DNA of 33,927 nucleotides from Propionibacteriales bacterium (lineage in GTDB: Bacteria; Actinomycetota; Actinomycetes; Propionibacteriales; Propionibacteriaceae), in assembly GCA_038220215.1 (NCBI GenBank), contig JBBRIY010000001.1, positions 1 through 33,927 on the forward strand. The letters run 5' to 3'. Positions 1-33,927 of this stretch are shown in pieces. The first letter of the stretch is position 1; each line of letters starts with the position of its first letter. The position numbers and the translations under genes were made by a program. The notes under the pieces were generated by a model. It was not told the DNA's origin and did not search any database. It was given only the letters and a program-made list of their open reading frames with translations.

Positions 1-1
1 G

Positions 2-1678
<1,677 letters not shown>

Positions 1679-1697
1679 TCCTTCGCTGCTGAATCCT

Positions 1698-1733
1698 CGA
1701 CGAGGGCGGTCCCGCAAGGGGCCGCCCTTGTTG
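1698..1733 (+). terminator. Intrinsic terminator-like hairpin after groEL
   Basis: CGACGAGGGCGGTCCC-GCAA-GGGGCCGCCCTTGTTG: 16-bp stem with G-U pairs and a GNRA tetraloop, about 20 nt after the stop. Confidence 0.85.
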
Positions 1734-1878
1734 CGTCCCCACCTTCGCGCGCCGAGGGCCAGCGCTACTGCCGAGGGCTTGCCCCCAGGGGCAAGCCATC
1801 GACGCGAAGGGTGGCCCTCGGTGTGGCGTCAGGGCGTGTCGACCGGGCGGCAGGCTGCTGGGGTCGCATCATTGAGCC

Positions 1879-2595
1879 ATGAGCGGGCTGCTCGAGGTGA
1901 TCGCCCTGCACCCGGCCGATGCCGAACGTGCCGAGGCTGGCGGCGCCGACCGCGTCGAGGTCTGCGGAACCCTTGACGAAGGTGGCATGTCCCCGACCCC
2001 CCAGCTGGTCGACCAGGTGCGCCGGGCGACGAGTATCCAGGTGCGGGTGATGGTGCGGCTGCGGGAAGGGTTCGGCACCGACGGCGGCGAGGCCGTCCGG
2101 TTGCGCGGCCTGATGGCCAGCTACGCCGACGCCGGCGCCGATGGCATGGTGCTCGGCTTCCTCAACGGGTTGGGCGACGTGGACGCGGGCGTCTGCGCTG
2201 AACTCGTCTCCGACGGCACCTGGCCGTGGACCTTCCATCGTGCGATCGACGCCTGCCTCGAACAGGAGAAGGCCTGGGAGGTGCTGGCGGCCCTGCCGCG
2301 CCTCGACCAGGTGCTGACGGCCGGCTCTGCCCGCGACGTGGAGCATGGGCTCACCGACCTGCTCGACCGGGCCAAGCGTGACCCGTGGGCCGCATCGGTG
2401 ATCATGGCCGGCGGCGGCCTGCACCCCGACCACGTTCCGTGGCTGGCGCGCAGCGGCGTCCGCGCGTTCCATATCGGCAAGCCCGCACGACCGGGCGGGT
2501 CGTACAAGGCCTATGTCGATGAGGCGCTGGTGCGCTCCTGGCGGAACCTGATCGACGAGGAACTCCGCCACCGCCTGCGCGCCGCCACCGCCTGA
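1879..2595 (+). CDS. cutC: Copper homeostasis protein CutC family (TIM barrel)
   Basis: LLEVIAL, GADRVEVC..L.EGG.SP, TFHRAID, VLTAG and IMAGGGL motifs. Confidence 0.92.
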   Translation: MSGLLEVIALHPADAERAEAGGADRVEVCGTLDEGGMSPTPQLVDQVRRATSIQVRVMVRLREGFGTDGGEAVRLRGLMASYADAGADGMVLGFLNGLGDVDAGVCAELVSDGTWPWTFHRAIDACLEQEKAWEVLAALPRLDQVLTAGSARDVEHGLTDLLDRAKRDPWAASVIMAGGGLHPDHVPWLARSGVRAFHIGKPARPGGSYKAYVDEALVRSWRNLIDEELRHRLRAATA

Positions 2596-2607
2596 CCCCG
2601 CGGGGGG

Positions 2608-3522
2608 CTAATCCGCCGCCGGTTCGATGTGGACGAAGGTCGTCGTGCCGGGCAGCGCCGAATCGATCGCGCCCTCCACCTCGTCGGCCATGGCGTGGCT
2701 GCGCTTCACCGTCCACGAACCGGGAACGGTGAGGGTGGCGTACACGAAGCGCTGCCGGCCCGACTCGCGGGTGCGGACGTCGGTGATCTCGACCCGGGGG
2801 TCCTCGCACACCCGGTGGAGCGCGTCGGAGACGACGGCCACCTCCTCGGGAGGCAGGGTGCCGTCGAGCAGGCCGACCACCGACCGTCGAACGAGCCGGT
2901 AGCCGGTGAACAGGATGTTGAGACCCATCAACAACGCGATGATCGGGTCGAGGATCTTCCACCCGGTGATGAACACCAGCCCCATGGCCACCAGCACGCC
3001 CACTGAGGTCCAGACATCGGTGAGCAGGTGCTTGCCGTCCGCCTCGAGGGTCATCGAGCGATGCGTGCGTCCGGCCCGCACCAGCAGCAGTCCGGTGGCG
3101 AGGTTCAGCACGGTCGCCACCGCGGAAAGGATCAGGCCGAGGGAGAGTTGTTCCAGCGGCGCAGGCACCAGGATTCGATCGATCGCGCTGTAAATGATCA
3201 CGGCGGCCGCGACGAAGATCAGGGTGCCCTCCACCGCCGCCGAAACGTACTCGGCCTTGCCGTGCCCGAAATCGTGGTTGAAGTCCGCCGGCTTGGCCGA
3301 CAGCCGCAGCGCCCACAGGGCCACGAGGGCTGCCACCAGGTTCACCGTCGACTCCATGGCATCCGACCAGAGGCCGATCGAATTGGAGACGTAGGCCGCG
3401 AAGCCCTTGATCGAGACGGTGGCGACGGCTGTGGCGATCGAGAGCCAGATGAACCTCTCGAGCAGGCGCTGGTTCGAGGTGGGGTCTACCTGTGAACCGG
3501 TGGCCTGGGGGAGATTCTGCAC
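2608..3522 (-). CDS. Cation diffusion facilitator (CDF) family metal transporter
   Basis: KPADFNHDFGHGKAEY and ADGKHLLTD motifs, about six TM segments, C-terminal VHIEP dimerization domain. Confidence 0.93.
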   Translation of the reverse strand: MQNLPQATGSQVDPTSNQRLLERFIWLSIATAVATVSIKGFAAYVSNSIGLWSDAMESTVNLVAALVALWALRLSAKPADFNHDFGHGKAEYVSAAVEGTLIFVAAAVIIYSAIDRILVPAPLEQLSLGLILSAVATVLNLATGLLLVRAGRTHRSMTLEADGKHLLTDVWTSVGVLVAMGLVFITGWKILDPIIALLMGLNILFTGYRLVRRSVVGLLDGTLPPEEVAVVSDALHRVCEDPRVEITDVRTRESGRQRFVYATLTVPGSWTVKRSHAMADEVEGAIDSALPGTTTFVHIEPAAD

Positions 3523-3527
3523 TCTCG

Positions 3528-4085
3528 TCAGCCTACCGGGAGCGTGGATTCCTCAACGCGCCCGAGATCCATCGGCCACTGCCCCGGCGTTGTGCCCAGC
3601 GAGACAAGCGCGACCAGGTTCGACGGCCAGACCGGCTCGGTGACAGCGTCGAGGGCCTCCAGCGGATGCCACGCCCAGCCGTCAAGGGTGATCTGCTCGT
3701 CGGGGGTGAGGCCGGCAGCGTCCGGCTCGAAGGTCTCGGTGACCATCAGCAGGAAGAACCACTCGGTCTGGGTGAGCACCTGGTCGGAATAGCCGTGTAC
3801 GACGGTCCTGGTTGCTACCGGGCCGAGCAGTCGTCCGGCGTCAACGACGAGGCCCGTCTCCTCCTCGACCTCGCGGACAGCAGCAGCAAGGGCCGTCTCG
3901 CCCGGATCGATGCCGCCGCCGGGGGTGACCCACCAGCGCGTTCCCGGCAGCCCGGGGTCGGTGTCGGCAAGAAGCAGTGCGCTGTGCCCGTTGGTGATGA
4001 TCACCCTCGCGGCGCTGCGGCTGCGACGTGGACGCAACTCGGGATCGACAGGCTGGAACCTACGCGTGCGGAAGACCTCGCTCAT
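3528..4085 (-). CDS. Nudix hydrolase
   Basis: Nudix box GGGIDPGETALAAAVREVEEETG. Confidence 0.93.
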   Translation of the reverse strand: MSEVFRTRRFQPVDPELRPRRSRSAARVIITNGHSALLLADTDPGLPGTRWWVTPGGGIDPGETALAAAVREVEEETGLVVDAGRLLGPVATRTVVHGYSDQVLTQTEWFFLLMVTETFEPDAAGLTPDEQITLDGWAWHPLEALDAVTEPVWPSNLVALVSLGTTPGQWPMDLGRVEESTLPVG

Positions 4086-4885
4086 GGTGCCGGGATCCTG
4101 ATCTCTGCGACCGTCCGCAGGGAGCTGTCGAGCACCTCGACCGTCACCGCGCCCGGTGCCAGCGCGTAGCCCACCTGACCACGAGCCGTCGCGCCCGCTT
4201 CCAGTACCTGGCCACCGAGGGGGTTCGACAGCGCCGGACCGAAGCCGGGAAGCTCACGACCCCCGGCTGTGGCGGCGCGGAACATCAGGGCGTCGACGCC
4301 GACGGCGCCCTCGGTGCAGCTGACCGCCACCTCCAGCACCAGGTAGCGGCTCCCCGGCTCGGGCGCCATCTCGCCTGCGTCGGTCCAGACAGCACTGCGC
4401 ACGGTGACCGTCGCCTTGCCGGCCCCCGTGGCGAAGGCGACCGCCGTGCCGAGGTCACCGCCGCTGGTCGCGGTGCTGGCCGACCCGGGACGGGCGGACG
4501 GGGTGACGGTGTCCACAGCGGCCGGCGTCCCCGCGGGTTGCGGCTGAACCGGTGCCGCAGCAGGCAACAAGGGCAGAGCGCTGAGGAGGGCTACGAGCGC
4601 CAGTGCCGTTGCCAGCAGCGCTGCGACCAGGCGGACGCGGGAACGCGGGCTCCGGCGCGGACCGCGTCCCGCCGGCGGGGGCGCAACCACAAGGCGCGCG
4701 TCGGGGGCTGGCCAGTGGTGCGGCGCGGCCGTCGGCTGGAACCCGTGCTGCTGTTGCGTGCCGTGGGGCTGTGGCGGCTGAGTCCCCGAAGAGGCTGGGG
4801 CGGCACCGGACGGGGGAGGCGCGAAGCCCGGCTGGCCACCTGAGGGCGTACCGAGTCCCTGCGGCTGGTCGGGCGTCGCCGGCAT
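4082..4885 (-). CDS. Pro-rich single-pass membrane protein with C-terminal extracellular beta-domain (DUF4352-like)
   Basis: Pro/Gln-rich N-terminus, one hydrophobic helix, C-terminal PEPGSRYLVLEV...L.AG.TARG.V.Y pattern; ATGA overlap with the Nudix gene. Confidence 0.7.
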   Translation of the reverse strand: MPATPDQPQGLGTPSGGQPGFAPPPSGAAPASSGTQPPQPHGTQQQHGFQPTAAPHHWPAPDARLVVAPPPAGRGPRRSPRSRVRLVAALLATALALVALLSALPLLPAAAPVQPQPAGTPAAVDTVTPSARPGSASTATSGGDLGTAVAFATGAGKATVTVRSAVWTDAGEMAPEPGSRYLVLEVAVSCTEGAVGVDALMFRAATAGGRELPGFGPALSNPLGGQVLEAGATARGQVGYALAPGAVTVEVLDSSLRTVAEIRIPAP

Positions 4886-5709
4886 CAGCCCATCCGGTCC
4901 GGGCGTTCGCCGGCGCGCAGGGCTGCACCGACGATGAGCCCGATCACGAAGAACAACACCACGCAGGCGAACTGGGCGCCGTCGGACAGGCTCTGGAACA
5001 GCAGGTCACTGCTGTAACCGACCGACAGCATCGACATCATCCCGAGGACGCCGACAACGACCAGCGCCCCGAAGTAGCTGCGGCGCACCGCGTCGTGCCG
5101 GTAGGCGATGCGTGCAGAGAGGGCGAAGGACAACGCCAGCATCAGGATCGAGAACCAGTTGAAGAGGGCACCGATGATCAGCGGCACCATTACGCCGGCC
5201 GTGGTGGCCATCCAGATCTGGCCGATGGTCACCGACGGCGGTGCGTCCGGGATGCGGCTGGCGGGCGGCGGCGCGAACCACTGCGGCGTGCCGGGGGCTG
5301 GGAACGGTGCCGGGTTCACCTGGGCGTTGGGCGTGACGGTCGGCTGCACGGGGAGATACCCGTTCAGCGGCGGCCCGGGGGCGTTGAACGGCTGCGTCGG
5401 CGGCCGCTGTCCCAGTTCCGGCTGGCCGTCGGTGGCCTGCCCTGGGGCCCAGCCGCCGGCGTTGGTGAGGGTTGCCGTCTGGACCTCGAACGGAAGGTTC
5501 GGGTTCCGTCCGGGTGCTGCGGAAGGCACGAGTGCGGCCAGGTCGGGCTGGGCGGCCGCGGGCGGGCTGAAGTACGGCTCCCCTTCGGGCGGTGCAGCGG
5601 CGACCCCCGGTGCCGGCGTCGGGTCGGTCAAGGGTGGGGCAGGCGGTACGACGAACGCCGCCGGACGCTCCTGCGGCGCGTACTCGGGTCCGTCCTCCCA
5701 GCTGGCCAT
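4885..5709 (-). CDS. Hypothetical Pro-rich membrane protein
   Basis: N-terminal WEDGPEYAP.ERP motif, Pro-rich linker, about four C-terminal TM helices; TGATG coupling to the next gene; -10 TAACAT 6 nt before ATG. Confidence 0.8.
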   Translation of the reverse strand: MASWEDGPEYAPQERPAAFVVPPAPPLTDPTPAPGVAAAPPEGEPYFSPPAAAQPDLAALVPSAAPGRNPNLPFEVQTATLTNAGGWAPGQATDGQPELGQRPPTQPFNAPGPPLNGYLPVQPTVTPNAQVNPAPFPAPGTPQWFAPPPASRIPDAPPSVTIGQIWMATTAGVMVPLIIGALFNWFSILMLALSFALSARIAYRHDAVRRSYFGALVVVGVLGMMSMLSVGYSSDLLFQSLSDGAQFACVVLFFVIGLIVGAALRAGERPDRMG

Positions 5710-5778
5710 GCGTTCATGTTAACCGGCGCCCGCAGCGCCGGACCCCGGAGGGCCTGGCCGGTGAGTGACCCAACCGGT

Positions 5779-5807
5779 GTGCCGTGGCAGGACGGAGCGG
5801 TTAGGCT
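5779..5807 (+). promoter_or_regulatory. Putative sigma-A promoter of the cold-shock gene
   Basis: GTGCCG-17 nt-TAGGCT upstream of the SD-containing leader (GGAGTGAGGA). Confidence 0.5.
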
Positions 5808-5859
5808 GGAGCAGCCGGTGCATGGGGAGCATTCCGGCTCGGATCAGGAGTGAGGAATC

Positions 5860-6246
5860 ATGCCGGTTGGCAAGGTGCGGTACTACGACGCCGAAAAGGG
5901 CTTCGGCTTCCTGTCGAAGGACGACGGGGGCGAGGACGTCTACGTCCGCGCCGCTGCGCTACCCGAAGGCGTGACCACCCTGAAGCGCGGCCAGAAGGTC
6001 GAGTTCGGTGTCGTGGACGGCAAAAAGGGCGAACAGGCACTATCTGTCCGCCTGCTCGAGGCTCCGCCGTCGCTGTCCAAGGCCGGCCGGAAGTCGCCCG
6101 AACAGATGGCGATCATCGTCGAGGACCTCATCAAGATGCTCGACAACCTGGGCAACGGCTATCGCCGCGGCCGCCACCCTGACAGCAAGGCGGGTGGCAG
6201 TACCGCGGCCGTCCTGCGCGCTGTTGCCGACGAACTGGAGCTGTGA
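5860..6246 (+). CDS. Cold-shock domain protein (actinobacterial long CspB type)
   Basis: GKVRYYDAEKGFGFL and DVYV RNP motifs plus C-terminal helical extension. Confidence 0.93.
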   Translation: MPVGKVRYYDAEKGFGFLSKDDGGEDVYVRAAALPEGVTTLKRGQKVEFGVVDGKKGEQALSVRLLEAPPSLSKAGRKSPEQMAIIVEDLIKMLDNLGNGYRRGRHPDSKAGGSTAAVLRAVADELEL

Positions 6247-6247
6247 C

Positions 6248-7018
6248 GTGGCTGCCACCCTTGAACTGGACGAGGCCTGCGCGGAAGCCGTCGAGCTTGC
6301 CCACGCCGCAGCCGTCCGCCGCGCCGGTGTGCTGGAGGTCGGCGAGCACCGGGGCGTCCAGGCAGACGACGTCCGGGTTGCCACCCACCTTTTCGACTGC
6401 GTCCACCCGGGCTACCCGGGCTGGCAGTGGTCGGTGACGGTCGTCCGCGCGTCCCGCGCCCGGGTCGTGACCATCTCCGAGGTCACCCTCGTTCCCGGCG
6501 ACGGCACGCTCCTCGCCCCGGCGTGGGTGCCGTGGTCGGAACGCATCGGCCCGAAGGACCTGACCCCCGGAGTGCTCGCGCCGACAACGACTGATGACGT
6601 GCGACTCGTCCCGGGCTACACGGGTGGGGAACTGGCAGCAGACACCGATCCTGCCGAAGCCAGCCAGTTGCGCGCTGTCGTCGCAGAACTGGGCCTCGGC
6701 CGTGAGCGTGTGCTGTCGATCGAGGGACGCGACGAGGCGGCCGAGCGCTGGCTCACCGGCCCCGGTGGCCCCGACAACGCGATGGCCCAGCAGGCTCCGG
6801 CCCACTGCCAGTCCTGTGGGTTCTTCGTCGGGATCTCCGGCGCACTCGGGCGGCTGTTCGGCGTGTGCACCAACGAGCTGTCACCCAGTGACGGTGCGGT
6901 GGTCAGCCTCGAACATGGGTGCGGGGGTCACTCCGACGTGGTGGAGCCCAGCAAGGGCGTCGACCTGTCACTCCCGATCTGGGACACCATCAGTGTCGAT
7001 GAGGGCCTGTTCGACTGA
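6248..7018 (+). CDS. DUF3027 family protein
   Basis: PGYPGWQWSVT, LLAPAWVPWSERI, LGLGRERVLS, C..CGF and GVCTN...HGCGGHS; start reassigned to GTG 6248 directly after the csp stop. Confidence 0.88.
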   Translation: MAATLELDEACAEAVELAHAAAVRRAGVLEVGEHRGVQADDVRVATHLFDCVHPGYPGWQWSVTVVRASRARVVTISEVTLVPGDGTLLAPAWVPWSERIGPKDLTPGVLAPTTTDDVRLVPGYTGGELAADTDPAEASQLRAVVAELGLGRERVLSIEGRDEAAERWLTGPGGPDNAMAQQAPAHCQSCGFFVGISGALGRLFGVCTNELSPSDGAVVSLEHGCGGHSDVVEPSKGVDLSLPIWDTISVDEGLFD

Positions 7019-7294
7019 TCCGTCGGCCGGCGCGGACAGGTTCCGGCGGCGGCGCAGCTTGCGGTAGAGGCTGAAGCTCAGACCGGCCAGGCCGAGCGCC
7101 GTTCCGGTGAGGGAGACGCCCAGGTACCACAGCTTTCCCATGGCTTCGAGGTCTGCGCGGGCGAGCCAGCAGACCACGGCGGCAGTCACGAAAGCGATCG
7201 TTCCTGTACTCACGACGGCCACCCCGTCCGCGTCCAGGGCCCGCACGGGGGCCTGCACCATCAACGGCTTGTGGTGGTGCGTGTTCTGGGTCAC
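6968..7294 (-). CDS. DUF2530-like small membrane protein
   Basis: V.ALDADGVAVV..GT pattern, two TM helices, basic cluster; start set at GTG 7294, 7 nt after -10 TACTGT; typical synteny with DUF3027 and NCS2. Confidence 0.72.
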   Translation of the reverse strand: MTQNTHHHKPLMVQAPVRALDADGVAVVSTGTIAFVTAAVVCWLARADLEAMGKLWYLGVSLTGTALGLAGLSFSLYRKLRRRRNLSAPADGSVEQALIDTDGVPDRE

Positions 7295-7338
7295 GGACAC
7301 AACAGTAGAGCCACCCCGTCGGGCCATACCATTCGGCC

Positions 7339-8853
7339 ATGGCGAACCCTGGAACGACAACGGCAGACCCTGCCCCGAAGCTCAACAAGGGCCTCGACGG
7401 ATGGTTTGAAGTCACCAAGCGTGGCTCCAACCTCGGTCGGGAGCTCCGCGGAGGCCTGGTGACCTTCTTCACCATGGCCTACATCATCATTCTCAACCCC
7501 ATCATCATCGGCACCCAGGCCGATGTGCAGGGCAACCTGATCACCGGCGCGCCGATCGCGGACGGCGGAGCGGCGATCGGCCTCTCGATGGCCATGGTGG
7601 CTGCGGCGACCGCCCTGATCGCCGGCCTGATGACCATCCTGATGGGTGTCTACGGCCGGTTCCCGATCGCCATCGCCACCGGCCTCGGCCTGAACGCGCT
7701 GGTCGCCTTCACAATCGTGAAGCAGATGACCTGGCCGCAGGCCATGGGCCTGATCGTGTGGGAGGGCGTGCTGATCACCGTCCTCGTGCTCACCGGATTC
7801 CGCAAGGCGATCTTCGACGCCGTGCCCCGCTCGATGCGCGCAGCCATTTCCGTTGGAATCGGCCTGTTCATCGCCTTCATCGGCCTTGTCGACGGCGGCA
7901 TCGTCCGCCCAGCCGACGGCACCCCCGTGCAGCTCGGCATTTTCGGCACCCTCCTCGGCTGGCCCATCGCCATCTTCCTGATCGGCCTGCTCATCCTGAT
8001 CGCCCTGTTCGTCCGCAAGGTCAAGGGCGCAATGCTGATCTCGATCATCGGTGCCACCGTGGTCGCGGTCATCGTCCAGGCCATCCTGGCGTTGCCGCTG
8101 ATGAAGGATGCCACCGGCGCCACCGTCAACCCGACCGGCTGGATCCAGAACATCCCCGCCCTGACGGGCGGGTTCACGCTGCCCAACCTCGGCCTCATCG
8201 GCCGCGTCGACCTGTTCGGTGCCTTCACCAGCGCAGCCGGCCCGGGCGCGATCGTGGGCATCCTGCTGCTGGTCTTCTCGCTGCTCCTGACCGACTTCTT
8301 CGACACCATGGGCACGATCGTCGCCGTCGGCGCCGAGGGTGACCTGCTGCAGGCCGACGGCAACCCGCCGCACACGCAGGAGATCCTGCTGGTCGACTCC
8401 GTCGCAGCCATCGCCGGTGGCCTCGGTTCGGTGTCGTCGAACACCTCCTACATCGAGTCCGCCGCGGGCGTCGGTGACGGTGCGCGCACCGGTATCGCGT
8501 CCGTCGTCACGGGTGTGGCGTTCCTGCTGAGCCTCTTCCTGGCTCCGCTGGTGCAGCTGGTGCCCGCGGAGGCGGCCACCCCAGCCCTGTTCTTCGTCGG
8601 CTTCCTGATGATGGCGCAGGTCGTGCACGTGAACTGGGAGGACCCGGAGGAGGGCATCCCGGCATTCCTGACCATCGTGTTGATGCCGTTCACCTACTCG
8701 ATCACGGTAGGCATCGGGGCGGGCTTCATCGCCTTCGTCCTGATCAAGGCGATCCGACGCAAGTCCAAGGACGTGCACCCGCTGATGTGGGGTGTGGCTG
8801 CAGCTTTCCTCCTGTACTTCGGACAGGGGATCATCACCAGCCTGATCGGCTGA
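7339..8853 (+). CDS. NCS2/AzgA-family purine (guanine/hypoxanthine/adenine) permease
   Basis: TFFTMAYIIILNP, GLGLNA, DFFDTMGT, TSYIESAAGV.DGARTG and MPFTYSI motifs. Confidence 0.95.
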   Translation: MANPGTTTADPAPKLNKGLDGWFEVTKRGSNLGRELRGGLVTFFTMAYIIILNPIIIGTQADVQGNLITGAPIADGGAAIGLSMAMVAAATALIAGLMTILMGVYGRFPIAIATGLGLNALVAFTIVKQMTWPQAMGLIVWEGVLITVLVLTGFRKAIFDAVPRSMRAAISVGIGLFIAFIGLVDGGIVRPADGTPVQLGIFGTLLGWPIAIFLIGLLILIALFVRKVKGAMLISIIGATVVAVIVQAILALPLMKDATGATVNPTGWIQNIPALTGGFTLPNLGLIGRVDLFGAFTSAAGPGAIVGILLLVFSLLLTDFFDTMGTIVAVGAEGDLLQADGNPPHTQEILLVDSVAAIAGGLGSVSSNTSYIESAAGVGDGARTGIASVVTGVAFLLSLFLAPLVQLVPAEAATPALFFVGFLMMAQVVHVNWEDPEEGIPAFLTIVLMPFTYSITVGIGAGFIAFVLIKAIRRKSKDVHPLMWGVAAAFLLYFGQGIITSLIG

Positions 8854-8869
8854 TTCGGCGTTCGCTGGT

Positions 8870-8905
8870 CCGGGAGCCATCGTCCTCACCGACGGTGGCT
8901 CCCGG
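8870..8905 (+). terminator. Terminator-like hairpin after the NCS2 permease
   Basis: CCGGGAGCCATCGTC-CTCACC-GACGGTGGCTCCCGG followed by CTTGT. Confidence 0.75.
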
Positions 8906-8928
8906 CTTGTCCGGATGACCGGCCGATG

Positions 8929-9318
8929 CCGAAAGCCTCCGCTCTCGTCGATGGTCGCCACTCATACTGGCGGCCCTCCACGGGGACGGAGGCTTTCGGG
9001 TTCTCGGGGAAGTCGGTGGATCAGCCGATGGTCGGGATCGGGCGGGGGGACACCGGTCCCGACCTCAGGCCTTGTCGAGGGCCACGAATCATGCACTGGC
9101 TTTTCTTCGTTGTCCTCGTGGTCAACCCTGCCGGGCAGTGCGACCGGTTGGAAGGGGGAACCCTGCGTTTACTAGTGGGTTTGGTAACGCCTGCCACGTG
9201 CCCGTTGGTGCAGCGACCCGGCGTCCGGCCCGAGCCAGCCAGTACGCGCCTCGCGTAGCAACGGGAATTGCACTGCTGGCGACGGTCTGGCCGCAACATC
9301 ACGGTCGATTCGGCCGTC
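8929..9318. ncRNA. Candidate structured non-coding RNA (family unknown)
   Basis: Series of hairpins (8929-8999, 9030-9064, 9201-9265) in a ~500-nt gap between convergent genes, with no credible ORF. Confidence 0.4.
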
Positions 9319-9362
9319 GCGAGTGCATATCCTGTCGCCCGAGTGGCGTCATCTGCCGAATG

Positions 9363-11891
9363 TCACTCCTGGTGGAGGGCTGCCACCACGTCGAGGCGGG
9401 CGGCCGAACGGGCCGGGCCAATCGCAGCGAGTACGCCGAAGGTGATACCGACAACCACGGTTGCCAGCAGCCCCGACCACGGGAACTCGTAGGGCACCTG
9501 CCAGCCGACGGACCCGATGGCCGCAACCAGCGCGTAGCCGAGCCAGAGCCCCGCGATCGCGCCCAGGCCGGTGCCGATCACAGACAGCAGCAGGGATTCG
9601 GCCATCACCATCCGGCGCACCTGGCGTCGGGTGGCTCCGACCGCGCGCAGCATGCCGATCTCGCGGGTGCGGGCCAGCACACTGATCGCGAGGGTGTTCA
9701 TCAGGGCCAGCAGGGACGGCAGGGCGAGGGCTGCGATCAGCACGTCGAACACGATGATGGACTGGCTGAACGTCTGCATCTGCTCGGCCCGCCAGGCGGC
9801 CGACTCGTAGAGCCGGAAGGCAGGGTAGTCACCGACGATGCGTGCCAGACGCTGCTTGGTGGCCGCCGGGTCGGCCGACGGCGTCCGGTTGGCCATCAAC
9901 AGCAGGTCGGCGGTCACGGTGAAGTCGCGCTGCAGGTTGTCCTGGGACGCGTACAGGGTGGACAGCTTGGCGTTCAGGTAGTCGTTCCCGATGCCCGCCA
10001 GATGGTACGTCCGGGGTCCGGTCGGCGTGTCCATCAGCACTGCCTGGCCCACCACGAGGTTGTGCTGGGCAGCGTAGATGCCATTGGCGATCAGCCATCG
10101 GCCCGTGCGCAGCTGGTCGAGTGCCGCGTCGGAGGAGCCGGCGTTCCAGTCGAAGGCGGCCACCTTCAGGTAATTCTCCGGGTCGACGCCGATGACCTGG
10201 ACGTCGGCGCCATCGACCCTTGCCTGGGTGATCCGCAAGGTCGACACGGCCGCGATCCCGGGGGTGGCGCGCACCTGGTCGGCCAGTCGGGGTCCGGCGG
10301 CGACGTTGCCCTGGCTGAGGATGATCGACTGCGGCATCAGCAGGTAATCGGCCGACAGCGACTTGTCCAGGTAGCTGGTGAAGCCGGCAAAGATGGAGGT
10401 GACCATGGTGATCATGGCCACGATGGATGCCAGGCCGAGCATCACCGCTGTAACCGTCACGGCGCTGCGTCCGGGGTTGCGCTGCAGGTTGCTGCGAGCG
10501 AGCGCGCCCTCGCGGGAGAAGGCCAGCTCAATGGGACGCGCGCCCCAATCGGAGAGCGGGTTCACCACCGCAGGCGCGATGAGGGCAATTCCCACCAGGA
10601 ACACCACGGAGCCCAGCCCCACGAGCATCGCCGAGCCGGTGGCGAGGCCGAACAGCGACGCCACGATCAGGCCGACTCCGACCCACGCCCGGTTACCGAT
10701 GCGACGTTCGTAGACCTCGCCGAGCTGGGGACGCATGGCTTCCATCGGGGTGACCCGACCGGCGGCGCGAGCCGGCACGATGGCCGCGACCACGGTCACG
10801 CCGACCCCGAGCAGGATCGAGGTCACCCAGGTGGAGAGGGTGAAGATTGGCCCACCGACCCTGAAGTGCATGACCGACTCGAAGATCGGGCCCATCGCAG
10901 CGAACAGCCCGGCGGCGAGCGCCCAGCCGGCGGCCAGGCCAAGAGCCGTGCCGAGCAGGCCCTGGAACAGCGACTCGACCAGGAACATCCCCATCACGGT
11001 GCGCCGGCGGGTGCCGATGGCCCGCAGCATGCCGATGTCCCGACGCCGCTCCGCGACAACCGTTCGGAAGCTGTTCAGGATGATGAAACCGGCAGTGGCA
11101 AGGGCGAAGATGCCGAACATGTTGAAGGCGAAGGTGCCCACCTGCAGCGAGGCGATGAGCGTGGACTCCGTCGACAGCCCGCCCACCTGGTAGTCCGGTC
11201 CGAGCGCTGCCGAAACGGCCAGCTCGGCGGCATCGCGATCGGCGCCCGGTGTCAGGACCGCCTCGACCTGGGTGATCCGGGTGCCGAGCCCGAACAGCTG
11301 CTGCGCGGCGGGCAGGCTCACGTACACCAGCTCCTGGCCGGGCAACGTCGTCGTGTCCAGGAGGCCGATCACGCGGAATCTGGCCGTGCCACCGGCGGCA
11401 GGCAGCACGAGTTGGTCGCCGACAGCCAGCCCAAGCTCAGCGCCGAGGTCTGAGTTCAGCACGACGGCGCTGTTGTCCCCCGGCGACAGCATCCGGCCAT
11501 GGCTCAGCGGGAAGTCGCGGACCGCATCCACAGTGGGCAGGTCGATCCCGACCACCACCAGCTGGGCAAGGGCGTCCGGCGCCGCGTCGGCGCTCCGGGG
11601 TAGCGGTGCGGTGCGCTGGACACCCGGACTGGCCGCCGCGACCTGCGGCACCCGGAGCAGCTTGTCGACAACGTCCGGCCGGAACGGCTGGTTGTAGGCG
11701 CTGGTGACCGTGAGGTCGACCTTGCCGGCAGCTGCCAGCAGGTTGTGCGTGAACGCTTCCATCATGGCCGGAAGGATCCCGTTCAACCCGAACGTGAGCA
11801 TCACCCCGAAGACCACGGCGAGGGTGGTGAGCATGGAGCGCGCGCCACGCCCGCGCAGGTAGCGCCACGCAAGGGTGAAGGTGAGTTTCAC
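9363..11891 (-). CDS. FtsX/MacB-like ABC transporter permease (duplicated domain)
   Basis: Two copies of the FtsX motif (V.ERRRDIGMLRAIG and VLARTREIGMLRAVGA) with large extracellular domains. Confidence 0.95.
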   Translation of the reverse strand: MKLTFTLAWRYLRGRGARSMLTTLAVVFGVMLTFGLNGILPAMMEAFTHNLLAAAGKVDLTVTSAYNQPFRPDVVDKLLRVPQVAAASPGVQRTAPLPRSADAAPDALAQLVVVGIDLPTVDAVRDFPLSHGRMLSPGDNSAVVLNSDLGAELGLAVGDQLVLPAAGGTARFRVIGLLDTTTLPGQELVYVSLPAAQQLFGLGTRITQVEAVLTPGADRDAAELAVSAALGPDYQVGGLSTESTLIASLQVGTFAFNMFGIFALATAGFIILNSFRTVVAERRRDIGMLRAIGTRRRTVMGMFLVESLFQGLLGTALGLAAGWALAAGLFAAMGPIFESVMHFRVGGPIFTLSTWVTSILLGVGVTVVAAIVPARAAGRVTPMEAMRPQLGEVYERRIGNRAWVGVGLIVASLFGLATGSAMLVGLGSVVFLVGIALIAPAVVNPLSDWGARPIELAFSREGALARSNLQRNPGRSAVTVTAVMLGLASIVAMITMVTSIFAGFTSYLDKSLSADYLLMPQSIILSQGNVAAGPRLADQVRATPGIAAVSTLRITQARVDGADVQVIGVDPENYLKVAAFDWNAGSSDAALDQLRTGRWLIANGIYAAQHNLVVGQAVLMDTPTGPRTYHLAGIGNDYLNAKLSTLYASQDNLQRDFTVTADLLLMANRTPSADPAATKQRLARIVGDYPAFRLYESAAWRAEQMQTFSQSIIVFDVLIAALALPSLLALMNTLAISVLARTREIGMLRAVGATRRQVRRMVMAESLLLSVIGTGLGAIAGLWLGYALVAAIGSVGWQVPYEFPWSGLLATVVVGITFGVLAAIGPARSAARLDVVAALHQE

Positions 11892-12631
11892 AGCAGGCCG
11901 GCCTTCTCCAGGGCAAGCCTCGGCCCTTCATGGCTGCCGTCCAGCATCAGGTCGTCGACGATCCGGCCGTCCTGCATGAGCACGAGGCGCTGCGCGAAGC
12001 TCGCGATCCGAGGGTCGTGGGTGACCATCAGCACGCTGCGGCCCCAGTCGGTGCTGACCTGGCGCAGCAACCCGCCGATCTCGCCGGCCGACTTCGAGTC
12101 GAGGTTGCCGGTCGGCTCGTCCGCGAGCACGAGGGCGGGTTCCGTGGACAGCGCGCGGGCGATCGCGACCCGCTGTTGCTGGCCGCCGGAGAGCTGGTCG
12201 GGCCGGTTGTTCAGCCGGTCGCCGAGGCCGACGCGTTCCAGCCACGCGGTGGCGCGGGCATTCGCTTCGGAGTCCCCGTCCAGACGCAGCGGGAGGGAGG
12301 CGTTCTCGACGGCGTTCAGCACCGGGATCAGGTTGAAGAACTGGAAGACGAAGCCGATCCGGCGCCGGCGTAGTTCGGTCAGGCGGTCATCGGGCATGTC
12401 GCCCAGGGGTGTGCCGTCGATGCTGATCGTCCCCGCGGTCGGGGTGTCCAGCCCGCCCAGCAGGTTCAGCAGCGTCGACTTTCCGCAGCCCGACGGCCCC
12501 ATCACGGTGACGAACTGGCCTTCCGGCACGACGAGGTCGACGGCGTCCAGGGCCCGCACCTCGGCGGCGCCGCTCCCGTAGACCTTGGTCAGCCCCGCGA
12601 TCTCGACGATCGAGGCCGTTGTCGTTGTCAT
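11888..12631 (-). CDS. ABC transporter ATP-binding protein (LolD/MacB type)
   Basis: Walker A GPSGCGKST, LSGGQQQRV, LADEPTGNLD, VTHD. Confidence 0.97.
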   Translation of the reverse strand: MTTTTASIVEIAGLTKVYGSGAAEVRALDAVDLVVPEGQFVTVMGPSGCGKSTLLNLLGGLDTPTAGTISIDGTPLGDMPDDRLTELRRRRIGFVFQFFNLIPVLNAVENASLPLRLDGDSEANARATAWLERVGLGDRLNNRPDQLSGGQQQRVAIARALSTEPALVLADEPTGNLDSKSAGEIGGLLRQVSTDWGRSVLMVTHDPRIASFAQRLVLMQDGRIVDDLMLDGSHEGPRLALEKAGLL

Positions 12632-12638
12632 GGTCGGC

Positions 12639-13880
12639 TCACTTCGTGCGGACGCGTTGGCCGTCGGACAGTGCGGATGCCCCGGTGGTGACGACGGTGT
12701 CGCCCTCCGTCAGTCCGCTGAGGATCTCGGCCGAGCTATCGGTGGATGCCGCGACGGTCACCGTCCGGGCATGGACGACGTTGTCTGCGCCGAGCAGGAA
12801 CACCGACCTGGTCGCACCACTGGTGAGCACGGCCTCGACCGGGACGGCGAGCGCATCCGGGATGGTCTTGACCGCGATGTCCACAGAGCCGCTCATGCCC
12901 TGGAACAGCCGGGACTGCCCGGCCTCAAGGGACACCCGCACTCCGAAGGCGACGCTGCCGTTGCCGGTGGTCTCCGGGCTGGCCTGCACCCGGGTCACCT
13001 TTCCGGCGAAGCCGTCGCCGAAGGCGTCGAGGGTGACCGTCGCTGCCTGGTCCTTCGCGACGTCGGCGATGTCGGTCTCGTTGACGGCGGCCTCGAACTC
13101 CATGCGGGTCGGGTCGACGATGGTGAACGCCGCGACGCCGGGGGTGAGGCCCGAGCCTTTCTCCACCGTGCCGTGGACGGTCACGGTGCCGTCGAACGGT
13201 GCCGTCAGTTCGGCCTTGTCCAGGTAGCCCTCTGCCTGCTTCAGCGCCTGGCTGGCTGCGGTCACGGACTGGCTGGCGGCGGTGCGGGCCAGCGAGACCC
13301 GGGATGCCACCGACAGCCGGCTCAGGGCTGCCTGCGCGGCCTTGAGCGCGGCGGAAGCCTGCGTCCGGGCAGTCTTGAGGGTGCGCAACATCTGCCTTTC
13401 GGTGCTGTTCGAGGCGTCGTAGTTGGCGCGGAACGACTTGTAGTTCAGGTTGGCCGTCGACACCTGCGAGCGCGCCGCGGACAGCGCCGAGCTGGCAGCG
13501 GATCGGTCGATGGCGCTGGGCACGCCGTTGCTGACGGCCTCACCCTGTGCGCGGGCCGACGAGAGCGCTGCGCGGGCCTGGGCGACGGCTAACTTCAGCG
13601 GGCCGGTGGCCATCACGGCGAGGGTGTCGCCGGCCTTGACGGTGTCACCGTCGGCGACGAGGACCTTGGCCACCGTGCCGGAGGCCGGCGCGTACACCCC
13701 TGCGGAGTGCGCGGCAACGAGCGACCCGGAGGCGCTCACCGTGACGCTCAACGGGGCGACGGCCGCCTGGGCAACGCCGACCAGGGTTTGGTTGTTCGCG
13801 GCCGAGTAGGCGTAACCGCCGCCGAGGGCGAGCACGACTGCTGCGCCGATGCCGGTGGCGACGATGGTCTTGCGCTTCAT
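12639..13880 (-). CDS. Efflux adaptor / membrane fusion protein (MacA/HlyD family)
   Basis: N-terminal anchor MKRKTIV..., lipoyl half-motifs (V..GDTVKAGD, L.APFDGTV), coiled coil, GL.EGD.VV; start reassigned to ATG 13880 (TAATG overlap with the TetR stop). Confidence 0.92.
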   Translation of the reverse strand: MKRKTIVATGIGAAVVLALGGGYAYSAANNQTLVGVAQAAVAPLSVTVSASGSLVAAHSAGVYAPASGTVAKVLVADGDTVKAGDTLAVMATGPLKLAVAQARAALSSARAQGEAVSNGVPSAIDRSAASSALSAARSQVSTANLNYKSFRANYDASNSTERQMLRTLKTARTQASAALKAAQAALSRLSVASRVSLARTAASQSVTAASQALKQAEGYLDKAELTAPFDGTVTVHGTVEKGSGLTPGVAAFTIVDPTRMEFEAAVNETDIADVAKDQAATVTLDAFGDGFAGKVTRVQASPETTGNGSVAFGVRVSLEAGQSRLFQGMSGSVDIAVKTIPDALAVPVEAVLTSGATRSVFLLGADNVVHARTVTVAASTDSSAEILSGLTEGDTVVTTGASALSDGQRVRTK

Positions 13881-14593
13881 TACTGCTTCCTGTCGAGGGT
13901 GGCGTGGAGTTGCTTGAGGAGGTGGATGAATTCTGGTCCGCTTGGCATCGGGAAGGTGCCTTCCGGCAGTCCGAGGACGCGTTCCTGGGCCTGGAGAATG
14001 GAGACAGAGCCGTCGACCATCACCTGGACGAAGGCATCGGCGTTCGCCGCCCGCGTGGCGCGCGTCCACAGCTGGTCAGCGGCGTCCAGCCAGAGCAGCA
14101 GCATGATGTCGGTGGCGCCCTCCGCAGAGGCGACGTGGATGGAGCCGTCGGCGACGCCGTCGGTGATGACGGGCAGGAGTACGAGTCTGGCCTGTTCGCG
14201 CCATTCCCCGAACAGGCGGTGCCGGAGCGCGTAGTTCTGGTTGGTGTAGAGGAACGCCGCCTGGGACGCGTCCGTGTTCCGGGTCTTGTAGCTGGCAGCC
14301 GCGTCCATGATCGCGTGCAGCCGCTCCGCCGCCGAGCCCCGCGCCCGGGTCGACGCCGCGGTCAGCTGGGCGAAGAGGGACGCGCCGAACCTGCGCACCA
14401 GCTGCGTCTGGAGGTCGGCCTTGGAGTGGAAGTTGTGGTAGAACGTGCCCTTCGCCACCCCGGCCGCCTGCGTGACCTGTTCGACGCTCATCGCCTCCCA
14501 GCCCTGGGTGCGACACAGCTCGAGCGCGAGGTCGAGCAGCTCCTCGCGCCTGACTTCCGGCGCCTTGGTGACCCTCGTTGCTGCACGAGCCAT
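13880..14593 (-). CDS. TetR/AcrR family transcriptional regulator
   Basis: HTH SVEQVTQAAGVAKGTFYHNFHSKADL. Confidence 0.95.
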   Translation of the reverse strand: MARAATRVTKAPEVRREELLDLALELCRTQGWEAMSVEQVTQAAGVAKGTFYHNFHSKADLQTQLVRRFGASLFAQLTAASTRARGSAAERLHAIMDAAASYKTRNTDASQAAFLYTNQNYALRHRLFGEWREQARLVLLPVITDGVADGSIHVASAEGATDIMLLLWLDAADQLWTRATRAANADAFVQVMVDGSVSILQAQERVLGLPEGTFPMPSGPEFIHLLKQLHATLDRKQ

Positions 14594-14619
14594 GCGTGCT
14601 CCGTTCCGGTTCTTCGATC

Positions 14620-14643
14620 ACTGACCGACCGTCGGTCAGTCTA
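14620..14643 (-). promoter_or_regulatory. Putative TetR operator overlapping the -10 element
   Basis: Perfect inverted repeat ACTGACCGAC-C-GTCGGTCAGT (14620-14640) overlapping minus-strand TAGACT (14643-14638). Confidence 0.8.
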
Positions 14644-14682
14644 GCCGTCATGGAGGGTGATGGCGAGGGGACGTGGCGAAGC

Positions 14683-15333
14683 TCAGATGCCGAGGAAGGC
14701 AACGAGGTCGGGGGCAGGGCGGCTCGCACCGGACGCCTCTGCCGACCAGCCGGGGAACTGGCCGAACCAGCCCAGCAGGCTGGTCGCGATCGGTTGGTTC
14801 GTCGGCTCGAGCCGCGGCAGTCCTTCGCGCCAGGCGGCGGCCATGGCGGTCACGTGGTCGGCATGGGCGAAGCCGGCGGCGAGCCCCGGCGGCGGCAGCA
14901 TGGAGATGCCCAGGTCGGCACGCAGCAGCTGCCGCAGGCCATAGCGAGAAGCGACGGCTGCCCGCGAGAGGTCGAAGTCGAACTCGTTCAGTGCGGACTC
15001 GCTGATCGACTGGCTGGTCGACCCCCACGCCATCGCTTCGACGAACGCCTCGAACAGCGCCCAGGACGCCGACAGCCGGTGGGGTGGGACGTAGCGTCCG
15101 GCGAGAAGGGTGTCGACATCACTGCCGCTCGGCACGCCGGGACGCAGCACCGGCGCATCGGGAGCCTTCCGGAACACGGGTCCGAGTTTGGCGAGCAGGC
15201 CGGGGGCGGTTGCCGGGGTGGCCGGGAACCGGTGCGCTGCGATGGCCCGGAGGGCCGTTGCGGTCGACTCCGGGGCGCCGAAGATTTCGCGGACCTCGTC
15301 GATCGCGATGGCGTAGAGCCTCAGTGAGCCCAT
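14683..15333 (-). CDS. Hypothetical protein
   Basis: 216-aa ORF with globular, protein-like composition; -10 TAGCGT 6 nt before ATG. Confidence 0.8.
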   Translation of the reverse strand: MGSLRLYAIAIDEVREIFGAPESTATALRAIAAHRFPATPATAPGLLAKLGPVFRKAPDAPVLRPGVPSGSDVDTLLAGRYVPPHRLSASWALFEAFVEAMAWGSTSQSISESALNEFDFDLSRAAVASRYGLRQLLRADLGISMLPPPGLAAGFAHADHVTAMAAAWREGLPRLEPTNQPIATSLLGWFGQFPGWSAEASGASRPAPDLVAFLGI

Positions 15334-15370
15334 GGCCCAACGCTAACCGGCACGGCATAGGTTTGGGGCC

Positions 15371-15466
15371 GTGAACCCCAGATCCCGTCGGATGATCGTC
15401 ACAGGCGCGCTCCTGCTGCTGCTCGTGCTGGTGATGGTGGGCGTGGTGATCGGTCAGGGACGATAG
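15371..15466 (+). CDS. 31-aa single-helix membrane microprotein (MNPRSRRMIVTGALLLLLVLVMVGVVIGQGR)
   Basis: Read directly from the sequence (below ORF-track cutoff); TAGGTT 7 nt before GTG; basic N-terminus plus ~20-aa hydrophobic helix. Confidence 0.65.
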   Translation: MNPRSRRMIVTGALLLLLVLVMVGVVIGQGR

Positions 15467-15476
15467 GCTCCGCCCC

Positions 15477-15746
15477 ATGATTGTGGGCGTTCGTCGTGCG
15501 CTGGCCGGTCTCGCAGCCGGCATCGTGGTCTCACTCGGCGTCTTCCCTGTCCTTCCGGCCTACGCCGACACCCCGACGCCGACTCCGACACCCGTCGCTG
15601 CGAGCGCAACGCCGTCGGCGTCCACCGGCCCCGATGTCGACGCTTCCGACGTCGCACCGGACAATTCGCGGCAGGCCTGGGCACTCGGCGGAGCCGGTGC
15701 GGTCGCACTGGTCGCCGCTGCGGTTGTCTTCCTTCGCAAGCGCTGA
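15477..15746 (+). CDS. Small exported, C-terminally anchored Pro/Thr-rich protein
   Basis: Signal peptide ending AYA-D, TPTPTPTP linker, C-terminal TM helix plus RKR tail; TAGGCT 7 nt before ATG. Confidence 0.75.
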   Translation: MIVGVRRALAGLAAGIVVSLGVFPVLPAYADTPTPTPTPVAASATPSASTGPDVDASDVAPDNSRQAWALGGAGAVALVAAAVVFLRKR

Positions 15747-15750
15747 CGCC

Positions 15751-16401
15751 TCACGCGAGCTGATTGAGCTCGACGACCACCTTCCGGAACAACTCACCGA
15801 AGCCCGCCAGCACCCCGGCATTGGGATCAGGGACGCCGAACACCGCCGTGCCATGGCGCAGCCGCTGATTGGCCAGCGGGGCGAGGTCGGGGTGCGCCAG
15901 CACCGCTGCGACGGCAGCCCGGTCCCCGCCCAGCACGAGTGCCTCGAGGGTCGAAACGGCCGGCAACAGGATCTCGGCGACATCATCGGCAGCAGCGTCG
16001 AACGACTTCCCGGCCTGGTTGGCGCGGCGTCGGGCGTACCGTTGCTGGGACCATCCGCCGGCCTTGGTTCGGCCCTGCACGTAGTGGTGGCCGTGCCGAC
16101 CGGCGATCAGGCGGGAGCCCTCGAAGATCCCGACGGCATGGGCCTGGCGGCGGGCGATCACCGCGCCGACCCTGCGGTCACGGGTGGACTCCGCTACGAG
16201 CGCCGCCAGCGGGTCGCCGTCGGGCAGCGGGCCCCAGGCCAGCGGGAAGTCTGCCTGCGCACCGTCCGGGGCGTGGAGCGTCAGGCGGTCCGGCGTCAGG
16301 TCGACACCAGGGGCGCCGTGGCGTTTGGCGAAGCCCGCCAGCCACCCGGCGAGACGTTCAGGCGCGACGCTTATGGTGCGCGTCCCCGGCTGCGGTGTCA
16401 T
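15751..16401 (-). CDS. acVLRF1 family (actinobacterial Vms1-like release factor) protein
   Basis: YVQGRTKAGGWSQQRYARRRANQ signature and LVLGGD motif. Confidence 0.88.
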   Translation of the reverse strand: MTPQPGTRTISVAPERLAGWLAGFAKRHGAPGVDLTPDRLTLHAPDGAQADFPLAWGPLPDGDPLAALVAESTRDRRVGAVIARRQAHAVGIFEGSRLIAGRHGHHYVQGRTKAGGWSQQRYARRRANQAGKSFDAAADDVAEILLPAVSTLEALVLGGDRAAVAAVLAHPDLAPLANQRLRHGTAVFGVPDPNAGVLAGFGELFRKVVVELNQLA

Positions 16402-16439
16402 GGCTATAGTCTGGCTTCCGGATCGCAGGGGAGGAGGGA

Positions 16440-17132
16440 ATGATGAGCGACCTCATCGACACCACCGAGATGTACCTGCGAACCATTTACGAACTCGGTG
16501 AGGAAGGCGTGCCGCCGCTGCGCGCCCGGATCGCCGAGCGGCTCAGGCAGAGCGGGCCCACCGTATCCCAGACCGTCGCCCGGATGGAGCGGGACGGACT
16601 GGTCTCGGTGCACCCCGACCGACACCTGGTGCTGAGCCCCAAGGGCGAGCAGCTGGCAGCGAGGGTGATGCGCCGCCATCGGCTGGCCGAGCGCCTGCTC
16701 ACCGACGTGATCGGCCTGGAGTGGCACCTCGTCCACGAGGAGGCGTGCCGCTGGGAGCACGTGATCTCCACCGACGTCGAGCGCCGCCTCGTCGCGATCC
16801 TCGACCACCCGGTGAGCTCGCCCTACGGCAACCCCATCCCTGCGCTGGAGGAACTCGGCGTCGACCCGGCGTCCGAGTCCTTCCTGTCCGGGACCGAGCA
16901 GCTCTCCCTGCGGCTGGCCGACGGCACCGAGCACGATGTGGTCGTGCTGCGCATGAGTGAGGCCGTCCAGAACGACCCCGACCTCCTCGCCGCAATCGAG
17001 AACGCCGGTGCGAAGCCGGGGTCACCGGTGCGCGCTGCAGCAGTGGGACGCAATCTCGTGCTCGGGTCCTGGGACCACGAGGTGACCCTGCCGGGTCACG
17101 TGGCTGAGCACCTCTTCGTCGCTCAGGCCTGA
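16440..17132 (+). CDS. ideR: DtxR/IdeR family metal-dependent repressor
   Basis: DLIDTTEMYLRTIYEL, LRARIAERL.QSGPTVSQTVARMERDG, HEEACRWEHV, SPYGNPIP. Confidence 0.93.
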   Translation: MMSDLIDTTEMYLRTIYELGEEGVPPLRARIAERLRQSGPTVSQTVARMERDGLVSVHPDRHLVLSPKGEQLAARVMRRHRLAERLLTDVIGLEWHLVHEEACRWEHVISTDVERRLVAILDHPVSSPYGNPIPALEELGVDPASESFLSGTEQLSLRLADGTEHDVVVLRMSEAVQNDPDLLAAIENAGAKPGSPVRAAAVGRNLVLGSWDHEVTLPGHVAEHLFVAQA

Positions 17133-17200
17133 CCGGCGGGCGGGGAATACCGGGCCGGGTGTCCGGCGTTCATCCCACGTACCCGATGGATAGGAAACCC

Positions 17201-17569
17201 ATGGCAACCACAGCGCTGACCGAGGCCGAATTCGGCCAGACCATCAGTGAGAACGGCATCGTCTTCGTCGACTTCTGGGCCGACTGGTGCCCGCCGTGCA
17301 AGATGTTCGGTCCCGTCTTCGAGGCAGCCTCGGAGACCCACCCCGACGCCGTCTTCGCGAAGATCGACACCGACGCGGAGCGCGAGCTCGCCGGCGGCCT
17401 CGGAATCAGTTCGATCCCGACCCTGATGGCGTTCCGCGACGGCTACCTCGTCTACCGCGAGGCCGGAGCCCTCAACAAGAGCCAGTTCGAGAAGCTCGTC
17501 CAGCAGGTCAAGGACCTCGACATGGACAAGCTCAAGGCCGACGCCGAGGCTGCCAAGGCAACCAGCTGA
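17201..17569 (+). CDS. Thioredoxin
   Basis: VDFWADWCPPC, cis-Pro SIPT; start ATG 17201 after an AGGA SD. Confidence 0.92.
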   Translation: MATTALTEAEFGQTISENGIVFVDFWADWCPPCKMFGPVFEAASETHPDAVFAKIDTDAERELAGGLGISSIPTLMAFRDGYLVYREAGALNKSQFEKLVQQVKDLDMDKLKADAEAAKATS

Positions 17570-17582
17570 AAAAGCTGAAGTA

Positions 17583-17627
17583 CGTGTCACCCATATGGGT
17601 GACACGGCCTCAAGGCCGACCTATACT
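17583..17627 (+). promoter_or_regulatory. Sigma-A-like promoter with overlapping perfect 24-bp palindrome
   Basis: GTGACA (17599-17604)-17 nt-TATACT (17622-17627); CGTGTCACCCATATGGGTGACACG (17583-17606) is self-complementary. Confidence 0.65.
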
Positions 17628-17631
17628 CGAA

Positions 17632-17711
17632 AGTGGTTCCTGCCCCATCCCCCCGGGCAGGAACCACTAATTTCTCACTGGCCGGTCCGGGTGGCGGCCC
17701 GGCCGGCCAGT
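17632..17711 (+). ncRNA. Candidate small RNA with C6 loop hairpin and terminal hairpin
   Basis: Perfect 14-bp stem AGTGGTTCCTGCCC/GGGCAGGAACCACT with loop CATCCCCCC starting just after the -10; second GC hairpin 17677-17711; no ORF. Confidence 0.55.
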
Positions 17712-17744
17712 TGAGCTGACGAATTCGGCGCACCCGCCCGAAGT

Positions 17745-18968
17745 TCAGCGTCCGATGCCGGCGGCGATGATGCTGGTCACGATCACCGAGGTGATGGTGA
17801 CGGTGGAGAATCCGGCGACGATCATCTTCGGCAGGATCTCGCCCTCGATCGCTGCGACCTCCTCCGGCGTCTCGCCGGCCCCCTTCGCAGCCTCCTGCGA
17901 CAGGATCATCGTGCCCGGGAAGCCGTAGAGCGAAGTGAGCCCGATCGAGATCGACATCGGGATGCTGTAGCCGAGCAACTTGCCCGCTGCAAGGGAGAAC
18001 AGTCCGATTCCGACCAGTCCGAAGCTGAAGGCGATCGCTAGCGGACCGGCAAGGGCCGCCAGGTCGGCCGGCTTCAGGGTGGCCAGCGGGCCGAACACCA
18101 TGATCATGATGGCCAGCATCATCAGGCCGAGCGAGTCGATGCCGGTGAGCACGGACGGCTTGAACACCCCCGTGCTGCGAAGCACGATGCCGAAGACCAG
18201 GGCGACAACGAAGGTATTCAGCGTTCCGTTGGTGAGGTTGTTGATCCCGATGCTGAGCAGGACGGCGATGCCGACGCAGAACAGCGTGCCAGGGGTGGTG
18301 CGCAGGAAGGACGGCAGGCGCCCTTCAGCGGCCTGGGCCTGCTCCACCAGTGCCGGGGCCTCGAGACGTCCGGCGCGGTACTCGCCCTTCAGTCGGGCAG
18401 CCTCACGACGCAGCAGCAGGGACGTGAGCGGGAACCCGAACAGCCCCTGCAGCGCTGCGATCAGCACGGGGAACGCCGCCACGGTGGTCAGGCCGATGCC
18501 GAGGGCTGCCTCCTGGACGATCAGCACAGAGATCGTGCCGCCGGAGAGGGCGCCGATGCCGGCGATCGCATAGTCGCGTGCTACGGAGATGCCACTCGTG
18601 ATGAGGTCGCCGTAATCGTCCACGCTCCGCGGCGCACCGCCGAAGATGGCGGCGGCGACCAGCAGGAGCAGACCGATGCCCACGACAGCCGAGATGCCGA
18701 TCAGGAGGGTCTTCCACTGCTTCTTGAAGTCATCCAGGCTGATCATGGTGCCGAGATGCACGATGATGAAGCCGACAATGGCTCCGGCCAGCCCGAGCAG
18801 CGAGGACGCCTGCAGCAGGTCGGTGGGGAAGACGCCGGTCATGAAGCCGATCAGGAAGATGATCGAGGCGACGAAGAGGCTGGAGAGCAGCGACTTCGTC
18901 TTCTTCGCCACCCAATCGCTCACCGTCCAGACGAGCATGACAACGACAAACGCCAATACCGGATTCAT
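17745..18968 (-). CDS. Polytopic membrane protein, putative secondary transporter
   Basis: About 11-12 hydrophobic segments; ATG 18968 preceded by GGGAG (alternative GTG at 18980). Confidence 0.8.
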   Translation of the reverse strand: MNPVLAFVVVMLVWTVSDWVAKKTKSLLSSLFVASIIFLIGFMTGVFPTDLLQASSLLGLAGAIVGFIIVHLGTMISLDDFKKQWKTLLIGISAVVGIGLLLLVAAAIFGGAPRSVDDYGDLITSGISVARDYAIAGIGALSGGTISVLIVQEAALGIGLTTVAAFPVLIAALQGLFGFPLTSLLLRREAARLKGEYRAGRLEAPALVEQAQAAEGRLPSFLRTTPGTLFCVGIAVLLSIGINNLTNGTLNTFVVALVFGIVLRSTGVFKPSVLTGIDSLGLMMLAIMIMVFGPLATLKPADLAALAGPLAIAFSFGLVGIGLFSLAAGKLLGYSIPMSISIGLTSLYGFPGTMILSQEAAKGAGETPEEVAAIEGEILPKMIVAGFSTVTITSVIVTSIIAAGIGR

Positions 18969-19005
18969 GCTGTCTCCCACATCTTCGGCATTTCCTGGAT
19001 ACGCA

Positions 19006-19932
19006 TCATGGCTGTTCCATCCTGCGAGTAGAAGCCTCTTCGGCCGTTTCGGCTTCAGTTCGTTGTGCTCCGGGGTGGATCCGCGACAGCAGCACCACTC
19101 CAGAGATCGCCACTGCCGCGAACAGCAGCATCAGCAGGGCTGCACCCCAGTCGAGGTTCATGCCCTCGCCGAGGACGGCGATGCCGTAGGCCACTCCGGC
19201 GACCGGCCCGGCGGCATTAAGCGTCCCGACCACGATCTCCGCTGCACCGGACGCATAGCCCTGCTGGATCCAGATGCCGGCGAGCACCATGCCGGCGACG
19301 ATGGACGCGGCCAGCAGCCAGAAGACCGGCGAGCCCAGCCAGGGCCTGCTCGTGACATAGTGGCCGATGGCCTTGACGACGCCTGATTCCGCGCCGTAGA
19401 TCACTGCTGCCGCCGCGGACCACGCAAGGCACTGCCAGGCCACCGGGCCGCGAGCGCCGGCGAGGGCGAGCAGGCCGGCAATGCCGAAACCTGCGAGGGT
19501 GCCCAGGACCAGCCAGGTGTCGTTGAGGACGGGATAGGGCGCTGCGTTGCGGATCGCCACCCAGGCGAACGCAGCGGTACCCACGACGGTGAGGGCTGTG
19601 GCGCCCCACATCGCCGCGGTGATCGGGCTCTTGTGCACGCGGGCGGCCAGCAGGATGGTCCACGGCACCGCCAGTACGCCGATCGGCTGCACCACGGTGA
19701 CCGGCGCCAGCAGCAGTGCGGTCATCTGCAGCACGGCACCCACGCCGGTAAGCATCAACCCACCGAGCCAACGCGGGTTCCGGATGACGGCCAGCAGGTC
19801 GGAGCCCGACAGCTTTGCACCCTGTTTGCCTGCGGCATCGCCCACGGCGCCGTGTTGCACGACGGAGGCAACGGCGAGGGCCACCGAGGCCAGCACGGTC
19901 AGCACCACCGCCAGGGAGATGTTCTGGGTCAC
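19006..19932 (-). CDS. DMT-superfamily membrane protein
   Basis: PRWLGG, AL..AP.TVVQPIG and G.AVLGE motifs; about nine TM helices. Confidence 0.85.
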   Translation of the reverse strand: MTQNISLAVVLTVLASVALAVASVVQHGAVGDAAGKQGAKLSGSDLLAVIRNPRWLGGLMLTGVGAVLQMTALLLAPVTVVQPIGVLAVPWTILLAARVHKSPITAAMWGATALTVVGTAAFAWVAIRNAAPYPVLNDTWLVLGTLAGFGIAGLLALAGARGPVAWQCLAWSAAAAVIYGAESGVVKAIGHYVTSRPWLGSPVFWLLAASIVAGMVLAGIWIQQGYASGAAEIVVGTLNAAGPVAGVAYGIAVLGEGMNLDWGAALLMLLFAAVAISGVVLLSRIHPGAQRTEAETAEEASTRRMEQP

Positions 19933-19942
19933 CAGAGTCCTT

Positions 19943-21502
19943 TCAGAAGGGCCAGATCACGGGAACCCACAGCACCGCGACAACGAGGAAGAGCAGGATC
20001 AGTGGCAGGCCGAGCTTCCAGTAGTCCGTAAACCGGTAGCCGCCGGGTTCCATCACCATGGTGTTCGCTGCAGTGGCGACCGGCGTCAGGAAGGACGCGG
20101 CGCCCGCCACGGTGAGCGCCATCATGAAGGGCAGGACGGAAACCTGCATATCGGCAGCGAGCACGGCCGCGATCGGCGCCATGATCAGCACCGTTGCCGT
20201 GTTCGAGATCAACTGGCCGAGCACCATGGTCAACACCACGAGCGCGAGCAGGGCGAGCGACGGTGACGCCCCCCCGATCACGGACAGCAACGCCCGAGCG
20301 ATGAGGTCGGCCGTGCCGGTGGTGATGAACGCCGTCGAGAGCGGGATCATGCCGGCCACCAGCACCACGGTCGTCCAGGAGATGGCCCGGTAGGCCTGGG
20401 TCGGTGTGAGGACACCCGTCACGACGATCGCCCCCGCGGCAAGGATGCCGGCCACGGCCGGGGGGACCACCCCGGTGGCCAGCAGGACGACCATCGCTGC
20501 GAGGATGCCGATCGCCCGCTTCGCCCCGGTGCCCAGCGGGACCGTGCGCCGCAGCGAGGACGGCTCGTCCACGACCAGCACCTCCGGGCCGGCGGTGTGC
20601 GCTTCGAGGTGTGCCCAACTGCCACGCAGCAAAAGGCTGTCGCCTGCCTGCAGCGTTGCGTCCGGGCCGATCAGGTCCTCACCGCCACGCTGGAGACCAA
20701 GGACCACCAGGTCGCCGCTCGGTGTGGTCATGCCGGCGAACAGGTGGAGGCCGATCAGGTCGGAGCGAGGGGGGATCACCACTTCTGTGACGCCCGTGCC
20801 GGCGCCCACCAGTTCGGCGTCCGCCGGCAGCGCGTACTGCGCGCGCAGGGTGCGGGCGTGGCTGCTGACGTCGGGAGGGAGCGCCGCAGGAGCTCGATCA
20901 GGGAGCACCCGGTCGCCGAGGAGGGCGAGGATCGCGATCGTGCCCACAACCAGCGGCACACCCACCAGCCCGAACTCGAAGAACGTGAAGGGGCGGGCAC
21001 CGGCGTCCACGGCAGCTTCGCTGACGATGATGTTCACCGGCGTTCCGGTCAGGGCGAGCATCGAGCCGGCGTGCGCGGAGAAGGCCAGCGGCATCAGCAT
21101 CTTGCTGGGTGCAATGCCGATCCGGACGGCGATGACAACCACGACGGGGATGAGGGCTGCGACCGCGCCGTTGACGCTGATCAGGGCGGTCAGGACGGCG
21201 ACGAGGAGGCAGATCACCACGAGCAGCGGGGTGCGTTTCTCGCCGCCACGGCTGATCACCTGTTGACCGGCCCACGCGGTGACGCCGGTGGAATCGAGCG
21301 ACTCCGACACCACGAACAGCGCGGCGATGAAGAGCACCACCGGATCGCCGAAGCCGGCGAGGGACTGGTTCAGGGTGAGGATCCCGGTCGCCCACAGAGC
21401 GAGCGCAACGCCGAGCGCGACGATTCCCATCGGAACGCGGTTGGACATGAAGGCCACAACGGCGAGAACGAGGATGGTCAAGACGATCGCCACGGGTCCC
21501 AC
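19943..21502 (-). CDS. SLC13/DASS-family permease with TrkA-C (RCK-C) domain
   Basis: TL.GTPVNII, ISNTAT.LIM.PIA, FLTPVATAAN.MVM.PGGY.F.DY.K.GLP; central EVVIPPRS.LIG...LQAGD.LLL.G. Confidence 0.92.
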   Translation of the reverse strand: MGPVAIVLTILVLAVVAFMSNRVPMGIVALGVALALWATGILTLNQSLAGFGDPVVLFIAALFVVSESLDSTGVTAWAGQQVISRGGEKRTPLLVVICLLVAVLTALISVNGAVAALIPVVVVIAVRIGIAPSKMLMPLAFSAHAGSMLALTGTPVNIIVSEAAVDAGARPFTFFEFGLVGVPLVVGTIAILALLGDRVLPDRAPAALPPDVSSHARTLRAQYALPADAELVGAGTGVTEVVIPPRSDLIGLHLFAGMTTPSGDLVVLGLQRGGEDLIGPDATLQAGDSLLLRGSWAHLEAHTAGPEVLVVDEPSSLRRTVPLGTGAKRAIGILAAMVVLLATGVVPPAVAGILAAGAIVVTGVLTPTQAYRAISWTTVVLVAGMIPLSTAFITTGTADLIARALLSVIGGASPSLALLALVVLTMVLGQLISNTATVLIMAPIAAVLAADMQVSVLPFMMALTVAGAASFLTPVATAANTMVMEPGGYRFTDYWKLGLPLILLFLVVAVLWVPVIWPF

Positions 21503-21605
21503 GCGAGCACACTAGCGCCCCATAACGAGCGCGCATCAGGCCCTGCCAACGGGGGGACGGGAGGCACTAGTGTCCACTCATCGACGTCTGATCCGGAGGA
21601 GTTCC

Positions 21606-23111
21606 ATGAGCCACAACCCCATCAAGATGATTCCTGCTGAGTTCACGCCCGTGCCTGCGCTCGGCGGGGCCTGTGATGTTTCTGCTGTTCAGGACTTCAG
21701 CCCTGATCTTGATGCGGTGGCACTCCTGGTCGGAGCCGGTACCGACCTGACCGGCGTGGTCGGGATGGGGCCCGACGCGCTCGCTGCCGCAGGCTTCGAC
21801 GCCAGCCCCGGCAGCAGCCTGGTGGTGGCGCAGGATGGCCACCCGCTGGTACTTGTCGGAATCGGTGATCCCGCGGAACTGGACGCGGACAAGCTGCGTG
21901 ATGCTGCCGCGGCCGCCGCCCGGGCAACCGCGAAGAAGGGTGGCCGGATCGGCATCGACGTGCCGGACCTGGGCATGGACGTGCAGACGGTGGCAAAAGT
22001 ACTTACGGAGGGGTCGTTGCTGGCCCGATACCGCTACTCGGTGCTCAAGGCAGAGCCCAAGGAGGTGGCGCTGGCGGTGTTGCAGCTGAAGGTTGCCGGC
22101 GCCGACACCGCTGCGTTGACGGCCGGAATCGACGCCGGTCAGATCGGTGTCCGTGCGACGGTGGTGGCCCGAGACCTGGCCAACACCCCGCCGGGGCACC
22201 TGACCGCCACCGGCATCGCTGACGTCGCGGTCGAGCTGGGTGCCGAGTTCGGCTTCGAGGTGGAGGTCTTCGACAAGGCCGCGCTGATCGACATGCGGTG
22301 CGGCGGGATCCTCGGCGTGAACGCGGGCAGCGAGGAGGAACCCCGGCTGGTGGTGTTGACCTACACCCCGCAGGGTGACGTGACCGGCCACCTCGGCCTG
22401 GTGGGCAAGGGCATCATGTACGACTCCGGGGGCATCAGCCTCAAGCCGTCCGACCCGATGCACTTGCTGATGAAGATGGACATGGGTGGCGCTGCGGCCG
22501 TGCTCGGCGCGTTCACGGCGCTCCGCGACCTGGGTACGACTGCCGCGGTGTCGGCGTGGCTGGTGTGTACCGACAACATGCCCTCAGGGTCGGCCTACAA
22601 GCTCGGTGACGTGCTCACCTGCCGCAACGGCAAGACGGTGGAGATCAAGAACACCGACGCCGAGGGCCGGATCGCGATGATGGACGGCCTTGCGTTGGCC
22701 GTGGAGGCCGGTGTGGACGCGATCGTCGACATCGCCACCCTGACCGGCGCCGCCCTGATGGCACTGGGGAAGTCGCGTGCGGCCGTCCTCGGCAACGACC
22801 AGGGCATGGTCGACCGCGTGATCGCTGCAGCAACCGCCACCGACGAGCCGGTCTGGCAGTTGCCGCTGGAGCGCAAGTACCGCAAGCAACTCGACTCCGA
22901 CATCGCTGACATGTCGAACCTCGGAGGCCCGCACGCCGGTGCTACCACAGCGGCCTTGTTCCTTGACGAGATGGTCGCGAAGACGCCGTGGGCGCACATC
23001 GACATCGCCGGCACGATGTCGACCGACGCCGACGACGCCTGGCGCTCCGCCGGAGCCACCGGCTTCGGAGCCCGCCTGCTGGCCAACCTGGCCGCCGACT
23101 TCCGCTCCTGA
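21606..23111 (+). CDS. pepA: Leucyl aminopeptidase, peptidase family M17
   Basis: LVGKGIMYDSGGISLK, MKMDMGGAA, NTDAEGR, DIATLTGA, WAHIDIAG; ATG 21606 after GGAGGA (alternative GTG 21570 also has GGAGG). Confidence 0.95.
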   Translation: MSHNPIKMIPAEFTPVPALGGACDVSAVQDFSPDLDAVALLVGAGTDLTGVVGMGPDALAAAGFDASPGSSLVVAQDGHPLVLVGIGDPAELDADKLRDAAAAAARATAKKGGRIGIDVPDLGMDVQTVAKVLTEGSLLARYRYSVLKAEPKEVALAVLQLKVAGADTAALTAGIDAGQIGVRATVVARDLANTPPGHLTATGIADVAVELGAEFGFEVEVFDKAALIDMRCGGILGVNAGSEEEPRLVVLTYTPQGDVTGHLGLVGKGIMYDSGGISLKPSDPMHLLMKMDMGGAAAVLGAFTALRDLGTTAAVSAWLVCTDNMPSGSAYKLGDVLTCRNGKTVEIKNTDAEGRIAMMDGLALAVEAGVDAIVDIATLTGAALMALGKSRAAVLGNDQGMVDRVIAAATATDEPVWQLPLERKYRKQLDSDIADMSNLGGPHAGATTAALFLDEMVAKTPWAHIDIAGTMSTDADDAWRSAGATGFGARLLANLAADFRS

Positions 23112-23117
23112 CCCGAA

Positions 23118-23199
23118 TTGGGGACGGTTCCTAACTCGGTCCAACACCCTGAACCGTGGGGACGGTTCTCTCGGTTCCGGTGAACCGAGAGAACCGTCC
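23118..23199. repeat. REP-like repeat cluster 1
   Basis: TTGGGGACGGTTCCTAACTCGGTCC (23118-23142) plus perfect 18-bp hairpin GGACGGTTCTCTCGGTTC-CGGT-GAACCGAGAGAACCGTCC (23160-23199). Confidence 0.75.
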
Positions 23200-23437
23200 T
23201 GTTGTTCACGCGGGGGCAAGCTGGGACGGGTGGTCCCGCCGGTGCCGAACCTGACGAAGCCGGCGGCAGAACCGGAGACGCTGATCCAGCATTGGCTCTT
23301 CGCCGGAAACAGCGTGGACGGCTGCGGGTGGCTGCATGGGAGGTCAATCGATTTAGTCAAAGGGGCTGCCAGTGACGCCGAAGGTTTACTAGGCTGCTGA
23401 ATTCCTGGACAAGGGTGTGAGGACGGAAGGCAACCCC

Positions 23438-26077
23438 ATGGACGTGAGCTTCCCGGAACTGACCGATCCCGAGGCTGTTCCCACGGGCGACATGCCCGGC
23501 GACAAGGTGCAGATCACGCCGGGCCACATTGCCGCGGCGCAGAGCATCTTCCCTGAGCTGTGGCGTCTGCTGGAACCGGTGCTCGCTGCCCGTCCCCAGC
23601 ACCGGGCGGTGGTGTCGGTCCATGGCGGCTCGGGGGTCGGCAAGTCCGAGACCGGCTCCTTGCTGGCCTACGGGCTCAACCGGCTCGGCGTCGGCGCCTA
23701 TGTCCTCTCCGGTGACAACTACCCGCGGCGCATCCCGTCGGCCAATGACGCCGAGCGGTTGCGCACCTTTCGCGTTGGGGGCCTCCAGGGACTGGTGGCC
23801 CGGGACGTCTACGCCGCCCCTGTCCGTGCCGAGCTCGCGGCCCTGCAGTCCGCCGATGCCGATGCCGACCCCCGGCAGGTGGCCGCCCACCCGTGGCTGG
23901 CGACCTACCAGAAGACCGGACGCGCGGCGCTCACCGGCTACCTCGGCACCCCGGCCGAGGTGGACTTCGACGAGATCAACCGCATCCTCGCGGCCTTCCA
24001 CGCCGGGGCCGACTCCCTGCTCCTGAAGCGGATGGGCCGCACCGCGGACGCCCTGTGGTACGACGAGGTGGACCTCTCCGGCACCCCGGTGATCGTCGTG
24101 GAATGGACGCACGGGAACAACGAGCACCTGGTCGGTGTCGACATCCCGATTCTGCTGAACAGCACCCCGGAGGAGACCCTGGCGCACCGCCGCTCGCGCA
24201 GCAGGGACGGGGCAGTGGACAGCCCGTTCACGACGATGGTGCTCGAGCTCGAACAGGCACGACTGCGGTCGCAGGCCTCCCGAGCGGCGATCATCGTGTC
24301 CCGTTCCGGCGAACTGCTCGACTATGACGGCTACCTCACGGCGATGGGGGCCGACCTGCCGGCGGCCGGCACGATGCTGAACGTCTACCCCGACAGCATC
24401 GGCGGCACTCTCGCCGACCTGGTCGCGTTTCTCCGGCGTCCCGAACTGAAGGACGTGTTCAGCTCGGCCTACCTGCTGCCGAGCGTCTTCAACACCGACT
24501 TGGACCGCGGCTTCTCCGTGATCGATTACTCGCTGAGCGAGAAGTTCGCGACCCGCGACGACATCGCTGCTCTGGCGGAGGAGGGCATCGACTTCACGTT
24601 CGACTTCATTCTTAACCACGCCTCGGTGCTGTCACCGCAGTTCCAGGACATCATCGCCAACGGTGAGCGATCGCCCTACGTCGACTTCTTCGTCGACTGG
24701 AACGCGTTCTGGGCCGGCAACGGCGAACTCACCGACGGCGGCTACGTCGAGCCGCGTCCAGAGCTGATCAAGGACATGTTCTTCCGCAAGCCCGGCCTGC
24801 CGATCCTGATGGTGCGGCTGCCGGACGGCAGCGAGAAGCCGTACTGGAACACCTTCTACCAGGAGGTGCGCTATACCGTCCCGGACACCCAGGACGTGAT
24901 GGACGCGACCGGGCTGCAGTACGGCACGGCCGAGGTGCTGGCCGGCCGGCTCGCGTCCGTCCTCGCGGTCGGCGGACGCCCGGCCGAAGCCGACTTCACG
25001 GGGTTCGAGGCCGCGCGTGAGAGCGTGGTCGACCTCGTCGAATCCCGCCGGCGCTACCTGGGCCAGATGGACCTCAACATCAAGAGCCCCCTGGTCTGGG
25101 ACTTCTATGCCGACACCCTCGACAAGCTCGCCGGCTACGGCGCGCAGATCGTCCGGCTGGACGCTTTCGCCTATGCGCCCAAGGAGCCAGGACTGAAGAA
25201 CTTCCTGAACGATCCGGGCACCTGGGACCTGTTGGCCCGGGTCAAGGGGCTGGCCGACCGCCGAGGGCTGAAGCTGCTGCCGGAGATCCACTCCACCTAC
25301 GCCGAGGGCATCCACGCCACGATCGCAGCCAAGGGCTTCCTGACCTACGACTTTTTCCTTCCCGGGCTGGTGATCGACGCCTTCGAGAACGCGGACGCGT
25401 CCCTGCTCAAGCGGTGGATCGGCGAACTGCTCGGCCAGCGGATCCGGACGGTGAACATGCTCGGCTGCCACGATGGCATCCCCGTGCTCGACCTGAAGGG
25501 CCTGCTGCCGGAGGAGCGCATCCAGGCGCTGATCGCCACCATCACCGGCCGCGGTGGCTACGTGAAGGACCTGCACGGTGCGAAGAACATCTACTACCAG
25601 GTGAACGCGACCTACTTCAGCGCGCTGGGGGAGAGTGAGGCGCGGCTGCTGCTGGCCCGGGCCATCCAGCTGTTCATGCCCGGCAAGCCGCAGGTCTGGT
25701 ACCTGGACCTGTTCGCCGGCGGTAACGACCACGCCGCGGTCGAACGAGCAGGCGAGGGCGGCCACAAGGAGATCAACCGGACGAACCTGTCCGCCGAAGC
25801 GATCACTGCCGGACTGGATCAGCCTGTGGTCACCCGCCAGCTGGAGCTGCTGCGGTTCCGCAACACCTTCGGTGCGTTCGGCTTCGACGCCACCTGCGAG
25901 GTCGCGGAAACCAGCCCCCGGACGCTACGGATCACCTGGCGCAAGGGCGGCCGCGCTGCCACCCTGGACGCCGACCTCGCAGCGGAAACCTTCACCATCA
26001 CCGCCACCAGCGAGGACGGCACGACGCGGACGGTCCTGGCGCAAACCGGGGACGGTTCTCAGTTCCCGCCAAGTTGA
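23438..26077 (+). CDS. Fusion: N-terminal P-loop kinase plus C-terminal GH13_18 sucrose(-phosphate) phosphorylase-like domain
   Basis: Walker A HGGSGVGKSE and LSGDNY in the first ~300 aa; from ~24370 LNVYPDSIG, DLDRGFS, DFILNH, VRLDAFAY (nucleophile), LPEIH (acid/base), GCHDGIP, YYQVN, MPGKPQVWY; alternative start GTG 23417. Confidence 0.9.
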   Translation: MDVSFPELTDPEAVPTGDMPGDKVQITPGHIAAAQSIFPELWRLLEPVLAARPQHRAVVSVHGGSGVGKSETGSLLAYGLNRLGVGAYVLSGDNYPRRIPSANDAERLRTFRVGGLQGLVARDVYAAPVRAELAALQSADADADPRQVAAHPWLATYQKTGRAALTGYLGTPAEVDFDEINRILAAFHAGADSLLLKRMGRTADALWYDEVDLSGTPVIVVEWTHGNNEHLVGVDIPILLNSTPEETLAHRRSRSRDGAVDSPFTTMVLELEQARLRSQASRAAIIVSRSGELLDYDGYLTAMGADLPAAGTMLNVYPDSIGGTLADLVAFLRRPELKDVFSSAYLLPSVFNTDLDRGFSVIDYSLSEKFATRDDIAALAEEGIDFTFDFILNHASVLSPQFQDIIANGERSPYVDFFVDWNAFWAGNGELTDGGYVEPRPELIKDMFFRKPGLPILMVRLPDGSEKPYWNTFYQEVRYTVPDTQDVMDATGLQYGTAEVLAGRLASVLAVGGRPAEADFTGFEAARESVVDLVESRRRYLGQMDLNIKSPLVWDFYADTLDKLAGYGAQIVRLDAFAYAPKEPGLKNFLNDPGTWDLLARVKGLADRRGLKLLPEIHSTYAEGIHATIAAKGFLTYDFFLPGLVIDAFENADASLLKRWIGELLGQRIRTVNMLGCHDGIPVLDLKGLLPEERIQALIATITGRGGYVKDLHGAKNIYYQVNATYFSALGESEARLLLARAIQLFMPGKPQVWYLDLFAGGNDHAAVERAGEGGHKEINRTNLSAEAITAGLDQPVVTRQLELLRFRNTFGAFGFDATCEVAETSPRTLRITWRKGGRAATLDADLAAETFTITATSEDGTTRTVLAQTGDGSQFPPS

Positions 26078-26111
26078 CGATTCAACCTGAACCGAACCAG
26101 GAACCGTCCCC
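26048..26111. repeat. REP-like inverted pair, cluster 2
   Basis: GGGGACGGTTC (26048-26058) and its exact inverse GAACCGTCCCC (26101-26111) straddle the stop codon between convergent genes. Confidence 0.7.
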
Positions 26112-26135
26112 AGGTTCGGATCATCCGGGCTCAGG

Positions 26136-27020
26136 TCAGGAGAGCGGGTATGCGACGTAGGCGAAGCGGGTGCTGTCGGGTGCCCAGCTAGGGACGTTCA
26201 TCGTCCCCTGACCGCCGAAGAGGTGGACGAGGTCGGTGCCGACGCCGTCGGGGCCGAGCAGGCGGAGAATGACGTCCAGGTCGGCGGGGTGACCGAGCGT
26301 CATTGCCGGGAAGCTGATGTAGGCCACGTGGGTGCCGTCTGGCGAGAGGTGCGGGAACCAGTTCACGCGCTCGTCGCGGGTGAGTTGCTCGATGCCGGAC
26401 CCGTCCAGCCGCATCCGGAACAGCTGGGCGTGCCCGGGCACATCGGAGCCGCGTTCGGAATTGAAGTAGATCCAATCGCCGTCCGGGCTGAACTCGGAGC
26501 CGTCATGGGGAGCGGGGCTGTCGGTCAGCTGAACGTCAGGGCCGCCAGCGGTGGGGACAGTGTAGATGTTCGTCCGGACTCCACCGTCGGGCAGCAGGTC
26601 CATGCCGATGTAGGCCAGCAGCCGGCCGTCAGGGGACACGCCGTGCAGGAAATGGATGAACGCCGGTCCGTGATCGTTCGACACCTGTCGGGACGTCCGC
26701 GCCACCAGGTCGACCTGGTGAAGGTGCCCGTCGAACCCGGACACATAGGCGGAGGTGCCGTCCGGGCTCAGCACATGGTCATTGTTGAGCAGCGGCAGCC
26801 CTGGAACCTCGATCGGTTCGAGCTCCCCGCCGGCTGCCGGGACGCGTTGCAATAGGCCCTCGCCGTTCACGATCAGCCATTCGCCGTCCACCGTCCAGTT
26901 CGGGGCCTCGAAGAGCACCGTTGTCGATTCCGCCACCAGGGTGCTGGCGCCGGTGGCCAGGTTGTAGGTGAACAGTTGCGAGCGCTGCCCGGGCTTGAGG
27001 GTGCGGGACTGCTGTTCCAT
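26136..27020 (-). CDS. TolB-like beta-propeller (PD40 repeat) protein, no signal peptide
   Basis: Repeated [WLVF]SPDG blades: APNWTVDG, LSPDG, VSPDG, FSPDG, LSPDG, WAPDS. Confidence 0.88.
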   Translation of the reverse strand: MEQQSRTLKPGQRSQLFTYNLATGASTLVAESTTVLFEAPNWTVDGEWLIVNGEGLLQRVPAAGGELEPIEVPGLPLLNNDHVLSPDGTSAYVSGFDGHLHQVDLVARTSRQVSNDHGPAFIHFLHGVSPDGRLLAYIGMDLLPDGGVRTNIYTVPTAGGPDVQLTDSPAPHDGSEFSPDGDWIYFNSERGSDVPGHAQLFRMRLDGSGIEQLTRDERVNWFPHLSPDGTHVAYISFPAMTLGHPADLDVILRLLGPDGVGTDLVHLFGGQGTMNVPSWAPDSTRFAYVAYPLS

Positions 27021-27098
27021 GGGGATCCTCCTCGTCGTGGCGTCGTCGCCACCAGCCGCGATGCTGCCAGTTGGTCGCCTCGCCGCCCACGATATGGC

Positions 27099-27119
27099 AC
27101 TGTAGTGAGAGCGATCTCA
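27099..27119 (-). promoter_or_regulatory. LacI-type operator adjacent to the -10 of the TolB-like gene
   Basis: TGAGAGCGATCTCA (27106-27119), one mismatch from perfect TGAGAGCGCTCTCA, next to minus-strand TACAGT (27104-27099). Confidence 0.55.
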
Positions 27120-27175
27120 GACGGCGCCTTGCTGGCGGCAGGAGAATTGCACCAGCCTGAGGAAGAAGGAGCGTC

Positions 27176-27364
27176 ATGAGTCTTGGCGGTTGGGAATGGG
27201 TCATCATCGCTGTCGTGGCGCTGCTGCTGTTCGGTGGCGCGCGGCTCGCCAACTTCGGCAAGGGTGCCGGGCAGGCGATCCGCGGCTTCAAGGACGAGAT
27301 CAAGCCAGTCGGCACTGACGAGACGGCGAACCCGTCCGACGACGACGCCGCCCCCAAAGCCTGA
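27176..27364 (+). CDS. tatA: Twin-arginine translocase TatA/TatE family subunit
   Basis: MSLGGWEWVIIAVVALLLFG hinge, amphipathic G.AIRGFK helix, acidic tail; AGGAG SD. Confidence 0.92.
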   Translation: MSLGGWEWVIIAVVALLLFGGARLANFGKGAGQAIRGFKDEIKPVGTDETANPSDDDAAPKA

Positions 27365-27397
27365 TTCGAGGAAATGTCGCGGTCCCCGGCGACGGGT

Positions 27398-27491
27398 GGA
27401 CCGAATTTGGAACCGTCCCCAACTTGGTCCGCTCGGCCGGGGTGGCGGGACGGTTTGTGCGCGTGCGGACCGAGTGAGGAACCGTCCCCAA
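27398..27491. repeat. REP-like repeat cluster 3
   Basis: GGACCGAATTTGGAACCGTCCCCAA (27398-27422) and GGACCGAGTGAGGAACCGTCCCCAA (27467-27491) are inverse copies (2 and 1 mismatches) of 23118-23142; partial GGGACGGTT at 27447-27455. Confidence 0.75.
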
Positions 27492-27723
27492 TGGGGACCG
27501 CGTGCTCGCGGGAGCAGCGAGGAGACGTTCCTGGTCGCCAGGTCGGGCCTGGGCGCCGGCGCGGCGTCCCGTTCGCGGGACGCGTCTGGGCGGCATCGAC
27601 TGCACCGCACCGCCGACTCGTTGCTGAGCGGCCTCGACGCTTCCGCGCCCTGGTTGGAGCGTGCATATGTATCGGGGCGATAACGATCAGCGCAAGAGGT
27701 CGATAATTTTGCGTGAGAGGCGA

Positions 27724-27751
27724 TGAGAGCGTTTGCGGTCTGTGCTAGCTT
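27724..27751 (+). promoter_or_regulatory. Degenerate LacI-type operator and extended -10 of the mannosidase operon
   Basis: TGAGAGCGTTTGCG (27724-27737) followed by TGC-TAGCTT (27743-27751). Confidence 0.45.
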
Positions 27752-27847
27752 GCCTGCAGTTGGCTGCACCGTTGCGTCAGTGATGGGTCTTCATGGACGG
27801 CAGTCGACACCCGGTCAGACCGGGGTTGTCGGGGTCAAGGAGGACTC

Positions 27848-30430
27848 GTGGGGCAGGGTTGGCTGGATCTGGCTGAGGCCAAGTGGACCGTCCGTGCGGA
27901 TGCGTCCGGCCATGGCTGGGCTGGGGTGCCCGAAGCCCTGCGTGACCAACTCGCCGCCGGTATCCCGGCCACCGTGCCCGGTGTGGTGCACACCGATCTT
28001 CTGGCAGAGGGCCTCATCGACGACCCGTACCTGGGCACTGCAGAGGCGGACCAGCACTGGGTGGGCCAGCAGGCCTGGACCTACCGTGCTGAATTCGACC
28101 TCGCGTCCTACGCGGAGGAACTGAAGTCCGCCAACTGCGAACTGCTCTGCGATGGACTCGACACCATCGCAGAGGTGTTCTGCAACGGCACGCACGTCGG
28201 TGGCTCGGTCAACATGCACCGCCGCAACGTCTTCTCCGTCGGGAACCTGCTCCGGGCCGGGACGAACGTCATCGAGGTCACCTTCGCCCCAGTGCTGGAG
28301 TACACCGCGCAGATGGCGGCGCTGGTCGGCGAGCGGATCCACGTCGAGCGTGACCCGTACAACCTCGTCCGCAAGATGGCCTGCAACTTCGGCTGGGACT
28401 GGGGGCCACGCCTCATCACGGCCGGCATCTGGAAGACGATCGGCCTGCGCAGCTGGGAGACCGCCCGCATCACCGACCTCGCCGTCTTCGCCACAGCCAC
28501 CCCGAACGGCTCGGGCGGCTGGAACGGCGAGCTGCGCGTGCACGTCCAGGTCTCCGGTGCCACCCGCTTCGCAGCCCTCACCGTGCGAGTGCACGGAACG
28601 GGCGCGACCTCCGCCGACGCAGAGGCGGGAGCGTCGGCAGAGGACTGGACGGAAATCGTCATCCCGATCAGCGACATCGAGCCCTGGTGGCCGCACAGCA
28701 TCGGCGACCAGCCGCTGTACACCGTCGACGTGATGCTGCACAACGACGTCGCCGTCCTCGACGAGGTGCAGCGCGAGACCGGCTTCCGCAGCATCGAGCT
28801 CGACACCACCCCGGACGCCGACGGTGACGGTGCGACCTTCGGCCTGCGGATCAACGGTGAACTGGTGTTCGTCCGCGGCATGGACTGGATTCCCGACGAC
28901 TGCTTCCCGAGCCGGATCACTCCCGAGCGCTACCGCGAGCGGGTGCAGCAGGCCAAGGACGCCAACGTCGACCTGCTGCGCATCTGGGGCGGCGGCATCT
29001 ACGAGCAGGCGGCCTTCTACAAGGCGTGCGACGAGCTGGGCGTCATGGTGTGGCAGGACTTCTGCCTCGCCTGCGCCGCCTACCCCGAGGAGGAGCCGTT
29101 CCGCTTCGAGGTGGAGGCGGAGGCCCGCGACAACGTGATCCGGTTGTCCGCACACCCCTCGCTGGTCGTCTGGAACGGCAACAACGAGTGCATCTGGGGC
29201 TTCCACGACTGGAACTGGGCCGACAAGCTCGAGGGTCGCACCTGGGGTTCGGGTTACTACTACGACCTCCTCCCGCAGGTCGTCGCAGAGCTCGACCCGT
29301 CCCGTCCGTACTGGCCCGGCAGCCCGTCCTCGGGCCCGGAAGAGGTGGCCAAGGGCCTGCACCCCAACGACCCGAACTACGGCTGCGTGCACATCTGGGA
29401 TGTCTGGAACGATCGCGACTACACCGGTTACGACGCCTACTCCCCGCGGTTCGTCAGCGAGTTCGGTTACCAGGGGCCGGCGACCTGGGCCACCTGGGCA
29501 CGCACGCTCGAGCCGCAGGACCGCAGCGCCACCTCAGCAGCCATGCTGGCGCACCAGAAGGCCGCCGGCGGCAACACCAAGCTCAACAGCGGCATCGTCG
29601 GCCACCTGCCCGCCCCCGGCGAGGGCATTGACGACTTCGACGAGTGGCTGTTCGCGATGCAGCTGCAGCAGGCCCGGGCCGTCCGCTACGGCATCGACCG
29701 CTGGCGATCGCTGCGGGGACGTTGTCTCGGCTCGATCGTGTGGCAGCTCAACGACTGCTGGCCCGTGACGTCCTGGGCGGCCCTCGACCTCGGCACCAAT
29801 GCCGCCGGCGGGACCGTGGCCCGCCGCAAGCCGCTGTGGTACGCGGTGCGCTCGGCGTACGCCGACCGCGTGGCGCTCCTGTCGCCGGAGGGCGGCCAGT
29901 GGCGGCTGTCGCTGGTCAACGACAGCGTGGCCGAGTGGAACGCCGCCGGTCAGGTGGAGCTGCGCCGCCTCTCGGGAGAAGTGCTCTGGTCGACACCGGT
30001 GGACGCCGTCGTGCCGGTCCGGGACCGGCTGGACGTGGCCGTCTCCGTCCCGGTTCCCGAGGCAGCAACCGATGACCTGGCCATCGTCGTCACCGTCCGC
30101 GGCGCCGAACGGCTCGTCAGGCTCCTTGTCGAGGACGTCGAAGCGTCCATCCCCGTGCCAGCCCTCGAAGGGACGGTCACCGCGACACCGGCCGGCGCTG
30201 CCGTGACGGTGGTGGCCGGCAGTTTCCTGCGGACCCTGTGCCTGTTCGCCGACCGGGTCTGCGAGGACGCGACGACCGACACCATGATGGTCGACCTGTT
30301 CCCGGGCGAATCCCACACCTTCGACGTCGCAGGAGACCTCGAGGGCATCGAGTTGTCGCAGCTCACGGGCCCGACAGTGCTGCGCTCCCTGACCGTGCCG
30401 CTCGCCCTTGGAGCCGCCCGGGAGAGATGA
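27848..30430 (+). CDS. GH2 beta-mannosidase-like glycoside hydrolase
   Basis: RK..CNFGWDWGP, LRIWGGGIYE, WQDF, WNGNNE (acid/base), RFVSEFG (nucleophile), WQLNDCWP; AGGAGG SD; no signal peptide. Confidence 0.93.
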   Translation: MGQGWLDLAEAKWTVRADASGHGWAGVPEALRDQLAAGIPATVPGVVHTDLLAEGLIDDPYLGTAEADQHWVGQQAWTYRAEFDLASYAEELKSANCELLCDGLDTIAEVFCNGTHVGGSVNMHRRNVFSVGNLLRAGTNVIEVTFAPVLEYTAQMAALVGERIHVERDPYNLVRKMACNFGWDWGPRLITAGIWKTIGLRSWETARITDLAVFATATPNGSGGWNGELRVHVQVSGATRFAALTVRVHGTGATSADAEAGASAEDWTEIVIPISDIEPWWPHSIGDQPLYTVDVMLHNDVAVLDEVQRETGFRSIELDTTPDADGDGATFGLRINGELVFVRGMDWIPDDCFPSRITPERYRERVQQAKDANVDLLRIWGGGIYEQAAFYKACDELGVMVWQDFCLACAAYPEEEPFRFEVEAEARDNVIRLSAHPSLVVWNGNNECIWGFHDWNWADKLEGRTWGSGYYYDLLPQVVAELDPSRPYWPGSPSSGPEEVAKGLHPNDPNYGCVHIWDVWNDRDYTGYDAYSPRFVSEFGYQGPATWATWARTLEPQDRSATSAAMLAHQKAAGGNTKLNSGIVGHLPAPGEGIDDFDEWLFAMQLQQARAVRYGIDRWRSLRGRCLGSIVWQLNDCWPVTSWAALDLGTNAAGGTVARRKPLWYAVRSAYADRVALLSPEGGQWRLSLVNDSVAEWNAAGQVELRRLSGEVLWSTPVDAVVPVRDRLDVAVSVPVPEAATDDLAIVVTVRGAERLVRLLVEDVEASIPVPALEGTVTATPAGAAVTVVAGSFLRTLCLFADRVCEDATTDTMMVDLFPGESHTFDVAGDLEGIELSQLTGPTVLRSLTVPLALGAARER

Positions 30431-30540
30431 GCGCGCAGGCCCGGTCCTCGCGCCGGGCACCAACAAGGAATCGTTAGTCAACGAAGACTCAACAAAAACC
30501 ATCGGACCCCGGAGCGGGGCCAGTCAACAGGAGGAAGTCA

Positions 30541-32352
30541 ATGTCAGATTCCGTCTTCGAGCAGCCGTCGCGCCGCTCGTTCATCAAGATCGGTGGCCTT
30601 GCGATCGGCGGCCTCGCCCTCGCGGCGTGTGCACCGGCTGCCAACACCGGCGCATCCGGCGGCGCCACCGGCGGCACCGAGGCCAAGCTCGGCGTCGGCA
30701 ACAATGGCCAGGTCGGCAAGGGCCGCGCCGGAGCCACCGCCGACAGCCTGCTGATCGCCGGCTTCCAGTGGGGGCCGCCGGCCACGTTCAACCCGCTCTC
30801 CCCGACAGCTGCCTGGCCGGCATCTGGCAACGTCATGCAGATCGTGTTCGAAAGCCTGCTCCGCTGGAACATCGCCACCGGTGAGGTCATGCCGGGCCTG
30901 GCCAAGGAGTACAAGCTCGACGGCACCAAGACCATCACCCTCACCATGCAGGACGGCGTGACCTTCTCTGACGGCAGCCCCTGCACCGCCAAGGACGTCG
31001 TTGCAACCTTCGAGCTCGGCAAGAAGAACCCCGGCATCTCGACTGCGTCCTTCTGGGCCGCCGCCGACGCCATCGCGGCGCCCGACGACAAGACCGTCGT
31101 CGTCACGGTCAGCGCCACGACCAAGAACGTGGGTCAGGTGCTGCGGATGCTCACCGAGACCTACATCCTGCCGACAGCCGTGTTCTCGAAGATCGCAGAC
31201 GACAAGCTGCCCACCGAGATCATGGACAAGCCGATCGGCACCGGTCCGTTCACGCTGAGCAAGGCCGACCAGACTCAGGTCGTGCTGGCGCTTAACGAGA
31301 ACTACTGGGGCAAGACGTTCTACGGCGGCCTGCCGGTGATGAAGCAGATCATCCACCCGATCTTCAAGTCCAACGAGGATGGCAACATCAAGTTCCAGGC
31401 CGGCGAACTGGACATCATGCAGCAGTTCGTCTCCCAGATCTGGAAGATGTGGGAGGGTGGCAAGCCGGTCGGCACCTACCTCAAGGACAAGCCGTACTTC
31501 GTCCCGGGCAGCATGCCGATGCTGTTGATGAACACCACCAAGAAGGGCCTCGACAACCCGGCCGTGCGCAAGGCCATCGCTTCGGCGATCGACTACGCGT
31601 CGATCGCAGAGACGGCCATGTCGGGTTACTCCGCCGAGGTGCAGGCGAGCCTCATCCTGCCGACCGGTGCAGAAGGCAAGTTCTTCAACGCCGACGACGC
31701 CAAGGCCAATGGCTGGAAGTACGACGCGGCCGCAGCGGAGAAGCTGCTCACCGACGCCGGAGCCAAGAAGGGCGGCGACGGTGTCTACACCATCGACGGC
31801 ACCCGCCTCGGCCCGTGGAAGCTGATCACCCCGACCGGCTGGACCGACTGGAACGCATCTTGCGAGATCATCGCGAAGAGCCTGAAGGCGATCGGCATCG
31901 ACTGCTCGACCAACTTCCCGCAGCAGGCTGAGACCACCCAGGCCATCCAGGGTGGAACCTTCGACCTGGCCGTCTGGTACGTGTCCGGTGTGAACCCGGC
32001 CACCCCGTGGGCCCGGTTCAAGGACATCATGAGCCAGTCCGAGGTGCAGCCGATCGGCAAGACGACCTTCGCCAACTACGGCCGGTGGAAGAACGCGGAC
32101 GTCGAGGCACTCCTCACCGAGGCCTCGCAGGCGACCGACGATGCCGGCAAGAAGGCTGCCTACGACAAGCTGGATGCGCTGTACCGCATGGAAGTTCCCG
32201 CCTGCCCGATCATGTACCGGCCGGACGAGTTCTACGAGTACAACGCCACCAACTTCTTCAACTGGCCCGACGAGAAGAACAGCTACGCCCCGCCGATGTT
32301 CCGCGGCGCCGGCAACACGTGGATGTACAAGATCAAGAAGATCGCCGGCTGA
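30541..32352 (+). CDS. ABC substrate-binding lipoprotein, family 5, Tat-exported; probably oligosaccharide-binding
   Basis: SRRSFIK twin-arginine motif, LAAC lipobox, GVTFSDG.P.TA.DV, PIGTGPF, PTGWTDW. Confidence 0.92.
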   Translation: MSDSVFEQPSRRSFIKIGGLAIGGLALAACAPAANTGASGGATGGTEAKLGVGNNGQVGKGRAGATADSLLIAGFQWGPPATFNPLSPTAAWPASGNVMQIVFESLLRWNIATGEVMPGLAKEYKLDGTKTITLTMQDGVTFSDGSPCTAKDVVATFELGKKNPGISTASFWAAADAIAAPDDKTVVVTVSATTKNVGQVLRMLTETYILPTAVFSKIADDKLPTEIMDKPIGTGPFTLSKADQTQVVLALNENYWGKTFYGGLPVMKQIIHPIFKSNEDGNIKFQAGELDIMQQFVSQIWKMWEGGKPVGTYLKDKPYFVPGSMPMLLMNTTKKGLDNPAVRKAIASAIDYASIAETAMSGYSAEVQASLILPTGAEGKFFNADDAKANGWKYDAAAAEKLLTDAGAKKGGDGVYTIDGTRLGPWKLITPTGWTDWNASCEIIAKSLKAIGIDCSTNFPQQAETTQAIQGGTFDLAVWYVSGVNPATPWARFKDIMSQSEVQPIGKTTFANYGRWKNADVEALLTEASQATDDAGKKAAYDKLDALYRMEVPACPIMYRPDEFYEYNATNFFNWPDEKNSYAPPMFRGAGNTWMYKIKKIAG

Positions 32353-32384
32353 GTCAGCGTCCGTTCTAGGAAAGTTGGATTGCC

Positions 32385-33392
32385 ATGGGTCTAAGGCGCT
32401 ATCTGGCCAACAAGACCGTCTGGTATCTGGGTGCGCTGGTGGTAGCCGTTGTTCTGAACTTCGTGCTACCCCGGCTCATCCCGGGTAACCCGGTCGACGT
32501 GCTGGTTTCGAAGATGGGCCAGGGAGGCTTGTCCTCCGAGGCCCAGGCTCGAACGTATGAGGCTTTCATGAGGGAGTTCGGCCTTGACAAGCCGCTCTGG
32601 GACCAGTTCGTGTTGTACATCACGGGCGTGTTCGGCGGGAATTTCGGGGCATCGTTCTCGTTCTACCCCACCCCGGTGTCGAGCCTCATCGCCCAATCGG
32701 TGCCTTACACCCTGGCACTCCAACTTCCCGCAATCGTCCTCGGCTGGATCATCGGCAACCTCCTTGGCGCCATCGCCGCCTACAAGGGCGGCGGCTGGGA
32801 CAAGTCGGTGTTCACGACAGCACTGTTGTTCAACTCCACGCCGTATTACTGCTTGTCGATCATCCTGCTCTACGTCTTCGGCGTCGTCCTCGGCTGGTTC
32901 CCGGTGGGTGGGGCCTACTCCCTTGGTAGTTCGCCGGAGTGGAGCTGGACATTCTTCTCTGATGCCCTCACCTATTGGTACTTGCCCTTCGCCTCGCTCG
33001 TGCTCATCAACATCGGCGGCCAGGCCGTCGGCATGCGCTCGATGGCCATCTACGAACTGGGTTCCGATTACGTCAACTACTCCCGGAGCCTGGGCATCGG
33101 TGACCGCAAGATGACTGGCTACATCTTCCGCAACGCCATGCTGCCCCAGATCACCGGTCTTGCCCTGAGCATCGGCACGATGGTGGGCGGAGCGCTAATC
33201 ACGGAGTTGGTGTTCAGCTATCCGGGGATGGGGTCGTTGCTGTTCGGCGCGATCTCCTCCAACGACTACCCGGTGATCCAGGCGGTCACGCTGATCATTA
33301 CGATCGCCGTGCTCGTCGCCAACTATCTGGTCGAGATCCTCTACGGCTTCATCGACCCGCGGATCCGCGCTTCCAAGTCCGGGGAGAAGTGA
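32385..33392 (+). CDS. ABC transporter permease (DppB/OppB type)
   Basis: FVLPRLIPGNP, FGLDKPL, EAA-like loop, ITELVFSYPGMG, NDYPVIQ, DPRI. Confidence 0.95.
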   Translation: MGLRRYLANKTVWYLGALVVAVVLNFVLPRLIPGNPVDVLVSKMGQGGLSSEAQARTYEAFMREFGLDKPLWDQFVLYITGVFGGNFGASFSFYPTPVSSLIAQSVPYTLALQLPAIVLGWIIGNLLGAIAAYKGGGWDKSVFTTALLFNSTPYYCLSIILLYVFGVVLGWFPVGGAYSLGSSPEWSWTFFSDALTYWYLPFASLVLINIGGQAVGMRSMAIYELGSDYVNYSRSLGIGDRKMTGYIFRNAMLPQITGLALSIGTMVGGALITELVFSYPGMGSLLFGAISSNDYPVIQAVTLIITIAVLVANYLVEILYGFIDPRIRASKSGEK

Positions 33393-33393
33393 T

Positions 33394-33927
33394 ATGACCA
33401 ACATTCAGAGCGCCGCCGTCACTGCAGAAGCCGCGGGACCGCTGGTTCCCGAGGGTCTGCCCAACGAACCAGAGAAGACCAAACCGGCCTGGCGGAGCCT
33501 CAACTTCGGCTCACGCATGTGGATTGCGCTCGGCATCATCGGCGCGGTCGTAGCCCTCGCCTTCATCGGGCCCCTGTTCTACCCCTACGGGCCGGACCAG
33601 AAGGTCGGTTCGCTGTACGACTCCCCGTCGGCACAGCACATCCTCGGCACTGAGAACTTCGGCTACGACGTGCTCGCCGTCCTGATGGCCAGCACCCGAA
33701 CGTCGCTGACGATCGGCCTGCTGGCCGGCACCATCGCGGTGGCGATCGGCGTCGCCATCGGCGTCCTGGCAGGCTATGTCGGCGGCTGGGTGGAGGAGCT
33801 GTTGATGGGCTTCACCAACATCGTGCTGGCGATCCCGTCCATCGTCATCCTGATCCTGATCTCCATCTCACTGCAGAGCACGGGCATCCCCTTCCTCAAG
33901 GGAGCCGTAGGGCTGGCGCTGGTGATC
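33394..33927 (+). CDS. ABC transporter permease (DppC/OppC type), truncated by the window end
   Basis: Read directly: ATG 33394, ...PSAQHILGTENFGYDVL...RTSLTIG...GVLAGYVGGWVEE; open to the window edge. Confidence 0.9.
   Translation, partial: MTNIQSAAVTAEAAGPLVPEGLPNEPEKTKPAWRSLNFGSRMWIALGIIGAVVALAFIGPLFYPYGPDQKVGSLYDSPSAQHILGTENFGYDVLAVLMASTRTSLTIGLLAGTIAVAIGVAIGVLAGYVGGWVEELLMGFTNIVLAIPSIVILILISISLQSTGIPFLKGAVGLALVI

Follow-up and report, generated by a model that had tools for sequence, protein, structure and literature searches.

A single-chain fusion of an AgaSK-family kinase with a strict-clade sucrose-6F-phosphate phosphorylase in Propionibacteriaceae, a candidate ATP-dependent route for sucrose

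INTRODUCTION

Both of the enzyme domains considered here are already known, and a few gut loci are known to hold them as a pair. According to the available text of PMC7688924, the isolated kinase domain of AgaSK phosphorylates sucrose, and the enzyme is reported there, with citation of Bruel 2011, to act on C6 of the glucose half of the sugar. RgSPP, a sucrose-6F-phosphate phosphorylase (SPP) encoded in the same locus (Rgaga1), is described in PMC6521584 as using the fructose-phosphorylated isomer. In the accessible portions of that article, Tauzin 2019 links SPPs to a nearby kinase, assigns what the kinase makes to hydrolysis by a GH32 enzyme, and has sucrose-6F-phosphate imported; its Table 1, as far as it is available, does not include the AgaSK product among the substrates.

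Among the substrates tested, RgSPP and the related IcSPP accepted only sucrose-6F-phosphate or fructose-6-phosphate, as described in the available text of PMC6720575 and PMC6521584. The IcSPP residues for catalysis and fructose-6-phosphate binding are named in PMC6720575, and KxxYYQ is given as the loop A signature of strict SPPs in PMC7178133. The latter, a 2020 review, describes where these phosphorylases obtain sucrose-6F-phosphate as "currently unknown" and suggests phosphorylation by a phosphotransferase system (PTS) or uptake. A literature search that left most subscription journals outside, and that covered the available text of PMC12703740, PMC10112845, and PMC11046441, found no paper on a kinase-GH13_18 fusion. 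Here we describe such a gene in a contig from a member of the Propionibacteriaceae (GCA_038220215.1, JBBRIY010000001.1), of which a stretch of 33,927 nucleotides, hereafter the window, was analyzed.

RESULTS

The fusion gene lies on the forward strand in a frame that is free of stops from 23438 to 26074 and closes with a TGA ending at 26077, encoding a protein of 879 aa (P0001; Table 1). A ribosome-site-like run, GGAAGG, is found immediately 5' of its ATG. The motifs quoted in an earlier note on this DNA were all present in P0001, with GDMPGD at residue 17, HGGSGVGKSE at residue 62, LSGDNYP at residue 90, RLDA at residue 573, LPEIH at residue 614, and CHDG at residue 677. The junction, which that note had placed near 24350-24373, agrees with a phosphorylase start at about M313 (nt 24374). 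Its claim of a single uninterrupted ORF was borne out by the 879-aa frame, by 115 full-length homologues, and by a contig from run X1 that covers 24284-24655 across the junction with 4 substitutions and no gap; no stop or frameshift was seen at the junction in either the ORF or this contig. An assembly or read-through artifact was ruled out by the full-length homologues and the gap-free contig, and the kinase-phosphorylase fusion is real. In one RNA run, contigs were recovered over 7/30 bins, which gives no evidence of expression. Run X1 may be the source sample.

TABLE 1 Coordinates of the fusion gene and its features in the window
Feature	Position	Strand	Evidence
Kinase-phosphorylase fusion gene	23438..26077	+	ORF translation; ~866-aa homologues share start position
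AgaSK-family P-loop kinase domain (residues 1-303), PanK/uridine kinase/PRK fold	23438..24346	+	Alignment, model, tree
Walker A loop HGGSGVGKSE; K69, S70, and E71 invariant in 115/115 full-length homologues	23621..23650	+	Homologue alignment
LSGDNYP..IP..ND.ERL motif, common to the AgaSK orthologue; D93 invariant	23705..23761	+	Alignment
46-aa helical insertion, absent from AgaSK-type and IcSPP-linked kinases	23771..23908	+	Alignment, model
Linker, ~9 aa, without stop or frameshift	24347..24373	+	ORF, homologue alignment, spanning contig
GH13_18 phosphorylase, strict sucrose-6F-phosphate clade; catalytic D575, E616, D679; fructose-6-phosphate-site R450, K710, K777	24374..26035	+	PDB match, alignment, tree, model superposition
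~52-aa three-helix insertion in domain B, absent from IcSPP	24872..25027	+	Alignment, AlphaFold2 model
Loop A motif KNIYYQ (residues 716-721), the published KxxYYQ signature of strict SPPs	25583..25600	+	Sequence
Dispersed inverted repeat, REP-like, over the last codons and stop; outside the enzyme	26047..26112	.	Repeat search

The same two-domain architecture was found elsewhere. A query of residues 1-305 gave 312 matches in proteins of 483-1539 aa among 7996 scored candidates, and 115 of the best 120 of these 312 homologues were 840-900 aa long and kept the key residues of both domains. Named homologues came from Propionicimonas, Propioniciclava (among them WP_232547274 of Propioniciclava soli), Tessaracoccus, and other Actinomycetota and were labeled sucrose phosphorylase, glycosidase, or hypothetical protein. 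Luteococcus and Propioniciclava are among the carriers in culture. The kinase half was present in 24/36 genomes of the same genus, in 20 of these within open frames of at least 820 aa, and was not found in genomes from other families of the order (0/24). The typical homologue measured about 866 aa versus 879 aa here, and the last ~10 codons here overlap the dispersed inverted repeat. An AlphaFold2 model of P0001 (pLDDT 89.7, pTM 0.83) showed both domains folded in one chain; the pTM value only hints at a fixed domain arrangement.

None of the Pfam or NCBIfam models recognized the kinase domain, and its stand-alone homologues are annotated as adenylylsulfate kinase. This label was rejected: PF01583 had no match in P0001, and the homologues matched only its first ~40 profile positions, mostly below the cut-off. 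The model of the kinase domain (pLDDT 93.9) matched PanK (Z 17.1), a putative uridine kinase (Z 16.4), and a putative fructose-transport-system kinase, 3C8U (Z 16.0); the last was the best match by Foldseek and third by Z in the separate structural comparison. D93 is the predicted catalytic base, which we assume by analogy with uridine kinases. The likeness to AgaSK that the earlier note had put forward was confirmed by a match of 38% identity over 268 columns (E 2e-55, one 46-aa gap) between the P0001 kinase and P0369, an AgaSK orthologue that stood in for the kinase sequence of R. gnavus AgaSK itself. P0369 is a relative of a 933-aa GH36-kinase protein, and its residues 1-720 match the AgaSK crystal chain 2YFN with 1455 bits (next match, 716). 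Sugar-side motifs were common to the window-type kinases and the AgaSK orthologue. In a quick kinase tree of 43 rows, the AgaSK-type kinases were nested among the SPP-linked kinases, with the window's group on one side and the IcSPP-linked kinase on the other. By these comparisons, the N-terminal domain of P0001 is a P-loop kinase of the AgaSK family, with an intact Walker A loop. The GH36 domain of the whole AgaSK enzyme had no match in P0001, and the sole GH36 match of genome G000 lies on another contig (C268).

The closest PDB match of the phosphorylase domain was IcSPP, 6S9U, at E 1.5e-179 (runner-up, 5e-81), and the AlphaFold2 model superposed on 6S9U with an rmsd of 2.0 at 52% identity. 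Identity to the other GH13_18 types was 26-33%, and the top Foldseek matches were all GH13_18. By alignment, IcSPP R152, D223, E264, and D327 correspond to P0001 R450, D575, E616, and D679, and IcSPP K364, Y377, Q378, and K434 to K710, Y720, Q721, and K777; each of these eight P0001 residues is kept in 115/115 homologues, which upholds the intact GH13_18 triad (D575, E616, D679) of the earlier note, and K716 is kept in 109/115. In a FastTree phylogeny, for which 100 of 114 rows were used, a strict-SPP branch of 92 rows grouped with IcSPP apart from the other GH13_18 types with support of 100, a finer placement than the earlier note had given. The ordinary sucrose phosphorylase model TIGR03852 scored 310.9 bits, below its cut-off of 334.4, and gave 317.4 with IcSPP itself. 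The loop A motif of ordinary sucrose phosphorylases, N(L/V)D(I/L/V)YQ, was absent from P0001, as were the marks of glucosylglycerate and glucosylglycerol phosphorylases ((T/S)ETN with a loop A Glu, and VGAIYQ), in whose place stand LPEIH and KNIYYQ. The domain belongs to the strict SPP clade by alignment and phylogeny, and phosphorolysis of sucrose-6F-phosphate is its predicted activity. The kinase insertion of 46 aa and the phosphorylase insertion of ~52 aa co-occurred in 93/101 locus records, among which the same genomes are repeated, and in 116/120 homologues, the other 4 being not measurable. The idea that the two insertions form a co-evolved docking pair was dropped since both mixed states occur.

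Kinase and strict SPP are tightly coupled in genomes. At least 599 kinase stretches were confirmed in GTDB, and the best 80 loci were read: 45 were fused, 32 had the phosphorylase directly downstream, and 3 lacked it, so that the two were fused or adjacent in 77/80 of these best loci. Two of the three exceptions end where their contig does, and each of the three genomes carries a match of 65-79% on a different contig. Clostridia were sampled by an even draw of 401 genomes, with G459, picked for its kinase, as the center. GH13_18 matches were found in 18 of them: 11 of strict type at 57-64% identity, among them that of G459, and 7 at 35-41%. The kinase was present in 11/399 of the Clostridia genomes scored for it, the same 11 that carry the strict-type phosphorylase, and was always adjacent to it; it was present in 0/7 of those with other GH13_18 types. 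Among 401 Actinomycetota genomes, 8 besides G000 held the strict type and 8/8 of these held the kinase, 2 fused and 6 adjacent, with the adjacent kinase of G331 on the opposite strand. In most Bacillota the kinase and phosphorylase are separate genes. These co-occurrence counts include related, nonindependent genomes, and the draws cover Clostridia and Actinomycetota.

The coupling extends to IcSPP. G342 encodes a phosphorylase with the sequence of 6S9U, and the start codon of this phosphorylase gene overlaps the stop codon of the gene before it, which encodes a 217-aa kinase of the family (hhalign probability 99.8); the pair adjoins a weak GH32-like gene and a sugar ABC importer. No mention of a kinase, operon, or genome was found in the available text of the IcSPP paper (PMC6720575), and the overlapping kinase appears, from the text accessible, to be unreported. 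Three of the 11 actinobacterial kinase-bearing genomes (G209, G169, and G238) hold only distant kinases beside other partners, so the family has further substrates; G349 has a second place with a distant kinase and other partners. Distant family kinases lie upstream of a fusion of beta-phosphoglucomutase with GH65 that, among PDB entries, matches a trehalose-6-phosphate enzyme best.

Within the window, the fusion gene is flanked by a leucyl aminopeptidase gene upstream and an opposite-strand PD40 propeller gene downstream. No sugar-transport genes lie beside it in the window, and neither a promoter nor a terminator exceeded chance level at the fusion gene. Farther on are GH2 and peptide-type ABC genes, which were considered as operon context and set aside, having no link to it. 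At 33 unfused loci, ABC permeases were found at 17, esterases at 14, LacI at 9, and GH36 at 4, and two matches join an esterase to the kinase. ABC permease seed matches were found at 0/45 fused loci, which were searched with Bacillota seeds. Loci L073 and L083 carry long-form kinases beside GH36 and ABC genes, like AgaSK. A permease and a GH32-like gene on contig C224 of G000, 42% identical to one beside IcSPP, are possible partners of the fusion.

Sources and sinks of sucrose phosphate were compared across 37 hand-picked kinase-SPP genomes (11 Clostridia, 8 Actinomycetota, G000, and 17 of 24 congeners). A sucrose PTS scored above the cut-off in 1/37, and 18 had no match at E 1e-20. ScrB-type GH32 scored above the cut-off in 6/37, and 15 had no match at E 1e-5. 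A PTS was rejected as the sucrose-phosphate source in G000, none of its five EIIC matches reaching the sucrose cut-off. Neither sucrose-phosphate synthase nor sucrose-phosphate phosphatase was found above the cut-off in G000, which is 85% complete. In three of these six genomes (G226, G349, and G283), the GH32 above the ScrB cut-off immediately precedes the kinase, an arrangement that can be read either way, suiting both a 6-glucose product and the trimming of oligosaccharides.

In the tree, the actinobacterial fusions fall on a single branch (support 100) nested among unfused pairs from Bacillota. This suggests that the pair was acquired from Bacillota and fused afterwards. Further fused records, each single, are L080 (Lachnospiraceae), P0200, and P0181. 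A single clade of all fusions was rejected (p-AU 0.013); a clade of L080 with the actinobacterial group, without P0200, was not (p-AU 0.36, 32 of 114 rows). Three separate fusion events, the number of changes needed by FastTree, were not retained, since this latter clade stands at p-AU 0.36. Fusion would thus have arisen at least twice, a count that depends on single records.

DISCUSSION

We consider it probable that P0001 converts sucrose and ATP, by way of sucrose-6F-phosphate, into glucose-1-phosphate and fructose-6-phosphate within one chain, the substrate, position, and direction being predictions. Sucrose would enter the cytoplasm unphosphorylated, by ABC import or by release from raffinose, fructo-oligosaccharides, or sucrose esters. 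The kinase would then use ATP to phosphorylate the fructose half at C6, after which the phosphorylase would split sucrose-6F-phosphate with Pi into glucose-1-phosphate and fructose-6-phosphate. Sucrose is the proposed kinase substrate because AgaSK is a sucrose kinase, and the 6F position is proposed because the kinase is coupled to enzymes restricted to the 6F isomer. The route costs one ATP per sucrose, the same as sucrose phosphorylase plus fructokinase; the gain would therefore be trapping of the sugar and avoidance of free fructose rather than energy. A PTS-independent route of this kind had been put forward in the earlier note. Its independence from the PTS fits the genome data, given the single sucrose PTS above the cut-off among 37 genomes, while its phosphorylation step is a prediction in conflict with the published glucose-C6 product of AgaSK. 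That product speaks against the 6F route. Also against it stand the distant kinases with other partners in G209, G169, and G238, the GH32 genes immediately before the kinase in G226, G349, and G283, and the lack of sugar-transport neighbors of the fused gene in the window and of permease matches (Bacillota seeds) at the 45 fused loci. Channeling, which the earlier note had raised as a possibility, drew no support from the analysis, and most Bacillota encode the two enzymes separately.

This conflict is the starting point of the principal alternative, in which the kinase makes sucrose-6-glucose-phosphate and each domain works in a pathway of its own: this product would go to GH32 or act as a signal, and the phosphorylase would draw its sucrose-6F-phosphate from another source. 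Besides the published AgaSK regiochemistry, it can call on the GH32 genes that pass the ScrB cut-off and immediately precede the kinase in 3 genomes, on the weak GH32-like gene upstream in G342, and on the distant kinases that precede the GH65 fusion resembling a trehalose-6-phosphate enzyme, a setting in which phosphorylation would be at a glucosyl C6. However, 31/37 kinase-SPP genomes have no ScrB above the cut-off, 15 of the 37 lack any match at E 1e-5, 36/37 have no sucrose PTS above the cut-off, and no sucrose-phosphate synthase was found in G000 (85% complete). It also leaves the fusion, the stop/start overlap, and the identical genome sets unexplained, and the AgaSK product is absent from the tests in the accessible text of the RgSPP paper (PMC6521584); the 2020 paper (PMC7688924) identified that product by mass spectrometry. 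We judge this alternative unlikely.

Two further readings keep the pairing but change what passes through it. The natural input could be a modified sucrose, acylated or in the form of a short fructo-oligosaccharide that is trimmed later, with the 46-aa insertion having changed specificity. The esterase genes at 14/33 unfused loci, the two esterase-kinase joined matches, and the lack of the insertion in AgaSK would suit this reading; but neighbors as varied as GH36 (4/33), esterases, and GH32 suit a common sink into which released sucrose drains, GH36 and ABC genes accompany long-form kinases (L073 and L083) just as they accompany AgaSK, and the sugar-side motifs are shared with the AgaSK orthologue, so that we hold it to be quite unlikely. 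The pathway could also run in reverse, the kinase phosphorylating fructose and the phosphorylase joining fructose-6-phosphate and glucose-1-phosphate into sucrose-6F-phosphate for synthesis or signaling. SPPs are reversible in vitro according to the available text of PMC6521584, and the best Foldseek match of the kinase is the putative fructose-transport-system kinase 3C8U. Against this direction stand the nearest assayed kinase relative, which is a sucrose kinase, the lack of a sucrose-phosphate phosphatase above the cut-off in G000, and the sugar importers that accompany unfused pairs at 17/33 loci. The equilibrium favors phosphorolysis, which also counts against reversal, and we regard it as very unlikely.

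Extending phosphorylation of sucrose at 6F from P0001 to its relatives, we lean slightly toward the view that a dedicated ATP-dependent sucrose 6F-kinase, an activity that the papers found do not describe, supplies the strict SPP clade as a whole, and that the published AgaSK glucose-C6 product is wrong or an exception. The kinase would then be one branch of a wider, unrecognized disaccharide kinase family in which every member has a disaccharide-phosphate phosphorylase as its partner (GH13_18 in the case of sucrose, and GH65 together with beta-phosphoglucomutase in that of a trehalose-like sugar), providing a PTS-free route for ABC importers. If true, the 6F-kinase reading supplies the enzyme that produces sucrose-6F-phosphate from sucrose and ATP and explains the origin of the strict SPP substrate, in contradiction to the published site for the one assayed kinase relative. 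It would close a sucrose/raffinose pathway of gut Clostridia and environmental Actinomycetota, and the labels "adenylylsulfate kinase" and "sucrose phosphorylase" would need correction in hundreds of cases. That the parts are known and no ATP is saved limits the surprise. The single-chain fusion makes the isomer mismatch directly testable.

Of the known systems, AgaSK of Ruminococcus gnavus E1 has a homologous kinase domain with common motifs and, in the available text of PMC6521584, a strict SPP (RgSPP) directly downstream. Its kinase is C-terminal and fused to an upstream galactosidase, whereas that of P0001 is N-terminal and fused to the phosphorylase; it is 212 aa long and lacks both the N-terminal GDMPGD arm and the 46-aa insertion of P0001. 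IcSPP of Ilumatobacter coccineus (6S9U, EC 2.4.1.329; accessible text of PMC6720575) shares the fold, the triad, the KxxYYQ loop A, and the equivalents of R152, K364, and K434, and its gene too has a family kinase directly upstream, but it is a 523-aa stand-alone protein without the ~52-aa domain B insertion. PanK type I, uridine-cytidine kinases, phosphoribulokinase, and FrcK-like kinases share the fold of the kinase domain (Z 13.8-17.1) but only 10-17% identity with it. The promiscuous SPPs TtSPP (6S9V) and SphSPP, the sucrose phosphorylases, GGoP, and GGaP have the GH13_18 fold and triad in common with P0001, which differs from them in lacking their loop A motifs (GFDVHQ, FDTYQ, N(L/V)D(I/L/V)YQ, VGAIYQ, and the Glu type).

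Surroundings of the fusion gene

Dispersed repeats were counted across the source genome. The 10-base core of a REP-like dispersed inverted-repeat family occurred 228 times genome-wide versus approximately 13 expected, with permuted controls yielding 4-16, and the family formed 66 facing pairs at a spacing of 120 bases or less. Copies in the window lie on both sides of the kinase-phosphorylase fusion gene, and one of them overlaps its stop. The glycosidase and transport genes at 27848-33392 are an unrelated carbohydrate locus.

Features of the window and of loci in the source (G000) and compared genomes.
Feature	Location	Strand	Genome	Remark
acVLRF1-type release factor homologue	window 15751-16401	-		PF18859, E 1e-37
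REP-like inverted repeat copy	window 23119-23200			flanks fusion gene
REP-like inverted repeat copy	window 26047-26112			overlaps fusion gene stop
REP-like inverted repeat copy	window 27410-27490
GH2-domain glycosidase, then family 5 solute-binding protein and permease	window 27848-33392	+
IcSPP-type short kinase and ~720-aa protein	L187:1522-3278		G209
IcSPP-type short kinase and ~720-aa protein	L188:1501-3266 / L192:5601-7772		G169
Distant kinase and GH65 locus	L193:7945-11856		G238
Distant kinase and GH65 locus	L194:2800-6773		G349
Locus of the IcSPP-identical gene	L190:4635-13719		G342
ABC permease, then GH32-like gene	C224:3167-4947 (L197)		G000	contig end cuts locus

Related kinases in other genomes

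In two congeners (G024 and G030, loci L026-L030), the kinase half was matched in several pieces, which suggests frameshifts or sequencing errors. In Bacillota, unfused kinase and phosphorylase genes were clustered with a NIF3/DUF34 gene and with esterase genes from several families (L076, L088, L089, L093, L098 and L104), and an esterase was joined to the kinase in two protein records (P0126 and P0129). These associations point to acylated sucrose as a possible upstream substrate.

In G209 and G169, the gene for an uncharacterised ~720-aa protein overlaps at its start with that for a short kinase of the IcSPP type. Searches of PDB and NCBIfam with this protein returned no match; GH13-like clusters were weakly indicated by Atlas.

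In G238 and G349, a distant member (215-226 aa) of the kinase family seen in the window's fusion protein has a sugar ABC importer on one side and a beta-phosphoglucomutase-GH65 fusion on the other. The top PDB match of the GH65 fusion was 9LB6, a trehalose-6-phosphate enzyme. These loci are candidate trehalose-type kinase plus phosphorylase modules.

In G342, a kinase gene lies upstream of and overlaps the gene identical to IcSPP, the strict sucrose-6F-phosphate phosphorylase of Ilumatobacter coccineus; the locus also holds a sugar ABC importer, a LacI regulator and a GH32-like gene. The GH32-like gene on source-genome contig C224 shares 42% identity with the one adjoining IcSPP.
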